DNA from: Methanobacteriota archaeon
Lineage (GTDB): Archaea; Thermoplasmatota; E2; DHVEG-1
Length of the DNA stretch: 64,000 bases
Reading direction: 5' to 3'
Assembly: GCA_963769885.1 (NCBI GenBank)
Contig: CAVYNH010000007.1
Location: 500,163 to 564,162, forward strand
Below the pieces are notes generated by a model. It searched no databases. It worked only from the letters and a program-made list of their open reading frames with translations, and was not told the origin of the DNA. Positions 1 to 64,000 of this stretch are shown here, piece after piece. Within the stretch, counting starts at the first letter, position 1; the number at the start of each line of letters is the position of its first letter. Position numbers and translations under genes: made by a program.

Positions 1-2
1 TG

Positions 3-995
3 TTGACCTTCCCGGTGAAATATCCCGACAACGCCTCGGTCCAAGAAGATGGACGCAGTGGACCCTTATACCATTCCTTTCCGATGGGCACGATCGGAGC
101 CGCCGTTCCAGGCCAGACCTGCGACTTCACCATCACCGCCCGATGCCCATCCGGCAGCGGGAATCTCCGCTTGAACGTCAGCTGCAGCGACTGGGGGACG
201 CGAACTCAGTACAGCACCCTCTCGGGCAGCTGCAGAGAAGTACTCACCCATCGGTTCGGCCCCACGAACGAGACAATCACCGGCCAGTACATGGTCCCAG
301 CAGACCAGAACGCCTGGTTCCTGCAGGGAGAATTACAGTTCTTGAATACGACCGACTACGAGGTCTCACTGTTCAGCATCCAACGGACACATGACAGTAA
401 CATGACCGAGGATTTCCACCTGAGTCTGGGAGGACGCTGGTATAATTCCTCGGGTCCTCTCGCTTGCGGAGAGCAGGTGAATTTCTCCATCGACCCAGAG
501 GAGCTTGCCGATGCGCAAGGAGTCATGACCTTTACAAGCCGTATCAATGGAAACCGGAACGGCATGGCGGTTCTCGTCTTTGAGGAGCCGATTTTGATGG
601 GGTTGAACGCACGGTTCCGGGTCACCACAACCGACGGGGGATATGAGCTGACGTTGACGAAGACGTTGACTCGGACGTCACCGCTTCTGATGCGCATCTG
701 GGAATCCCCGGTGTTCCAGAAGATGCCTCGGGCTACCGAACTGCTGGTCCGGGTGATGCTGGCCGCCGGCATGGATACCCTGCTCAAAACCTTGTTCATA
801 CGAAATGATTCTGATCTCTGTTCCACCTTCGAACTGCTTCCTTTCAGCACCGATCCGTTGTACTCCGGCGTGAACGTGACCGCGATGGACGGCTCGGGGA
901 TACGACATCAGAGCCTCAATGGGAACCTCTGGTGGTCCTGTAATGGGCCGGATCTCGGGGAAACCATCGTCAGGGTCCGTTTCCCAAGACAGTAG
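3..995 (+). CDS. Hypothetical protein, C-terminal part (runs off the window start), beta-rich and probably extracellular
   Basis: Open frame of 330 aa from the window edge, followed by an inverted repeat; no family recognised. Confidence 0.6.
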   Translation: MTFPVKYPDNASVQEDGRSGPLYHSFPMGTIGAAVPGQTCDFTITARCPSGSGNLRLNVSCSDWGTRTQYSTLSGSCREVLTHRFGPTNETITGQYMVPADQNAWFLQGELQFLNTTDYEVSLFSIQRTHDSNMTEDFHLSLGGRWYNSSGPLACGEQVNFSIDPEELADAQGVMTFTSRINGNRNGMAVLVFEEPILMGLNARFRVTTTDGGYELTLTKTLTRTSPLLMRIWESPVFQKMPRATELLVRVMLAAGMDTLLKTLFIRNDSDLCSTFELLPFSTDPLYSGVNVTAMDGSGIRHQSLNGNLWWSCNGPDLGETIVRVRFPRQ

Positions 996-1001
996 AAAAA
1001 A

Positions 1002-1068
1002 GAAGGAAAGCAGCCTCCGGCATGGAGCAGGAGGCCGCCCATTTGTCGGCGAGGAGTCTGCTTCCTTC
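1002..1068 (+). terminator. Imperfect inverted repeat after the first ORF (terminator or structured 3' UTR)
   Basis: GAAGGAAAGCAGCCTCC...GGAGTCTGCTTCCTTC can pair. Confidence 0.35.
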
Positions 1069-1170
1069 AGTCTGGTTTTGGAGGTCGATGGTGGGTGCTT
1101 GGTCTAAAGTCATGTCGTAGATGGTTTTAGGGCCAGTGTAGGGCGTGAATTCAATACTGACGTTTCATCG

Positions 1171-1725
1171 ATGCAGGATAAAATATTAATGACCTGCTTG
1201 GTTATCCTGTGCCGAAGAAATTGTGTACAGGTGGTTGGATTGGATGATTTGACGACAATCTCGACGATTGTTGCAACAGTAAGTATTGTGATCGGCGTCC
1301 TCTTTACCTTGCTTGAACTTCGACACTTCCGGAAGACGAGAAGAACGGAAATCATCATGAAGATCTATGATCGGTTTAGCAGTCGGGAGATGGTGGAGGC
1401 TATCAACAAAGTCGGCAGCTCGAAATTCGAGAATCTTGAGGAGTACGGGAAGACACAAGGGTTTACTGATGTGGCGGAGATCGCTGTCCTTTTTGAAGGT
1501 CTTGGGGTTCTTCTCGAGCAGAACCTCATCGACATCGATCTTGTCGATAGTCTCTTCGGACCGACCCTTGATATCCTATGGCTGAGGATGAAACCAATCA
1601 TTTACGGCATGAGAAAAGGACTCAACGAACCATTCTTCTTTTCCCATTATGAAAAACTCGTGGAACAGTTACGTGCGCATAGACAAAGAGTTGGAAGACA
1701 TGATACTACGAAAGATGGATCTTGA
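1171..1725 (+). CDS. DUF4760-like protein with N-terminal TM helix (true start probably about 1231-1240)
   Basis: TM segment then FEGLGVLLEQNLIDIDLV...W...KPII...R....F..YEKL, resembling DUF4760. Confidence 0.65.
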   Translation: MQDKILMTCLVILCRRNCVQVVGLDDLTTISTIVATVSIVIGVLFTLLELRHFRKTRRTEIIMKIYDRFSSREMVEAINKVGSSKFENLEEYGKTQGFTDVAEIAVLFEGLGVLLEQNLIDIDLVDSLFGPTLDILWLRMKPIIYGMRKGLNEPFFFSHYEKLVEQLRAHRQRVGRHDTTKDGS

Positions 1726-1798
1726 CGCCTTTCTAGTCAGAATGTCACTCTGTCTTCGTAAATAGTTCCATTGGATATTCTGCTGCGGAGAGGCATGA

Positions 1799-2263
1799 AT
1801 GCGTAACAAGCGATTTATCGTAGTACATCGGGGAGGATCTCTGAAAAAGGAACATCATTATCAGCTGATGCAATGGGCATGCGACTGCGCAGAGCATGTC
1901 CTGCCGCTCGTTGGTGAAACAATCAATGAGCGGCTCACAGCTGCCCTCAAGGTGGCGAAAGCGTGGAAACAAGGAAACGCGTCCGTTGGTGACACACGAA
2001 AAGCAGCAGTAGCCGCGCATGCGGTCGCGCGCGAAGCTTCAAACCCGACGGCCGTTGCGGTGGCCCGTGCAGTCGGGCACGCGGCGGCGACCGCGCATAT
2101 GGCTGACCACTCATTAGGATCCGCGTGGTATGCCTTAAAAGCCGTGAAATCCGCAGGGAAATCAGTAGAGGTTGAGAGGAAATGGCAGGATGAACAATTG
2201 TCATCAGGAATCAAGGACCTTGCGATTTCTGCAAGGAGCAATAAGAAATTCAGTAAGATATGA
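1799..2263 (+). CDS. Imm5-like putative immunity protein
   Basis: WACDCAEHVL...AW..G......RKAA.AAHA.AR...AVARAVGHAAATAHMADH...A.YALKA...ERKWQ. Confidence 0.8.
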   Translation: MRNKRFIVVHRGGSLKKEHHYQLMQWACDCAEHVLPLVGETINERLTAALKVAKAWKQGNASVGDTRKAAVAAHAVAREASNPTAVAVARAVGHAAATAHMADHSLGSAWYALKAVKSAGKSVEVERKWQDEQLSSGIKDLAISARSNKKFSKI

Positions 2264-2312
2264 ATCTCATGAGATGAAAGGAAACGGTTAACGGGGTTGA
2301 CTGGGAAAGGTC

Positions 2313-2337
2313 CTGGGTGTCGGCCGTAAGCCTCTTT
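2313..2337 (-). repeat. 25-bp perfect copy of the RNase P RNA 3' end (att-like site)
   Basis: CTGGGTGTCGGCCGTAAGCCTCTTT is identical at 2313-2337 and 3136-3160. Confidence 0.95.
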
Positions 2338-2461
2338 ATCACTTATAAATAATAACAAATTCTAGAAAATTTGAAGATGTAATGTCCTAGAAAATTCTTA
2401 TTATTTTTTGATAAATTTAATAAAGAAATAGTTATTACGATCTTACTGTTAGGGCGGTGTA

Positions 2462-3094
2462 ATGACTGCACAGAATCCTGATTTTAAACAACCACCTTGG
2501 GTGCAAAGCCCCTCTGAAGTCATGAGTTGGATTGACGCAACACATCCTTCGAAGAAAACAAAGGGTAAAAAACACGTAGCATCCGGTGAAGAGATTCTTC
2601 GAAATCTCCATGTTTGTTTCGATTTAGACATCGAACAAAAAAAGATACCACCGCGGAATAGTATTTCAAAATTTATAACGATGATTACTAGGAATGGATT
2701 TGTTGAAGAAGGGTTTGAACTCATTCCAACAGCTGAACTTGTTTTACGAGGCCTTGCGAAGGCGAAGTATAAAAATATTGTAAAAATAGTTTGTAATGAA
2801 AAAACCATATATCGTCATTCAGGCAACAATCCCGATCTGAGAAAAACTATCGATGATTTCAGCGAGTTTACCAATGACGTCCAAACAGGAAAATCAGTCG
2901 AGGTGACCACTATTTCAAAAGAAGGTATGAAAAGTCTCGCTATCGTAAAAATTATGAAGATTCACAAGGAAAAGGATCATGCAGTCGATATTCAGATAAA
3001 GGGAGGGATTAAGAAGGAATTGTATCACACGTTTCTTAATTATCTTACTGAAAAGCTTGGTTTAAAAGATGACCAAGAGAAATTTCTTAGATAG
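2462..3094 (+). CDS. Hypothetical Lys-rich protein, sole cargo of the rnpB-anchored island
   Basis: 210-aa AT-rich ORF with upstream TATA-like TTTAATAAA and SD-like GGCGGTG. Confidence 0.75.
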   Translation: MTAQNPDFKQPPWVQSPSEVMSWIDATHPSKKTKGKKHVASGEEILRNLHVCFDLDIEQKKIPPRNSISKFITMITRNGFVEEGFELIPTAELVLRGLAKAKYKNIVKIVCNEKTIYRHSGNNPDLRKTIDDFSEFTNDVQTGKSVEVTTISKEGMKSLAIVKIMKIHKEKDHAVDIQIKGGIKKELYHTFLNYLTEKLGLKDDQEKFLR

Positions 3095-3131
3095 GGCCAT
3101 TTAAAATAAATAACGAATAAAGATGTTCGTT

Positions 3132-3450
3132 GGTGCTGGGTGTCGGCCGTAAGCCTCTTTTTGTTCTGACGGCATTCGTCTGATGCGCCCTACCCGCGAG
3201 CAATCTGGACAATTGATCCCGCTGTTTGGGCTTGCTCCAAGGGCGGATAAGCCGTTTCACCAACTCCCACGACGACCTCATCACCACACGTGAATCATCG
3301 CATAGATCGCAGGCTGTGCCGTTTCTGTGCCTCCGCAGAGGCTCTCGCCTCTACCGCTTGCACGGTGCCCCGGTCCAGACCGAGAGAGGACTTTCCTCAG
3401 CAAAAACCCCAAGGGTCTTCACCGTCAACCGTCCACCGACGCCCAGCACC
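3132..3450 (-). ncRNA. rnpB: RNase P RNA (archaeal)
   Basis: Minus strand has GAGGAAAGUCC, ACAGAAACGGC, UGAAACGGC, GGAGCAAG and AACAAAAAGAGGCUUA in canonical order; 5' GGUGCUGGGCGUCGGU pairs with 3' GCCGACACCCAGCACC (P1). Confidence 0.95.
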
Positions 3451-3572
3451 ACTCACCCAACAAACCACCCCCACATAAATACTTATCCACACCAAACCAA
3501 AACCACCCCCCTTCAGAGAGAAAAAAAACCAGACACATAAATAAACTCATTCACCGTTCCCCCCCTGCTAGC

Positions 3573-4736
3573 ATGATCCTTGACCTAACCATCGTCCAAC
3601 AACTCGCCATCCTCCTCCTCACCGCCCTCATCGCCTACCTCATCTTCACCAAAATCAACCAATCCATCATCATCGGCGAAATCCTCCTCGGCATCCTCAT
3701 CGGACCCAGCATCCTCGGCGTCGTCACCTACACCCCCTTCGTCCAAGACATCGCCATGCTCGGCGCCATCCTCCTCCTCTTCGTCATCGGCTTCGAATTC
3801 AAAATCAAAGACGTCTACAACCTCCGCTTCGCCGTCATCGCCACCTTCGGCGTCATCATCCCCTGGATTGCTGGATACTTCTTCGCCCAATACATTGGTT
3901 ATAATTTCATCACCTCATTTTTCATCGGTACGACACTCACGGCCACCAGTATCGCAATCACCGCCAATGTCCTCAGAGAATTAGGGAAGCTCCACACCGA
4001 ACCCGCCCGAGCCATCATCGGCGCCGCGGTCATCGATGACGTGCTCGGGCTTATCGTCCTCTCCTTTGCGACCCAACTCCAACATGGAGCACTCCAGTCC
4101 CTGGATATCCTCAAAATCATCGCCCTAGTCGCCGCGTTCTTCATCATCGGCATCCTGATCGGCCGTCCAGCCGTCCGCTGGCTCATGGAACATTTCGAAC
4201 AAACCACTATAGCCAGGAAGCACGTGGAGACGATCCTAATCCTTGCCTTCGTCATCGCCTTTCTGTTCTCGGCCGCCGCGGAAAGCATCGGCCTCTCAGC
4301 CATCGTCGGCGCATTCCTCGCCGGCATCACCATGGAAGGCGTCAAGGCACGGGAGAACGCCGACTTCCGCAAAGGCGCAGATCACGTTCAGATGATCTTC
4401 GCCCCCGTCTTCTTCATCTCTCTCGGCGTGCTTATCGACTTCCACCAACTCACCACGGACATCATCTGGTTCATCCTCGCGCTCACCGCGATCGCGATCC
4501 TCACCAAGCTCGTCGGCTGCTACCTCGGCGCGCGCATCGGCCACATGAGCCATAAGGACTCCTTGATCGTGGGAATCGGGATGGCACCGCGGGGCGAGGT
4601 CGCCATGATCGTCGCCGTCATCGGCCTCGAAGCCAGCGTCATCACCCAAGAAATCTACACTGCCGTCATTATGATGAGCCTCTTGACGACGCTGTTCGTC
4701 CCCGCAATCCTTCGATACATGAAGTTCCCTGAATAA
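3573..4736 (+). CDS. Cation:proton antiporter (CPA2/Kef-type)
   Basis: GEILLGILIGP, LTATSIAIT, GAAVIDDVLG, GMAPRGEV and many TM helices; the longer 3327 start overlaps rnpB and is rejected. Confidence 0.93.
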   Translation: MILDLTIVQQLAILLLTALIAYLIFTKINQSIIIGEILLGILIGPSILGVVTYTPFVQDIAMLGAILLLFVIGFEFKIKDVYNLRFAVIATFGVIIPWIAGYFFAQYIGYNFITSFFIGTTLTATSIAITANVLRELGKLHTEPARAIIGAAVIDDVLGLIVLSFATQLQHGALQSLDILKIIALVAAFFIIGILIGRPAVRWLMEHFEQTTIARKHVETILILAFVIAFLFSAAAESIGLSAIVGAFLAGITMEGVKARENADFRKGADHVQMIFAPVFFISLGVLIDFHQLTTDIIWFILALTAIAILTKLVGCYLGARIGHMSHKDSLIVGIGMAPRGEVAMIVAVIGLEASVITQEIYTAVIMMSLLTTLFVPAILRYMKFPE

Positions 4737-4757
4737 AAGCCAGGCTCCTACTATCCT

Positions 4758-6306
4758 CTACTCGAAGATTGTCGTGGATTCCTTCTCCTGCTGGACGGTG
4801 CCGTTCACCAGGACCTGAGTTTTCATGATTGTCGGGACACCTTCAGGTACATCCACGCGCAGTGAGACAATGGCTTGTCCACCCGCTTCAAGAGCAGGGA
4901 GCATAACCTGCCGGGTTCCATACCGTGCCCCGAGGCCTGAACAAAAAGCGCGGACCTCAACAGGACTGGACGCGGAGCCGAGGTTCTTGACCAGGACCGC
5001 AACCTGCACATAATCCAAATCATTTGACTGAAGCCTGGTCGCATTCAGCCAGTCATGTTCGAGAATAGGCCGTGCCGAAATCGGATATACTGTACAGTTC
5101 GTCTCCCCCTCATACTCGCCAGGGACACGGCCGACTGGGGAAAACCCGGACGTGGACTCTAGGAAATAGTACCCGTCTTTGAATGGCGAATAGCCTTCGA
5201 CATGAGGAAGGCGAACCCCCACGGCCATATGGTTAGGGAGGCGGAGCAAAGAGACATTGTAGTCGGCGGCGTCGAGGAGGGAAGCTAAGAGGATCGCCTT
5301 GTCTTCGCAGTCCCCGCCGTGCTCATTGAGCGTCTCCACTGGGTACCGTGGGTATTCGAAACTGGCGTTCAATGGATTGTCCTCACGGTACTCGAGCCCC
5401 TGGACGAACCCAGCGATGAAATTCAACCGTTCAATATAGTCATCGGATGAGACCAGGGTTGTGATTCGATGCAGAACAAAACAGAGGTATGCATCATCCA
5501 GGCTGTTGAAGACGTATAGCGCGTAGTCCTCGGATGCTTCCCGAGGGAGGGACCGGTCGTACCAGGTACAGGCTTGAGGCGTTCGGCAGCGTGAGGGTAT
5601 AGTGACTTCGATAGTACCAGGAATAATCTAGGGTTGGGTACTGCGTCGCTGAGATGTTCTGAACAAGCGAGCAGGCCATCTTGCCATCCGTGTCAAGGAC
5701 CCGGATGGTCATGTTCGAGGGGGCCATGAGTTGTGTCTGTACGATGATCAGTGCTGCTGCCTGTGTTGTCTGCCCGGGTAGCACGACGGTGGGCATCACT
5801 GGCCCAGCCGAAAGACTGGTTCCAGTGGAGACGTTGACGCTGTCTGGGTAAAAGGGCAGGAGCCCGGTGTTGTGTAGAGTGAAGGTGAGGGATAGGATAG
5901 ACTGGGAGGAGCGGCGAAACCATTCTTGGGTGACGTCGGAAATGTTAACGGTGGGAGCAATATAGCGGAGAGATGTTGACGAGATTTTGTTCCGTTGGGC
6001 ATCGATGGCCTTGAGGGTATAGACACCTGGAGAGGGGCAGTGTCGGTAGGCGGCGAGGGGGATCTGGGACGTTTGGGTTCCTTGGATGAAGGATTGGTTG
6101 TGGAGTTCGGTTCCCGCAGGGTCAATGATGCTGACCGTGGCGTAATCGGAGAGGTTGAATGAGAATTTGAGGACTGGGAATCCGTCGGCGTCGGTGACGG
6201 TGGTGGACAGCAGAGTGAATGTGGTGTGCCGTAGCAACAAGCAGCCGCCGCCTGCCGTGATGAGCATGATGATCAGGGCGGCAGTGGCGAGGTGTCTTAT
6301 TTGCAT
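4758..6306 (-). CDS. Secreted or lipoprotein transglutaminase-like protein, split by a +1 frameshift at about 5565
   Basis: GDCEDKAILLASLL, HMAVG, YYFLEST; removing one C from GTACCTGG joins ORF 5494-6306 to 4758-5426 through LY-WYDRSLPREASEDY. Confidence 0.8.
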
Positions 6307-7514
6307 ACTAGTTTCATTTTCTTTCCGATGACGGAGCCGAGGCGCTGGATGCCCGTCTTAATCTGTTCGTTGGTGGAGTAGGAGAAGTTGAGGCGCATGG
6401 AGCTGCCGCCGCTCCCGTCGACGCAGAATGCTTTGCCATGGACGTACGCGACTTTTTCTTTGATAGCGTCGAGGAAGAGCAGCTCGGTGTCGATCTCAGG
6501 GGGGAGCGTCGCCCAGGCGAACATACCGCCGTGGGGTCGCCAGCATTCGTAGCCGTCTGGGAAGAATTCTTTCATGGAGTCGAACATGAGGTCGCGTTTG
6601 GGCTTGTACATCTCGCAGATCTTCATGATGTGGAGGTCCATGGATCCGTTTTCGATGAAGGCGTTGGCGAGGAACTGGGTGAAGGGGGCGGTGCAGAGGT
6701 CGAGGGCTTGTTTGCAGATCGCCATTTTGCGGATGATGGGCTCGTCCGCGATCATCCAGGCGAGGCGGAAGCCGGGGGCGAGGATCTTGGAGAAGGTGGA
6801 GATGTAAATGACTCTGCCTTCGTCGTCGAAGGCTTTGATGGGTTTTTGTGGGGTGCCGTCGTAGCGGAGTTTGCCGTAGGGGTCGTCTTCGAGGATGATA
6901 AGGTCGTATTCGCAGGCGAGGTCGATGAGTTGTTTGCGGCGGGCTTCGGGCATGACGGTGCCGTCTGGGTTTTGGAAGTTGGGGACGGTGTAGATGACCT
7001 TAGGGGTGTGTCCTTCGGCTTTGAGCGCTCTGATTTTGTCTTCGACGAGGTCAGGTTTCATGCCTTGGTGGTCGATGGGGACGCCGACGAGGTTGGTTTC
7101 ATAGCTGCGGAAGGCGTTGATGCCGCCGAGGTAGGTGGGGATGGCGACGATGTTGTAGTCGCCGGGGTTGGTGAACATTTTGGCGACCATGTCCAGTGAT
7201 TGCTGTGAGCCGCTGGTGATGATGATGTTGTCGAATCCGGTTTGGATGCCGTCTTTGCTGGCGCGTTCGGCGAGGGTCTGGCGGAGTTCGTTGATGCCGT
7301 GGGTGGGGCCGTATTGGAGCGCGTTTTTTCCGTATCTTTCGAGGGTGCTTGTGGTGATGGATTGGAGTTCTTTGATGGGGAAGGAGAGGGGGTTGGGGAG
7401 GCCGCCGGCGAAGGAGATGATTTCGGGGTCCTGGGTGAGGCGGAGGAGTTCGCGAATCTCGGATTTGCGCATCTTTCCGGCCCGGTCTGAGTACAGGTGT
7501 TCAATGTCGACCAT
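6297..7514 (-). CDS. PLP-dependent aminotransferase class I (LysN/ARO8-like)
   Basis: ISFAGGLP, LQYG, NFQNPDG, EDDPYG, STFSKILAPGFRLAW, RLNFS. Confidence 0.93.
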   Translation of the reverse strand: MVDIEHLYSDRAGKMRKSEIRELLRLTQDPEIISFAGGLPNPLSFPIKELQSITTSTLERYGKNALQYGPTHGINELRQTLAERASKDGIQTGFDNIIITSGSQQSLDMVAKMFTNPGDYNIVAIPTYLGGINAFRSYETNLVGVPIDHQGMKPDLVEDKIRALKAEGHTPKVIYTVPNFQNPDGTVMPEARRKQLIDLACEYDLIILEDDPYGKLRYDGTPQKPIKAFDDEGRVIYISTFSKILAPGFRLAWMIADEPIIRKMAICKQALDLCTAPFTQFLANAFIENGSMDLHIMKICEMYKPKRDLMFDSMKEFFPDGYECWRPHGGMFAWATLPPEIDTELLFLDAIKEKVAYVHGKAFCVDGSGGSSMRLNFSYSTNEQIKTGIQRLGSVIGKKMKLVCK

Positions 7515-7600
7515 AAGAGGACCCTGACCCTGCATCAGGGGACGGTCTTATCTATGTTTCGTCAAAAAGAGAAGGAGAAACTGGCGCGTTTTTGGTGTGG

Positions 7601-7792
7601 TTATTTGTTGAGTTCGTCGTGGAAGAGGGCCTTGCAGTGTGCTTGGAAGGCGGGCATGGTTTCGACGGTTTCGCGGTCGAGGTTGAACCGTTGCATGAAC
7701 GCGGCGAGCTGGGCGTCCGAGTTTGCGGTCGCGGAGCCGTCTAGCATCATGCGGCAAATCTCTTCATCCTCAGCAACATCGGTGTTTTCCAT
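7601..7792 (-). CDS. Small acidic hypothetical protein
   Basis: 63-aa ORF, co-oriented with neighbours. Confidence 0.5.
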   Translation of the reverse strand: MENTDVAEDEEICRMMLDGSATANSDAQLAAFMQRFNLDRETVETMPAFQAHCKALFHDELNK

Positions 7793-7908
7793 TGGAAACC
7801 ACTCGAGTCATTCATCCTCGGCTGTGTTTATAATACTTTCTTTTATCGGTGGTGGGTATGAGTAAAAAAAGAGAAAAAGAAAAGTGAGAGGGATTGAAAT
7901 TTGATTGC

Positions 7909-8094
7909 TTACCGTTTTTTCAGGTAGGGGAGCCCGGTGCGTTTGTTGACGCCGACCGTATACCCTGTGGGTAATTCGCAAGGAGTTCCGCTCTTGGGTT
8001 GATGTTTGCTGAAGAAGTAGATGGTCTGTTTGCGGCCTCCTTTCAAATTTACGTTACGGGTATATAAGGTCCATCCTTCGTGTTTGTATGGCAA
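7909..8094 (-). CDS. Small basic conserved hypothetical protein (possibly nucleic-acid binding)
   Basis: Strong SD GGAGGTG before TTG; LKGGRKQTIYFF...LP.GY.V..NKRTGLP.LKK resembles a conserved small-protein family. Confidence 0.8.
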   Translation of the reverse strand: MPYKHEGWTLYTRNVNLKGGRKQTIYFFSKHQPKSGTPCELPTGYTVGVNKRTGLPYLKKR

Positions 8095-8507
8095 TTTGAC
8101 ACCTCCTGCTCAGGATATCGCACTCTGATAAATTAATCTTTCTCCCTATGAGTTTTTGTGAAAAAACGTGAAAAAATGGGGGGTTCAATGGGAGAGAACG
8201 GGAGGGCGATGGCTGCCCCCTGCCCGTCTCTTTGGGTGGTGTTGTTCTTTGTTACCGCGTGATTCGTCGAAGGATGCCGCTGCGGTGTTTCCTCTCTGAA
8301 TTCTGTTGTTCATCCGTCAGGATAAGAACGGTATTTGAACGTGCTCAAAGATTGGTATCGACAAACATGGAAGACGATGAACACACAATTCTACATCGGT
8401 TCCCGAGTGTGTGCTGAGTGGGTTGAGATAAAAAAGGTTATGAATCGTCATTGATTGTCTACCCCAAGGGACGCCAGGGGTTTTCCGCCTTGGATTGTCT
8501 CGCGGTT

Positions 8508-8579
8508 GCGGATGTGATCTAGTGGTTATGATTGAGGCCCTCCAAGCCTCTTGCCCGGGTTCGAATCCCGGCATCCGCA
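8508..8579 (+). tRNA. tRNA-Gly(TCC), with atypical C at position 33
   Basis: Acceptor stem GCGGATG/CATCCGC-A, anticodon arm GAGGC-CCTCCAA-GCCTC, T-loop GGTTCGAATCC. Confidence 0.92.
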
Positions 8580-8587
8580 TCCAGGTT

Positions 8588-8715
8588 GCAGGGGTAGCCA
8601 AGCCTGGCCAACGGCGCAGGACTTAAGATCACAAGGGCTGAAACACAGCGGAAGGTTCGTTGGATGAGACATCCTGTCTCGCAGGAGTCCGAGGGTTCAA
8701 ATCCCTTCCCCTGCA
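8588..8715 (+). tRNA. tRNA-Leu(TAA) with a 43-nt intron (8628-8670) at canonical position 37/38
   Basis: Acceptor GCAGGGG/CCCCTGC-A; CAGGA-CTTAAG[intron]A-TCCTG; BHB central helix CUUA/UGAG with bulges AGA and ACA; long variable arm. Confidence 0.95.
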
Positions 8716-8781
8716 CTCTTTCTTCCACAAGATAATTATTAATACATGAAACAAGATTTATTGTTAGAGGGAGGAAGTAAA

Positions 8782-9651
8782 GTGCAGGAAAAACACAAAA
8801 TCTTTGCAATACTTGCTACAACACTACTTCTCACAGTATCGTGTTTGCCAACAATCTCTATGGCAACCCAAAACCACTCATCGGTCCAAGTGACCACTGA
8901 GGTATACGGTTTACAAAATGATAAACCGAAGACCGTCTCACTCACCGACGAACAATACCAGCAGTTCGAAGAGTACTGCACCAGCTTCCATACAAGACTC
9001 ACACAGGCAACAACCCAAAAGGAAGTCACGCTCCTCTTCAAAGAAGCGGTCGGCGTCCTCCATAGCTACGACCTCCTCCCCGCAGGTATGACCCTCCCTC
9101 AGGCACAACGCATGGTTGAACGCCTTGCGCAAATCTCACAACGACTAAACACTCGAGCAAACACCTACTACTCACAGACCGGCAACCACATCTGCCTCAT
9201 TGCGGGGCACACCACGCAAACATGGTTTACCTCACCCCTTTATGCCTCCCTGTTAGTCCTCTTGTGGCTCATCCAAAAACACGACACTCTCGTCTTCCTC
9301 CTCTTTACCGCTATGATGATGGATGACCTCGTCGATCAATTCATTCCCCTAGCTCCTTTCGATGCTATTAGTTTCGGTGAAGCATGGATGGATGGTTGGG
9401 AAGGACAATGGCACGACGCCTATTCCGAAGGCTGGGTCCATACCTTCGGATTTGGCGGCGCTCACGACTGGAACGGAACATTCAAAGGAGCGCTCACAAT
9501 CGACATCCCCGGAGGCAGCCACCTCTACTCTGATCTCTACCCAGGAGCCACCGGTTTTATCGGTATTAAAACCGAATCCCTGTACCGATCCTCCTTTTAC
9601 CTCGGTCTTGCTCTCAACGTCCAACTTAACAATGTCAATACTACACGCTGA
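8782..9651 (+). CDS. Secreted hypothetical protein (cassette 1 cargo)
   Basis: Signal peptide; SD GGAGG before GTG at 8782; ends GFIGIK...FYLGLA..V. Confidence 0.8.
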   Translation: MQEKHKIFAILATTLLLTVSCLPTISMATQNHSSVQVTTEVYGLQNDKPKTVSLTDEQYQQFEEYCTSFHTRLTQATTQKEVTLLFKEAVGVLHSYDLLPAGMTLPQAQRMVERLAQISQRLNTRANTYYSQTGNHICLIAGHTTQTWFTSPLYASLLVLLWLIQKHDTLVFLLFTAMMMDDLVDQFIPLAPFDAISFGEAWMDGWEGQWHDAYSEGWVHTFGFGGAHDWNGTFKGALTIDIPGGSHLYSDLYPGATGFIGIKTESLYRSSFYLGLALNVQLNNVNTTR

Positions 9652-9700
9652 AATCACAAAAAAAAACATGGCCTGTATTATTAACCTTACTTAGTTGATT

Positions 9701-9756
9701 GTCAATATTTGACGTACCGGTAAACTGGGGTTCAAATCCCTTCCCCTGCACTCTTT
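9701..9756 (+). repeat. att-like unit 1: 27-bp arm plus 29-bp perfect copy of the tRNA-Leu 3' end and trailer
   Basis: GGGTTCAAATCCCTTCCCCTGCACTCTTT at 9728-9756 equals 8693-8721. Confidence 0.95.
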
Positions 9757-9819
9757 TTTACCTGAAAAAGGTTTAAATAACCAAGGGTAATCTATTTGCA
9801 TATAGAGGGCGGGAAAGCA

Positions 9820-10965
9820 ATGATTGGAAATCCTATTGTTAGGAAACATTTGGCGGTTGGAATCATTCTCTTGTTTGTTGGGGCTTGTGTCGTTCCAGTG
9901 ATTGCACAAGATCCTGAAAAACCACTACCGACATCAAGAGGCGATTGGGTATATGTTGGTGGGAGTGGACCTGGGAACTACTCAAAGATTCAGGATGCGA
10001 TCAATAATTCTTCAAGTGGAGGCACCATTTACGTCTTTCATGGTACCTATCATGAGGCAATCACGATCACTGTTTGGAATCTGACGATAATCGGAGAAGG
10101 TAGAGACGTTACAATCATTGATGAGAACTGGACCGATGCCGCGGTGGTGATCGAAAAAAGTTGCGTGAGCCTCCGTGGGTTCACCATCACAGGGAAGAAG
10201 GACGGTATTTATGTTCATGGGGAATTAACCACCATAACGGTTTCTGACAATAATTTTACACAAAATTACTGTGGCGTTGAGTTTCAATACGATTGGGATA
10301 ACTATGATAATGTCATAGAGAACAATATTTTTTATTCAAATCACTGTGGGATTTATTTCGTAAGCGATCTCTGGTTCAATACCATTAGAAACAACTCATT
10401 CATCAATAATTTTGATGGTATGGAAATCAGTGGAAACAATATCAGAGTACTGAATAACACATTTCTGAATTGTCAGGGGAGTGGCATTTCCCTTTATGGC
10501 GGACCATCGATGGTTGAAGGTAATATTTTTACTAAAAATAACATGGGAGTATCTGGTGGTGGTCTGGAACAAACAATTTCTGGAAATCTATTTATTGAAA
10601 ATGATATCGGTCTGAATCTTGGTGGCTCAGGACATACTATCACTGGAAATGTCTTTGAGAATAATTCACTTGGCGTGAGAGTATCTGGTTCCAATACAAA
10701 GGTGAATCAAAACAATTTCATACAGAACGGCAAACACGCACAGTTTGCTGAAGAAAACCGATCGAATGGGAATAACTGGGACAACAATTATTGGAGCGAT
10801 TCATTCCACTTTTTTGGTTACAAGTGCATTTTTGGGAAGATGCACACAAAAATACCAAGGCTTTTACAATTTGATCCATTCAGTACTACCTATTTTTGGA
10901 TTGGATGGATCAACTTCGACAGGCATCCCGCACAAGAACCCTATAGTATTCCAGAAATGAATTGA
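9820..10965 (+). CDS. Secreted NosD-like right-handed parallel beta-helix protein (cassette 2 cargo)
   Basis: Signal peptide, YVGGSGPGNYSKIQDAI, GTYHE, Asn-ladder repeats, NNWDNNYWSD, NFDRHPAQEPY. Confidence 0.9.
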   Translation: MIGNPIVRKHLAVGIILLFVGACVVPVIAQDPEKPLPTSRGDWVYVGGSGPGNYSKIQDAINNSSSGGTIYVFHGTYHEAITITVWNLTIIGEGRDVTIIDENWTDAAVVIEKSCVSLRGFTITGKKDGIYVHGELTTITVSDNNFTQNYCGVEFQYDWDNYDNVIENNIFYSNHCGIYFVSDLWFNTIRNNSFINNFDGMEISGNNIRVLNNTFLNCQGSGISLYGGPSMVEGNIFTKNNMGVSGGGLEQTISGNLFIENDIGLNLGGSGHTITGNVFENNSLGVRVSGSNTKVNQNNFIQNGKHAQFAEENRSNGNNWDNNYWSDSFHFFGYKCIFGKMHTKIPRLLQFDPFSTTYFWIGWINFDRHPAQEPYSIPEMN

Positions 10966-10978
10966 TTGATACTCATCC

Positions 10979-11023
10979 GTCAATCATCGTCGTGCCGTTA
11001 AACCAGGGTTCAAATCCCTTCCC
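10979..11023 (+). repeat. att-like unit 2: 27-bp arm plus tRNA-Leu 3'-end match
   Basis: AGGGTTCAAATCCCTTCCC (11005-11023) equals 8692-8710; arm is 19/27 identical to unit 1 at the same spacing. Confidence 0.9.
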
Positions 11024-11075
11024 TCTCATTTTTTTCCTGCGATGCATCCTGAGAACAGAAAACTTTAAATATGAA

Positions 11076-11137
11076 ATGTTATATATACATAACATATTGT
11101 TATAGATAAATAATAAAATGTTATCACCAACACACAT
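11076..11137 (+). promoter_or_regulatory. Three tandem operator-like palindromes (TGTTAT-N6-ATAACA consensus) downstream of TATA TTTAAATA
   Basis: TGTTAT at 11077, 11098 and 11119; first copy is the perfect palindrome ATGTTAT-ATATAC-ATAACAT; an XRE HTH gene lies downstream. Confidence 0.7.
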
Positions 11138-11155
11138 TGAAAAGAGGTGAAATGC

Positions 11156-11560
11156 ATGAAAGAAAAATTAGAAATGATCACGGGGCTGATAATAGTAATT
11201 GTCGTGTTCCTGACACTTCTCATCTATGCCATGAACATCGGAATATTAGATATGGAAAAATTTGGATTATTTGTCATCGCCATTCTGCTAGTGTCGGCAG
11301 TCCTCTACATCCTCTGGGATCGAGCAAAAAACGTAAGAAAAGGACTGCCAGCGAAGGACGAACGGCTAATAAATATCACCTACAAGGCTGGACATAACGG
11401 ATTTATCGCAGCAACACTCAGCAGCGTTTTCGCCCCAGTGCTCTCAAGCATTCTCCTCAATCGAGAACTCGAGGGCCACCATGTGACCAGCATCGTGGTT
11501 CTTGTTTCAGGCTTTGTCTTCATTGTATCATATTTGCTTCTGGCGAGGAGAGGGAAGTAG
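11156..11560 (+). CDS. DUF2178-like membrane protein (cassette 3)
   Basis: Four TM helices, DER...I..KAG motif, SD GAGGTGA. Confidence 0.8.
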   Translation: MKEKLEMITGLIIVIVVFLTLLIYAMNIGILDMEKFGLFVIAILLVSAVLYILWDRAKNVRKGLPAKDERLINITYKAGHNGFIAATLSSVFAPVLSSILLNRELEGHHVTSIVVLVSGFVFIVSYLLLARRGK

Positions 11561-11563
11561 CCT

Positions 11564-11761
11564 ATGAAAACACGCATCAAGGAACTCCGGGCGCGATACG
11601 ATCTCACCCAAGAGGACCTTGCGAAGAAAGTAGGAGTCCGACGAGAAACAATCCTCTTCATAGAGAAGGGAAACTACAATCCCTCACTCCAACTAGCCCA
11701 CGATATCGCACAAGCCTTGCAGACAACCATCGATGACTTGTTTCTATTTGACGATAAATAA
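11564..11761 (+). CDS. XRE/Cro-family HTH transcriptional regulator
   Basis: [40 protein letters not shown]. Confidence 0.95.
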
Positions 11762-11774
11762 GAGAAGCGCCATC

Positions 11775-11819
11775 GTCACCTCTTGTCATGCTGAAAATCT
11801 GGGGGTCAAATCCTTTTCC
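11775..11819 (+). repeat. att-like unit 3 (degenerate arm plus degenerate tRNA-Leu 3' end)
   Basis: GGGGTCAAATCCTTTTCC has 3 mismatches to GGGTTCAAATCCCTTCCC; GTCA begins exactly 27 bp upstream as in units 1 and 2. Confidence 0.75.
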
Positions 11820-11898
11820 TTGAGCTTATCTATTTTTTCTTCGCTGAGAAGCACGGTACATTTTAATATCTTCAACCAATAACGACGGGGAGAAAAAG

Positions 11899-12618
11899 AT
11901 GGATTCTGATATGAACCAAGAAAGGACGAAAAAGCCAAGAATCACGAAGAAAATCGCGATCGCGGGCGGGACTCTTCTGATTCTAGGAATGTTATCATGT
12001 GCTGGAGCCGCGTCCGTCTTTGCCTACAACCTCGGAACGGATAGCGAAGGCTATGCCTACAGCAACGTGTACCATGTGAATACCTCCGCGTACACCTTCG
12101 CCTTGTACATGAACGAATACAAGCTCTCGGCCTGGGGCTTCCTAGGATCCTCGAACATTGCCCAGATGAAATTCATCGCACAACCAACCAACTCAAAAGA
12201 CCTCTTCGTCGGCATTGCGACAACCTCGGCAAGCCAGGCCTACCGCCAGAGCTTCGAGTGCGAGATACCCACGTGGTGGCACTGGTGGGCCGAGCCGTAC
12301 TACGCGGAGATCTTCATCAACACCACCGCCATCGATGGCACCGGCGCGCCGCAGCTCCCCCAGGGCCAGACGTTCTGGCTCGCGTCAGCCCATTCGAACT
12401 CCACCGCGACGATGACCTATCTTCCACTACATGAGCAGCATATCTGGTTCGTGATGAACCTCGACGGCTCACAAAACGTGTCGGCCGACATCCAACTCGC
12501 GTTCCGCTCACCGATTCTCACCATCCTCCCCTACATCCTAGTTCCGATGGGGATTGTTCTGCTCGGGGCCGGCGTATATCTCCTCAGAATGAGAAAACGC
12601 AAGAGCGAAGTCCGCTAG
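11899..12618 (+). CDS. Membrane-anchored hypothetical protein (N- and C-terminal TM)
   Basis: 239-aa ORF; DSEGY motif, VMNLDGS..V.AD, C-terminal TM plus basic tail. Confidence 0.8.
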   Translation: MDSDMNQERTKKPRITKKIAIAGGTLLILGMLSCAGAASVFAYNLGTDSEGYAYSNVYHVNTSAYTFALYMNEYKLSAWGFLGSSNIAQMKFIAQPTNSKDLFVGIATTSASQAYRQSFECEIPTWWHWWAEPYYAEIFINTTAIDGTGAPQLPQGQTFWLASAHSNSTATMTYLPLHEQHIWFVMNLDGSQNVSADIQLAFRSPILTILPYILVPMGIVLLGAGVYLLRMRKRKSEVR

Positions 12619-13496
12619 TGCTCGCAGCGCGCACCGCTTGCACACCGGTCACACTCCGCCTGGATCACCGAGTGCGTGATGTTGTACTTCACCTTGAGCA
12701 TCTCATTGATCTGTCCGATAATCGAGTTCAAGGCGTTCACATCCTCGGTGTCGATGACGATATGCGAGCTTAAGGCGCAGACATCGGATGCGATACTCCA
12801 GATATGCAGGTCATGGATCTCCTTCACCCGAGGAATCCTGCGGATATCATCGGAGACCTGCTGCAAATCGATATTCTTGGGGACCGCCTCCATCAGGATG
12901 CGCACCGACTCCCGGATGAGACCCAGACAATTCACCAGGATGAACACCCCAATGGCTGCGCTCACGATCGGATCGAAAATATAATTCCCGGTCAGGATGA
13001 TGAGAGCCCCCCCACACACGACACCGACCGAGGAAATCGTGTCGCTGAGGACATGCAGGTACGCACCCCGCACGTTGAGGTTCTCCCGCTCATCCCCATG
13101 CATCTTAATCACGACATAAAGGTTCGCCGCTAGACCAACCACCGCAATGACAAACATCTCAGGCCCGTTGATCGGCTGCGGGGTACGGAACCGCAGATAC
13201 GACTCATAGAAGATCAGGATGGTCAGCAGGAACAATACGATGGCGTTCGCCATCGCCGCGAGAATCTCAGCCCGATAATACCCATACGTGAACTGCTGCG
13301 TCGTCCCTCTCCTCGCGAGACGCAGCGCAAAATACGCGAGCAGCAACGCAAGCAGGTCGATGAGGACATGCCCCGCATCGCTGAAGAGCGCCAGACTGTT
13401 GGTGATGACGCCGCCAGCGACCTCCATGAGCAGGACGAACAGGGACAGCCAGATGAAAACCCGGAACTTCTTCTGGATGGCATCCCGCTGCATCAT
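12615..13496 (-). CDS. Cation diffusion facilitator (CzcD/ZitB-like Zn/Co/Cd exporter)
   Basis: SLALFSDAGH..D, TYGYYRAE, NVRGAYLHVLSD, HDLHIW. Confidence 0.95.
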   Translation of the reverse strand: MMQRDAIQKKFRVFIWLSLFVLLMEVAGGVITNSLALFSDAGHVLIDLLALLLAYFALRLARRGTTQQFTYGYYRAEILAAMANAIVLFLLTILIFYESYLRFRTPQPINGPEMFVIAVVGLAANLYVVIKMHGDERENLNVRGAYLHVLSDTISSVGVVCGGALIILTGNYIFDPIVSAAIGVFILVNCLGLIRESVRILMEAVPKNIDLQQVSDDIRRIPRVKEIHDLHIWSIASDVCALSSHIVIDTEDVNALNSIIGQINEMLKVKYNITHSVIQAECDRCASGARCEH

Positions 13497-13553
13497 GCAA
13501 CGCAGTAAGTGCTCGCCCGTATTAATAGGATACCGTACCCAGACAAACGCTGC

Positions 13554-15491
13554 TTATCCACCGACGCCAAGCGACTGCCGCAGCCGGTTCATCCGGTCCC
13601 GCAGCTGAATCGCCGTCTCAAAATCGAGATTATCCGCGGCCTTCCGCATCTCCAGCTCCAAATCTACCAGCACCGCCGGGATCTCCCGCTTCGGGATATG
13701 CTTCACGTCCTTGACCTCCACCGCCTTCTCCTTAATCGGCTTCACAATCGTCGTCGGAACGATCCCATGCACCCGGTTATGCTCCAGCTGCAGGCTGCGC
13801 CGCCGCTCCGTCTCCTCAAGCGCCTGACGCATCGACTCCGTCACCGTATCCGCATACAACACCACCCGCGCATGCACGTTGCGCGCCGCCCGACCGATAA
13901 TCTGAATCAGACTGCTCCCATCACGCAGGAATCCCTCCTTATCCGCATCCAAGATCCCGATGAACCCCACCTCCGGGATGTCGATGCCCTCACGCAAGAG
14001 GTTGATCCCCACGAGCACGTCGAACTTCCCCAACCGCAGCTCCCGGATGATCTCCGAGCGCTCCAGCGTATCGATCTCCGCATGCAGATACCGCGTCCGG
14101 ATTTCCTGCTCAGAGAGGTACTCCGCAAGCTCCTCGGCCAGCCGCTTCGTCAACGTCGTCACTAACACCCGATCCCCACGCCCGATCGCCCCATGGATCT
14201 CCCCGATCAAATCCCGCATCTGCCCCTGCGACGGCCGCACCTCCACCGGCGGATCCACCAGCCCCGTCGGCCGGATAATCTGCTCCACGATCTGCGCGGA
14301 CCGCGCCAGCTCATACGCCGCCGGCGTCGCCGACACGAAGATCACCTGCCGCATGTACTCCTCGAACTCCTCGAACCGCAACGGCCGATTATCGAACGCA
14401 CTCGGCAGACGAAACCCGTACTCCACCAACGCGTCCTTCCGCGACCGCTCCCCATTGTACATCCCATGGATCTGCGGCAACGTCCGATGACTCTCATCGA
14501 TGAACAACAGGAAATCCGACGGGAAATAATCCAACAGACAATACGGCTTCTCCCCCGCCGCACGCCCATCGAAATACCGCGAGTAATTCTCAATCCCCTT
14601 GCACGACCCCGTCTCCTCGATCATCTCCAAATCATACATCGTCCGCTGCCGCAGCCGATACGCCCGGATGTCATCCAACGCCGGCAGCCGCTCCTCAAGC
14701 TCCCGGCGTATCCCCTTCACCGCCTCCACAACCCGCTCCTGCGGGATCACGAAATGCTTCGCCGGAAACAACACCAGATGCGAGAACTGGTCAAGCATCT
14801 GCCCCGACGTCTTCTCCAATTCCCGGATCGACTCAATCGTATCCCCAAACAACTCAAACCGAATAATGTTCTGCGCATACCCCGGGACCACATCCACGGT
14901 ATCCCCCTTCACCCGGAAACAGCCAGCCTTCAAATCAACATCATTCCGATCATACTGCATGTCGACGAGCCGACGCAAAAACCCCCGCCGACCAATCTCC
15001 TGACCCACGGAAAAATCCGTGCCCAACCCCGCATAATCCTTCGGATTCCCCACATTATAGATACACGACACCGACGCGACCACGATCACGTCCTGACGAG
15101 ACAACAGCGACGCCGTCGCTGCCAGCCGCATCTGCTCGATCTTCGGATTCACATCCGCATCCTTCTCGATATACAGATCCTTGGACGGGATGTACGACTC
15201 CGGCTGATAATAATCATAATACGAGACGAAATACTCCACCCGATTCCCCGGGAAAAACTCCTTGAACTCGCTATACAACTGCGCTGCCAGCGTCTTATTA
15301 TGCGCGACCACTAACGCCGGCCGCTGCAGCTGCTGAATCATGTTCGCCATGGTGAACGTCTTCCCTGACCCCGTGACCCCAAGCAGCGTCTGCGCCGACA
15401 GCCCCCTCCGACACCCATCGACGAGCTTCGCAATCGCCTCCGGCTGCGAGCCCTTCGGCGAAAACGGCGTCTTCAGCGCAAACCCGGTCAC
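13554..15491 (-). CDS. uvrB: Excinuclease ABC subunit B
   Basis: GVTGSGKT, HNKTLAAQL, YYDYYQPE, DESH, GRAARN, C-terminal UVR motif. Confidence 0.98.
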   Translation of the reverse strand: MTGFALKTPFSPKGSQPEAIAKLVDGCRRGLSAQTLLGVTGSGKTFTMANMIQQLQRPALVVAHNKTLAAQLYSEFKEFFPGNRVEYFVSYYDYYQPESYIPSKDLYIEKDADVNPKIEQMRLAATASLLSRQDVIVVASVSCIYNVGNPKDYAGLGTDFSVGQEIGRRGFLRRLVDMQYDRNDVDLKAGCFRVKGDTVDVVPGYAQNIIRFELFGDTIESIRELEKTSGQMLDQFSHLVLFPAKHFVIPQERVVEAVKGIRRELEERLPALDDIRAYRLRQRTMYDLEMIEETGSCKGIENYSRYFDGRAAGEKPYCLLDYFPSDFLLFIDESHRTLPQIHGMYNGERSRKDALVEYGFRLPSAFDNRPLRFEEFEEYMRQVIFVSATPAAYELARSAQIVEQIIRPTGLVDPPVEVRPSQGQMRDLIGEIHGAIGRGDRVLVTTLTKRLAEELAEYLSEQEIRTRYLHAEIDTLERSEIIRELRLGKFDVLVGINLLREGIDIPEVGFIGILDADKEGFLRDGSSLIQIIGRAARNVHARVVLYADTVTESMRQALEETERRRSLQLEHNRVHGIVPTTIVKPIKEKAVEVKDVKHIPKREIPAVLVDLELEMRKAADNLDFETAIQLRDRMNRLRQSLGVGG

Positions 15492-17038
15492 GACAAGACC
15501 TCCTTACGGTGAACCACATGGTGATACGCGACCGCGAACCGATGCGCCTCATCCCGCATCCCCTGCAGCGCCTGCAACGCCCGATCAGACCTTGGCAGCC
15601 GAAGCGGCGCCCCCATCCCTGGTAGATAGAGTTCCTCCTCACGCTTCGCCAAGGACACGACCGGGATATGCACATCCAGCTTGCGCAGTTCACTCAGCGC
15701 CGCGTTCAACTGGCCGCGCCCGCCGTCAATAACCAAGAGCTGCGGGAACTCTGCCTCCTCCATCTTCAACCGGGAATACCGTCGACGGACAACCTCCGCT
15801 ATCGCCGCAGTGTCATCAATACTCTCGACGGTGCGAATGCGGAACCGCCGGTAGTTGCTCTTATCAGGGCGACCGTTACGGAACTGAACGAGGGAGCCGA
15901 CCATCGCCGTCCCTGAAATATGGGAGATGTCGATGCATTCCATCACCATGGGGATCTCGTGCAGCTGTAGTCGCTTCTTTACTTCCTGCAGCTTTCCGAT
16001 GTCTCCGAAGAACCCAAGCTCGATGTTCTTCTCCACTAGCCGTACCAGCTGGCGTTTCGCTCCTCGCCGGGGGATGGTGATCGTGACTTTGGTGCCGCGC
16101 TGGCTTGAGAGGAACCCGACCATGGACTCTGAGATTGCCCGGGGGACGATGAGTTCCCGGGGAATCGGGTTGTCCGAATAATACTGGACGAGGAACTCGT
16201 CAAGGAAATCAAGGGAGACCGGGAAGACAAACTCGTTCTTGTTCCACAGTGTTCCCTTGTAGATATTGAAGAGCATCAAATAGACGGTATCGTTGCGAAC
16301 CACGTAGTTCAGGATGTCTTCGTTGTAGTGACGCTGGCGGACCATATTTTGCCGTTCGCGAAGATGATCGATGGCGTCTCGTTCCTTATGGACGATGAGC
16401 GCTTTCTCATACTGCATTGTCTGTGAATACTTGGCCATCTCCGTGTCAAGCGTATGGAGTAGCTCGTCGACATGGCCTTCCAACAGGAGGCTGATCTTCT
16501 CGATTTTCTGTTGATACTCGTCTTTGGAGACGAGCCCGGCGCAGGGGGCGTCGCAGAGCTTGATATGGTACCGCAGACACGGCTTCTTTGGGAGTCTCGA
16601 GCAGGTCCGCAGAGGGAAGGCATGTTTGATGAACCAGAGGATGTAGTCGCGTTCGGCGGCGGAGACGAACGGGCCGTAGTACCGGCCTTTCTCGTTTTTC
16701 TGCCGTGCGATCAGGACCCGGGGGTACTCCTCATCCGTAATCCTGATGAAGGCGTAGGTCTTAGCGTCCCGCAGGTTGATGTTGTACTTCGGCTGGTGTT
16801 TTTTGATGAGGGTGTTTTCGAGGATGAAGGCTTCGACTTCGGTGTCGGTGAGGATGTAGTCGACGTCCCTGATCCGGTCGACGAGCTGGCTGGTCTTGGG
16901 ATCGTGGATGGTTTTTTGGAAGTAGCTGGCGACGCGCTTGCGCAGGTTGCTGGCCTTGCCGATGTAGATGATGGTGCCGGCGGCGTCTTTGAAGAGGTAG
17001 CAGCCGGGGCTGGTCGGGAGGGTAGGGAGGCTAGGCAT
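15488..17038 (-). CDS. uvrC: Excinuclease ABC subunit C (short form without C-terminal HhH)
   Basis: GIY-YIG domain (PGCYLF..IYIGKA), Cys cluster, DISH, DGGRGQL, RDEAHRFA. Confidence 0.96.
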   Translation of the reverse strand: MPSLPTLPTSPGCYLFKDAAGTIIYIGKASNLRKRVASYFQKTIHDPKTSQLVDRIRDVDYILTDTEVEAFILENTLIKKHQPKYNINLRDAKTYAFIRITDEEYPRVLIARQKNEKGRYYGPFVSAAERDYILWFIKHAFPLRTCSRLPKKPCLRYHIKLCDAPCAGLVSKDEYQQKIEKISLLLEGHVDELLHTLDTEMAKYSQTMQYEKALIVHKERDAIDHLRERQNMVRQRHYNEDILNYVVRNDTVYLMLFNIYKGTLWNKNEFVFPVSLDFLDEFLVQYYSDNPIPRELIVPRAISESMVGFLSSQRGTKVTITIPRRGAKRQLVRLVEKNIELGFFGDIGKLQEVKKRLQLHEIPMVMECIDISHISGTAMVGSLVQFRNGRPDKSNYRRFRIRTVESIDDTAAIAEVVRRRYSRLKMEEAEFPQLLVIDGGRGQLNAALSELRKLDVHIPVVSLAKREEELYLPGMGAPLRLPRSDRALQALQGMRDEAHRFAVAYHHVVHRKEVLS

Positions 17039-19853
17039 AGACCTCGACGGGGCGGAGGACGGCTTTGAGGATGCGGCCGGTGTAGCTGCGTTGGTTTCGT
17101 GAGACTTCTTCGGGTGTGCCTTCGGCGACGATCTCTCCGCCATGGTCGCCTCCTTCGGGGCCGAGGTCGATGATGTGGTCCGCGATTTTGATGACTTCCA
17201 TGTTGTGTTCGATGATGACGACGGTGTTGCCTTTGTCGACGAGGTGGTTGAGGACGTCGTTGAGTTTCTTGACGTCGTGGAAGTGCAGGCCTGTCGTTGG
17301 TTCGTCGAGGAGGTAGAGGGTGCGTCCGGTGTCGCGTTTGGCGAGTTCTCTGGTGAGTTTGATGCGTTGGGCTTCGCCGCCTGAGAGCGTGGTGGCGCTC
17401 TGGCCGAGTTTGATGTAGCCGAGGCCGACGTCCACGAGGGTCTGTAGTTTCTTGCGGATGGCGGGGATGTGTGTGAAGAGGTCGAGGTTTTCTTCGACGC
17501 TCATGGCGAGGACGTCGGCGATGGATTTGCCTTTGTAGGTGACTTCGAGGGTCTCTTTGTTGTAGCGTTTGCCTTTGCAGTCTTCGCATTCGACGTAGAT
17601 GTCGGGGAGGAAGTTCATCTCGATTTTGATGAGGCCGTCGCCTTGGCAGGCTTCGCAGCGGCCGCCGTGGACATTGAAGGAGAAGCGGCCGGGGGTGTAG
17701 CCGCGGATCTTGGCTTCTTGGGTCTGGGCGAAGACGGATCTGATCTCGTCGAAGATCTTAGTGTAGGTCGCGGGGTTGCTGCGGGGGGTGCGGCCGATGG
17801 GGCTTTGGTCGATGACGATGACCTTGTCGATGGGGGTGTCGCAGGTGATGGTGTCGTGTTTGCCGGGCTGGTCTTTGGATTCGTGGAGTTGGCGCATGAG
17901 GCCTTTGTAGAGGATCTCGTAGACGAGGGTGGATTTGCCGCTGCCCGAGACTCCGGTGATGACGGTGAGGAGGCCGATGGGGATGTTGATGGTGAGGTTT
18001 TTGAGGTTGTTTTCTTTGCAGCCGGTGAGGGTGATGTAGTCGTGGGGCTGACGTCGTGTTTTGGGGATGGGGATGACGAGCTTGTGGGAGAGGTATTTGC
18101 CGGTGAGTGATTTTGGGTTGCGGGCGATCTCTTCCGGTGTTCCTTTGGCGATGACGAAGCCGCCGTGGACGCCGGCGCCTGGTCCCATGTCGATGACGTA
18201 GTCTGCGCTGCGGATGGTTTCTTCGTCGTGTTCGACGACGATGAGGGTGTTGCCTTGGTCGCGGAGTTTGTGGAGGGTGTCGATGAGTTTTTTGTTGTCC
18301 CATTGGTGCAGGCCGACGCTGGGTTCGTCGAGGATGTAGAGAACGCCCATGAGGTTGGAGCCGATTTGGGTGGCGAGGCGGATGCGTTGGGCTTCTCCGC
18401 TGGAGAGGGTCCCGGTGTTGCGGTTGAGGGTGAGGTAGTTGAGGCCGACCCGGTCGAGGAAGTAGAGGCGACTGAGGATTTCTTTGAGGATGAGTCTGGC
18501 GATGTCTTCTTCTTTTTTGGTGAGGGGGAGGTCGTTGAAGAAGTCGATGGCTTGTGTGATGCTCATGGCGGTGGTGTCGTAGATGGATTTGTCGTTGATG
18601 CGGACGGCGAGGACTTTGTCTTTGAGGCGGCGGCCTTTGCAGGCGGGGCAGGGAGAGATTCGCATGAAGCGTTCGAGTTCTTCTCTGCGGTAGGGGGATT
18701 CGGTTTGTTTGTAGAGGCGTTCGGATTGGGGGATGAGGCCTTCCCAGTGGCCTTGGTGGGACCAGTGGGATTCGCCGTTTTTCATGCTGATGTTGTACCG
18801 GATTTGGTCCTCGGATCCGTACATGAGGGCGTGGTATTGGTCGTCGGTGAGGTCTTGGATGGGGGTGAAGAGGTCGTAGCCGAAGTGTTTGGCGACGGCG
18901 CCGAGGTAGTAGTTGCGCCAGCCTTCGCGGGCGGTGCGGTAGAGTTTGATGGCGCCGTCGGCGATGCAGAGGGTTTTGTCGGGGATGATGAGGTCGGGGT
19001 CGAAGTCCATGCGGATGCCGAGGCCGTGGCAGGTTTCGCAGGCGCCGAACGGGCTGTTGAAGCTGAACATGCGGGGTTGGAGTTCTTCGAAGGCGAGGCC
19101 GCAGACGGGGCAGGCGAGTCGGCTGGAGTAGAGGTATTCTTGGTTTTTTTTGTCGAGGACGAGGAGGAGGCCGTCTGATTTTTTGAGGGCGTTTTCGCAG
19201 GCTTCGGTGAGGCGTGTGGTGTCGGTGGGGGTGAGGCGGTCGATGACGACGTCGATGTCGTGCATCTTGTAGCGTTCGAGAGGGATTTTTTCGTCGGTGC
19301 GGATGATGGTTTTGTTGACGCGGGCGCGGGTGTAGCCTTCGGTGTTGAGGTCTTTGAGGAGTTGTTCGTAGGTGCCTTTTTTCTGCCGTATGATGGGGGA
19401 GAGGATGGTGATCATGCCGGTGTGTTCGTTTTGGATGCGGGCGGCGATTTTCTCTGGGGTCTGGGCTTCGATGCGGAGGTTGTGTTCGGGGCAGTGGGGG
19501 CGTCCGATGCGGGCGTAGAGGAGTCTGAGGTAGTCGTAGATTTCGGTGATGGTGCCGACGGTGCTGCGGGGGTTTTTGCTGGTGGTTTTTTGTTCGATGG
19601 AGATTGCGGGTGAGAGGCCTTCGATGGCGTCGACGTCGGGTTTGTTCATGAGGCCGAGGAACTGGCGGGCGTACGCAGACAGTGATTCGACGTAGCGGCG
19701 TTGGCCTTCGGCGTAGATGGTGTCGAAGGCAAGCGTGGATTTGCCGCTACCACTAAGTCCTGTGATGACGATGAATTTGTCTCTGGGGAGCTCGACGGTG
19801 ATGTTTTTAAGGTTGTGTTCGCGGGCTCCTTTGATAATGATGGCTTTTGGCAT
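17031..19853 (-). CDS. uvrA: Excinuclease ABC subunit A
   Basis: GAREHNLKN, two Walker A motifs ([16 protein letters not shown]), zinc fingers, LSGGEAQR. Confidence 0.98.
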
Positions 19854-20390
19854 TGCTCCCCCTAGCCTTGAGTGCGTGTGTCTTCTCTGGGAGTGTTGGG
19901 AATTATTCGGTACTATAGAAGGCTTTCGAACACGGGTGAAAGTATTCGGTGGCTTTGTCTCAAAAGTATTCAGCCGTCCCCCGAGATCGTTTTTCTCGTC
20001 TTGAAGTGGCTTCAGGAGGAACCTTTGAGTTTTGAGACAACGCCGTATTCGGTTCCGTGGTCGGGTATCGGGTGTACAGGAGGTGGGTACGGATTGTATA
20101 ATAACACGTTAGAAGCGCAGTAGACAAAAGAGGGGGGTGAGGTGTGATGACGTATGTTGATGATTGTCGGGCAAGTCTCCGGGGTTGAGGAGGCGAAGGA
20201 AATCGAGTTCATCACGAAGTCGTTCGTGGTGGCGAACCGGGTTCATGTGCTGGCTCAGAAGGCACGGTAATAAGTAGTTCCGTTAATCTTTTTCTTCGTC
20301 CTGCTTCGAGGACTCTGAGACTTCTTCTTTGGCGGCACCCGTGCATTATTTATAATAGGTTTTTGATATCAGGGACTAAGGAGGAGTGTG

Positions 20391-20576
20391 ATGACGTACT
20401 TCTGGAAGAAGGACGGGGACATCTACCATTGGCATCTTGAATGTCCGTCAATCCCAATCCACGTTCGAGGCAACCCGGAGTGGGAAGTCAGCGAACAACG
20501 GCCGACGGACCGGGACATCTGCCTGCAATGCCGGGAGAAGGATCTCGCGACGCGATTGAAAAAGGGGTCGCATTAA
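20391..20576 (+). CDS. Small putative zinc-binding protein
   Basis: SD AGGAGG; YHWHLEC...RP...ICLQC gives H/C plus CxxC ligands; TATA TTTATAAT upstream. Confidence 0.65.
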   Translation: MTYFWKKDGDIYHWHLECPSIPIHVRGNPEWEVSEQRPTDRDICLQCREKDLATRLKKGSH

Positions 20577-22153
20577 GCGGTCTTCCCCCTACTTCTCTTA
20601 TCTCCGATGAGGAGTCGTTTCAGCTGTTTCTTCGTCTTATAATCGCAGACCACAGGGATTGATTCATTGGTGAATGGATTTCGCTTCGTCCAGTACATGC
20701 AGGTCGAGGGCGTCATCGGGGTCGGCGTGAAGAGCTGGAACTGCTCGACGTTCGTGAGGTTCTTCGCCTTGATCTGGTCCCGCAGTCGCGTCGTCTCCTT
20801 GATGGTGTCGCCGGGGTGGCCGATCATGAAGTAGTAGCGGAGCGCCTGGCGTCCGCCGGGGTTCCGTTTCTCGAATTCTCTGATGAACTGGCCGAGGCCT
20901 TTCACGTCCTTGTTCATCAGTCGCAGGACCTGGGGTGAGAGGTGCTCCGGGGCGATCTTCAGGCAGCCAGAGACATGGTACTGACACAACTCGGTGAGGT
21001 ACTCGGGGCTTTTAACGGCGAGGTCGTAGCGGATGCCGCTGCGGACGAAGATCTTCTTGACGCCGGGGATCGCCCGGGCTTTTTGGAGCAGGGAGAGCAG
21101 GCGGCTGTGGCTGCAGTCCAGGGTCTTGCAGGAGAGGCAGATCTTTTGGCAGGCGTCGGCGTCGGGGCAGTCCATGCCGTACATGTTCGCGGACGGGCCG
21201 CCGAGGTCGTCGATGTAGCCTTTGAACTGGGGATGCTTCGTCAACCTTCGGATTTCCTGCAGGATGTTGTCTTCGGAGCGGGAGACGATCCGGTCTCCCT
21301 GGTGCAGGGCGAGGGAGCAGAAGTTGCAGCAGCCGATGCAGCCGCGGTGGGTGACGACCGAGAACTGCGCCATCTTCAGCAGCGACCGGGGATGCATCCG
21401 TCGGGTGAAGGGCAGCGAGTAGATCTCGTCCAGATCCTTGGTCGTGTACCTCGGCGCCTTGTACTGGAGGAGGTAATTGTTGGTGTAGGGCTGGGCGAGG
21501 TTGCGGTTGTTGGAGAACAGCCGTTGCATCTCGCAGAACTTGAGTGGGTCGGCGACGACCTCGTCGAAGGAAGGCATCACGGTAAAGCCCTCGGGGAGTG
21601 TCTTGCTGATGATACAGGTGCCGGGGATGCCCGTCAATGGCTTCTTCTCGGCGAGCCGCAGGGCGATCTCGAGGATCTGTTTCTCACCGTTGCCGTAGAC
21701 GAGGATGCTTGCTCGGGAGTCGAAGAGGATACTGCGGCGGAGTCGGTTCTCCCAGTAGTCGTAGTGGGCGAACCGTCGGAGTGAGGCCTCGATGCCGCCG
21801 ATGACCAACGGGACGTCCTTGAATAGTTTTTTGAGTTCCTGGCAGTAGACGATGACGGTGCGGTCCGGCATGGATGATGGTTTGGCGTATTGGTCTTGGC
21901 TGCGGTGGTGTTTCATCGGCGTGTAGTTGTTCAGCATGCTGTCGATGGACCCGGAGGTGATTCCGAAGCAGAGCCGAGGGACTCCAAGCCTGGAGAAATC
22001 CTTCACTGCGGTGGGCTTCTCGATGACCCCGACCCGATACCCTTTCGAGTCCAGGACCCGGGCGATGATGCCCACCGGTGAGAGCGGATGATCATCGTAG
22101 TACTCCCCACTCACCAGGATGATATCGAACCCTGAGCCTTCCTTTGAAATCAT
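20573..22153 (-). CDS. YgiQ/UPF0313 family radical SAM protein
   Basis: DHP, GGIEASLRRFAHYDYW, HRGCIGCCNFC, DLGGPSANMY, SGIRYDL, LKIAPEH. Confidence 0.93.
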   Translation of the reverse strand: MISKEGSGFDIILVSGEYYDDHPLSPVGIIARVLDSKGYRVGVIEKPTAVKDFSRLGVPRLCFGITSGSIDSMLNNYTPMKHHRSQDQYAKPSSMPDRTVIVYCQELKKLFKDVPLVIGGIEASLRRFAHYDYWENRLRRSILFDSRASILVYGNGEKQILEIALRLAEKKPLTGIPGTCIISKTLPEGFTVMPSFDEVVADPLKFCEMQRLFSNNRNLAQPYTNNYLLQYKAPRYTTKDLDEIYSLPFTRRMHPRSLLKMAQFSVVTHRGCIGCCNFCSLALHQGDRIVSRSEDNILQEIRRLTKHPQFKGYIDDLGGPSANMYGMDCPDADACQKICLSCKTLDCSHSRLLSLLQKARAIPGVKKIFVRSGIRYDLAVKSPEYLTELCQYHVSGCLKIAPEHLSPQVLRLMNKDVKGLGQFIREFEKRNPGGRQALRYYFMIGHPGDTIKETTRLRDQIKAKNLTNVEQFQLFTPTPMTPSTCMYWTKRNPFTNESIPVVCDYKTKKQLKRLLIGDKRSRGKTA

Positions 22154-22316
22154 GCGATGAGTCTCTTTAAACAGTGGGGATATTTAAACTATTCAACCAT
22201 AGTTGAATATTAGAAGTATTTTTTAACTCAAGTATCGGCTCTGGAGGTGTTCATCAAAGGGGTTTAGTTGCAGGCCTGGTTAAAGCATATGAATCATTGT
22301 TTTGGCTCTTGCAATT

Positions 22317-23882
22317 CTAATGCGAGAAAAGTGTGTGGAGCAGCGGGAATGCATTTGGGAATCGGTTGAGGAGCCAGTTAATGAGAGGGAACCTTGGCGG
22401 TTCGTAGGGCATCTTCACAGTGAGGGTACCCCAGTCGCTTTCCCTGTCGTGTTCATCTCGAGCTTTAACCTTGACGATGTACGAGCCTCGTTTCAGCCAG
22501 AGGTGGGATTGGGTGATGGTGTGTCCTGAGGGTGTGGGAGTAGTCCAGTTGGTGGTTTTTCCGTCGCCCCAGTCGATGTAATAAGAGAGGGTGTCGTTGT
22601 CTGGGTCGCTGGATACAATGGAATAGTGGTAGGTTCTGCGGGCATGGCCGGTTTGGTTCCCGGTGATTGACGGGGTGGTTGGTTGGGTGTCGTTCATTGA
22701 GCCGAGTGCGAAAAGGTATGAGTAGTCAGGGGTTGATCCCAATCCTGCATAGTCTCCAGAGATATAGATGGTTCCATCGTCAGCGATGACAGCGGATGAT
22801 TGTAACCCGTCGTCTGCTGCAGTGAATATCCAGCGAAGGGTGCCATTTTTGTTGAGAGCGTAGAGATTATTATCTCTTGAGCTGCAATAGATGGTTCCTT
22901 TGGAGTCGATTGCGGGTGATGAATAGATATCATGTCCGGTTTTGTAGAACCAGTTGATGGTCCCGTTGGGCGCGATGCTGTAGAGTCGGTGGTTATCTTG
23001 GTCGCCGACGTAGATGGTGCCGTCGTCTGCGATTGCTGGGGTCGATCCTCCGATCCATCCTGTCGAGACTTTCCATTTCAGGGTCCCGTTCGGTGCGAGC
23101 GCATAGAGGTATCCTTCGGTTCCCCCGGCGTAGATCGTCCCGTCGTCGGCGATGGAACAGGTTGCGACCCCTTTTGGTCCGCCTCCATAATAGGACCATT
23201 TTTTAGTGCCGTTTGGGTAAAGTGCGTAGAGATTGCCGTCGTTTGAGCCGATGTAAATGGTTCCGTCGTCGCCGATGGCGGGGCTGCAGTAGATATCGAA
23301 TTGTGCGTAGAAGTACCATTTTATTGTCCCATTAGGGGTGACTGCGGCGAGCCTGTGGCTGTCGGTTACGGCGCAGTAGATGGTGCCGTTGTTGTCGATG
23401 GCAGGAGATGAATAGGCCCATCCGCTTCCTAGGGAGATCCACCAGTGTATCGTGCCGTTCGGATAGATGGCGTAGAGCCGTCCCGCATCTGTTCCGATAT
23501 AGATGGTTCCGTTCTTTGCTATGGCTGGTGATGAAGAAGTGGAGCCGATGTTCAGTCGCCATTTCATAGTTCCATTAGAATCCAATGCGTAGAAGTAGTC
23601 TTCGATGCCTGATGCTACATATACAGTTCCGTTTTTGTCGATTGCAGGGCTGGAACGTATCATCCCTCCGTTTATCTTGAACTTCCATTTTTCGACGCGC
23701 CAGTTCCCGGTTGGTGCGTATGGGCTTCTGCCGGTATGCCTGGTGTCGTGGCAGTACATTGGCCATGCGGAATCCAAAAGACCACCCGATCGGACTTCAC
23801 CCTTTGCTGGCGCGATAGGTAAAACAGATGGAAGAATGAGCAGAGACGTTACAAGAACCAATAGTGTTCCATGATGCAACAA
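22317..23882 (-). CDS. Secreted PQQ-like beta-propeller repeat protein with PKD-like domain and amphipathic C-terminal motif
   Basis: WPMYCHD..HTGRSP, repeated SSPAI..DGTIY.G...LYAL.PNGT.KW, YYIDWGDG, MPYEPP...FPNAFPLL. Confidence 0.92.
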   Translation of the reverse strand: MLHHGTLLVLVTSLLILPSVLPIAPAKGEVRSGGLLDSAWPMYCHDTRHTGRSPYAPTGNWRVEKWKFKINGGMIRSSPAIDKNGTVYVASGIEDYFYALDSNGTMKWRLNIGSTSSSPAIAKNGTIYIGTDAGRLYAIYPNGTIHWWISLGSGWAYSSPAIDNNGTIYCAVTDSHRLAAVTPNGTIKWYFYAQFDIYCSPAIGDDGTIYIGSNDGNLYALYPNGTKKWSYYGGGPKGVATCSIADDGTIYAGGTEGYLYALAPNGTLKWKVSTGWIGGSTPAIADDGTIYVGDQDNHRLYSIAPNGTINWFYKTGHDIYSSPAIDSKGTIYCSSRDNNLYALNKNGTLRWIFTAADDGLQSSAVIADDGTIYISGDYAGLGSTPDYSYLFALGSMNDTQPTTPSITGNQTGHARRTYHYSIVSSDPDNDTLSYYIDWGDGKTTNWTTPTPSGHTITQSHLWLKRGSYIVKVKARDEHDRESDWGTLTVKMPYEPPRFPLINWLLNRFPNAFPLLHTLFSH

Positions 23883-24193
23883 GGTACTTTCCCCAGTAAT
23901 TGAATCATCCCTTGGATTTATTAAACTGTCTCCGGAGGTTTAAATCGTATTCCCATTTCCTCGAACAATCCCATTGGGCAAAATAATTAGAATGACGTCT
24001 GTTCCCATATTTAAAAGTACACCAGGTTATACCTTATTCTCTTTGTTTCGTAACATCAGATACAATGAAGATAACCTGCGACCAAGGTATGAAGGATGCA
24101 GAAAATGAGATGAATCAAAAAAAATCCAACACCGTCAATACTCAACCTCAAGTGAATAAAACTATTTAAATCACCCGTCAGTGCAGGATACCA

Positions 24194-24994
24194 ATGACCG
24201 ACCTCCTCCTAACCAACGACGACGGTTACCAATCCGCCGGCTACCTTCCGCTCCTCCGCGAACTCAGCAAACACTTCACCGTCACCGCCGTCGCCCCGGA
24301 CCGTGAGAAAAGCTGGATCGGCAAGGCCGTCACCACCCGCAAACAACTCCCGGTCACCATCGTCAAAAAAGACGACTACGAAGTCTTCACCCTCGACGCC
24401 ACCCCAGCCGACTGCGTCCAGATCGGCATGTACAACATCCTCCCCCACAAACCAGACATAGTAGTCTCAGGCATCAACCTCGGCGAAAACGCAGGCACCG
24501 CCCGCATCCTCAGCTCAGGCACCATCGGCGCCGCCATGGAGGCCGCCTTCGAAGGCATCCGCGCCATCGCCAGCTCCTACAGCATCCCCCTCCCCATCAA
24601 AAAATCCACGAACCTCTACACCCCAGACGCCTACCCCCTCTTCCACCACGCCGCCCAAATCACCACACAACTCACCCTCGCCTTCAAAGACATGCCACCC
24701 ACCCCCGGCGCCGACGTCCTCAGCATCTCCATCCCCTACAACGCCACACCCCAAACCGACGTCGTCATCACCCACCCCTTCACCGACCCCTACAACCAAC
24801 TCTTCCACACCACGCCACTCGGCTACCTCCACCGCACCCCACCCCTCGCCTTCGACGACCCCAAAGACGGCACCGACCTCAAAGCACTCCACGAAAACAA
24901 AATCAGCATCAGCCCCCTCGACCTCAGCCTCACCAACCCCAAAGCCATCCACGCCACCGACGTCTGGCTCAACAAACACTGGAAACACCCATGA
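24194..24994 (+). CDS. surE: 5'/3'-nucleotidase SurE
   Basis: LLTNDDG, VAP, TPADCV, VVSGINLGEN, SGTIGAAMEA. Confidence 0.93.
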   Translation: MTDLLLTNDDGYQSAGYLPLLRELSKHFTVTAVAPDREKSWIGKAVTTRKQLPVTIVKKDDYEVFTLDATPADCVQIGMYNILPHKPDIVVSGINLGENAGTARILSSGTIGAAMEAAFEGIRAIASSYSIPLPIKKSTNLYTPDAYPLFHHAAQITTQLTLAFKDMPPTPGADVLSISIPYNATPQTDVVITHPFTDPYNQLFHTTPLGYLHRTPPLAFDDPKDGTDLKALHENKISISPLDLSLTNPKAIHATDVWLNKHWKHP

Positions 24995-25908
24995 CCCAAA
25001 CCCCCATTCTCATCATCATCCGCTACGGCGAAATCAGCCTCAAAACACCCTACGTCAGAACATCGTTCGAACACCGCCTCATCACCAACATCCACCACGC
25101 CCTCCAAACGCATAATCTCACCGCCCGCATCACCAAAGAACCAGGCCGCATCTACCTCCACACCACCCCCACTCCCCAAATCCACACCATCCTCGCCCAC
25201 ATCAGCGGCATCGTCTCCTACAGCCCCGCGCACCAAACCACCGCCGACCTCCCCACACTCACAGAAACCGTCCTCACCCTCACCCAGCCGCTCCTCACCC
25301 CCCAGACCAGCTTCGCCCTCCGCGTCACCCGCACCGGCAGCCACCCCTACACCAGCCAGGACGCCGCCCGCACCATCGGCGCCGCCATCCAAGAAGCCAC
25401 CCACGCCCCCGTCGACCTCACCCACCCCGCCCACGAACTCCACATCGACATCCGCGGAAACAGGGCGTACCTCTTCACCACCAAACACCCAGGAATCGGC
25501 GGCCTCCCCGTCGGCACCCAAGGCACCGCCGCCGCCCTCCTCGACACCCCCGCCAGCCTCCTCGCCGCCTGGTACCTCATGCACCGCGGCTGCGCCCTCC
25601 ACCTCATCACCACCCACTCCACCGAAGAGACACCGCTCTACGCCTTTCTCAACGATTGGTACCTCACCAGCCCCGTCACCAGCCTCGACCAGACCGCCCC
25701 CGACTTCTACGACAAACTACGGACGCTCACCGCTACTCATCATATTGATGCCCTCGTCACCGGCGCTACCCGCGACGACCTCGCCCAGACCATAGAGTGG
25801 CTTTCGACCCTCAAAGCCGAGGTCCGCCTCCCGCTCCTCACCCCCCTCATCGCCCTCACCACGGACGAGGCATGCATCCAAGCTACCGAAAAGGGGGTAC
25901 GCCTCTGA
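24991..25908 (+). CDS. THUMP-domain ThiI-like protein with degenerate PP-loop
   Basis: IRYGEISLK, VR..FE..L..NI, F.LRV.R.G.H.YTS, VDLT.P, GGLPVGTQG; SGGxDS is absent. Confidence 0.85.
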   Translation: MTQTPILIIIRYGEISLKTPYVRTSFEHRLITNIHHALQTHNLTARITKEPGRIYLHTTPTPQIHTILAHISGIVSYSPAHQTTADLPTLTETVLTLTQPLLTPQTSFALRVTRTGSHPYTSQDAARTIGAAIQEATHAPVDLTHPAHELHIDIRGNRAYLFTTKHPGIGGLPVGTQGTAAALLDTPASLLAAWYLMHRGCALHLITTHSTEETPLYAFLNDWYLTSPVTSLDQTAPDFYDKLRTLTATHHIDALVTGATRDDLAQTIEWLSTLKAEVRLPLLTPLIALTTDEACIQATEKGVRL

Positions 25909-26810
25909 AAATCACGATCTTCGGCGCCGGCGCCATCGGCTCCCTCCTCGGCGCCCACCTCTGCCGCCACCACGATGTCACCCTCATCGGCCGCCCCCCA
26001 CACATCACCGCCATCCAAGACAAAGGCCTGACACTGACCGGCAAGACCGCCTGCACCGTCCGCATCCGCGCCCTGACCACCCTCCCCACCGAGACTCCAG
26101 ACTTGATCATCCTCACCGTCAAGGCCTACGACACCAAAGCCGCCGCCCAGCAGATCAAGAAAATCCTGACCCCTTCCACCACTGTCCTGACACTGCAGAA
26201 CGGCCTAGGAAACATCGAAGCATTAGAGAAAGCAATCCCCCGGGCTCAGCTGCTCGCCGGCGTCCTCACCCACGGAGCCCTCATCGCCGAACCCGGTACC
26301 GTCATGCATACCGGGAGAGGAATCCTGGTTATTGGAGAGCTTGACGGAACACGCACAAGACGATTACAGGATATCGCTGCCGTATTCACCGCCAGCGGAC
26401 TGCCCGCGACCATCACCCGGGACATCACTACGGACATCTGGATCAAGACCATCGTCAACTCCAGCATCAACCCCCTCACCGCCTTCTTCGCCTGCCCCAA
26501 CGGCTACCTCCACGCCAACCCCATCCTCCGCCGCGTCGTCGACCAAATCTGCGCCGAGTCCACCGCAATCGCGAAGGCAGCCGGAATCAAGGTAACGAAA
26601 GAAACCATGATTGCCGCCACCGCCGGAGTCATCCGTGCCACCTCCCAGAACTCCTCCTCGATGCTCCAGAGCCTCCAACGCGGAAAACCGACCGAGATTG
26701 AGGCCCTCAACGGCGCCCTCACCAGGATGGGAGACCGCTGCCATGCGGATGCCAGCCTCAACCGACTCCTCACCCAGCTCATCCACTGGAAAGAACACCA
26801 GCAGACCTAG
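25905..26810 (+). CDS. panE: 2-dehydropantoate 2-reductase (apparent CTG start)
   Basis: KITIFGAGAIG, VKAYD, LQNGLG, W.K..VNS.INPLTA, SSMLQ...G.PTEI..LNG. Confidence 0.93.
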   Translation: MKITIFGAGAIGSLLGAHLCRHHDVTLIGRPPHITAIQDKGLTLTGKTACTVRIRALTTLPTETPDLIILTVKAYDTKAAAQQIKKILTPSTTVLTLQNGLGNIEALEKAIPRAQLLAGVLTHGALIAEPGTVMHTGRGILVIGELDGTRTRRLQDIAAVFTASGLPATITRDITTDIWIKTIVNSSINPLTAFFACPNGYLHANPILRRVVDQICAESTAIAKAAGIKVTKETMIAATAGVIRATSQNSSSMLQSLQRGKPTEIEALNGALTRMGDRCHADASLNRLLTQLIHWKEHQQT

Positions 26811-26817
26811 AAAAGAA

Positions 26818-28103
26818 TTACAGCTTTAACTTGTCGTTCAAGTAATAGTTCCGCAGCATCACGCTGCCGAAGAACTTGCGGAACATCCCCATCGGATGCA
26901 GCACGCTCTCCCGCGTCGCCCGCTCCACGATCGCTCGATACGAGAAATACGCGGTCGCCATCGACCGCAACCCCGCCCGGAACTCCTGCTCCGACATGTT
27001 CTCAAGCCTGAAATTCAGCTTCCCCTCATCGTACCGCGACCAGTCCCGCGACACAATCCGCCCCTCCTTCTCCAGCCGCGTAAACAACCGCGTCCCCGGA
27101 TACGGCGTCACGATACTCAACGAAATCTCATCCAACTCCCACTCCTGGATCGCCTTCAGCGTTTTCGTAAAACTCTCCGGCGTATCATGATCAAAGCCGA
27201 ACATGAAAAACCCGGTCACCATCATCCCATGGTCCTTGATCCGCCGGATCGCCTCCCCATACTCCTCCACCTTGTTCGTATACTTCCCAGCCTGGTTAAT
27301 ATTCTCCTGCGTGATCGACTCGATCCCCACATACCACATGGAGACCCCCGCCTCACGCGCCAGCCGCAGAAACTCCTCATCCCGCGACAACACATTCATG
27401 TTCCCAAAACACTCAAACGACTTGTTCACCTGCCGCATCTCAGTAAATAACTTCTTTGAATACGACGGATTAATCGTCAACGACGCATCAGAGAAGAAAA
27501 TCGACTTCGCCCTGATCTCCTTCATCTCCTCGATCAGATGATCCACCGGGCGGCCCCGGAACCGCGGCCCCTCCACCACCTGCATCGCACAGAACTCACA
27601 GCCCGTCGGACACCCCCGCGACGCCTGCATCGCCTCCGTGAACGGATGATACACCCCGATGTCATGCCGCGCCGCCGGAATCTCCGCCGGCTCCACCAAC
27701 CGTGGCGCCCGATAAAACGGCTTCAACTCCCTCTTCGCGATATCCGCAAGCACAACCGGCCACGTCAACTCCGCCTCACCGATCACCACCGCGTCCGCAT
27801 GCTGCTTCACCTCCTCAGGCAGAAGCGATGCATGATACCCCCCAAAAACCACAACCGCACCCTGCCGGCGGAACCGCTCCGCCACCTCGTACCCACGGAT
27901 CGAATTATACGTCAAACACGAAATCCCGACCACATCATAGTGCGGCCGGAAATCAATATCCTCAAACCGCTCATCCACAATCGTCACCTCATGCTCCGCA
28001 GGCGTGATCGCCGCGATCTGCTGCAACGAAAGGGAAGGATACGTCAGCCGGGCGAAAAAACCGCGAGGACAGAGCCATGAGGCGACACAAGCAAGATCTT
28101 CAT
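26818..28103 (-). CDS. B12-binding radical SAM protein; natural start MKILLVSP is one base out of frame near 28080
   Basis: GGYHASL, GEAE, SRGCPTGCEFC, GIES, GFFMFGFD, TPYPGT. Confidence 0.9.
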
Positions 28104-28247
28104 CGTGGTCTAGAGCCAGACCAACGCACAACCCCCTTATTTAGTTACCGACCTCCCCTCCCGGAAACCATCATAAAAACCAGAGAAGAAAAATATTGAA
28201 ATAACACGCGAACCATGCCTACAAAAAAAACGGAGAGGCGACTCCCC

Positions 28248-29222
28248 ATGAAGGTCTTCGTCACCAGAAAAATTCCAGACACAGGACTATCACTCCTGAA
28301 AAAAGAACTCACCGTCGATGTCTTCCCCGAAGACCGCATCCCTACAAAACAAGAGATCATCGATGGAATAAAAGATGCTGATGGCCTCCTCTGTCTACTC
28401 ACAGACCCAATAGATAAAGATGTCATCGCCGCCGGCCCACGACTCCGCATGATCGCCTCCTACGCCGTCGGCTACGACAACATCGACGTCGCCGCCGCCA
28501 CCAAAAGAGGCATCCTCGTCAGCAACACCCCAGGCGTCCTGACGGATGCGACCGCGGACCTTGCCTGGGCGCTGCTCCTGAGCGCCGCCCGCCGAATCCC
28601 CGAAGGAGATCGCTTCTGCCGGGTCGGTAAATTCAACGGCTGGGCGCCCCTGCTCATGGCCGGCCAGGCCGTCACCGGCAAGACCCTCGGCATCATCGGC
28701 GCCGGCCGCATCGGCACCGCCATGGCCCTCAAAAGCAAAGGCTTCAACATGACATTACTCTATACTGATACACAGCCGAACAAGACCCTGGAACGTGAGT
28801 TGAATGCAAAGCTCGTCCCCTTACCTGAGTTGCTCCAGAGGTCGGATTTCGTCTCGATTCACGTCGCCCTAACGCCGGCAACGAACCATCTCATCGGTAC
28901 GGATCAGCTGCGGATGATGAAACCGACCGCAGTCCTCATCAACACCTCCCGTGGCCCCGTGATCGATGAGAAAGCATTAGTCATGGCGCTGCGCGAGCAG
29001 TGGATATTCAGCGCTGGGCTTGATGTGTACGAACACGAACCGAAAATCCCCCACGGACTAAAGGAACTCCCCAACGTGGTCTTGGCCCCGCATGTCGGGT
29101 CTGCGACCATGGACGCCCGAGGGGACATGGCTCGCATGGCCGTGGAAAACATGCTCGCCGGACTCCAAGGTAAACTCCCCCCTAATTGCGTCAACCCTGA
29201 GGCGTATCGGAAAAAGGCTTAG
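28248..29222 (+). CDS. gyaR: Glyoxylate reductase / D-2-hydroxyacid dehydrogenase
   Basis: AVGYDNID, NTPGVLT.ATAD, GIIGAGRIG, INTSRG, AGLDVYEHEP, PHVGSAT. Confidence 0.9.
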   Translation: MKVFVTRKIPDTGLSLLKKELTVDVFPEDRIPTKQEIIDGIKDADGLLCLLTDPIDKDVIAAGPRLRMIASYAVGYDNIDVAAATKRGILVSNTPGVLTDATADLAWALLLSAARRIPEGDRFCRVGKFNGWAPLLMAGQAVTGKTLGIIGAGRIGTAMALKSKGFNMTLLYTDTQPNKTLERELNAKLVPLPELLQRSDFVSIHVALTPATNHLIGTDQLRMMKPTAVLINTSRGPVIDEKALVMALREQWIFSAGLDVYEHEPKIPHGLKELPNVVLAPHVGSATMDARGDMARMAVENMLAGLQGKLPPNCVNPEAYRKKA

Positions 29223-29857
29223 AGGGTGAAGACCCAGACCTCGGGCTCCTTAGGCAGCTCGTCTTTTTCAATATCCATCTCGTTGCCGACTTTCAGAATC
29301 TTGTAATTGTTCCTTTCGAGGAAGGGGTCGAGGCCAGCGATAGGAATGGATAGGCCTTCGATGCGGTAGTGCATGGGGATCGCGATCCGTGGCTTGATTT
29401 GATGAATGACAGCCCAGGCCTGATCCGCGTCAATAGTGTAGGTGCCGCCGATAGGGATGAAGAGGATGTCGATCTTGCCGATCTGCTGTAAGGTTTTTTC
29501 GTCGAGCATGTGGCCGAGGTCGCCGAGATGGCAGAACATGACATTGTCGCAGAAGAACTTGTAGACGATGTTCTTGCCGCGTTTGGCGCCGGAGACGGTG
29601 TCGTGGAAGGTCTCGATGCCTTGGATCTGGACGCCACCGATGGTCCGTTTCCGGTCATCGGTGATGACCTTGGAGTCGGGTTTCTCAACGGTTTTGACGC
29701 TGTTGTGGTCGTAGTGGTTGTGAGTGATGAGAATGATGTCGCCTTTGGAGGTGGGGGCTGGGATGCCGATGGATTTGCCGTCGTGCGGGTCCGTGATGAT
29801 CGTGGTGTCGTTAGCGATTTCAAAGCAGGAATGGCCATGCCAGCGTATCTGTAACAA
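29219..29857 (-). CDS. MBL-fold metallo-hydrolase (UPF0173/Lactamase_B_3-like)
   Basis: WHGHSCF, THNHYDHN, HLGDLGH, PIGG, IPMHY. Confidence 0.92.
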   Translation of the reverse strand: MLQIRWHGHSCFEIANDTTIITDPHDGKSIGIPAPTSKGDIILITHNHYDHNSVKTVEKPDSKVITDDRKRTIGGVQIQGIETFHDTVSGAKRGKNIVYKFFCDNVMFCHLGDLGHMLDEKTLQQIGKIDILFIPIGGTYTIDADQAWAVIHQIKPRIAIPMHYRIEGLSIPIAGLDPFLERNNYKILKVGNEMDIEKDELPKEPEVWVFTL

Positions 29858-29929
29858 TCGAATCTCCTCCCCGCATTTCTGTGTAGCCTAGGACATCGCG
29901 TGGTTGGTTTAAATAAATTGTGAAAAAAT

Positions 29930-30964
29930 CTATGGACGGAGTCGGCCGAGGCGGATGTAGTCGATGGTTTTTTTGCCAGTCGCGGCGAAGATGAATTCTT
30001 TGTTGACGGTGTGGGCGAGGCGGACGGCTCTGCTGGTCTCGGCCCAGACGCTGGTGTAGGTGTCGGGGATGACGTGGATGAGGTATTCGGCGTGGGCTTT
30101 GTCTGGTGTGGTGCTGTAGGCGCGGAAGTCGGCGCCGAATTTGAAGCCGGTTTTGACGAGGAGGCCGCGGGTTTTGAGGTCTTGGTAGACGCGGAGTCGC
30201 CGGTCGATGTTGGGCTGGAGGGTGGTCATGGTTTTTTTGGCTTGTTGGTCGGTGAGATGATTGTGGTCTGGGGTAGTGAGTGTCAGGGCTCCGTGGGTGG
30301 CGAGGTAGAGGGCTTCGACGAGGGAGAGTTGCAGGCCGGTGCCGAAGGGTTTGCCGAAGAATTCGGTGTCTTGGAGGGTGGTGGCGGCGGTGGGGTCGAA
30401 GATGAGGACGCGGTCTTTGAGGAGGAGGCCAGCGGTGTGGGGGTAGGGGTGGGAGGGGGTGTGGCCGTGGAGGTCGGGGTGGGTGATGTCGTAGTAGGTG
30501 ATGTCGCCTTCTTCGTCGACGAGGGCGTACCAGAGTCTGCCGTGGTGGCGGGTGGTGGTGGTGAGGAGGGCGGTGGTCTGGGCAATGTCGAGGGCGTCGC
30601 GTTCGGAGAAGGCGATGATGCTGAGGGGGGCGGGGGTGGTTTGGGTGAAGGTGATGGGGGTGTCAGGGTTCCAGTGGATGTTGTGGCCGCGTGTTCTGAG
30701 GTCTTTGTAGGCGAGGTAGATGGTTTCGAAGTCGGGGATGGTGTGGGCGGCGTGGGTGACGAGGTCGGTGAAGGTGATGGGGGTGTGGTTGTGGTAGACG
30801 GTGAGTTTGTGTTCGTCGGTGAGGTAGGTGGCTTCGAGGAGGGTGAGGCTGAGGTCGCCGGTTTTGGTGCGGCGGCCGAGGTGGCTTTTGTCGTAGAAGC
30901 GGCCGATGGCGCGTGGTTTGCGGATGATGATGTGGGTGCCGATGAGGTCTCCGGTAGCGTCCAT
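29930..30964 (-). CDS. endA: tRNA-intron splicing endonuclease (two-unit alpha2 type)
   Basis: Two repeats of L.L.EA.YL...Y.DL..RG; catalytic unit KTGFKFGADFRAY, HAEY, VRLAHTVNK. Confidence 0.93.
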   Translation of the reverse strand: MDATGDLIGTHIIIRKPRAIGRFYDKSHLGRRTKTGDLSLTLLEATYLTDEHKLTVYHNHTPITFTDLVTHAAHTIPDFETIYLAYKDLRTRGHNIHWNPDTPITFTQTTPAPLSIIAFSERDALDIAQTTALLTTTTRHHGRLWYALVDEEGDITYYDITHPDLHGHTPSHPYPHTAGLLLKDRVLIFDPTAATTLQDTEFFGKPFGTGLQLSLVEALYLATHGALTLTTPDHNHLTDQQAKKTMTTLQPNIDRRLRVYQDLKTRGLLVKTGFKFGADFRAYSTTPDKAHAEYLIHVIPDTYTSVWAETSRAVRLAHTVNKEFIFAATGKKTIDYIRLGRLRP

Positions 30965-30990
30965 TGGGTGGGGTTTAGCAGGTTGGTTGT

Positions 30991-33085
30991 TTATTTGTTT
31001 TTTGTGTAGTAGTCGTTGATGCTGCGGGGGTGGGTGTCGGTGGGTGTGTGAGGTTCGGAGGCGGGTGGGGAAGCGGAGGCTGGTGGAGGAGCGGGGGTGG
31101 GTGGGGTGGTTGGTTTTGGTCTGGTGAGGAGGATGCCGAGGAGGAGGCCGATGCCGAGGCCGGCGAGGGTGCCGATGAGGGCGGCGATGAGGAAGAGCTG
31201 GAGGGTGGGTGTGAGGAGGGTGAGGGGGGTGGGGTGGATGTCGGGGATGCCGAGGTAGCGGGAGGAGGTGGCGGCGAGTGGGGTGGTGAATTGGAGGGCG
31301 CCGGCGATGAGGTCGCTGTATTTGTAGTAGACGATGGCGGTGTCTTGGCTGGATTCGTTTTGGAGGCTTTGGGCGTATTCGTAGTAGCTGACGGCCAGGT
31401 ACTGGTTCGATGCCGCGGTTGCGGCTTTCGGTGATGGCGGCGTTGGCGTGTCCTTGGGCGCGGGTGAGTTTGGCGGTGGTGAGGCCGTTGACGAGTTCGA
31501 TGGCGAGGTTGGCTTTGGTGAGGGCTTCGAAGCTGGCGAAGAGGGCGGCGGCGGAGTGGTTGTCTTGGTTTTCGGTCTGGGCGGTTTGCAGGTCGGTCTG
31601 GGCGTCTTGGAGGTAGGGGCTGGTTTGGCCCATTTCTTGCAGGAGGATTTGGGAGTAGGCGATGGCTTGTTGGGCGTCGTCGATGTATTCGGTGGCGAGC
31701 AGGGAGAGGTTTGTTTGGTTGATGGGTGTAGTGTCGTTGAAGCCGTGTTGGATGGTGAGCCACCAGTGGATGCTGTCGGTGCGTTGGCGGGCGAAGGCGA
31801 GGTTGTAGAGGCCGGTGATGACGTCGCCGTTGGTGAGGCTGGTGTTGGCGGCGTCGAGGTAGGTTTGGGCTTCGGTGGCGCGTTGTTGGGCGGCGCCGAT
31901 GCATTGGAGGCTGACGAGGCCGGTGATCTGGCTTGCGGCGAGGGTCGTGGTTTGGTTGCGGTAGTGGTGGAGGGTGTCTTGGGTGAGGCTGGTGAGGTAG
32001 GTGGTGTGGTTGGTGACTTGGTAGTAGTCGCAGGCGGTGGTGACGGTGGTGGCGTCGACGAGGGATTGGAAGGTTTTGCTCATGACGGTGTAGAAGCTGT
32101 TGTTGGTGTACCAGTCGCGGGCTTCGATGAGGCGCTCTTGGGCGTCGTTGAGGTAGTCGGTGATTTGGTTGCGGGTGTAGTCTGGCCAGCGGTTGGGGAT
32201 GGTGGTGGTGTTGAAGGCGTGGCTGGCGTTGTGGTAGGTCTGGTTGGTTTGGTTGAGGAGGAGGGAGGCGATGGGGCGCATGACAGCTTGGTAGTCGTCT
32301 GTGGTGATGCGGTTGTTGGAGGTGACGGCGGGGAAGCGCCAGCCGGTGAAGTATTGGAGGGCGTCGTTGATGTCTTCGGCTTCGGAGACGGTTATGCCGT
32401 AGGTGGTTTGGGCGTAGTCGGAGACGTTGCGGGTGACGGGGTGGGTGACGATCTGGGTCCAGCCGGGGCCGCTGACGGTCTCGGTGATGGTGTCGGTGTA
32501 GGTCATCTGGCCTTTGGGGATGATGAAGCGGGTGGCGCCGATGCTGTTGGCGGCGTCGATTTTTTGGGTGATGCCGCCGATGGGGCCGATGCTGCCGTCG
32601 GGGTCGATCATGCCGGTCATGACGGTTTTGTTGTCCAGCGTCCAGTTTTCGAGCAAGGCGATGGTGGCGACGGTCATGATGGCGCCGGCCGAAGGACCTC
32701 CTATGGTGGGGGCGGTGGTGCGGACGACGAAGAAGTAGTCGCAGGTGGCGGGGTCGAGGTGGGTGCGGTTGTCGTTTTTGACGAGGCCGGTGGCGACTTT
32801 GACGGCGAGTCGGGCGCTGCCTTGCATGTCGACGTCGGTGAGGGGGAGGGTGTCGACGAAGACGCGGCCGGTGCCGTGGGTCTGGATGGTGACGGTGATG
32901 GTGGAGATGACGCCTTGTTCGCCGGCGTCGGTCTGGGCGACGGCGGGGGCGAAGACGGTGACGTTTCGGTATTCGAGTGAGGCGGAGCCAGTGTACACGC
33001 GGCCGGGGCCGACGGTCGCGGCGATGGGTGCGGTGATGCTGCTGAGGATGAGGATGGCTGCGAGAAGGATGCTGCGGATGCTCAT
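30991..33085 (-). CDS. Secreted, membrane-anchored S16 (Lon-protease-domain) serine protease, +1 frameshift at about 31398
   Basis: GGPSAG, MTGMIDPDGSIGPIGG..K Ser-Lys dyad; removing one C from GTACCTGG gives IEPVLAVSYYEYA..., a C-terminal TM and a stop at 30991. Confidence 0.88.
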
Positions 33086-33395
33086 GGGCGTTCCCCGGTT
33101 TCGGGGTAATTCAGGGGACGGTATTAATAGTTTGCTTGGTTCCGGGGATATTTTAGGCGAGGGCTGTGGGAGTTCTGAAGGTGCCGGCGCTTAATTGGCT
33201 TTGGTGTCCTCAATAAGAGTCTGATGTTGAGAAACTGGAGTCAAGAAGTCTAGTTCGTTTGCGTTCATATTAGATTTTATTCGACTATTTGTTTCGATTA
33301 CAGAGTTTTTTTATTGGACTTAAGGTTTTCGAAATGTTGAAGAGAGCAAATTGTATAAATTATGTAAGTCTTTTTAATGAGGGAGGACGAAAGAG

Positions 33396-34955
33396 ATGAA
33401 GAACGCGAAAATATTTTTTGGAAAGGCCGGTGTTCTGCTCACTGTAGCAGTACTGACATTGACATCTATGGTCATTGTTCCTCTGAAAGCAACGCCACTG
33501 TTCGCGAATGATGTTGGAGTCTCTGCGATACACTCACCAACCACGGGACCTGTACAGACATATCCCGTACAAGTGACTGTCACGAACTATGGAACGAACC
33601 CCGAGAGAAATTTTTTTGTGGAGGTGACAATAGAGAAGATGGGAGGAAGCCCAGAATATGATCAGTCAATAGCCATCACCTCATGGCTAAACCCTGGGAA
33701 TTCCACGAATGTCGCCTTCCCTAGCTGGACGCCGGCAGATGGATTAGGTGAATACCAAGTCACAGCATGCACACAATTGGGTGGCGATCAAAATACAAGC
33801 AATGACTGTCTAACAGTAGTCTTCTATCTCGCTATCAATATTTTTGGATTCAACCACGTTCCTCTGGGTGCGGCAGCATTGAATATTGTCAACGGCACAC
33901 TCGTGGTTTCGAACATTGGGACAAGCGGCAATGATGGAGTCCAGGTTTTACTACCAATGGACATCGTCAGTTTCAGGCCCGAACTTGGATTTGAAAACCC
34001 GGCTCAGGTTGCATCTGTCAAATTGACAAGCAAAGGGATCGTCGACGGAGCACCAGGCCACGTCGCCACGGTCATCGGCCTAAATTTAACGAACGGAGGA
34101 AAGAATATCGCAATGACCTTTGACGCATCGGCACTGCAGCCGCAATACATCATGGCGGACTATTACCGCGATGGATCCCCAATGCCTATTAAAACAGAAA
34201 AAATACCAATAAGCCCGGGGTATACTCCAATGTGGCAAATCGCTCGTGAAGACGGCGCTGAGGACTTCATGGTCAAAGTCGAAGCGATACCTCGCGAAAC
34301 AGTGGCTATACACACAGACATTACTCAGCTGTCGAACAGCGGACCGTATTCTCAGTCATTATCAAATATCGACGACAATGGTATTTGCGGCGGGTCTGAT
34401 TTTAAGGGACACAAGGACAATGTTACGACCCCGAAAGGCAATGTAACCGAGGTCGACACCATCTGGTTCTATACCCAGAATTGTACCTTCCAACTTCAGA
34501 ACTATACCGGCCTATTCTTGACTGGGAAAGCGAACAGTCCGACCCCGATATCACTGACCGTGGCGGATGAGAAGGCGGTGACCACTCAGACCAGAGTCAC
34601 CACTCCAGAGATGACGGGCCCGATGAGCGGTAAGATATTCAAGAAATGCGATTACAACGTCAGCGCCATAGACCCCCAGGGGGGCGTCGTCTACTACTGG
34701 GTCTACTGGGGCTGTGACGAGTCTGTCGGCTGGCTAGGGCCGTACAACTCCAGTGCAACCGCAAAGGTGAGCTTCACCTGGACCCACAAGAACCACTATG
34801 TCATCGGGGCGCTGGCGAAAAACATCGACGGGTTCGACAGCGGCTGGAAAGCACTGACAATCGCGATGCCCTACGAGCCTCCTCACTGGTTCCTGCAGTT
34901 CCTCCAAAATCATCCGCACGCGTTCCCGATACTGCAACACCTACTCAGACTCTAG
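33396..34955 (+). CDS. Secreted CARDB/Ig-like plus PKD-like protein with amphipathic C-terminal motif
   Basis: Signal peptide, NDVGVSAI..P, V.NYG, DQNTSND, WLGPYNS, MPYEPP...HPHAFPIL. Confidence 0.85.
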   Translation: MKNAKIFFGKAGVLLTVAVLTLTSMVIVPLKATPLFANDVGVSAIHSPTTGPVQTYPVQVTVTNYGTNPERNFFVEVTIEKMGGSPEYDQSIAITSWLNPGNSTNVAFPSWTPADGLGEYQVTACTQLGGDQNTSNDCLTVVFYLAINIFGFNHVPLGAAALNIVNGTLVVSNIGTSGNDGVQVLLPMDIVSFRPELGFENPAQVASVKLTSKGIVDGAPGHVATVIGLNLTNGGKNIAMTFDASALQPQYIMADYYRDGSPMPIKTEKIPISPGYTPMWQIAREDGAEDFMVKVEAIPRETVAIHTDITQLSNSGPYSQSLSNIDDNGICGGSDFKGHKDNVTTPKGNVTEVDTIWFYTQNCTFQLQNYTGLFLTGKANSPTPISLTVADEKAVTTQTRVTTPEMTGPMSGKIFKKCDYNVSAIDPQGGVVYYWVYWGCDESVGWLGPYNSSATAKVSFTWTHKNHYVIGALAKNIDGFDSGWKALTIAMPYEPPHWFLQFLQNHPHAFPILQHLLRL

Positions 34956-35063
34956 TACCTCCCCCTCTTCTTTTTTTCTTTCTTTTCTATAATGAGCCTG
35001 GCTCATAATCGTTAAATATCATCAGAGAAATACTTGGCAAGCAAAGGACGGAGTGAGAAGAAG

Positions 35064-35732
35064 ATGAAGCACCACGAACAATCCATTGGAGCCGTATTCG
35101 CTGTCCTCATCATGATGGTGGGATTGACAGGATGTACACAACAGAATACTCAGAATCAAGTTCCTCCCACGAAGGAATCGGTCCAGGCGATCCTGTCCAA
35201 GGCTGAGACGATCGAGAGTATGTCGTACAATATCAACGGCTCCTTGAATCTCACGTCCTACGTCACCGAAGTCCTGGGTATGAAGGTCTGGCACAAGAAT
35301 CCGTACTTGAAAGAGAACATAACCGTTTACCCACTCGGGATCCCTATTACGACCACGATTATCCAACGGCCCGAAGGGACGTATATCTATAATAATAATA
35401 CAGGCAAGTATGAGCTTAACTCGAGCATCCCCTCGTTTGTTACCGCGTTCAAATACATCGACCCCGTAATGATCAAGGACTTACTGAACAACCAGACCAT
35501 CACGCACTTCGACACAGCGGTTCTCGACGGCAAGCAAACCACCGTGCTCAACTATACAGTGCCCTTGCAGGGCAACTACAGCATCAAAGTCATCGTATGG
35601 ATCTGGAACGACATGGGCATCCCCCTGAAAGCACTGCTTGAGATGAACACGATAATCAAGATGAACATTGACATCAGGTTCACCAACTACTCCTTCGCCA
35701 GCATCCCTGACAGCGAGTTTGACGTCACCTGA
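35064..35732 (+). CDS. Lipoprotein, LolA-like fold suspected
   Basis: Lipobox LTGC; KVW.K, LDGK...V, WIW...GIPLK, YSF..IPDSEF. Confidence 0.75.
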   Translation: MKHHEQSIGAVFAVLIMMVGLTGCTQQNTQNQVPPTKESVQAILSKAETIESMSYNINGSLNLTSYVTEVLGMKVWHKNPYLKENITVYPLGIPITTTIIQRPEGTYIYNNNTGKYELNSSIPSFVTAFKYIDPVMIKDLLNNQTITHFDTAVLDGKQTTVLNYTVPLQGNYSIKVIVWIWNDMGIPLKALLEMNTIIKMNIDIRFTNYSFASIPDSEFDVT

Positions 35733-35889
35733 GGAACACCCGATCCTGACTCCTCTTTTATTAGGAGGGTTTCATCCTCGAAACATCCATAATAATTAAG
35801 TAGAACTACCCGATACCATCCACTGTCTCACCCAGAAGAACCCCTCCTTATCCCACCCTGAAAGACCGGTGCCGACAAGGGAGGGGCAG

Positions 35890-37728
35890 ATGGAGGCACA
35901 ACTTCCTATGGTACAACTCCACGAACTCGTCCTCCGCGATGGCCACCAGTCACTCCTCGCGACCCGTATGCGCACCGAAGACATGTTGCCAATCGCAGAA
36001 AAACTCGACTCAGTCGGCTTCTTCAGCCTCGAAGTCTGGGGCGGCGCCACCTACGACGTCTGCATCCGCTACCTCAACCAAGACCCCTGGGACCGCCTCC
36101 GAGCACTCAAAAAAGCCATGCCCAACACCCCACTACAGATGCTCGAACGCGCCATGAACATCGTCGCCTACTGGAACTTCCCCGACGACACCGTCAAAAA
36201 ATTCATCTACTTCGCCAAAAAGAACGGCTGCGACTACTTCCGCATCTTCGACGCCCTCAACGACCTGCGCAACATGAAAACACCCATGCAGGCCGTCAAA
36301 GACAACGGCGCCCACGTCCAAGCCTGCCTCAGCTACACCATCAGCCCCATCCACACCGTCGACTACTTCGTCGACAAATTCCACACCCTCGTCAAGATGG
36401 GCGCCGACTCCCTCTGCATCAAGGACATGGCCGGCATGATCTCCCCGAAACGAGCCTACGACATCATCAAAGGCTGCAAGGACTCCGGCATCACCCTGCC
36501 GATGGACCTCCACACCCACTGCACCAGCGGCATGACCGGCATGGCCTACCAACGCGCGGCCGAGGCCGGCGTCGACATCCTCGACACCTCCATCTCCCCA
36601 ATCTCCGGGGGCACCGCCGCGCCCGCCACCGAAAGCATCGTCGCCGCCTTCCAAGGCACCCAGTGGGACACCAACTACGATTTACCACTCCTCATCGACT
36701 GCCGCACCTACTTCCTCAAAGTCTGGGAGAAGTACCGCCACCTCCATCGCTTCGACGCCCTCAAAGTCGACCCCTCCGTCACCCTCCACCAAGTCCCCGG
36801 CGGCATGCTCAGCAACCTCATCTTCCAGCTCGAAGAACAAGGCGCCCGCGACAAATACCGCGAAATCCTCGCCGAGACCGCACGAGTCCGCGAAGAACTC
36901 GGCTACCCGCCCCTCGTCACCCCCACCAGCCAGGTCGTCGGCGTCCAAGCCGTCATGAACGTCCTCCACGGCCGCTACAAGGTCATCACCAAAGAGACCA
37001 AGGACTACTGCCGCGGCATGTACGGCCAGCCCCCCGCCCCCATCAAAGCCGAGATCATGAAACTCGTCCTCGGCCCCAAATGGAAAGACGAGATCATCGA
37101 CAAACGACCCTCCGACCTCCTCGAACCCCTCTGGGACAAGAAGAAGAAAGAGCTGCAGGAGATCGACGGCGGCGCCCTCATCAAAAAAGAAGAGGACGTC
37201 ATGACCTACATCCTCTACCCCCAGGTCGCCTTGAAGTTCCTGCGCGGCCAGGCCGTCCCCGAGTTCACCTCCGAGCAACTCCCACTCCCCATCGACCACG
37301 CCTTGACTCGCGGCATGGTCAAACAATCCTTCCCAGAAATCAAGCAGCTCTGGCTGGAGACGCTCCCGCCGGAGCAGCGCAGCGGGCCCGCGCAGATCCC
37401 CACCGAGTTCCAAGTCGAGGTCAACGGCGAGCCCTTCGAAGTCAAGGTCGTCCCCAGCGGCGGCTTCATGGTCGCCGGCGCCGGCGCCGCAACCCCGCAG
37501 AAACCCAAAGACGTCGAGGGCGGCGTGAAATCCAGCCTCCAAGGCACCATCCTCAAGGTCAAGGTCAAGAAAGGGGACACGGTCAAGAAAGGCGACGTCA
37601 TCGCCACCATCGAAGCCATGAAGATGGAACAAGAACTCAAGACTGACCGCGACGGCGAAGTCAAAGACATCTACATCAAGGAAGGCGGCCCTGTCTCGAC
37701 CGGCGACCTCCTCATGCAGATCCTCTAA
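35890..37728 (+). CDS. pycB: Pyruvate carboxylase subunit B (carboxyltransferase plus biotin carrier)
   Basis: LRDGHQSLLATRM, EVWGGAT, IKDMAG, HTHCT, QVPGGM, VTPTSQ, EAMKM. Confidence 0.93.
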   Translation: MEAQLPMVQLHELVLRDGHQSLLATRMRTEDMLPIAEKLDSVGFFSLEVWGGATYDVCIRYLNQDPWDRLRALKKAMPNTPLQMLERAMNIVAYWNFPDDTVKKFIYFAKKNGCDYFRIFDALNDLRNMKTPMQAVKDNGAHVQACLSYTISPIHTVDYFVDKFHTLVKMGADSLCIKDMAGMISPKRAYDIIKGCKDSGITLPMDLHTHCTSGMTGMAYQRAAEAGVDILDTSISPISGGTAAPATESIVAAFQGTQWDTNYDLPLLIDCRTYFLKVWEKYRHLHRFDALKVDPSVTLHQVPGGMLSNLIFQLEEQGARDKYREILAETARVREELGYPPLVTPTSQVVGVQAVMNVLHGRYKVITKETKDYCRGMYGQPPAPIKAEIMKLVLGPKWKDEIIDKRPSDLLEPLWDKKKKELQEIDGGALIKKEEDVMTYILYPQVALKFLRGQAVPEFTSEQLPLPIDHALTRGMVKQSFPEIKQLWLETLPPEQRSGPAQIPTEFQVEVNGEPFEVKVVPSGGFMVAGAGAATPQKPKDVEGGVKSSLQGTILKVKVKKGDTVKKGDVIATIEAMKMEQELKTDRDGEVKDIYIKEGGPVSTGDLLMQIL

Positions 37729-37741
37729 AGGTGATTTAGGA

Positions 37742-39208
37742 ATGCTCAACAAAGTCCTCATCGCCAACCGCGGCGAGATCGCCATCCGCATCATGCGCGC
37801 CTGTAAAGAGTTCGGCATCCCCACCGTCGCTGTCTACTCGGACGCGGACGTCCAGGCGCTCTTCGTCAAATACGCGGACGAGAAATACAACATCGGCCCC
37901 GGCCCCGCCAGCCAAAGCTACCTGCAGAAACAAAAAATCATCGACGTCGCCTTAAAGTGCGGCGCGGAGGGCATCCACCCGGGGTACGGGTTCCTCGCTG
38001 AGAACCATGAGTTCGCGGCAATGTGCAAAAAGAACGGCATCGAGTTCATCGGCCCGCCCGTCCATGCCATGGAGCTGATGGGCTCCAAGATCGACTCGAA
38101 GAAATCCATGATTAAGGCCGGGGTCCACGTCGTCCCCGGCGTCACCGAGGCCATCGCGGACCACGAACGCGCCAAAGACATCGCCCACGAGATCGGATAC
38201 CCCGTCATGCTCAAGGCCTCCTCTGGGGGCGGCGGCATCGGCATCGTCAAAGTCGAGGACGAGACACAGATGGAAAAGGCACTCAGCACCGTCCGAACGC
38301 TGGCGAAGAACTCGTTCGGCGACGACGCGGTGTTCATCGAGAAATTCATCGACACCCCCCGCCACATCGAATTCCAGGTCATCGGCGACAAAAAAGGCCA
38401 TCTCATCCACTGCTTCGAACGAGAATGCAGCGTCCAGCGGCGGAACCAGAAGCTCATCGAAGAGACGCCGTCGTGCGCCCTGACCTCGGAGCTGCGCAAA
38501 GAAATCGGAGATCAGGCCGTCCTGGCCGCGAAGACCGCCGGGTACTACAACGCCGGCACCTGCGAGTTCATGTTCCGCAAAGGCGAGTATTTCTTCCTGG
38601 AAATGAACACCCGTCTCCAGGTCGAACATCCGATCACCGAACAGATCACCGGCATCGACCTCGCCAGAGAACAGCTCCGGGTCGCCTCCGGCCTCGAACT
38701 CGAATACAACCAGGAAGACGTGAAAGCCCGCGGGCACGCGATCGAATGCCGTATCAACGCCGAGGACCCCCTGAACAACTTCTGCCCGGCCCCCGGGAAG
38801 ATCTTCCGGTACGCTGAGCCGAGCGGACCAGGCATCCGCATTGACTCCGGGGTGTATCAAGGCTTCACGATTCCTCCCTTCTATGATTCCCTGATTGCCA
38901 AGCTAATCGTCTGGGCGGAGGACCGCCCCCGCGCGATCAACCGGATGAAACGCGCGCTGTGGGAGTTCCAGATCGGCGGCGTGCGGCACAACATCCCCTT
39001 CCATCAAGTCGTCATGGATCACCCCGCCTGGCAGGCGGGGGATTACAACACCAGTTTCATCCCGAAATATAACATCTTGGAGCAAGTCGTCAAGACTGTT
39101 CAGGAGACGAAAGTCCCGTCGCAGACGCCGAAGGCAGCGGCAGCGATGGCCGCGGTGCAAGCGGTGATGATGGCGGCGAACAGTCAGCATCCAAAACCAC
39201 CAGCATAG
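37742..39208 (+). CDS. pycA: Biotin carboxylase, pyruvate carboxylase subunit A
   Basis: ANRGEIA, HPGYGFLAEN, GGGG.G, ERECSVQRR, EMNTRLQVEH, RINAEDP. Confidence 0.93.
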   Translation: MLNKVLIANRGEIAIRIMRACKEFGIPTVAVYSDADVQALFVKYADEKYNIGPGPASQSYLQKQKIIDVALKCGAEGIHPGYGFLAENHEFAAMCKKNGIEFIGPPVHAMELMGSKIDSKKSMIKAGVHVVPGVTEAIADHERAKDIAHEIGYPVMLKASSGGGGIGIVKVEDETQMEKALSTVRTLAKNSFGDDAVFIEKFIDTPRHIEFQVIGDKKGHLIHCFERECSVQRRNQKLIEETPSCALTSELRKEIGDQAVLAAKTAGYYNAGTCEFMFRKGEYFFLEMNTRLQVEHPITEQITGIDLAREQLRVASGLELEYNQEDVKARGHAIECRINAEDPLNNFCPAPGKIFRYAEPSGPGIRIDSGVYQGFTIPPFYDSLIAKLIVWAEDRPRAINRMKRALWEFQIGGVRHNIPFHQVVMDHPAWQAGDYNTSFIPKYNILEQVVKTVQETKVPSQTPKAAAAMAAVQAVMMAANSQHPKPPA

Positions 39209-39213
39209 TTCTC

Positions 39214-39999
39214 ATGGTTATGCCAACGGCCTCAGGTCCCGTGGACATCAGCGCTGAGTTCGCCTCCGGCTGCATCACACAAGTGCTGCAATATGAAAAG
39301 CTTGGGTCGACGAATCAAGAGGCGCTGCGGCTCGCCAGGGAGCAAGCACCGTCGGGCACCGTGGTGCTCGCACGCCGGCAGACCCATGGCCGTGGTCGGC
39401 TGAACCGAACCTGGGAGTCGCCGGAGGGCGGCCTGTATTTTTCGCTGCTGCTTCGCCCTCCCTCATCCGCGCCCTTGTCTCTGCTGCCGTTGACGGCGGC
39501 CGTGGCGGTCGCCTCTGCCCTAGAGGACTATGGGGTTCCAGCGCGGATCCGGTGGCCGAACGACGTCCTCGTCGCGGGGAAGAAGGCGGCGGGGATCCTG
39601 CTTGAGCTGGACCAATCGCTAGCTGAGACCGTAGTCGTTGTCGGCGTCGGGGTGAACCTGAACGTCGACCTCGCCTCGCTGTCCGCAGGGATCCGTGGGC
39701 AGGCCGTATCACTGGAGGAGTACTGCGGGCATCGGTTCGACTTGCATGAGGTGTTGGGCGTGATCCTGCGGCGGTTCTCGGAGTACTATGGGTGGTTCTG
39801 TGCGGGGCAGGCGCAGCGGCTGCGCACCTTGTGGCTGGAAAAGTCGGATACGGTGGGGCAGCGTGTCCGGGTGCGGACGCCGCAAGGGCCGGTGGAGGGC
39901 GAGGCGGTGGACATCGACGCGGAGGGGTTCCTGCGGATCAGGCTGGCTGATGGGAGTATTCAGACGGTGACCGCAGGGGACTGCCTTTACTTGCGATAA
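39214..39999 (+). CDS. birA: Biotin-protein ligase
   Basis: STN, QTHGRGR..R.W.SP, WPNDV, K.AGIL, GVGVN. Confidence 0.93.
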   Translation: MVMPTASGPVDISAEFASGCITQVLQYEKLGSTNQEALRLAREQAPSGTVVLARRQTHGRGRLNRTWESPEGGLYFSLLLRPPSSAPLSLLPLTAAVAVASALEDYGVPARIRWPNDVLVAGKKAAGILLELDQSLAETVVVVGVGVNLNVDLASLSAGIRGQAVSLEEYCGHRFDLHEVLGVILRRFSEYYGWFCAGQAQRLRTLWLEKSDTVGQRVRVRTPQGPVEGEAVDIDAEGFLRIRLADGSIQTVTAGDCLYLR

Positions 40000-40009
40000 A
40001 ACATGCTGG

Positions 40010-40357
40010 TTAGGTCATGCCCCATTGGAAGGTGGGCGGGGTGCCGATGGTGATGTAGACGACCTTGTCGGGGCTGGTGTTCTTGGCGCGGTGGCTGAGG
40101 GTGGAGTCGTGCCAGAGGATGTCGCCTTCCGTGAGGTTGTAGGTTTTTTCGCCGACGGTGTACTCGAGTTGGCCTTGGAGGATGAGGTGGAGTTCTTCGC
40201 CGTCGTGTTTGAATTCTCGGGACTCGGCGTGGGGCTCGATTTCGGTGATGATGGCTTCCATATGGGGGGATTTGACCATGAGTCGGTAGAGTTTCCCAGG
40301 GCGTTTGAGCCTACTTTTATCGTCTCCTTTTTTGATGAATGCGACGTTTTCCGTCAT
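40010..40357 (-). CDS. Cupin domain protein
   Basis: HDGEE...L.G....VG...Y.L.EGD....S...H. Confidence 0.88.
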   Translation of the reverse strand: MTENVAFIKKGDDKSRLKRPGKLYRLMVKSPHMEAIITEIEPHAESREFKHDGEELHLILQGQLEYTVGEKTYNLTEGDILWHDSTLSHRAKNTSPDKVVYITIGTPPTFQWGMT

Positions 40358-40475
40358 AGCCTCTCCGATGCTTGGGTAGGTGTGGTGCCTTAATTAACCT
40401 TCCCGAAAACCGAGGGTGCCCCAAGGAAAATATTTATAAGAAGGTGCGTAATAGAACTACTAAAGGGGAGTTTAT

Positions 40476-42005
40476 ATGAAGAACGAACTCAAGAACCACT
40501 GGCTTCTAGTCGTCGGCATCTGCGCACTGTTCCTGCTGACGTCCGTAGCCTCGGGCAACGTACCGAAGACCACCACGGTGTCGACTCCGGCGCCGGCGAC
40601 GACGAACTACATCGGGAAGCTGCCCCCGAAACAAACAACAACTTTTACCCATACGGTGTTCGCAGAAGACGGCACACGTATGCAATGCCCGTATTGTCCT
40701 TATGCGTCACAAGCATTGAAGAATATCTATGCCAGCCATAATTATCCGTTCTATTATGTTTCTTTGGTTGCCTGGTATGCGCCGGCAAATAATGGAAATG
40801 ACCACTCGTACCAACGGTGCCTGGATTATAATTTCTACGGATATCCCACGGTCTGGTTTGATGGTGGATATAACGTTCAACTTGGCGGATATAGTGGCAA
40901 CGAAAATGATTACCGAAACGCCATACAGCAGTGCGGTAACAGAGCAGTGAGCAACATTGATGTTACCCTCAATGTAACCTGGCTTGGAAACGCGGCTATG
41001 ACTATCACGCCATCTGTTAAAAACAATGAAGCAACCCAATATAATGGACATATTCGAGTTTATGTCACTGTAGTAGACGCATCAATGTTTGGATGGATTG
41101 ATACCTGGGGGAACCCGTATAGAATGGCGTTTTTAGATTATGCACAAAATACTGATATTACTGTTAATGCTGGAGGCACTTGGACAAACACCATGACTTG
41201 GGATGGCCACAACTATAACAATGGTCATGGCACTACTTTTGGTTCAATCCAATATGGAAACATCGAGGTTATTGCAGTGGTGTTCAACTCTGCCCCACAC
41301 CAGGGGTATTCATATCCACCAAGCAGTTATCCATTCACTGCTTATTGGGTCGATAATTGCACTGGGGTCTGGGTAGGAACAAACCAACCACCAACGGTGC
41401 CAAGTAGTCCGAACCCATCCAATGGAAGCATCAATGTCGATATCACAAAAAAATTAAGTTGGACTTGCACTGACCCAGAAGGAGACCCATTGACATACGA
41501 TGTCTACTTTGGAACATCGAATCCACCACCACTAAAAGCATCTGGCGTCACAACGAATACTTATAACCAGGGTACAATGGCTTACTCGACCACATACTAT
41601 TGGAAGATAGTTGCTTATGATAATGCGGGTCACACAACAGAGGGACCAGTTTGGGTATTCACCACGGCAAACGAGCCTGACACCACACCTCCGACCGTAT
41701 TCTTGGCAAAGCCAAAAAACGCATATCTCTATCTGTTCGACAACAATGGGACGAGCAGGCCTATAATCCAGAAGACATTAATCATAGGAAAAATTACTGT
41801 CATTGCAGAGGCCACAGATGCTGGTTCTGGAGTAAAGAATGTCGCTGTATTCATCGATGGGAATTTCAAGGTCAACGTCACCACGCCGCCATACACTTTC
41901 CTGTGGAATACATTTTCATTTGGCCAACACACGGTGAACGTGATAGCGTATGATAACAGTGGCAATACAGCAGCGGCATCAGTCCAAGCATTAAAGATAG
42001 GGTAG
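40476..42005 (+). CDS. Secreted thioredoxin-like CPYC protein (Omp28-like) with Fn3/Ig-like domains
   Basis: Signal peptide, THTVFAE.GT..CPYC, GYPTVWFDGG, DP.GD.LTYDVYFG, C-terminal Ig-like domain. Confidence 0.85.
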   Translation: MKNELKNHWLLVVGICALFLLTSVASGNVPKTTTVSTPAPATTNYIGKLPPKQTTTFTHTVFAEDGTRMQCPYCPYASQALKNIYASHNYPFYYVSLVAWYAPANNGNDHSYQRCLDYNFYGYPTVWFDGGYNVQLGGYSGNENDYRNAIQQCGNRAVSNIDVTLNVTWLGNAAMTITPSVKNNEATQYNGHIRVYVTVVDASMFGWIDTWGNPYRMAFLDYAQNTDITVNAGGTWTNTMTWDGHNYNNGHGTTFGSIQYGNIEVIAVVFNSAPHQGYSYPPSSYPFTAYWVDNCTGVWVGTNQPPTVPSSPNPSNGSINVDITKKLSWTCTDPEGDPLTYDVYFGTSNPPPLKASGVTTNTYNQGTMAYSTTYYWKIVAYDNAGHTTEGPVWVFTTANEPDTTPPTVFLAKPKNAYLYLFDNNGTSRPIIQKTLIIGKITVIAEATDAGSGVKNVAVFIDGNFKVNVTTPPYTFLWNTFSFGQHTVNVIAYDNSGNTAAASVQALKIG

Positions 42006-42041
42006 GAAACTACCTTTCTTCTATCTTATTTACATACAAAA

Positions 42042-43449
42042 ATGAAGAGCTGGCTTCTGGTCATCGGCATCTGCGCCCTGTTCCTGCTGACGTCCTTAGC
42101 CTCGGGCAACGTAACCAAAACCACTACCCAGTCGACGCCGACGCTAGTGACGACGAACTACACTGGAAAGCTGCGCGTGTTCATCGCCGAACCCCTCTCT
42201 CGGTGGAACATGCATGACGGCAACCCGTACCACTTCGGCTGTCTCGGCATTCCCACCCAGACTGATATCTCAATCCCGTACCATACCTGGTACGACCAGA
42301 ACTTCACCTGGACCGGCTCGTTCAGCGACAACAACATCATGGTGATGGCCGCGGTCTATAACTCGGAGGGGCACACTGCGTACTCCTACCCGCCAAGCAG
42401 CTACCCTTTCACAGCCCACTACGTTGACGCCATGGCCGCTGCCAACCCAGGGGCGACCGGCTACAACCAGGCCCAGACCGGCTTCACCCACACCGTGTTT
42501 GCCGAAGAGGCGACTGCCACCTGGTGCCCCCAATGCCCCAGCATGGCCGGCTACTTCTACCAGGTATATGAGAGCCACACCTATCCCTTCTACTTCATCT
42601 CGCTCGTTGGGGATATGAACTCACAGGCCTACTCCCACCTGGTCTCTGACTACAACCTCTATAATTACCCCACGGGGTATTTCGACGGCGGCTATAAAGT
42701 CCTGTACGGCCCCCAGTACAACGTGACCCCCACCGTCACGAACATCATCTCCTCTGGGGCGCTTGCGGTCGCGGACCTCAACTTCAGCGTCTCCTGCACC
42801 ATCATCAGCTCCGGCACGCAGCTCAAGTACCGCGTCCGGATCTACAGCAACTATGTCTCTCAGTTCCCTGAGACCCCAGCGGCGCCTGACGGACCGACCA
42901 GCGGGCTCGTCGGCTACCCCTACCAGTTCAGCGCGATCACCACGGACCCCCAGAACGACCCCATGTACTACTGGTTCGACTGGGGTGACGGCACGAACAG
43001 CGGCTGGGTCGGCCCGTTCAGCGCCGGCGTCGCCGGCACCGCGTCCCACAGCTGGACGTACACCGGGAACTACGCGGTCAAGGTGAAGGCCAAGGATCCC
43101 GCCGGCCATGAGACCGCCTTCTCTTCGACGACCACCATCGTCATCACAGGGATCAGTACCCGAAATCTCGATGACCGCGGTAAAGGGTACGATCAACGCC
43201 ACAATCCGGAACCCCGGCGGCATCGACTACACCAGCCTCGCCTGGCACATCGTCATCAAGGGCGGCATCTTCCACCTCATCAACATCAACAACAGCGGCT
43301 CCATCGCCCTGCTGCCCGCCGGCGACACGACCCATATCCAGTCAGACAGCGTCTTCGGCCTCGGCAAGGTCACCATCTCAGTAGAGGCCGGCGACTCGAT
43401 CGCGAACAAGAACGGATTCGTCTTCGGGCCAATCCTCAAACTCACGTAA
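42042..43449 (+). CDS. Secreted CPQC thioredoxin-like paralogue (circularly permuted) with PKD domain; +1 frameshift at about 43149-43161
   Basis: THTVFAEEATATWCPQC, YWFDWGDG; the C-terminal domain continues in ORF 43108-43449. Confidence 0.82.
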
Positions 43450-43605
43450 ACCGGCCCCTGGAGCTGGCATGCGCGGCACGACGCGATGCCCCTCCTTTCT
43501 CCCTTTTTTCTTTCCTTTCCGACCCCAGTCGTGGACAGATAAATTATTAAACACGAGGCATAATAAACGATACAGAACCATACAAAGTATCGGAGGACCA
43601 CCCCT

Positions 43606-45753
43606 ATGAAGAAGAGGCTTTCTATCGGAGTTACCCTGGCCATCACCGTGCTGCTGCTGGGCACCGCACTCCCACGCCTAGCCGCAGCAATGCAGGACTC
43701 ATCGTCCACCATCACCCTGACTTATCCCTTTGCCACGCCGCAGATCTCCACGGTCGATATTGAGCAGACCCGGTACGACACGGTGAGCATCGCGGGCGCC
43801 CCCAACATCGGCCGCGCCGGAGACCCCAGCCTGCCCGCCGCCCCCGCCTATATCCTGCTACCACCCAAGACCACCGTAGCGACAGTCACTATCCACGGCA
43901 CGGCGACATCACTCGGTACAGGCTACCACATCGTCCCCGTCAGCGACACCCTTCCGCTCACCGCCGATCCTCGGCCTCCCACCCCCAACCCCAACGTCTA
44001 CTCCCAGGACACCGCCATCCCCGTGCACCAGTACCAACTCGAAGGCGTCTACCAGCAACGCGGCTTCACCATCCTCGTCCTCTCCCTGTACCCAGTCCAG
44101 TATCGGCCTGTCTCCGGCGAGTTATCCTTCTGCCCCTCTCTTGAGGTGACCGTGAGTCTCGCCCCAGCGGCAGCCTCACCACTCTACAGAGGCCTTCCAC
44201 AGGACTTCAACTTGATTCGCACCCGGGTCGACAACCCCTCCATGCTCTCCGCCTACCAGCCGAAGACCGCCGCCCGGTCTACCGCAGATGTTCTCATCCT
44301 TACGACGACCGCGCTGCAGCCCGGGTTTGCACCCCTCGCCGCTGAGCACAACGCCACCGGCAAAAAAACGATTATCCGCACCCTCACCGATGTCGGCGGC
44401 AGCGACACCGAGATGATCCGCACCTACATCCGCACCCAATATACGACCCTGGGGATCTCCTATGTGCTCCTCGGGGGAGACGACGGCGTCGTCCCCGACC
44501 GACAACTCTGGGTCGAAGGCATGGATGAAGGAACGACCCACTACGAAGACTTCATGCCCAGCGACATTTACTACGGCTGTCTCGACGGCCCTTACAACTA
44601 CGACGGCGACAACAAATGGGGCGAGCCTAACGATGGGACGAACGGCGGGGACGTTGACCTCATGGCCGAGGTGTACGTCGGCCGCGCCTGCGTCGACAAC
44701 AGCGCGAACGTAGCCGCCTTCGTCGCCAAGACCGTCTCCTATTTGAATACCACCAACGACTCGTACCTGAGGAAAACCCTCCTCGCCGGCGAGTACCTCG
44801 GGGACTATGGGATCGCCTCCTACGGCTCCAGCTACATGGAACAGCTCATGAACGGCTCAACCGCCGACAACTACACCACGGTAGGCATCCCCGCGTCCGT
44901 CTACCAGGTCCAGCGGCTCTACGATGAGGTCGGCTGGTCCGCCTACGACATGATGCAGGCCATCGACAACGGCGTACACTTCATCAACCATCTTGGTCAC
45001 GCGAACGAACAATACAACATGAAGATGGACATGTCGGACGTCGACGCGTTGACGAACACCAAGTACTGTTTCATCTACTCGCAGGGCTGTTACTCGGGCG
45101 CGTTCGATGACATGGAATGCATGGCTGAGGAGTTCACGGCCAAGACCATCCATGGCGCGTTCGCCGGCGTCTGGAACGCCCGCTACGGGTTCTTCTGGTC
45201 GTTCAGCACCGATGGGGATTCCCAGCGGCTGCACCGCCAGTTCTGGGATGCGGTGTTTGGCGAGAATAAGACCACCGTCGGCGCGGCGAACCATGACTGC
45301 AAGGAGGATAACCTCTATATCATCACCCGGTCCTGCATCCGATGGTGCATCTATCAGACAAACCTCTTCGGCGACCCCGCGGCCGACCTGATCAGCAACG
45401 TCGCGCCACCACCGCCACCACCACCACCTGTTTGGCCTCCTCATACCTCCATAGTCAATGTGACCGGTGGCAAGGCTGTCCTGCATTTCACCATCGCGAA
45501 TGTCGGGAATGTAACCGCGGAGAATGTCACCTGGCATGTTCAGATTACTGGCGGGATCTTCCACCGGATTAGCCTCGCTGGAAACGGTGGCCCGTTTAAC
45601 CTCAGCGTCAATGAGACAAAGACCGAGGACAGGTCGTTAGGACTCTTTGGCTTGGGGAGCGTCACGGTCCAGGTGAACGTGTCGTACGCGGCCCAATGGA
45701 ACGGGACTGGCTTCGCGCTGGGGCCGTATCTGCTGAAAGTCGCGAAGGTTTAG
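43606..45753 (+). CDS. Gingipain-like C25 family cysteine peptidase with propeptide
   Basis: G.P.LP propeptide, YVLLGGD, SDIYYGCLDG, VYVGR, catalytic NHLGH and YSQGC, NLFGDP. Confidence 0.93.
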   Translation: MKKRLSIGVTLAITVLLLGTALPRLAAAMQDSSSTITLTYPFATPQISTVDIEQTRYDTVSIAGAPNIGRAGDPSLPAAPAYILLPPKTTVATVTIHGTATSLGTGYHIVPVSDTLPLTADPRPPTPNPNVYSQDTAIPVHQYQLEGVYQQRGFTILVLSLYPVQYRPVSGELSFCPSLEVTVSLAPAAASPLYRGLPQDFNLIRTRVDNPSMLSAYQPKTAARSTADVLILTTTALQPGFAPLAAEHNATGKKTIIRTLTDVGGSDTEMIRTYIRTQYTTLGISYVLLGGDDGVVPDRQLWVEGMDEGTTHYEDFMPSDIYYGCLDGPYNYDGDNKWGEPNDGTNGGDVDLMAEVYVGRACVDNSANVAAFVAKTVSYLNTTNDSYLRKTLLAGEYLGDYGIASYGSSYMEQLMNGSTADNYTTVGIPASVYQVQRLYDEVGWSAYDMMQAIDNGVHFINHLGHANEQYNMKMDMSDVDALTNTKYCFIYSQGCYSGAFDDMECMAEEFTAKTIHGAFAGVWNARYGFFWSFSTDGDSQRLHRQFWDAVFGENKTTVGAANHDCKEDNLYIITRSCIRWCIYQTNLFGDPAADLISNVAPPPPPPPPVWPPHTSIVNVTGGKAVLHFTIANVGNVTAENVTWHVQITGGIFHRISLAGNGGPFNLSVNETKTEDRSLGLFGLGSVTVQVNVSYAAQWNGTGFALGPYLLKVAKV

Positions 45754-45798
45754 GAGAACAAACCCTTTAAAGCGCGGCAGCGGTTCGGGAGAAGCGGA

Positions 45799-46776
45799 AT
45801 GCCCAGATCGCTGCCGCGTTGGGTCAAGCTCCTACTGCCGTTTATCGGGTTAGCCTTCTTCGTCTATCTTATCTATATGTTGGACGTCCGCAGCATTGTT
45901 GCCGCGTTCTTTAGAATCAATCCGGTGTACGTGCTGGCAGCGCTGTCGCTTGCGGCTCCAGTGTTGGTGCTTCGTCTGTTTGCCTGGCAGTGGATTAATC
46001 GGGCACAGCACATCAAAATTGGCTACTTGCGTCTGGCGAAGGTGTACCTCATCGGGCTGTTCTATGGGGTGGGGACGCCGGGGTACTTCGGTCAGCTGAT
46101 GCGGGTGCCGTACATGAAGAAGCCGTCGGGGGAGCCGTACGGCAAGCTTTTTGTCAACGTAACCCTAGAGACGTACATCCATACCCTGTCGTTATATGCG
46201 ATGATGGTGGTGGGGGCTGTGGTGGTCGCGAGTCTGCTGCCGCAGTTGCTATGGCTGACGATCGTGTGGGTGGGGGTGATGGTGGGGCTGTTTTTGGTAT
46301 TGAAGAAGAAGGAGCGGGGGGATGCGGTGTTCCGGCGGCTGGTGCGGTGGGGGGTGCCGGGGCGGTTCCGTGATCAGGTGAGTTCGTTTACGGATACGTT
46401 TTATCTGGATTTTCCGCATCTTCGGTCGTTCGTGGTACCGGTATTGGTGGGGGCGGTGACGTGGGTGTTGATGTTTTCGCAGGAGTATTGTATGGTGTTG
46501 GCGTTGGGGCTGCCGATTCCGTATCTGTATTATCTGGTGTTGTTCCCGATTGCGAATGTGGCGGGGTTTATCCCCATCTCGGTGGCGGGGTTGGGGACGC
46601 GGGAGTTGACGGCGGTGGTGATTTTTACGACGTTGTTTAATGTGCCGGGGGCGGAGGTGTTCGTGGTGTCGTTGGCGGGGTTCATGGTGACGGATGTGTT
46701 TTTGGCGGTGATCGGGTTTGTGTTGTCGCTGACGGAGGCGCGGCATCCGAAGGCGGTGCAGATCGTGGAGGAGTAG
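45799..46776 (+). CDS. Lysylphosphatidylglycerol-synthase TM domain / UPF0104 flippase-like protein
   Basis: Multi-TM; TPG..G...R, PIS.AGLGTRE. Confidence 0.85.
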   Translation: MPRSLPRWVKLLLPFIGLAFFVYLIYMLDVRSIVAAFFRINPVYVLAALSLAAPVLVLRLFAWQWINRAQHIKIGYLRLAKVYLIGLFYGVGTPGYFGQLMRVPYMKKPSGEPYGKLFVNVTLETYIHTLSLYAMMVVGAVVVASLLPQLLWLTIVWVGVMVGLFLVLKKKERGDAVFRRLVRWGVPGRFRDQVSSFTDTFYLDFPHLRSFVVPVLVGAVTWVLMFSQEYCMVLALGLPIPYLYYLVLFPIANVAGFIPISVAGLGTRELTAVVIFTTLFNVPGAEVFVVSLAGFMVTDVFLAVIGFVLSLTEARHPKAVQIVEE

Positions 46777-46823
46777 GGTGTTGGTGAAGTTATTTAATGA
46801 AAAAGGGTGTTGGGGAGGTTTGT

Positions 46824-47630
46824 ATGGATAGGGTCGGGAAGTACGAGGTGCGGAGGTTTTCGGCGGCGCGCAAGAACATCGTGCTGGTGGCGAGTGAGGG
46901 GCGTCGGAAGCTGAAGTCTGATTTGCTGCTTGAGGTGGATGTGACGGAGGCCCGTGCGCGGATGCATGCCGTGAAAGGTGCTGGGGGGGATGTGTCGTTT
47001 ACGGGGTGGATTGTGAAGTGTCTGGCGCAGGCGGTGAGTGAGCATCCGGCGTTGAACAGCTATCGGCAGGGGCGCCGGAAGATCGTGGTGTTTGAGGATG
47101 TGGATGTGCCGGTGACGGTGGAGCGTGAGGTCGGGGGTGATGTGCGGCCGTTGGCTCATATCGTGCGCCGGGCGCAGGCGAAGAGTCTGGCGGAGATCAC
47201 TCGTGAGATTCGGGGGTTGCAGGCTGAGGGGGTGGATGCGGGGTCGCAGGTGTTGGGGGCGGAGTTGACGGGGTTTGAGCGGTTCGTGTTGGGGTCGCCG
47301 GTGTGGGTGCGGCGGTTGTTTGTCGGGGTGTTTCGGTATCGGGGGTTGATGAAGAAGGAGCATTTCGGGACGGTGGCGGTGACCGCGATTGGGATGAAGG
47401 GGCGTCTGCCGGGGTGGGTGATCCCGCTGGGTGGTCCGGTGACGACGCTGGTGGCGGTCGGTGGGATTTCGACGAAGCCGGGGGTGGCCGATGGTGTGGT
47501 GGTGCCGCGGGAGTTCTTGCATCTGACGGTGACCGTGGATCATGCGGTGGTGGATGGGGGGCCGTTGACGCGGTTCGCGGAGCGGTTCGTGGGGTTGTTG
47601 GAGTCGGCTGCGTTCCTGGAGCAGGCATAA
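46824..47630 (+). CDS. Stand-alone 2-oxoacid dehydrogenase acyltransferase (E2 catalytic domain)
   Basis: EVDVT, SFT, HPALN, GTV.VT.IG, DHAVVDGGP. Confidence 0.85.
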   Translation: MDRVGKYEVRRFSAARKNIVLVASEGRRKLKSDLLLEVDVTEARARMHAVKGAGGDVSFTGWIVKCLAQAVSEHPALNSYRQGRRKIVVFEDVDVPVTVEREVGGDVRPLAHIVRRAQAKSLAEITREIRGLQAEGVDAGSQVLGAELTGFERFVLGSPVWVRRLFVGVFRYRGLMKKEHFGTVAVTAIGMKGRLPGWVIPLGGPVTTLVAVGGISTKPGVADGVVVPREFLHLTVTVDHAVVDGGPLTRFAERFVGLLESAAFLEQA

Positions 47631-47675
47631 TTTTTTATAGGCTTTTTCGTATTAAATTGCCTGGAGGTTTCTCCG

Positions 47676-48941
47676 ATGAAAGGCGTGGTTGTCTTCAGTG
47701 TAGTTCTCGTCGGCTGTGTATTGGTCTCAAGTGGGTTTGTTGGTGTGGTGAGGCCGGTGGTTGCGGCACAGGCTCCGGCGGCAGATTCGTTCGATGCGGT
47801 TATGACTCGGGTGATGAGCCTGGGTCACATCTCTGGGGCGTCGGCCGCGATCGTGGAGAACGAGTCAATGGTCTGGGCGGAGGGCTACGGGCTGGCGAAC
47901 CGGGAGACGAGTCTGGTGGCGGCGCCGGCGTCGATTTATCTGGTGGCGTCGATTTCGAAGACGATGACGGCGACGGCGCTGATGCAGCTATATGAGCAGG
48001 GGTTGTTCGGGCTGGATGATGATATCTCGTCGTACCTCGGGTTCACGCTGAGGAACCCGGCGTTTCCGGATGTGCCGGTGACGTTCCGGATGCTGCTGGC
48101 GCACCATTCGAGTTTGGCGACGGATCCGGTGACGGACTTCACTAGGGTCTTCCCCGCGGATCTGCAGATAACGGGGTATCCTGACCCGTTCTATCGGGAG
48201 CTTCTGGTCCCGGGCGGCCTGCATTACATCCCGCAGATGTGGTCCTTGGATGCGCCGGGGTCTGCGATGCATTACGCGAACCTCGGCTTCGGGGTGCTTG
48301 GGTTCCTGGTGGAGCGGCTGTCCGGCGAGAACTTCTCGGCGTACTGCCGGGAGCATATCTTCCTGCCGTTGGAGATGGAGAACACGAGTTTTTGGATTGG
48401 TGATTTGAATGCGAGCCGTCTGGCGCGGCCGTACCAGTACCTCTCGGGTGGGTACGAGCCGTACATGCAGTACACGATGCTGGATTATCCGGCGGGCGGC
48501 CTGCGGACGACGGTCGTGGACCTCTCCCATTTCCTCATCGCGCAGATGAACCAGGGGCGGTACAAGGATGTCCAGCTCTTGTCGCCGGAGACGATCGCGT
48601 TGATGCATACGCCGCAGTACCAGAACCACTCCGGGTACGACTTCACGTACGGGCTGGGGTTCCAGATTTGGGAGCATGATTCGGGTAACGAGGTCGGGCA
48701 TTCCGGCGGGCTGTACGGCGTCTCCACCTTCATGCGGTTCCAGGAGGGCCATGGGACCGGGGTGATCCTGTTTTGTAACCGGCAGACGCAGACGCTGCGC
48801 GACCGGTTCACGTTCGCAGTGCTGGTCGCCTGCCTCAGCTCCAAGGCCAGGCACCTCGGTGGGCCCGTGGGAGTCTCCCTGTTCGAAGCCTTGTCGGAGA
48901 CGAGGATGGTAGGGGTGGATTTTCCTGGTTTATCAAGGTGA
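47676..48941 (+). CDS. Secreted serine hydrolase, beta-lactamase/S12 family
   Basis: SISK (SxxK), LLAHHS, YAN (YxN), PAGGL, GHSG. Confidence 0.92.
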   Translation: MKGVVVFSVVLVGCVLVSSGFVGVVRPVVAAQAPAADSFDAVMTRVMSLGHISGASAAIVENESMVWAEGYGLANRETSLVAAPASIYLVASISKTMTATALMQLYEQGLFGLDDDISSYLGFTLRNPAFPDVPVTFRMLLAHHSSLATDPVTDFTRVFPADLQITGYPDPFYRELLVPGGLHYIPQMWSLDAPGSAMHYANLGFGVLGFLVERLSGENFSAYCREHIFLPLEMENTSFWIGDLNASRLARPYQYLSGGYEPYMQYTMLDYPAGGLRTTVVDLSHFLIAQMNQGRYKDVQLLSPETIALMHTPQYQNHSGYDFTYGLGFQIWEHDSGNEVGHSGGLYGVSTFMRFQEGHGTGVILFCNRQTQTLRDRFTFAVLVACLSSKARHLGGPVGVSLFEALSETRMVGVDFPGLSR

Positions 48942-49008
48942 GTAGAAACCTTTATACCACTCTGGAATCCTTTGGATTCGACAAGAAAAAACGCGTGTGA
49001 TTCGCCCT

Positions 49009-49545
49009 ATGACTAAGGCTGCTGTACGACGGTGCATTGACTGCGGTGCGGATATCTCCAGCTTGCACCATAACGCGAAGCGCTGCGCCGCCTGCAGCAA
49101 GAAACGCAAACAGCTGCAGGACCGCTCCAGGCTGAAAGAGAAGCGGGACCGGACCGTCAAATGGCTGTCGTTCGTCGAGGAGCCAGGGACCAACGAGGTC
49201 TCGCATCGGAGCGCCAAGGGCAGCAAGCTGCGGTACTGGCTGGACCGGATCTGCAAGGAGCTGTCGGTCCAGGAGCTGGATTTTCTGTTGCTGCTGTGGG
49301 ACTGGCGGATCCGTGACCCGGATGTGTCGACGACGAGGAAGCGGGAGTACCGGACGTGCGCGGGCATTGTGCGCGACTGGCGGGACTACAACGTCGTCAA
49401 GCAGGTGTTCGACAACGTGTCGTTCAGCGCGGAGACCGGCGTGATTTTCAACACCGATGGGACGTACCTGACCGTGGATTTCGACGAGGACAAGGACAAC
49501 TATGTCGTCCGCAACGCCGAAGGCACCGTCATCTGCCAATACTAA
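49009..49545 (+). CDS. Hypothetical protein with N-terminal zinc ribbon
   Basis: CIDC...RCAAC followed by a basic helix. Confidence 0.7.
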   Translation: MTKAAVRRCIDCGADISSLHHNAKRCAACSKKRKQLQDRSRLKEKRDRTVKWLSFVEEPGTNEVSHRSAKGSKLRYWLDRICKELSVQELDFLLLLWDWRIRDPDVSTTRKREYRTCAGIVRDWRDYNVVKQVFDNVSFSAETGVIFNTDGTYLTVDFDEDKDNYVVRNAEGTVICQY

Positions 49546-49677
49546 ATAACGGTGTTTTACTTTTCGAGCCACACAATAAAATCTATAGTTATCGTTTTGT
49601 TTTGGTTTTGTTGAGCGCACGATGTGCTACTGTGATAAAAAGAAATAAAAAAAGAGGAAAACAGGCTTAGTGCCTGA

Positions 49678-52600
49678 TTATTTTACCACCGTGAACTGCC
49701 ACGAGGCAGCGAGCAGGTTCTGGTCACTATCAACCAAGATATTGCCTTCAGGGTCACGGAACGCAGCATAGACACGATACAAGCCATCACCGTGTGTCAA
49801 ATCACAAGCTCGGACAAAACCGTTGAAGATCTGATCCAACGCAAGCTGCTGCCCGGGTTCAATCATCCTGGGACTCGTCTCATTGACTGCATCAACATCC
49901 AGGATCCACTCCTTGGATTGAGGATCATAGAACTGCACCTGAATAGAGAGATACCCGCTGAGATTCGTCGTCCCCGTGTTCTTGATTTTTGACTGGTTCT
50001 CATGGACGATAACAAGCCTCGGCGCGAAATCGGCTCCTTGTTCACTGGAGAAGAAATCGACGTATTCATCCCCGGTCGGTTGCAGAGCGCAGATGTCACG
50101 GCTGCTGCGTAGACAGAGCTTCGTCCAATGACTCAAATTAATCCATTCCTCGTTGTTGGGATTGATAAGATTGATGTCGTTGTACCCTTCGACGAGATCA
50201 GTGGTATTCAAGGTCCCACTAATGTTGCTGTAATACGCTTTGTTATAATCTGTTGAGTCAAGAGGATCTTTGGGATAATCCGGCTGCCCGCTCTGAACCC
50301 GGATGTTGAAATCGGTGTCGGAGTTATCGCCAGCATTATAGAGACTGAGTGTCACATTGTGGATGATCATGTTGCTGGGAAGCATCGACGTATTGAAATA
50401 CACATAGCCGCGGTTGATGGTATAAGTCTGGGAGACCTTGCTTTGGCCGATAAAAATATCATAACAGGGTGTCCATGATATGCCGTTCTCTGATGTCGCC
50501 TGCCATGTATCGATATAGTTCTCTTCTGAATGGTGGAGATAGCCATCGCTGCTACTGGAATCCACGGTCAAACTTGGATCAATGATCACCGGGAATTGCA
50601 GCGACATGAGGTCCGTGTATTTGCAGCCTGAGAGCAGGTACCATTCACCTCCCAGCTTGATGATGCGGCATTTCAATGGCAGCCGATGGCTGCTGTTCTG
50701 CAGCTCATAGGCATCGTCGATGGGCATGGCGCATTTAAAAACTCCAGCGGCATCCTTGAAAGAAAGGCGGCCGTTCTCAATCGTGATGTTCCCGGTGATT
50801 TCGTCGGAGGCGTTGAAGAGGTGCAGCGCCAGGGGATCGAGTTTGGTGACAAACACGAGGTATGATGTCTCTGTGTTCAATCCATAGGATGATGGAGGAT
50901 GGGTGAGTAGCATTGATTTCGCTGCGTTACCCAGTTGTATATTCTCCTTCAGCATCGTTGACTGATAACGGTATATGACATCCGTGCCGGTGAATGCCCC
51001 CGGATAGGTGATTGTGTTGTTTTGGAGCTGTCCTTGGCTGTTCAGTACATTTTGGAGGATGACGTGGTTCCAGTTCTGGGAAGGATCAAGGTAGCCGACT
51101 CCAAGAAGCTTCGTTCTTAGAATGTCTATTGTCGGGTTCTGGGATTTGTTGTAGGCGAAAGCAACCGGCCAATTATTTTGAAGGTTGGGCTTGAAGTAGG
51201 CGTTGTAGAGTCCGCGATCGTTACCTGCTCGATACCCGTAGCTGTACGCGGGATCATTGGATGTCAACAGGGTAATGTTCTGTTTGATTGGAGTCCAGGT
51301 ATTGTTCTCGTTTTGATAATTAACCGGGCCAGCGTAGGTCTCAAGGACATCATATCCTGAGGTTGCATCGTAGTATTTATTCCATGTTAGGCCTCGTCCG
51401 GTTAAGGTATAGTTTTGAGTCGGGGATGGTGGGTCGGTGAGTTCGATATATTCTTCGCCGCTGTAGTCTCCTTTTAAGGTTGTGATATTGATGAGTGCAT
51501 GGGCGTCTACTGAGAAGTAACCATATGATGTCGTGTTGGTATTTTCGACGCTGTCTTCTGCCCAAACGTAATACTGATATTGTCCAGTAGTCCATGTATC
51601 ATTGAAAATAAGCTGATATGTATTGTTCCCTGTATTTGTCATATTCAACCAAATACACGTGGTGTTGGGGTAAAAGACCTGAACTTTTACGAGGGTCACG
51701 TCATTCATCGCATCAATTACATTTGCTTGGATGGTCACATTTTCTCCGAATCCGACGATGCTCGGTGTAGCAGTGACATTGGTGAACTGGGGGGCGTTGA
51801 TGATTTGTACTTGTCGGGTCTCAGTTGTGCTTTGGTTGCCGGTGGTATCGATGCAGTAGGCGGAGAAGGTGTAGTTGCCGTCTGGTAGTCCGGTATAGGT
51901 ATGGTTTGGTGGGTGGGTGGTGCTGGTAATGGTGGTGTTAAGTTCGTCTCTGGTTAAGGCGCGGTTGAAGAGCATGGCTTCATCGAGGATGCCGTCGAAT
52001 TGGCACCAGCCGGGGTAGTCTGTTTTGGAGATGCAGGTAGTCTGGTCATTAGTGATGTTTCGGATTGTTCCGTTGATTTCTCCGTCTGATGTGCCGTCAA
52101 CGTAGAGGCGGAGTGTGTTTCCGTCTCTGATGTAAGCGAGGTGGTGCCAGGAATCGTCGGTGACGTTAATGGTGCCGGAGAGGGATGTGTTTTGTCCATT
52201 GGTGATCGTGGCGAGGTAGGGGGTATTGGTGATTCCGAACATGTAGCCGTTCCAGTTGGCATTCTCGGGTTGGTTGCTGAGGATGACAGCGGTGCCGGGA
52301 TAGCTGGGGGTGTGGTTTTTGATCCATGCAGTGAAGGTAAAGTCGCTAGTACCGAAGTTGAGGCTAGTGTCGTCACCAAGGTCAATGTAGCCTCCATTCG
52401 TTTCAAGGTTGAGACCGTTACCGAATTTGCCGGTAGTGATGCTGGAGCTGTTGATTCCGTTATGGTAAGTTCCGATGTTTTGGTAGGGTGAGGTGTCGTA
52501 GAGGTAGGTACCATTGTAGATGTCCATGGACCAGTATCCTTTGAGGCTGCTGTTCCAGTTGATGAAAGCGGCAGTGGGGTATGGGTCGAGGATCGAGGTA

Positions 52601-55600
52601 TTGACGTGGACGATATTTTGGGTGAGAGTGGTGTTTGTTTCTGGAGTTGGTGGTACGAATGTGATGTATGGCTGGAGGAGGGTGAATGATCCGCTGGAGC
52701 TATTGGTCTGGATGTCTATGTCTAAAGCGTAGATGGTGTAATTGTAGAGACCACTTTGGGTGATGTTTTCAAGGGTGTAGGTGTAGACGTTGTCTATGAC
52801 TTGGGTCATGATGTGGTTTTGGGTGGTACCATTGGGGGTTGTGATATTGATTGTGACTTGGGTGACGTTATTGTCTGTTGGCGTGATCTGTGCGATGATG
52901 GTGGCGTTGGAGCCAGGGAGGATGTATTGGGGATCCTGGACATAGGATATCTCGGGCTTTCTTGGGGTCGATGTAACGTGGATGATGGTGTAATCGGTAT
53001 TGGTGTTATCGTCGCTATCTTTTACGGTGAGGGTTACGTTGTAGTCACCATCAATGGGGAAGGAGTGGGTAACTCCGGGGGTGTAGGCATAGGTGCCGTC
53101 GCTGAAGTTCCATGACCAATTTTCTATGGTTTTGTCTTGTTGGGTTTTTGATCTGTCGGAGAAGGTGATGTTCGTGTCTGGTTTTGCGCTATGATAATAA
53201 CTGAGGTTGAAGTCCGAGTCAAGATCTAAGAATCGTACGGTGGCTGATGCGGTTCCGTTGAGTTGGGTGACACCATCGGAAATAGTCAATAGAATCGGTT
53301 CCTCCGGGGGATTTGTGTATGTGTGTGTCGGATTTTGTGTGGAGGAACCGCTTTTTGTGTTGTCGCCGAAATCCCAGTTCCATTGGACGTTTTGTCCTCC
53401 GGATTGGACTGCGTAGAGTTGAAGATTATAGCCTTGGACGGTGTCGATGATCTCTGGGTGGAGCTGTTGCGGGGCGAAGATTTTTCCCCACGGTGCAACA
53501 GTCACGTCGTGATAGTCTGAAAAGTCGCTTTCATAAGGATGGAGTAACGTTGAATATTCATCATAGGCTTTGACGCGGATGTGATGTGTTCCGACAGTGG
53601 AATACGCATGAAGAAGAGTGTAACTGTCGACAGCGTGTAATCCTGTATCAGTATAACCGTAGTCGACTGGATTGTAATCATCCCAAAACCATCTTTGGCC
53701 TATGCGATCTGCGTTTGGATCCATCGATGTGGAACTCCATTCTCCTGGGATGTATTGCGGAATTAGCCAAGGCCCGTCTGGTTCAGTTGGTGTCGCCGGA
53801 GGGGCGTTTCCCCTTGGGGATAGTGGGAGATTTGTGGAGTTGTCAACATCGTTTGGATGATTGTTCGTAAGAGGCCAGAGGATTACATTGATTCTCCCAG
53901 TGGAATTATACAAATATAGAAGGAGGGAATAATTACCAACTGGCGAATCCGGTGGAAGCGTCACTTCTATTTCCCTGTTCGATGTGACATTGCTAATAAT
54001 GAAATCCTTCTCTTTACGCGCCATTGTCTGGTTTTGTTCATTTTTCAAGAGTGCAACGATGCGGACTTTATCTTGAGGGAGGATCGATTTCAAGGGCATC
54101 GTTGCCGTGATGGAATCAATGATATTATCGGGGTCATGTATTGAGTCTGTCCGAGTATAATTTACTGGGCCGTCAAAGATGCAGTCCGGATTGATGGTGA
54201 AGTATTTCAAGAGATTCCAAAAGAGGTCCGTTGTCACATTCACATCGTTTCTGTCTGTGCGATTCAGGCAGTCTCCTTCAGTGTAATTGTTCCCCGTTGC
54301 ATGCCAACCTTCCCAAATACTATCCACATCTTTACTAAGACAAAAGGTGGTGATTCCGGGTCGTGTGCTGACGATTTTTTGTTCAGATCCAGATGCCCAA
54401 TTTGAGAAATTTTCTATTTCGTATCCTGTTTTACTTTTATATTTCGAATCATTTATGATTTGTTTTGCGACTTTTGAAGAAAAATCAGTTGTACTATTAT
54501 TCACATAAAGGCCCATCGTTGTATCTATTTGGTCGAAGCCGCATTGTTCTGCTATGAACCAGTCTTTGATATTGTAATTTGGGTGGCTGTCATTGAAATA
54601 TTTTGCCCCTTTCAGATAGTACTCCTCGCCGGTAGTAAATACAAATTGGAGGTTGTATTTAGGGAGGCCTCCATGATCCCTTAAATATGCGTAGTACTTT
54701 GCCATCCCTAATACTATAGCGGTGGATACCCCTGAATCCCCGGGGGTTTGTCCCCACATGCCATCGTATCGGTTCGAAATAACGATACTGGGGGCCTCTG
54801 AATCGTTATCTATTGTGATATTGCCCATAACATTGGAGCCTATTGCCCCGTGTTCTTGATTGGGATTTTCCACGAGATATGTCTGTTCTTTATGAAAGTT
54901 AACGGTTATATAATTATAATTTTGTTCAAGCCAATTGCCTGCCGATTCATTGAGAGTGAAAATAGGCAAGATTTCTGACCAGATATGTGTTGAAACCATT
55001 TTATGAGTATTTCCTGGCCCGTATAATATTATTCCATAGCATTTGGCATTTGTGTGACGTTTATTTAAAATGCTATAAAGTATAGATTTAATTGAAAAAC
55101 AGCCTGGGAAATTTGGGGAAAACAAAAGAACGGGATGGCGAAGTGGTTGATTTTGATATTCTTTTAATTGAGCATTGGTCGGGAATTGATCGATAAGCAA
55201 GAATGGTTCATTCGGCCACGGCCATAAATCGAGATTAAAGAATAATGTGAGGAATTTATTCAAAAAATTGTCTACGATGATGGGGCCATCATCCAATTTT
55301 TCCAATATGAAATTCCGTAAGGAATTTCCGATACTCACTACAGGAAAAGGACATGATGAAGCGTCAATGTATTGAATTACTGAACCGGTTTTTATAATTA
55401 TTACCCCATCTGGGTTTGTTAGATTCTCTATTTTTTCTTGAGCTTCTGGAGTATCGTCCATAATGAATACTTGTTCAGACTGATTATCGGAATCGGGAAT
55501 GGGGTCATTTCCATCAAGATAGGAGAGATTTCCTATGAGCATACCGTGGAAATCTGAAAGATAATCATATTTTGTTTGTCTAAAAAAATTTAGATTTAAT

Positions 55601-56211
55601 CCATCGCCATAATTCCATAAAAACTTGGTAATGTCATCGGGCACTATCAAAGCATCTGTTTGACTTATGCTTATATTAAAATCTGTATTTGTATTTCTTG
55701 GTTTAATAAATGAAAATCCTGGCTGTTCATGAAGCCATGTTGTCCAACTTTGGTTCTCAGTCGTCATTGCAAACATTTCCCTTTTATCAATTGGATTTGT
55801 GTATGGATAGCGATGACACGGGCAATCATTGATTTCTATTCCGAAGTCAGTGACATTGATTATGTCTGAATAAGGTCCATTATGGGCATGAGGATATAAA
55901 TTTGAATCTAGGTATCCTAATTGTTCAGTGTGAACATCATCTAATCCAAAACTATGTAACGTATAATTAATGTGCCAAGCAGTAAAATTGCCGCCCCATG
56001 ATCCTAAAGATCTTCCTCGGGGTATTTCACCCTGAGGATATTGATAAGTTACATTTGCTAGCGCCACCGTTTCATCCCAGATATAATTATAATCTATATT
56101 TGTTGGATTTTGAATAAGTTCTTCATTTTCATTTTCTAAACTTTTTATAATAATTATATTTGGAATTAACATTATAAATAAAATAAAATATATTAATATT
56201 TTTTTCCCCAT
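49678..56211 (-). CDS. Giant secreted multidomain protein: degenerate M28 peptidase-like domain, PKD repeats, LamG-like, Ig-like and DNRLRE-like regions
   Basis: FTTGEE..L.GA, WNWDFGD, WSWNFSDG, WHHLAY.R....LYVDG, FDGILDE, FPVIIDP, F.SSE....PRL. Confidence 0.88.
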   Translation of the reverse strand: MGKKILIYFILFIMLIPNIIIIKSLENENEELIQNPTNIDYNYIWDETVALANVTYQYPQGEIPRGRSLGSWGGNFTAWHINYTLHSFGLDDVHTEQLGYLDSNLYPHAHNGPYSDIINVTDFGIEINDCPCHRYPYTNPIDKREMFAMTTENQSWTTWLHEQPGFSFIKPRNTNTDFNISISQTDALIVPDDITKFLWNYGDGLNLNFFRQTKYDYLSDFHGMLIGNLSYLDGNDPIPDSDNQSEQVFIMDDTPEAQEKIENLTNPDGVIIIKTGSVIQYIDASSCPFPVVSIGNSLRNFILEKLDDGPIIVDNFLNKFLTLFFNLDLWPWPNEPFLLIDQFPTNAQLKEYQNQPLRHPVLLFSPNFPGCFSIKSILYSILNKRHTNAKCYGIILYGPGNTHKMVSTHIWSEILPIFTLNESAGNWLEQNYNYITVNFHKEQTYLVENPNQEHGAIGSNVMGNITIDNDSEAPSIVISNRYDGMWGQTPGDSGVSTAIVLGMAKYYAYLRDHGGLPKYNLQFVFTTGEEYYLKGAKYFNDSHPNYNIKDWFIAEQCGFDQIDTTMGLYVNNSTTDFSSKVAKQIINDSKYKSKTGYEIENFSNWASGSEQKIVSTRPGITTFCLSKDVDSIWEGWHATGNNYTEGDCLNRTDRNDVNVTTDLFWNLLKYFTINPDCIFDGPVNYTRTDSIHDPDNIIDSITATMPLKSILPQDKVRIVALLKNEQNQTMARKEKDFIISNVTSNREIEVTLPPDSPVGNYSLLLYLYNSTGRINVILWPLTNNHPNDVDNSTNLPLSPRGNAPPATPTEPDGPWLIPQYIPGEWSSTSMDPNADRIGQRWFWDDYNPVDYGYTDTGLHAVDSYTLLHAYSTVGTHHIRVKAYDEYSTLLHPYESDFSDYHDVTVAPWGKIFAPQQLHPEIIDTVQGYNLQLYAVQSGGQNVQWNWDFGDNTKSGSSTQNPTHTYTNPPEEPILLTISDGVTQLNGTASATVRFLDLDSDFNLSYYHSAKPDTNITFSDRSKTQQDKTIENWSWNFSDGTYAYTPGVTHSFPIDGDYNVTLTVKDSDDNTNTDYTIIHVTSTPRKPEISYVQDPQYILPGSNATIIAQITPTDNNVTQVTINITTPNGTTQNHIMTQVIDNVYTYTLENITQSGLYNYTIYALDIDIQTNSSSGSFTLLQPYITFVPPTPETNTTLTQNIVHVNTSILDPYPTAAFINWNSSLKGYWSMDIYNGTYLYDTSPYQNIGTYHNGINSSSITTGKFGNGLNLETNGGYIDLGDDTSLNFGTSDFTFTAWIKNHTPSYPGTAVILSNQPENANWNGYMFGITNTPYLATITNGQNTSLSGTINVTDDSWHHLAYIRDGNTLRLYVDGTSDGEINGTIRNITNDQTTCISKTDYPGWCQFDGILDEAMLFNRALTRDELNTTITSTTHPPNHTYTGLPDGNYTFSAYCIDTTGNQSTTETRQVQIINAPQFTNVTATPSIVGFGENVTIQANVIDAMNDVTLVKVQVFYPNTTCIWLNMTNTGNNTYQLIFNDTWTTGQYQYYVWAEDSVENTNTTSYGYFSVDAHALINITTLKGDYSGEEYIELTDPPSPTQNYTLTGRGLTWNKYYDATSGYDVLETYAGPVNYQNENNTWTPIKQNITLLTSNDPAYSYGYRAGNDRGLYNAYFKPNLQNNWPVAFAYNKSQNPTIDILRTKLLGVGYLDPSQNWNHVILQNVLNSQGQLQNNTITYPGAFTGTDVIYRYQSTMLKENIQLGNAAKSMLLTHPPSSYGLNTETSYLVFVTKLDPLALHLFNASDEITGNITIENGRLSFKDAAGVFKCAMPIDDAYELQNSSHRLPLKCRIIKLGGEWYLLSGCKYTDLMSLQFPVIIDPSLTVDSSSSDGYLHHSEENYIDTWQATSENGISWTPCYDIFIGQSKVSQTYTINRGYVYFNTSMLPSNMIIHNVTLSLYNAGDNSDTDFNIRVQSGQPDYPKDPLDSTDYNKAYYSNISGTLNTTDLVEGYNDINLINPNNEEWINLSHWTKLCLRSSRDICALQPTGDEYVDFFSSEQGADFAPRLVIVHENQSKIKNTGTTNLSGYLSIQVQFYDPQSKEWILDVDAVNETSPRMIEPGQQLALDQIFNGFVRACDLTHGDGLYRVYAAFRDPEGNILVDSDQNLLAASWQFTVVK

Positions 56212-56315
56212 ATCTTATTACCTCCTTTATATGTTATCAAATTTCTGTATTTAAAATTTTTGTTATTTAAAGATTAATGAGTAAAATTTATTAAATCAAA
56301 GAAAGATTTCTTTTC

Positions 56316-58046
56316 ATGAAAACAAAAATTAATCTCCTATTAGTTTTATTTCTATTCTTCCTCTTTGAATGCCCTTTAACTCCATTAGATAAAGCTTCGT
56401 TTTCAAATTTTGAGTTAAATCGAAAAGAGATTAGTCCTATTTCGGAATTATCATGGCCGATGTATTGCCATGATCCCCACCACACCGGACGAAGCCCCAA
56501 TTCCACCGCAAACAATCCTCCCGGTCACTTCAAATGGGTATTCTACACACACATAGCAAGCTTCTATGGAGATACGGCAATTGGTGCCGACGGAACGATA
56601 TACGCTGCAGCCGGCGGCTTATTTGCACTGTGGCCCAACGGGACTTTGAAATGGTATTTTGAACTAAATGGATGGTGTGAAGGCTGCCCGGCAATCAGCG
56701 ATGACGGGATTATCTATGTCGGATGCTCAATGTATAATCCGAGTTATTTGTATGCATTATATCCGAATGGTCAATTAAAATGGCGGTATGGAGTAGCAGG
56801 TGAAAGTGTAATATCATCGCCTGTTCTAGGGGCAGACGGCACCATCTATTACGGATCCGGCCACTCAATCAGAGCACTCTATCCAAACGGAACGCTCCGA
56901 TGGGATTACCGAACCGGCCATCTCGTCTACTCATCACCAGCCATCGGAACCGACGGAACCATCTATTGCGGAAGCCATGATACGTACCTCTATGCCCTCT
57001 ACCCCAACAATGGCTCTCTGAAATGGAAATACAAGACTGGAAATTGGATCCGCCTCAGCCCCTGCATCGCCGACGACGGCACCATATACTGCGTCTCAGA
57101 TGATGAATACCTCTATGCATTGAATCCCAGCGGGACTCTAAAATGGAAAACCAAAGTCGAACCAGGAGGATCGCCAACCATAGCCTCCGACGGCACCATC
57201 TACGCCGGGATGAGTACACTCTATGCGATAAACCCCGATGGTTCAGTAAAATGGACGTTCCCTGTCGGAGGAGACATACTCTGGAGCGCCGCCGTTACCT
57301 CTCTTGAAGGAACCATCTATTTCGGAACCTACAATGGGTATTTTATCGCTGTGAACCCGAATGGCACCGAGCAATGGAGGACGGTAATCGGTCAATGTGA
57401 ATCAGTCCCTGCTATTGGGGCGGATGGCACCATCTATATCGGATCAATGCCTGGTGGTGGCGGGTATTTGAACGCCTTTGGCCCAGGGGGGCCGCTCCGA
57501 GCAATGGCGAATGGACCCTACCAGGCCTTTTACAATCGGACTCTCCAATTCAAAGGCACTAGCTATGGCGGCTTCCCACCCATGACCTATCATTGGGACT
57601 TCGGCGACGGCAACACCTCAGACCAGCAAAACCCACAACACACGTATCACGCCATCAGGAAATTCAACGCGACCTTCACCATCTCCGACTCACAAGGCAA
57701 CACCAGCAATGACACCGCATCGGTCAACGTCATTCCACGTTTTCCCACTCTTACTGTCATCCGACCGGAGAACGCCTTCTACTTCTTAAATATAAAAATC
57801 CACTCATGGGTATGGCCAGTCGCCATCGGACCCCTCACCTTCCAAATAACCGCTTTCCAAGAACCCTACGGCATAGACCGCGTCGAATTCAGCATAGACG
57901 ACACACTAATCGCCACAGACAACGAACCGCCCTACCAATGGACCTGGACGACACCAGCCTTCTTCTACCACATCGTCACTGTCACCGCCTACGATACTAT
58001 GGGATATGGCAATAGCGTAAAAATCGAGATGAAAAAGTACTTCTAA
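56316..58046 (+). CDS. Secreted PQQ-like beta-propeller plus PKD plus Ig-like protein
   Basis: WPMYCHDPHHTGRSP, DGTIY repeats, HWDFGDG, GIDRVEF.ID. Confidence 0.92.
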   Translation: MKTKINLLLVLFLFFLFECPLTPLDKASFSNFELNRKEISPISELSWPMYCHDPHHTGRSPNSTANNPPGHFKWVFYTHIASFYGDTAIGADGTIYAAAGGLFALWPNGTLKWYFELNGWCEGCPAISDDGIIYVGCSMYNPSYLYALYPNGQLKWRYGVAGESVISSPVLGADGTIYYGSGHSIRALYPNGTLRWDYRTGHLVYSSPAIGTDGTIYCGSHDTYLYALYPNNGSLKWKYKTGNWIRLSPCIADDGTIYCVSDDEYLYALNPSGTLKWKTKVEPGGSPTIASDGTIYAGMSTLYAINPDGSVKWTFPVGGDILWSAAVTSLEGTIYFGTYNGYFIAVNPNGTEQWRTVIGQCESVPAIGADGTIYIGSMPGGGGYLNAFGPGGPLRAMANGPYQAFYNRTLQFKGTSYGGFPPMTYHWDFGDGNTSDQQNPQHTYHAIRKFNATFTISDSQGNTSNDTASVNVIPRFPTLTVIRPENAFYFLNIKIHSWVWPVAIGPLTFQITAFQEPYGIDRVEFSIDDTLIATDNEPPYQWTWTTPAFFYHIVTVTAYDTMGYGNSVKIEMKKYF

Positions 58047-58188
58047 ATCCTATTTAACCCTTAAAAACCTAAGACAAAGACAATGAAATTCTCAAGTAAA
58101 AAAGCATTAACAGGAAACTCTTTATACTTCCGCCTCTAGGAAATATTTATAGAGTCCGACCGATTAATAACCAGTCGTTGAGGCCCAT

Positions 58189-59652
58189 ATGTTTAACCGA
58201 ACTCTCATCCTCCTGATAAGCATCCTCTTTCTCAGCCCAATCATCACACTCACCCCAATCCCCGCCCACACCAACCCAGCCACCAACCCGACAACCTCCT
58301 TTCCCCCAGAAGACTCCATCGCCTACCCCCGCTGCTCCGACCCCGTCTTCGTCACCCCCGGCGGCTCCTTCACCCTCACCCTCAACCTCACCGATTTCAA
58401 CTACACCGACCCCCAGGTCTCAATCGCTACCGCCTACGAACCAGTCACCGACACCTTCTCCCTCGACATCCAGAACCACACCGCCGCCGTCTATAACGTC
58501 ACCATCCCACCCACCGTCCCCATCGAGCTCTACAACCTCACCGTTTCCCTCATCCACAACGGAGCCCCCGAGACCATCACGCAGCCCCGCGCCGTCGACG
58601 TCATCCCCGAATTCAAGGACAATTACACCTTCATCCATATCACCGACATCCACGTCGGCGACCCCCGCAGCCTCACCCAAAGCATCTACCGCAGCCTCCA
58701 CCACCGCTCCCTCCTCCAGGCCATCGAGGAAATCAACCTCCAACACCCCGACTTCGTCCTCATCAGCGGCGACCTCGTCCATGGCCAACTCTACTACCAC
58801 CAATACAGCCACGAATACCCAGAGCTTTATGACCTCCTCCAGCACTTCGACGTCCCCACCTTCCTGTGCCCCGGCAACCACGACGGCTACAGCAAACCCG
58901 GCGAAGACGGCAAAGCCTTCTGGACCCACTACTTCGGCCCGGACTACTACAGCTTCAACTACGGCCCCTACCACTTCCAGATGCTCGACACCTACGACTT
59001 CCCCAAGGCCGAACGCACCTGCATCTCGTTCGCCTCCCTCAACTGGGGCGGTAGCATCCAAGACCCCCAACTCCACTGGATCGAGCAAGACCTCAATCAA
59101 AGTAGAAACTCAACCCTCACCTTCATGGTCGTCCACCACAACCCCCAGCTCGAAACCACCAAAGAATCCCTCGTCCACACCCCCTACAAGAACCGCCAAC
59201 AGCTCCTTTCCCTCATCCACCACTACAACGTCAGCATGATCCTCGCGGGCCACACCCACTGGGACAACCTCACGATAGAGAACGGGACAATCTTCGCCAC
59301 CACCACGACGCTGACCAGCAGCGTCGACGAAAAAGACTGCTACTGGGGCTACCGCATCGTCCACATCCAAAACGGCACCATCGCCTCCTACAACTACAAA
59401 GAGCCGAAGTACTCCGTCCCCCTCTACAAACTCAGACTCACCACCCTCACCCCCACCGCCGTCATCATCAAAAACAAGCAGCAAAACCCACTCTCTCTCC
59501 TTCTCCGCTTCGTCACCCCGCGAGGCAACTACACCCCGACCTACGGCGACATCATCCAGACCCGGACCAACGGCACCATGCAGGAACTCTACGTCCACCT
59601 CACCCTCGACGCGCTCCAATCCCACCTCGTACGACTCAAAAAAACAAGCTAA
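58189..59652 (+). CDS. Secreted calcineurin-like metallophosphoesterase
   Basis: DIH, GDLV, GNHD, HH, GHTH. Confidence 0.92.
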   Translation: MFNRTLILLISILFLSPIITLTPIPAHTNPATNPTTSFPPEDSIAYPRCSDPVFVTPGGSFTLTLNLTDFNYTDPQVSIATAYEPVTDTFSLDIQNHTAAVYNVTIPPTVPIELYNLTVSLIHNGAPETITQPRAVDVIPEFKDNYTFIHITDIHVGDPRSLTQSIYRSLHHRSLLQAIEEINLQHPDFVLISGDLVHGQLYYHQYSHEYPELYDLLQHFDVPTFLCPGNHDGYSKPGEDGKAFWTHYFGPDYYSFNYGPYHFQMLDTYDFPKAERTCISFASLNWGGSIQDPQLHWIEQDLNQSRNSTLTFMVVHHNPQLETTKESLVHTPYKNRQQLLSLIHHYNVSMILAGHTHWDNLTIENGTIFATTTTLTSSVDEKDCYWGYRIVHIQNGTIASYNYKEPKYSVPLYKLRLTTLTPTAVIIKNKQQNPLSLLLRFVTPRGNYTPTYGDIIQTRTNGTMQELYVHLTLDALQSHLVRLKKTS

Positions 59653-59662
59653 AAAATTTTCC

Positions 59663-60610
59663 CTATTTCAAGGAATTCAACAACGGCGCAATATCCAGGT
59701 TCCCCCCGCTCAGAATCACCCCGACCGTTTTCCCAGAGACAAGAATCTTCCCTGAAAGAACGCCAGCCAGCCCCACGGCCCCGGACGGCTCAACCACCAG
59801 CTTCATCCGCTCCCACACAAACCGCACCGCCCCCCGGATCTCCTCCTCACTGACCGTCACGATGTCATCAACATGCTTCTGAATGATCGCAAACGTCCTC
59901 GGGCACAACGCCGTCCGCAGCCCATCCGCAATCGTATCCGGATACGTACTCGGATACAGCCGCCCATCCGTGAATGAGCGGTACGCATCATCCGCGAGCG
60001 CCGGCTCCACCAGCACCACCCGAGCCTGTGGACACGCCCCCTTTGTCGCGACCGCCGTCCCACTCCCCAGGCCGCCGCCGCCCACCGGGCAGACCATGAC
60101 ATCCACCCCGCCGACCTCCTGAATGAGTTCCAACGCGGCCGTCCCCGCCCCCGCAATGATTCGATCATCGTCATAGGGATGAATAAGGGTACAGCCCTTC
60201 GTTCGAATCAGATCCGCGCACGCCTTCTCCCGCGCCTCCACGGAGTTCTCACAGAACACGACCTCCGCCCCATACCCCCGCGTCGCCTGCACCTTCACCG
60301 CCGGCGCGTTCCTCGGCATCACGATCACCGCATGAATACCCAACAACTTAGACGCCAACGCGAGCGCCTGCGCATGGTTCCCGCTCGAATGCGTGATCAC
60401 CCCACGCGCCCTCTCCCGCTCGGAAAGCTGAAGCAAGGTGTTCGACACCCCACGGAACTTGAACGCCCCAACCCGCTGGAACATCTCACACTTCACAAAC
60501 ACCCTGCCGCCCACCATGGCATCAAGGGTCCGGGACGTCATCACCGGCGTCTTGTTGATGAGCCCGCCGATCCGCACCGCAGCGGCCCTGACATCATCAA
60601 ACGAAACCAT
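59663..60610 (-). CDS. PLP-dependent serine racemase / threonine dehydratase family
   Basis: KCEMFQRVGAFKFRG, SSGNHAQA, PVGGGGL, TIADG, EPSGA, SGGN. Confidence 0.93.
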   Translation of the reverse strand: MVSFDDVRAAAVRIGGLINKTPVMTSRTLDAMVGGRVFVKCEMFQRVGAFKFRGVSNTLLQLSERERARGVITHSSGNHAQALALASKLLGIHAVIVMPRNAPAVKVQATRGYGAEVVFCENSVEAREKACADLIRTKGCTLIHPYDDDRIIAGAGTAALELIQEVGGVDVMVCPVGGGGLGSGTAVATKGACPQARVVLVEPALADDAYRSFTDGRLYPSTYPDTIADGLRTALCPRTFAIIQKHVDDIVTVSEEEIRGAVRFVWERMKLVVEPSGAVGLAGVLSGKILVSGKTVGVILSGGNLDIAPLLNSLK

Positions 60611-60795
60611 GCGACAGCCAAGAGGATGACATTATTTGAAGGTTCCCCACGACAAAAAGCCTCTTTGTTGAAGCCTAGCCCGGCGTGTCACAAGAAATGA
60701 GAACGAAGGGCTCTTCTGAATCGCCCCTCCCCCTTCTTCCTGCTAAAAAGGAATTTATTTAAGGCGGCAGTCGATGTGATGCAGAGAGGCCTGGG

Positions 60796-61227
60796 ATGAC
60801 GGAAATCAAGAAGGGCAACAAAATCAAAATCGAATACATCGGGACGCTGGACGACGGATCCGTGTTCGACAGCACAGCCATCCACGGCAGCCCCCTCGAG
60901 TTCACCGTCGGCGACGGGGTCCTGCTCACCGGCGTCGAAACCGCGGTGCTGGGCATGAAGCTCGGCGAAGAAAAAGACATCGTCCTCGCCCCTACCGAAA
61001 GCTACGGGGAGTACCACCCGGACCTAGTCAAGGAACTGCCACGGGCCTGCTTCCCCTCCGACCGAAATCTGGAGGAAGGCTCGATCTACAAGATGACGCT
61101 GCAAAACGGCCACCAGTACACCGTGCGCGTCACCAAGATCCTCAACGACATGGTCACCATCGACCTCAACCCCCCGCTCGCCGGTAAAACCCTGCATTTT
61201 AAAATCAAAATCGTCAAGATCTCCTAA
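60796..61227 (+). CDS. FKBP-type peptidyl-prolyl isomerase (SlyD-like)
   Basis: Y.GTLDDGSVFDS, PLEF.VG, YG, D.N.PLAGK.L.F. Confidence 0.92.
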   Translation: MTEIKKGNKIKIEYIGTLDDGSVFDSTAIHGSPLEFTVGDGVLLTGVETAVLGMKLGEEKDIVLAPTESYGEYHPDLVKELPRACFPSDRNLEEGSIYKMTLQNGHQYTVRVTKILNDMVTIDLNPPLAGKTLHFKIKIVKIS

Positions 61228-61240
61228 CACCATTTTAGGT

Positions 61241-61699
61241 ATGGAAGAATCCCTCGTGGCGCCGTGCGGCATGAACTGCGCCGTCTGCTCCGCCTACCTC
61301 GCGAAGACCCACAACGTGAAGGACGCCGGGATCCGGTACCCCTATTGTCCAGGATGCCGACCGCGACACAAGACCTGCGCGTTCCTCAAGAAACGCTGCA
61401 CACGGCTCCTCAACGGCAAGGTCCGGTTCTGTTTTGAATGCCCCGACTTCCCCTGCGAGAACCTCCTAAAGCTTGACCGGCGGTACCGCAACCGGTACCA
61501 CATGAGCATGGTCGACAACCTCACGGCAATCAAGCAAAAGGGAATCACACGCTTCCTAGCCCAAGAAGAGGAGAAATGGCGCTGCCCCCGATGCGGAGAC
61601 ACCATCTGCTGCCACAACGGCCTCTGTTTCTCCTGTCAGCAGCCTCAACTGAAAAAACAAACGTTCAGATATCGATGGAACCTGGACGAAAAAAAATAA
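61241..61699 (+). CDS. DUF3795-like Cys-rich protein
   Basis: APCGMNCAVC, CPGCR, C.EC.DFPC, CPRCG. Confidence 0.85.
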   Translation: MEESLVAPCGMNCAVCSAYLAKTHNVKDAGIRYPYCPGCRPRHKTCAFLKKRCTRLLNGKVRFCFECPDFPCENLLKLDRRYRNRYHMSMVDNLTAIKQKGITRFLAQEEEKWRCPRCGDTICCHNGLCFSCQQPQLKKQTFRYRWNLDEKK

Positions 61700-61729
61700 A
61701 GAAAAGGAGGAGGAGGTGGTGACCCAGGT

Positions 61730-62161
61730 TTACTGGACCACCACTTGGATGTGGAAGGAAGTACAAACGTCGCTTGGGGCCCAGGGCCGCGCGCAGATCA
61801 GATCTAAAGAGGAGGTCCCCGGCTGTAATGCGGTGAAGTCCCAGATGTTGTCGCCGAAGTCACCAAGAGCTCCTGATGGGTCGCAATGAGATGTCTTGCT
61901 CAAGGCGAGCTTTTGGGTGTCCCGCGCGGTGATGTTCCAGGAGTAGCCGCCGTCGCCGAAATCCTTGAGGGTGAGGCGCAGCAGGTCGCCTTTCTTGAGG
62001 GTGACGGTCGTTCCGTTATCCGCGGCGGAGATGAACTTGGTTGTGTTGATTGGGGTCGGCAGCCGCGGTGATGCCATCATGCTGACACCGACAACGGTGG
62101 TGGCGCTGATCGCGGCGATGAGCACTAGCCCGATGAGGGAGAGTCGTGCGTTCTTGGTCAT
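61730..62161 (-). CDS. Secreted chagasin-like (I42) cysteine-protease inhibitor
   Basis: DNG..V.L..G....L.L, GYSW, G..G, F.A..PG, RPW. Confidence 0.8.
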   Translation of the reverse strand: MTKNARLSLIGLVLIAAISATTVVGVSMMASPRLPTPINTTKFISAADNGTTVTLKKGDLLRLTLKDFGDGGYSWNITARDTQKLALSKTSHCDPSGALGDFGDNIWDFTALQPGTSSLDLICARPWAPSDVCTSFHIQVVVQ

Positions 62162-62352
62162 TGGAACCACAAACGAGTTATGGTCGCCGACAGTATTTAT
62201 ACCGTGAGAAATTGTTCGGCTGTCGCCGAACTCTTCGAGGAATTTTCTCCTGGAATCCTTTTCAGGGTGAGGCCGATTTGCGGTCTGAGGCCCTTATCAT
62301 ACGGGAGGCTGGTGAGAAGGATGCCCAGCGGCTCCAGAGAGCGGGCGGCGGT

Positions 62353-63612
62353 CTAGGAGTGGCTGGATTCGGCTCTCTTCACTGGAGGCGTATAGCCTTT
62401 CAAGGCTAAGGACAACGAGACGACGGAGACTGAGCTGAAGGCCATGGCGAGCGCCGCGTATTCCGGGCGGAACACGACATGGAAGAACGGATAGAGCAGT
62501 CCTGCGGCGACCGGGATTAACGCGGCGTTGTAGGCGAATGCCCAGAACAGGTTTTGTTTGATCCGCCCCAACACCTTTTTTCCAAGTTGGATGGAGGCGA
62601 CGCAGTCCATGAGGTCGCTGCGGACGAGGATGATTTCCCCGCTTTCGATGGCGACGTCGGTGCCGCTGCCGATGGCGATGCCGACGTCCGCCTGGGCGAG
62701 GGCTGGCGCGTCGTTTATCCCGTCGCCGACGAAGCCGACGATCTCACCGTGGTCCTGAAGTTCCTTGATCTTCTCCGTTTTCTGCTGAGGAAGGATGTTG
62801 GCATAAACCGCGTCCGCGCCGACGTCTCCGCCGACGGCCTGGGCGGTACGCTCATTGTCCCCAGTGATGATGATGACCTTGATTCCCATCTGATGTAGGG
62901 AGTTGATGGCTTGCTTTGAGGTCGCCTTAAGGACGTCTGCAGCGGCGAGGATGCCGACGAGCCTTCCGGCTTGTGCGACGAGGAGCAGGGTCTTGCCCTG
63001 GGCCTCATACTGGGAAACAAGGCGTGAGCTTGAGTCTGGGATGGTGATCTTTCGCTCCTGGATGAAGGCGAGGTTGCCGACAAGGACTTCTTTGCCGTCA
63101 ATGGCGGCTTGTACGCCCCTACCGCCGAAGGTTGTGAACCCGCTGACTGGAAGGAGTGGAAGCTTGCGGTCTTTGGCGGCGGCGAGGACGGCGGCGGCGA
63201 GGGGATGCGAGGAGTTTTTCTCGACGCTGGCGGCGAGGCTGAGGACCTCGTTTTCGCCCACCTCAATGCCCATGACGTCGGTGACGGCGGGTTTGCCCGT
63301 GGTCAGCGTCCCAGTCTTGTCCATGGCCATGGTGGTGATCTTGTTGACGGTTTCAAGGGCTTCCCCGTTCTTGATGAGGATGCCGAACTCGGCGCCGCGT
63401 CCGATGCCGACAGTCACCGCGGTCGGGGTCGCCAACCCCAGGGCACAGGGGCAGGCGATGACGATGACGGAGATAAAGGCGGCCAGGCTGAACTGCAGGA
63501 CACTTCCCTCGATGATGGGGCGGCCAAAAATGAACCAAAGGAAGAAGGTGATGAGGGCGATGGCCAGGATGCTGGGGATGAAGTAGGTGACGGCGGTGTC
63601 GGCAATGCGCTG
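62353..63612 (-). CDS. copA: Cu-type P1B ATPase, C-terminal part only (cut at a junction near 63620)
   Basis: QRIAD, IACPCALGLATP, DKTGT, SSHP, TGDN, GDGINDAP, YN, MAFSS. Confidence 0.9.
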   Translation of the reverse strand, partial: QRIADTAVTYFIPSILAIALITFFLWFIFGRPIIEGSVLQFSLAAFISVIVIACPCALGLATPTAVTVGIGRGAEFGILIKNGEALETVNKITTMAMDKTGTLTTGKPAVTDVMGIEVGENEVLSLAASVEKNSSHPLAAAVLAAAKDRKLPLLPVSGFTTFGGRGVQAAIDGKEVLVGNLAFIQERKITIPDSSSRLVSQYEAQGKTLLLVAQAGRLVGILAAADVLKATSKQAINSLHQMGIKVIIITGDNERTAQAVGGDVGADAVYANILPQQKTEKIKELQDHGEIVGFVGDGINDAPALAQADVGIAIGSGTDVAIESGEIILVRSDLMDCVASIQLGKKVLGRIKQNLFWAFAYNAALIPVAAGLLYPFFHVVFRPEYAALAMAFSSVSVVSLSLALKGYTPPVKRAESSHS

Positions 63613-63623
63613 GGCACTGCGTA

Positions 63624-64000
63624 GGCCAGGGTGAGCAGGGTCTTGCCGGTGCCGGCCTGGCCGAGCAGGGTGATGAAATCCACTTCCGGGTTCATCAGCA
63701 GGTTCAGAGCGAAATTCTGTTCGCGGTTGCGCGCGGCGATGCCCCAGACGCTGTGTTTGAGATGAGTAAAATCCTTGATCGTTTCCAGTACGGCAGTGTT
63801 GCCGTTTAATTCCCTGACGATGGCATGGAACGGGTTGTCATATTCGAAATAGACGAATTCGTTGATCAGCAGGCTAGCGCAAAGCGGCCCCTTGATGCGG
63901 TAAAAGGTATGGCCGCCTTCCTGCCAGGATTCCATGCCCTTGCCGTGGTGTTCCCAGAAATCCTGCGGCAGTGCCTTGAGCCCGGTATAGAGCAGATCGG
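63624..64000 (-). CDS. phoH: Internal fragment of a bacterial-type PhoH family (PIN-PhoH) ATPase
   Basis: WGI.ARNREQNFALNLLM, GQAGTGKTLL; breaks right after Walker A. Confidence 0.85.

Follow-up and report, generated by a model that had tools for sequence, protein, structure and literature searches.

How a copy of the 3' end of the RNase P RNA gene (rnpB) came to lie on the far side of a single AT-rich gene, without an integrase beside it, is the question raised by this locus near the start of the window, by which is meant the whole 64,000-nucleotide stretch of DNA that was analysed. The original prediction, made from sequence alone, was that the gene sits in a small integrase-less insert in the rnpB tail, belonging to a cassette system with its own specificity. 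It proposed that rnpB be confirmed with Infernal, that the DNA downstream of rnpB in relatives be surveyed for repeats with variable cargo and for larger elements carrying an integrase, and that the empty site be sought. The comparisons described here support that main reading. The source genome, G000, is a metagenome-assembled genome (MAG) of 2.09 Mb in 7 contigs, 92% complete.

Infernal was run with the Rfam model of archaeal RNase P RNA (RNaseP_arch, RF00373) and confirmed rnpB at 3138-3444 on the minus strand, with a score of 175.3 bits against a gathering score of 84 (E 2.5e-50) and a match to model positions 1-288, the full length. A repeat search identified a direct repeat at 2309-2337 and 3132-3160, identical at 28 of 29 positions and spaced 823 bp apart. 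Within it lies a perfect 25-mer (2313-2337 and 3136-3160), for which the chance expectation inside 6 kb is about 1e-8. The repeat consists of the final 23 nt of the Rfam model, representing the 3' strands of P4 and P1, and 5 nt beyond the model that extend P1, as seen from an inverted repeat. The predicted duplication of 25 bp of the rnpB 3' end at a distance of 823 bp therefore held and could be extended to a core of 28 nt. At core position 12 both window cores have a C that is specific to this lineage; the P1 5' strand has a compensating change that pairs with it, and none of the 140 other cores described below has this C. The features of the locus are as follows.

3-995, plus strand: conserved chromosomal gene, the outer boundary of rnpB arrays.
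1171-1725, plus strand: DUF4760-like membrane protein gene (Pfam PF15956, 1.6e-10).
1799-2263, plus strand: Imm5-like gene (Pfam PF21805, 1.3e-40), whose junction with the rnpB tail is common to genome G001.
2310-2337, no strand: distal 28-nt core, the displaced copy of the rnpB 3' end, with 1 mismatch to the proximal core.
2338-2385, plus strand: class A cassette-side arm, containing the conserved motif TTGAAGATGTAAT at 2371-2383.
2405-2461, plus strand: putative promoter/leader region, conserved over five copies of the P210 cassette.
2462-3094, plus strand: cargo gene P210, encoding 210 aa, a conserved Thermoplasmatota family.
3095-3132, plus strand: cassette tail adjoining the proximal core, containing AAAGATGTT, which is similar to the arm motif; conserved with contig L044.
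3133-3160, no strand: proximal 28-nt core, the functional rnpB 3' end and cassette/rnpB junction.
3138-3444, minus strand: rnpB (Rfam RF00373), intact, its 3' end regenerated by the cassette-side core copy.

Positions 3400-3900, which span the region upstream of rnpB and the start of a Na+/H+ exchanger gene, also show a very strong excess of C over G, with GC skew down to -0.64.

Window positions 2310-3132 most probably represent an integrase-less cassette with one gene, inserted site-specifically in the rnpB tail. The only open reading frame between the cores is that of P210 (2462-3094, plus strand, 210 aa), and GC content is 0.33-0.38 inside the cassette compared with 0.55-0.60 in the flanks. 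No integrase gene was found within 2310-3132 or adjoining it, either in the ORF list or by Pfam. Two further parts of the original prediction, an AT-rich 210-aa gene bracketed by the repeats and the absence of an integrase, thus held. A TATA-like sequence, ATTTAATAAAG, occurs at 2415-2425 and GGCGGTG lies immediately 5' of the ATG; that 2405-2461 acts as the cassette promoter is inferred from sequence alone. The GAAGA of the arm motif (2371-2383) begins 35 nt after the core, and five aligned copies of the P210 cassette agree on this position. The two 10-bp repeats that had been put forward as possible arm-type sites are present (CTAGAAAATT at 2362-2371 and 2387-2396) but are not conserved; the motif conserved across the family is TTGAAGAYGTAAT (2371-2383), which lies between the two CTAGAAAATT copies.

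The possibility that the arm motif is common to the tRNA-Leu cassette system in the same window was considered and rejected, as the window has 16 matches to the motif where 12.4 are expected, which is no enrichment, and the tRNA-Leu junction differs. The tRNA-Leu array itself is anchored by a second tRNA of 128 nt (8588-8715), which was recognised by Rfam and missed by ARAGORN and is likely to contain an intron.

Empty sites with exact boundaries were found in two places. In G001, a genome of the same genus, the rnpB tail comes straight after the Imm5-like gene, giving an empty site with exact repeat boundaries, and the spacer motif TTGACTGGG at this junction is identical to that in the window. 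A 1993-nt contig from the wetland run X4 passes from 1811-2308 to 3132-3565 of the window, skipping exactly 823 bp. The P210 gene is not missing from G001; it can be found on the opposite side of the Imm5-like gene, without repeats. No circular or excised form of the window cassette was seen in the sequencing runs, which were examined only as assembled contigs and not as raw reads, and among which the best share of sampled words was 0.25, with none reaching half.

The DNA on the far side of the cassette also appears to have been acquired. Homologues of the gene at 3-995 (49-70% identity) lie about 70 bp outside the outermost core in contigs L044, L086, L098, L081, L095 and L056, and in genome G018 a homologue lies about 340 bp from rnpB with no insert between them. 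Because this gene is conserved as the outer boundary and adjoins rnpB in G018, all of 996-3137 can be regarded as inserted material. Imm5-like homologues occur as cassette cargo in L044, L070, L086 and L098, and the Imm5-like gene of the window probably came in as cargo of an older cassette, the outer core of which has since decayed. The DUF4760-like gene sits between the conserved flank gene and rnpB without recognisable cores, and it is probable that both genes are older insertions that have lost their repeats. Pfam confirmed the predicted Imm5-like and DUF4760-like assignments, and synteny (the outer flank gene and G018) supports the suggestion that these genes may be older insertions. The weak partial core matches that had been reported near 1045 and 1751 did not stand: neither a profile built from 104 sites nor alignment of the region after the flank gene detected relic or degenerate cores upstream of the Imm5-like and DUF4760-like genes.

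Related contigs were found to carry arrays of the same repeat with variable cargo, as the proposed survey had sought. Metagenome contig L044 contains five repeat copies separating four units, encoding DUF7557 with ParE, Fic with Imm5, a 427-aa protein and a P210 homologue, followed by rnpB; its window-like arrangement was assembled independently from another sample and is 86% identical to the window. In such arrays each distal repeat is followed by a conserved arm. The junction, defined as the 28-nt rnpB core and an arm with GAAGAYGTAAT 35 nt further on, occurs in about 56 other contigs. These were retrieved with a pattern consisting of the last 15 nt of the core (GCCGTAAGCCTCTTT), 31-35 unspecified nucleotides and TTGAAGA, which matched 51 metagenome stretches and 6 genome contigs, with cores present in 5 of the 6 genome contigs. 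Together with L044, the contigs found in this way contain 140 cores of 28 nt, all on the same strand and in arrays of up to 6 cores, and rnpB follows the last core in 10 contigs. The gammaproteobacterial contig L102 matched the pattern without having a core and was treated as a chance match.

The arms fall into recognisable types. A GAAGACGTAA-type motif is found at the same offset in 55 of the 140 sites and GAAGACAGAA in 29, and the part of the motif beyond the searched TTGAAGA is also conserved at a fixed offset. Class A arms (87 sites) read CTCCTG followed further on by TTGAAGACGTAAT, and class B arms (17 sites) read CAGGAG followed further on by GAAGACAGAAG. The class A site profile matches the window at 2311-2387 (G000:C7:502473-502549) with an E value of 7e-15. 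We infer that GAAGACGTAAT and GAAGACAGAAG are arm-type binding sites for an integrase, for which there are no binding data. The core is immediately followed by the heptamer CTCCTGT in class A arms and by ACAGGAG in class B arms, and these two are reverse complements of each other. A third junction type can be seen at L069:1081, L080:9007, L070:647 and L097:6086 (oriented coordinates), in which the core is truncated after GTAAGCC and a conserved stretch with a small dyad (e.g. GTTCTTAGACGAGTTC) replaces the arm; one unit of this type encodes a 571-aa helicase that matches defence-system helicases in PADLOC.

Between adjacent cores 84 units could be delimited, with a median length of 935 bp and proteins in 70 clusters. 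Recurrent cargo is led by DUF7557 with ParE (17 units) and includes HEPN/MNT, AbiEi/AbiEii, HicA and HicB, MazE with DUF4258, Fic, Imm5-like proteins, a PDC-S01-type ATPase and P210, so that the cargo consists mostly of toxin-antitoxin and defence genes. Genes in the cassettes are found in both orientations. Identical unit types occur with different neighbours and at varied distances from rnpB. The whole P210 unit between its cores, with arm, TATA-like region and tail, is conserved in five contigs, at different array positions, and stands beside unrelated neighbours in L044, L065 and L094.

P210 had been described as an orphan, which proved incorrect, as 393 homologues were found and the gene is present in 21 of 41 relatives. 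Among the invariant residues are PPW (11-13), E83, R96, H168, H173 and N193-Y194, and the predicted structure (pLDDT 75) is a soluble alpha/beta sandwich. Sequence profile searches of Pfam, PHROGs, NCBIfam, PADLOC and PDB gave no family match, and Foldseek against PDB returned nothing below an E value of 0.15. In a wider structure search with VIA-align the best Z score was 7.8 (spermine synthase N-domain, AdoMetDC and RnlA NRD), which is in the range of common arrangements, and the ESM Atlas gave no usable match by features and only unnamed clusters by shape (TM up to 0.56). The sole hint of YajQ is a YajQ/UPF0234 label given by JGI to some P210 homologues; no match to this family was found in Pfam (E up to 1) or NCBIfam (E up to 0.01), and YajQ is absent among the fold matches. 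A role in defence or addiction is possible, and is no more than a low-confidence guess from the company the cassette keeps. The gene occurs without cores in G001 and L043, and for distant homologues in other genera (43-51% identity) no cores were found within 1.5 kb.

Larger members of the family, of 3-7 kb, were found to carry an integrase, which the original prediction had proposed to look for. With the tyrosine recombinases of G000 as probes, a tyrosine integrase was located in two elements with cores at both ends, one of 7.3 kb in L079 and one of 4.2 kb in L059; these integrases are 74% identical to each other. Close homologues lie inside core-bounded elements in G020 (cores 3.1 kb apart) and G022 (3.6 kb apart), and G010, where a pseudogenised integrase was seen, contains a 6.5-kb integrase element together with an older 1.1-kb cassette. 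The elements of L079, L059 and G020 share the core and the class A arm with the window cassette. The integrase is 340-350 aa long, matches PF00589 (85 bits for the L079 protein) and PF13495, both above their cut-offs, and has a readable R...K...HxxR...H...Y pattern. Since the L079 protein scores 161 bits against the XerA model of NCBIfam (NF040815), below the equivalog cut-off of 220, it is best regarded as a XerA-related tyrosine recombinase and not as XerA itself.

In the integrase elements two direct GA(G/A)(G/A)ACGTAA(T) repeats abut the rnpB-proximal core and a third copy lies in the far-side arm, an arrangement that is lambda-like by analogy, without binding data. Homologues of the integrase (41-84% identity) are encoded by 14 of 108 family genomes, and in 11 of these 14 the gene is within a few hundred base pairs of the rnpB 3' end and convergent with rnpB. 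A second, distant type of integrase (24% identity) lies beside a core in L099. Also present within the 7.3-kb element of L079 is an IS200-type (Y1) transposase gene (L079:4747-5313), next to a Schlafen/AlbA_2 gene and a gene for a large FG-GAP/PKD surface protein. In G000, of which 92% is assembled, no close homologue of the integrase was found; the best match is 31% identical and lies elsewhere. The window cassette is therefore an integrase-less passenger without a cognate enzyme.

The cores are widespread in the family. An initial survey of 1.5 kb downstream of rnpB in 27 relatives returned only G000 and G036, as the flank examined was too short. When cores were counted genome-wide using a 26-nt core with up to 3 mismatches, 56 of 108 family genomes were found to contain at least 2 cores, with up to 12 in one genome, and a reversed-pattern control gave none. 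Many arrays lie elsewhere than at rnpB, which is not the only site used. Midway along a 40-kb contig of genome G017 (G017:C11:19675-35878; L151, L154) lies a free-standing array of at least 6 rnpB-type cores, whose arms are class-B-like, with no rnpB, tRNA or integrase nearby; the rnpB of G017 is on another contig, with no cassette within 15 kb. G000 itself has a second cassette on contig C1 (62330-63168; L048:10331-11169), an 811-bp unit of MazE with DUF4258. Its insertion point is the stop codon of the gene for topoisomerase VI subunit A, and the rnpB-like cores at its two ends have 3 and 5 mismatches. This unit is about 80% identical to cassettes from rnpB-type arrays in L094, L101 and L088, and the topoisomerase VI A site is uninterrupted in G001, G002, G017 and G018.

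Two observations on rnpB in relatives are recorded separately. At least 6 MAGs have a contig that stops within a few bases of the rnpB 3' end (G023, G025, G026, G005, G028 and G011), as would be expected if repeats or strain variation at this point break assemblies. Genome G036, from a different family of the class, has two immediately adjacent direct copies of about 45 bp from the rnpB 3' end (L018:1790-1880), an arrangement that could be either a footprint or an assembly artefact.

Taken together, these data make it likely that the cassette family integrates by tyrosine-recombinase site-specific recombination into the last 28 or so nucleotides of rnpB. In the proposed mechanism each element would carry an attP-like site, in which arm-type motifs (GAAGAYGTAAT or GAAGACAGAAG) surround a 28-nt core equal to the rnpB 3' end. 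Recombination inside the core would join the element's core copy to the body of rnpB, leaving the ribozyme gene intact, and the old 3' end would be displaced to the far side of the insert, beside the conserved arm. Repeated insertion at the rnpB-proximal core would then build stacked arrays with older units further out, where old cores would decay, as they appear to have done around the Imm5-like and DUF4760-like genes. The enzyme would be the XerA-like integrase of the larger family members, encoded immediately downstream of rnpB and convergent with it. Sub-kilobase cassettes, which keep the sites without the enzyme, would be moved in trans, and the window cassette may at present be a stranded passenger, as G000 lacks a close integrase homologue.

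The evidence for integrase-mediated insertion and tandem accretion is entirely comparative. It shows the anatomy of the site, the precise empty site, the recurrence of one conserved core-to-core unit among varying neighbours, relatives that carry both these sites and an integrase, and the tight linkage of the integrase to rnpB. Catalysis by this integrase, its action in trans and its binding to the arm motifs are inferred. The lineage-specific C at core position 12 bears on how the window cassette arrived, because insertion from a foreign attP should have left an A at one of the junctions. The presence of C in both cores might reflect re-insertion from within the lineage, a location of this position inside the strand-exchange overlap, or homologous recombination. 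Within-lineage re-insertion would fit the swapped order of P210 and Imm5 between G000 and G001.

Homologous recombination without an integrase is the main competing explanation. On this account DNA of a related strain, comprising Imm5, core, P210, core and rnpB, replaced the local stretch, with the Imm5 cassette and rnpB, or the cores themselves, as the homology arms. The absence of a cognate integrase from G000, the lineage-specific C in both window cores and the fact that the adjoining Imm5 and rnpB sequences are common to relatives at 76-97% identity would all agree with it. However, such exchange accounts for transfer between strains and not for the origin of a core-bounded unit; the occurrence of the P210 cassette beside unrelated neighbours (L044, L065 and L094) requires exchange at the cores, and cores of 28 nt are short substrates for homologous recombination. 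We consider this explanation unlikely.

Less likely still is that the locus is the remnant of a deletion in situ, in which a full integrase element lost all but one cargo gene and the 823-bp unit was never mobile. Integrase elements with the same cores and arm do exist, and a pseudogenised integrase is seen in G010, both of which are in favour of this view. Against it, the architecture of arm, promoter, gene and tail is repeated in five contigs at different array positions, and the 84 cassettes have a median of 935 bp and fall into recurring types; independent deletions would not produce shared ends. An assembly artefact or chance repeat can be all but ruled out. The source is a MAG (92% complete, 7 contigs) and in relatives the MAG contigs frequently stop at the 3' end of rnpB, which could suggest an artefact, but the same arrangement was assembled independently in L044 at 86% identity and in dozens of other contigs, and a repeated 25-mer is not expected by chance.

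Site-specific integration therefore remains the preferred reading, and a bolder version of it can be put forward as a single joint claim, to which we would give no better chance of being right than wrong. In this version a Thermoplasmatota family would run an integron-like system of gene capture and shuffling built from different parts, in which hundreds of cassettes of one or two genes, each with a 28-nt rnpB-derived core and an arm, would be individually excised and re-inserted in trans by rnpB-specific XerA-like integrases that are themselves cassette-borne, and the arrays behind rnpB and at secondary loci would form a population-wide pool of toxin-antitoxin and defence genes. With a candidate enzyme and candidate arm-binding motifs in hand, the capture and shuffling of integrase-less cassettes become directly testable, and an integrase with a conserved 28-nt target is a potential site-specific tool for archaea.

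Integration targeted to RNA genes is textbook knowledge for tRNA and tmRNA genes. No report of rnpB as an attachment site was found in the literature searched, and it is absent from a review of tyrosine recombinases in archaea (PMC8371274). The rnpB cassette family is widespread and apparently undescribed. As the catalytically essential P4 strand is part of the target, the ribozyme has to be rebuilt at each insertion. Island finders such as TIGER/Islander exclude islands under 2 kb and require an integrase (PMC12424338), and rnpB cassettes are systematically overlooked because most units are below this floor and lack the required integrase. Of the Islander-type criteria, a regenerated target gene with a displaced 3' direct repeat and a precise empty site in relatives are met, and possession of an integrase is not met by the window cassette but is met by the elements of L079, L059, G020, G022 and G010.

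A close parallel is provided by the ssrA-GIs of Dehalococcoides, tandem islands at the tmRNA gene, some of them without integration genes, which have been discussed as cis-mobilizable elements (PMC3146451). Both systems use a single-copy, essential, non-tRNA structural RNA gene as target, leave a short 3'-end direct repeat with each insertion and form multiple tandem islands downstream. The ssrA-GIs differ in using large serine recombinases (DsiB), in their size of several to tens of kilobases and in carrying reductive dehalogenase genes, whereas the rnpB system has a tyrosine recombinase, an rnpB target, an archaeal host and units mostly of 0.6-2 kb with 1-2 genes. Cis-mobilizable elements (CIMEs), which lie beside integrase-bearing relatives or derive from them, and tandem accretion at att sites are known, for example, from the ICESt1/ICESt3 family (the concept is cited in PMC3146451). 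The window cassette has the structural features of a CIME, having att sites at both ends without recombination or transfer genes and an integrase-bearing relative that shares those sites, and like CIMEs it is presumed to be mobilised in trans. Support for CIME-type excision and integration with an integrase in trans is only indirect, being inferred from the same cassette with different neighbours. CIMEs are described as occasional by-products beside ICEs, whereas integrase-less units are the majority in the rnpB system, where they form arrays of up to 6 or more and, unlike CIMEs, recur as defined types in over half of the species of the family. The tycheposons of Prochlorococcus (bioRxiv 10.1101/2020.12.28.424599) rely on a tyrosine recombinase and occupy tRNA and tmRNA genes; as here, each new integration moves the older elements further out, and partial tRNA copies and degraded remnants stay behind in the islands. 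Tycheposons differ in using tRNA and tmRNA genes instead of rnpB and in being multi-kilobase elements with replication modules, and the relevant passages of that report do not describe sub-kilobase cassette arrays. The tRNA-Leu cassette array of the same window (8588-11838) differs from the rnpB system in anchor gene, arm sequence and layout.

In behaviour the rnpB arrays resemble integrons and CALINs, with which they share small, swappable, toxin-antitoxin-rich cassettes with one recombination site each, free-standing arrays without a recombinase and preferential insertion at one end. The parts, however, are not those of an integron. When four strands of the sites were folded as DNA, their z-scores against shuffled sequences were -0.75, -1.55, 0.20 and 0.62, so that no attC-like hairpins were seen, and the integrase scores 65 bits on the integron-integrase model TIGR02249, for which the cut-off is 265. 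An IntI/attI/Pc platform is lacking; rnpB stands at the head of the arrays and the integrase lies inside a core-bounded unit. Also unlike integrons, genes occur in both orientations and the P210 cassette has its own TATA-like region. Based on the lack of hairpins, the use of both orientations and the absence of an IntI platform, the rnpB system is not an integron, though it is integron-like in behaviour.

Follow-up and report, generated by a model that had tools for sequence, protein, structure and literature searches.

Cassettes stacked at an archaeal tRNA-Leu gene: likely satellites of tRNA-targeting integrative elements

In an uncultured Thermoplasmatota archaeon, three or four small foreign gene modules stand downstream of a tRNA-Leu gene. 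We consider it likely that this array is a stack of non-autonomous, CIME-like integrative cassettes that use the att site of a tRNA-Leu-specific element family. The arm that precedes each displaced tRNA end also closes larger elements carrying an Xer-like integrase, which suggests that the cassettes are satellites of ordinary tRNA-targeting integrative elements and that they were most likely moved in trans. The first-pass annotation of this DNA had proposed a new integron-like platform; that part of its reading does not hold, as larger self-mobile elements have this arm as their attP arm. Although its effect resembles that of an integron, the array is not one; it represents an archaeal form of a known way of building islands, with behaviour close to that of an integron. 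No description of the phenomenon was found in the literature searched.

Organization of the Array

Coordinates are those of the window, the whole stretch of 64,000 nucleotides that was analysed (Table 1). The anchor gene (C7:508750-508878, located by ARAGORN with introns allowed) lies 4 nt behind tRNA-Gly(TCC), and the same pair of tRNA genes is found in six relatives. Its terminal 25 to 29 nt recur at 9728, 11006 (or 11005, depending on the reading) and 11802, with a homologous arm before each copy. When the sequence was read directly, the matches of 29/29, 19 nt and 15/18 given by the first-pass annotation were reproduced. The repeats form a family (D1) of four in-register copies starting at 8666, 9701, 10979 and 11775, of which arm+core 1 is the reference copy; the spacing of 1035, 1278 and 796 bp agrees with the three units of about 1.0, 1.3 and 0.8 kb described earlier. 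Units 1 to 3 are AT-rich, with 39-48% GC compared to 53-58% in the flanks. Putative TATA-like boxes are visible by inspection, and cassette 2 has a TTTAAATA box at 9771-9778. As had been claimed, no integrase or replication gene was found in the array by Pfam searches of the array and by PF00589 and PF16795 scans, the former extended across the whole genome.

Table 1. Features of the array and its flanks (window coordinates)
Feature	Position	Strand	Description
tRNA-Gly(TCC)	8507..8583	+	ARAGORN; Rfam 62.1 bits; conserved upstream neighbour of the anchor tRNA-Leu(TAA)
tRNA-Leu(TAA), 43-nt intron after anticodon loop	8588..8716	+	Rfam RF00005 39.8 bits; ARAGORN -i; anchor gene (attL)
Core 0, T-arm to 3' end of tRNA-Leu(TAA), GGGTTCAAATCCCTTCCCCTGCACT	8693..8717	+	attB-type site
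Cassette 1	8718..9700	+	One gene, secreted or membrane protein; GC 47.7%
Arm+core 1	9701..9752	+	Arm 9701-9727 (GTCAAT...ACCGGTAAACTG), core 9728-9752 perfect; nhmmer E=2e-18
Cassette 2	9753..10978	+	Gene 9820-10965, secreted right-handed beta-helix (NosD-like) protein; GC 39.4%
Arm+core 2	10979..11030	+	Core: left 18 nt perfect, right part diverged (TCTCAT)
Cassette 3	11031..11774	+	Small membrane protein gene and XRE-type HTH regulator gene; GC 42.8%
Arm+core 3, degenerate	11775..11826	+	65% identity to reference copy; core 15/18; nhmmer E=5e-13
Unit 4	11827..12618	+	One gene, 11899-12618; GC 53.9%
czcD-like cation-diffusion-facilitator gene	12615..13496	-	Pfam Cation_efflux 3e-49; conserved chromosomal flank; then uvrB, uvrC

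The gene of cassette 1 spans 8782-9651 if started at a GTG behind GGAGG (the open reading frame is listed as 8746-9651); its protein matched no Pfam family and has paralogues in other arrays. The protein of cassette 2 matched the Pfam families NosD (1.4e-17) and Beta_helix (3.2e-17), and homologous cassettes occur in five relatives. Cassette 3 encodes a DUF6773/DUF2178-like membrane protein (11147-11560, below the Pfam cut-offs) and the HTH regulator (11564-11761; HTH_3 4.2e-15), and similar cassettes occur in three other arrays. This gene pair was found outside arrays as well. The unit 4 protein has membrane anchors at its N- and C-terminus and matched no Pfam family. Since no right-hand site is detectable for unit 4, it may be either an old cassette or native flank; it is collinear with czcD in the relative from run X2, and nitroreductase and GNAT genes stand in its place in the same-genus genome G001.

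Anatomy and Distribution of the Recombination Site

The core extends from the T-arm to the 3' end of the tRNA (GGGTTCAAATCCCTTCCCCTGCA). The arms of 27 nt quoted earlier are present and arms 1 and 2 do share 19/27 positions, but the true arm is about 45-60 nt long and falls into three subtypes. The P arm of the cassettes terminates in ACCGGTAAAYTG, and the consensus from 169 arm-motif copies, among 241 distinct core copies, is (A/G)CCGGTAA(A/T)(C/T)TG followed by G(G/T)GTTCAAATCCCTTCCCCTGCA. An 18-mer of the core gave 31 genome matches with up to three mismatches and none for the reversed control, and arm and core together gave no control matches in 118 genomes; chance origin of the repeats is therefore excluded. 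Arm and core together are present in 45 of the 118 genomes of the order, all 45 in one family. Further matches came from 106 metagenome contigs and from 23 stretches of GTDB genomes with the titles Thermoplasmatota, Thermoplasmata or Thermoplasmatales. The sequence of core 0 is identical in tRNA-Leu CAA, GAG and CAG of the same genome, and all four genes that share it have at least one arm+core copy downstream; none was found downstream of tRNA-Leu(TAG), which has a divergent T-arm. Targeting is thus evidently sequence-specific.

Another reading holds that arm and tRNA tail are a functional RNA module, a tRNA-like 3' processing signal or terminator, copied together with the genes. The T-run of the tRNA terminator is kept in every arm+core copy, and in the short arm subtype AGGAG can pair imperfectly with the acceptor 3' strand. 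However, RNAalifold on 48 copies returned no consensus structure (energy 0), the conserved part is one uninterrupted DNA block (CCGGTAA) that shows no covariation, the copies are restricted to arrays or to positions downstream of tRNA-Leu, and integrase-bearing elements are closed by the same arm. We regard this reading as extremely improbable.

Integrase-Bearing Elements in Relatives

The cognate tyrosine recombinase anticipated by the first-pass annotation was found behind tRNA-Leu in relatives and is absent from the source assembly (tblastn; 92% complete) as well as from G001. It is an Xer-like protein of 313-316 aa with SAM-like N-terminal domains (PF00589 7.5e-21; NF040815 136-164 bits), encoded together with an open reading frame of 181-184 aa about 50 nt behind tRNA-Leu CAA, CAG, GAG or TAA. 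The family occurs in 16/118 genomes, in only six of which it lies directly behind tRNA-Leu. The elements that carry it are closed by the same arm and core as the cassettes and measure 9-18 kb, two of them being complete to the far end: L286, from tRNA-Leu(CAG) at 800-885 to arm+core at 18435-18489, and L287, from tRNA-Leu(CAA) at 9522-9609 to arm+core at 124-189. The latter, alone of the two, encodes an MCM helicase, together with a resolvase. Among about 140 arm+core loci there were only two recombinase genes, neither of the Leu type. As the cognate enzyme is encoded by neither the arrays nor the source genome, the earlier suggestion of a recombinase acting in trans gains support, and we infer that the integrase of these elements acts on the cassettes in this way. 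For the same reason, the arrays of the source genome are probably products of visiting elements and static at present.

On the P' side, 5/6 integrase-bearing loci repeat ACCGGTAAA at a distance of 6 nt beyond the core, either unchanged or with no more than two changes. This motif follows only 8/241 core copies and most cassettes do not have it, so circles of motif-less cassettes may be poor substrates that move only together with a full element.

Exchange of Cassettes Between Genomes

A census yielded 131 cassettes (113 distinct; median 1033 bp), 70 of them with a single gene. By sequence they fall into 97 clusters, six of which were seen with different neighbours, and arrays reach six to seven sites per contig with up to six cassettes. 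Open reading frames end close against the arm+core sites, and the cargo is mostly secreted or membrane proteins, in line with the surface and membrane cargo proposed before.

Comparisons of related genomes show that the cassettes, bounded by arm and tRNA end as the first-pass annotation had it, are discrete units with site-specific mobility that are swapped between genomes. First, a DUF3795 cassette stands in three arrays whose flanks are unrelated, with break points in the T-loop part of the core: the shared segment begins near core position 13, includes the genes and the arm belonging to the cassette, and stops near position 12 of the following core. Between genomes with a backbone identity of 74.3%, this cassette is 96.2% identical. 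Second, a nitroreductase cassette (G001:C1:449-1759 and G000:C4:200050-198743) is 93.3% identical and begins exactly at the core, compared to only 84% in the collinear czcD-uvrB flank. Third, the relatives L147 and L111 are 98.3% identical through the last tRNA base and unrelated beyond it. Hybrid cores, in which the left half is that of the upstream cassette and the right half that of the downstream cassette, support strand exchange inside the core.

Relatives of the source strain were compared through Logan contigs (k=31), in which mis-joins are possible at repeats of at least 31 nt. In those from runs X3 and X6, cassette 1 is present at 95-97% identity and the sequence differs after 9752. 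In the X2 relative (92-96% identical), one contig joins 11021 to 11818, inside core 2; cassette 3 is absent from this relative, with another cassette exactly at its position, and the DNA upstream of the joint is an unlike stretch of about 1.4 kb. The excised circles or empty sites of the source strain that had been expected were not seen in these contigs, and no circular metagenome contig was found.

The units could instead be immobile scars, that is, deletion remnants of large integrase-bearing elements with old attR sites as their arm+core copies. In favour of this, there are large elements that have the same arm and an integrase of their own, the source genome has no cognate integrase, and CIMEs and degenerate tycheposon remnants are documented to arise by tandem integration and later decay (PMC5704250; bioRxiv 10.1101/2020.12.28.424599). 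Site quality also drops with distance from the tRNA in this array, where core mismatches number 0, 0, 3 and 6 by rank. The latter agrees with the earlier claim that the newest cassette lies nearest the tRNA; elsewhere, perfect cores are found in the interior of arrays and certain cassettes take degenerate half-cores along with them, so the claim is no general rule. Scars would not, however, place one compact cassette in three arrays with different neighbours and break points within the core, at identities far above those of the backbone; nor was any integrase fragment found in the 131 cassettes, whose genes sit tight against the sites in units of about 1 kb. Deletion may have given rise to the cassettes, but it leaves their present distribution unexplained, and we consider the scar explanation unlikely.

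Homologous recombination through arms, cores and gene ends, with no site-specific recombinase at work since the first integrations, would be a further route. Comparison of L144 with L106 places the change in identity (91.8% to 99.75%) outside the core, in a conserved stretch that codes for a C-terminus and lies 50-80 nt upstream of the arm; one 2-kb cassette was lost between two similar 130-nt ends. The position of this change indicates homologous rather than site-specific recombination, which thus adds reshuffling of arrays at conserved arms. As the only process it is improbable, more so than scars: in the DUF3795 and nitroreductase cassettes homology stops within the 25-nt core, too little for a homologous route, the flanks beyond are unrelated (tRNA body against arm, or different arm subtypes), and the hybrid cores favour exchange inside the core.

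In the satellite model, which we prefer, each cassette is made up of a left end that is promoter-proximal, a single gene or a few genes, and a P arm of 45-60 nt. The Xer-like recombinase, supplied by the 9-18 kb elements and encoded with its 181-aa partner behind tRNA-Leu, would exchange strands in the T-loop part of the core. A circular cassette could insert into the tRNA or into any core that the array already contains, restoring the tRNA and displacing a tRNA-tail copy downstream, and recombination between two cores would free a single cassette or a block of cassettes, with homologous recombination between arms as an extra source of reshuffling.

Comparison With Known Systems

The closest parallel is the accretion of CIMEs in tandem at the 3' ends of tRNA and other genes, as in the ICESt1/ICESt3 family of streptococci (PMC5704250, PMC7563491). 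In both cases, integration and transfer genes were lost or never present, att sites akin to an autonomous element's are kept, units stack at the target gene with the most decayed sites farthest from it, and the cargo is adaptive. Compared to CIMEs, the present system differs in several respects. The host is archaeal, and the autonomous partner is a tRNA-Leu-specific element with an Xer-like integrase rather than an ICE or IME and is usually missing from the array or even the genome. Most cassettes are about 1 kb long and consist of one gene with a promoter-like box of its own, and docking takes place in parallel at four isoacceptor tRNA genes. Furthermore, a given cassette occurs by itself in different arrays, a pattern that implies mobilisation one by one and not only as composites. 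In the tycheposon islands of Prochlorococcus (bioRxiv 10.1101/2020.12.28.424599), elements with tyrosine recombinases likewise target tRNA genes, and successive integrations push older ones inward and leave partial tRNAs and degenerate remnants across the islands. The integrase-less units described here, in contrast, are compact and have a conserved arm in common; the same units turn up again in other genomes, and they outnumber integrase-bearing elements (sites in 45/118 genomes, the integrase family in 16/118).

Integrons (IntI, attI and attC, including those of archaeal MAGs) also hold ordered, small, mostly co-oriented and mostly single-gene cassettes that have a recombination site as their boundary, come from a large and diverse pool and pass between genomes. 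Here, however, no integrase is fixed at the array head, the cassettes bring promoter-like boxes of their own, a mobile element carries the recombinase, which is Xer-like, and the sites are direct repeats of tRNA end and arm, with no conserved structure found, rather than folded attC hairpins.

Integration of archaeal plasmids and viruses into the 3' part of tRNA genes by tyrosine recombinases is well documented, including the "gene capture" of She et al. 2001 (as cited in PMC8371274) and the pT26-2 family (PMC6972569), and tandem integration and integrase loss are both known. The archaeal integrative-element literature searched gave no description of arrays of many minimal cassettes with a shared arm. 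Unlike that of SSV-type elements, the Leu-type integrase is not split: a PF16795 signal is lacking, and an intact gene adjoins attL.

Structure of the tRNA-Leu array

Sequence comparison suggests that the cassettes stacked behind tRNA-Leu(TAA) are non-autonomous elements carrying the attP arm of a tRNA-Leu-specific family of integrative elements. In the array, the part of the tRNA between the T-arm and the 3′ end, starting at the GGG of the T-stem (the 25-nt core), is repeated directly and in tandem, and the intact tRNA is kept at attL. A homologous non-tRNA arm precedes all three downstream copies; counted from the tRNA, successive copies are 1035, 1278, and 796 bp apart. The GC content is 39–48% in units 1 to 3 and 53–58% in the flanks. 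No integrase or replication gene was found in the array by Pfam searches of all window ORFs or with the PF00589 and PF16795 profiles; PF00589 has no match in the window, and all eight matches in the genome (G000; 2.09 Mb in seven contigs, 92% complete) lie elsewhere. The first-pass annotation had described the tRNA-end copies, arms, unit sizes, genes, and missing integrase, and was right in every checked detail.

Features of the window, of contigs C1 to C7 of genome G000, and of complete elements in relatives
Feature	Coordinates	Description
Archaeal RNase P RNA gene	window 3138-3444 (-)	Rfam RF00373, 175 bits
tRNA-Gly(TCC)	window 8507-8583	
tRNA-Leu(TAA)	window 8588-8716	43-nt intron; starts 4 nt past tRNA-Gly(TCC)
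Unit 1	window 8718-9700	Secreted/membrane protein without known family
tRNA-end copy	window 9728	29/29 match
Unit 2	window 9753-10978	Secreted NosD-like beta-helix protein
tRNA-end copy	window 11006	18-19 nt match
Unit 3	window 11031-11774	Small membrane protein and XRE HTH regulator
tRNA-end copy	window 11802	15/18 match
Unit 4	window 11827-12618	Beyond last copy; doubly anchored membrane protein; abuts czcD-like gene
czcD-like gene	window 12615-13496 (-)	Followed by uvrB, uvrC
Array	C7:164944-166426	Behind tRNA-Leu(CAG)
Array	C6:740946-742919	Behind tRNA-Leu(GAG)
Array	C4:197692-200111	Behind tRNA-Leu(CAA)
Orphan arm+core array	C6:290451-292378	tRNA-free site
Core-only copies	C1:67752; C7:75855/76768	
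Second Xer-like family, two paralogues	C6:676482-677504; C4:123922-124917	86% identical, ~335 aa; island-like surroundings
tRNA-Leu(CAG)/tRNA-His	C7:166341-167940	Back to back; 415-aa integrase of another family directly after tRNA-His
Complete element in G097 (L286)	G097:C291; 181-aa ORF L286:938-1483; integrase L286:1465-2412	17.6 kb; ends in arm+core, arm subtype A
Complete element in G070 (L287)		9.4 kb; MCM helicase and serine resolvase; ends in arm+core, arm subtype C

Core mismatches by rank in the window array number 0, 0, 3, and 6, which is consistent with the earlier proposal that the newest insertion lies nearest the tRNA. The proposal does not extend to a general rule, as other arrays have perfect cores at internal ranks; across arrays, mean mismatches at ranks 0, 1, and 2 are 0.1, 1.9, and 3.2, a trend that is not monotonic in every array.

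Distribution and anatomy of the site

Within G000, the combined arm and core also lies downstream of tRNA-Leu(CAA), tRNA-Leu(GAG), and tRNA-Leu(CAG), the three others with the same T-arm, as well as in the orphan array. No downstream repeat follows tRNA-Leu(TAG), whose T-arm is divergent, and this gene is a natural negative control. With up to three mismatches allowed, the site was found in 45 of the 118 genomes of the order, all belonging to one family; a reversed control pattern had no match in the same 118. GTDB species genomes, from uncultured Thermoplasmatota, Thermoplasmata, and Thermoplasmatales MAGs, contain the site in 23 stretches, and it is also present on 106 metagenome contigs, on which arrays reach six to seven sites. 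The site, for which the first-pass annotation had proposed a profile scan, is both genome-wide and family-wide.

The arm is 45–60 nt long and occurs in three subtypes, all of which end directly 5′ of the core in (A/G)CCGGTAA(A/T)(C/T)TG; many arms also have GTCAA(C/T) repeats farther upstream. These repeats and ACCGGTAAAYTG are candidate binding sequences for the integrase and the 181-aa protein described below. No conserved secondary structure of the arm or site was found by RNAalifold among 48 copies. A coding origin of the arm was rejected on account of stop codons in differing frames among the copies. Some type A arms overlap a conserved gene end; at positions 6915-7032 and 8953-9070 of one locus (L106), two unrelated cassette genes have the same conserved C-terminal coding stretch running into a type A arm.

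The Leu-type integrase and its elements

Searches of about 140 arm+core loci with integrase profiles (hmmsearch and phmmer) found just two recombinase genes, neither of them of the type described here. The hunt took in every PF00589 match of nine relatives that bear the site and then the whole order, which was searched with the protein. In relatives, a Xer-like tyrosine recombinase of 313–316 aa, preceded by an ORF of 181–184 aa of unknown function, lies directly behind tRNA-Leu. Members of the wider family of this Leu-type integrase are present in 16 of the 118 genomes of the order, and the integrase has 1069 database homologues. Its only domains are a SAM-like core-binding domain and the catalytic domain, and it scores highest against the XerA model and just 19–50 bits against integron-integrase models. 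The closest members (55–100% identity) are located behind tRNA-Leu of the CAA, CAG, GAG, and TAA types, and one of these (G074:C72) occupies the Gly-Leu(TAA) locus that holds the array in the window. More distant clades are found behind tRNA-Ser, Arg, Gly, and Glu; the clade of an integrase seems to correspond to the identity of its tRNA. Sister clades lie ~580 bp behind tRNA-Ser(GGA/GCT), Arg(GCG), Gly(GCC/CCC), and Glu(TTC/CTC), with the 181-aa partner in the same position (loci L258, L262-L268, L270, L273-L278, and L281).

Two complete autonomous elements are known here, L286 and L287, and in both the order is tRNA-Leu, 181-aa ORF, integrase, and an arm+core of a cassette subtype. On the tRNA-proximal side of five of the six integrase loci, a further copy of ACCGGTAAA, either perfect or altered at one or two positions, stands 6 nt after the core, so that the motif lies on both sides of the core as a direct repeat. 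Most cassettes do not have this second (P′) copy, because it accompanies just 8 of 241 core copies.

Homologues of the integrase and its partner were found neither in the G000 assembly nor in G001, a genome of the same genus; since the G000 assembly is incomplete (92%), the organism itself may still carry them. A candidate for the co-occurring tyrosine recombinase sought since the first-pass annotation exists on the elements of relatives and is absent from the G000 assembly. Most site-bearing genomes lack the integrase, and its scarcity among them fits a visiting enzyme, as weak evidence given MAG incompleteness. Another idea is that the arrays have a resident recombinase, supplied by the second Xer-like family of G000. 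Relatives of this family are found just upstream of tRNA-Cys and tRNA-Val and not beside Leu arrays; near an inverted Leu core, at a distance of ~200 nt, there is just a C-terminal remnant of it, in two loci (L144 and L106). In the mechanism that we propose, the integrase of the Leu-type family would move the cassettes whenever such an element visits, and the cassettes may move singly in trans or in blocks along with that element.

The G000 assembly showed no canonical XerA. The 415-aa integrase behind tRNA-His probably comes from a separate tRNA-His element. In IMG/VR viral contigs, the exact arm+core, the core alone, and relatives of the Leu-type integrase had no match.

Cassettes as discrete mobile units

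The census of all fetched DNA comprises 131 cassettes, 113 of them distinct, with sizes of 240–4762 bp (median 1033 bp). A single gene is carried by 70 of the 113 distinct cassettes, and ~70% of cassette ORFs are co-oriented with the tRNA. Most of the characterised proteins are secreted (beta-helix, beta-propeller/PKD, and carboxypeptidases); beta-propeller and PKD families are common to cassettes and large elements, and deletion intermediates between the two were not seen. The cassettes form 97 sequence clusters, six of which were seen with different neighbours.

Comparison of cassette content and order across relatives, suggested at the outset for the tRNA of the window, bore out that cassettes are exchanged as units. 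First, a DUF3795 cassette is present in three arrays (L111, L127, and L049) that differ in the subtype of the upstream arm and have unrelated sequences downstream. What they share extends from around position 13 in the left core, through the genes and the arm of the cassette, to around position 12 in the right core. Such limits may reflect an exchange of strands within the T-loop (TTCAAAT) portion of the core. Between two genomes with 74.3% identical backbones, this cassette is 96.2% identical. Second, G001 carries a nitroreductase cassette in the array leading to czcD-uvrB, and its G000 counterpart, 93.3% identical, is the first cassette behind tRNA-Leu(CAA); the homology begins exactly at the core, and the czcD-uvrB flank is just 84% identical between the two genomes. 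Third, the similarity of two metagenome contigs, 98.3% identical as far as tRNA-Leu(TAA) reaches, stops at the final base of this gene, and beyond it they are wholly different.

Data from relatives were compared with the window as public Logan contigs (k=31), not raw reads, and uncovered parts are uninformative. In a wetland relative (run X2, 92–96% identical), position 11021 is followed directly by 11818 on one contig, a joint that falls within cores 2 and 3, with ~1.4 kb of different DNA upstream of it and czcD-uvrB still collinear; cassette 3 has therefore been replaced exactly. Other relatives have cassette 1 at 95–97% identity and diverge right after the core at 9752. A joint in X2 that goes back from 10971 to 9743 was considered as an excised circle and is best read, tentatively, as another cassette order, and the joints 8618-8690 and 8630-9727 are other tRNA-Leu genes. 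None of 80 metagenome loci was a circular contig carrying the site.

Hybrid cores combine a perfect left half, which goes with the upstream arm, and a mutated right half, which goes with the downstream cassette; likewise, variants in the left half (G2T) accompany the arm, and those in the right half accompany the next cassette. These comparisons would place strand exchange between core positions 3 and ~13.

Not all reshuffling appears to be site-specific. Three cassettes that make up a distal block of 2.4 kb are 99.75% identical between loci L144 and L106, compared to 91.8% in the tRNA-proximal parts, and L144 lacks one 2-kb cassette present in L106. The switch point lies 50–80 nt upstream of the arm, within a conserved gene end, which indicates homologous recombination between repeated ends.

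Comparison with known systems

Compared to integrons, the system works in a similar way but fails both defining tests. First, an integron has IntI and attI at the head of the array, whereas no integrase heads the window array. Second, attC inverted repeats fold as single-strand hairpins, whereas the repeats here are direct copies of tRNA end plus arm with no consensus structure. The earlier term "integron-like" is thus apt for the effect and not for the machinery.

Cis-mobilizable elements (CIMEs) and tandem accretion are known for streptococcal ICEs and IMEs (PMC5704250, PMC7563491), successive tRNA-targeted integrations build Prochlorococcus islands (bioRxiv 10.1101/2020.12.28.424599), and tandem integration and integrase loss have been noted in archaea (PMC8371274). 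As in CIMEs and tandem accretion, no integrase, excisionase, transfer, or replication genes lie inside the units. The att sites are related to those of integrase-encoding autonomous elements, here arm subtypes A and C of L286 and L287, and core mismatches in the window array likewise rise with distance from the target gene. Repetition of the segment from T-arm to 3′ end with an intact tRNA at attL is shared with elements of tRNA-targeting tyrosine recombinases of the T-loop sublocation. In SSV-type elements, int(N) and int(C) flank the element and attP lies within the int gene, whereas the integrase of the relatives is intact beside attL. A split integrase of this type was rejected: the best PF16795 match (E=0.28) lies elsewhere in the genome, and arm stop codons fall in differing frames. 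By analogy, the arrangement seems to follow the logic of CIMEs with tandem accretion and of the Prochlorococcus integrations.

Compared to these known cases, the present system is unusual in several respects. The cassettes are minimal in size and very numerous, they persist in genomes without any partner element, four isoacceptor tRNA-Leu genes are used in parallel, and transfer of single cassettes between genera is clear. No prior description of an arm+core cassette system was found in the literature library searched.

A more far-reaching reading, which we consider rather unlikely, is that the cassettes are not mere wreckage but a pool, maintained across the family, of over 100 single-gene modules with their own promoters, inserted, excised, and exchanged by visiting Xer-like integrase elements at four tRNA-Leu docking sites per genome. 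In function, such a pool would be the archaeal equivalent of an integron: it would diversify the proteins of the cell surface and would generate its cassettes by a route of its own.

Thermoplasmatota of sediments are abundant and uncultured, and their gene acquisition is poorly understood. In these archaea, one short site, an arm and a tRNA-Leu tail, identifies many small gene modules that together form a large pool open to exchange. The site provides a sequence handle with which to catalogue the accessory surface proteome of the lineage, to follow strain-level turnover in metagenomes, and to test an archaeal integrase on natural substrates. Integron-like cassette arrays can come about through ordinary integration at tRNA genes, with neither IntI nor attC involved.

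Additional observations

The gene pair of cassette 3 is also found in relatives (L074, L075, L076, and L078) with no arm+core nearby, and the gene family is therefore not confined to cassettes. Intron-containing tRNAs are present in G000 and, along with the RNase P RNA of archaeal type, bear out its assignment to this domain; a "tRNA-Stop(tta)" called by ARAGORN with introns at window 45690-45826 (C7:545852-545988) is probably false, being below the Rfam tRNA threshold. In the complete chromosome CP070836 (L072, G003:C1), masked N stretches at 3803-4198 and 18211-18513 lie directly beside two arm+core copies. The cargo of the G000 arrays includes two M14 carboxypeptidase cassettes, 79% identical, at different loci.
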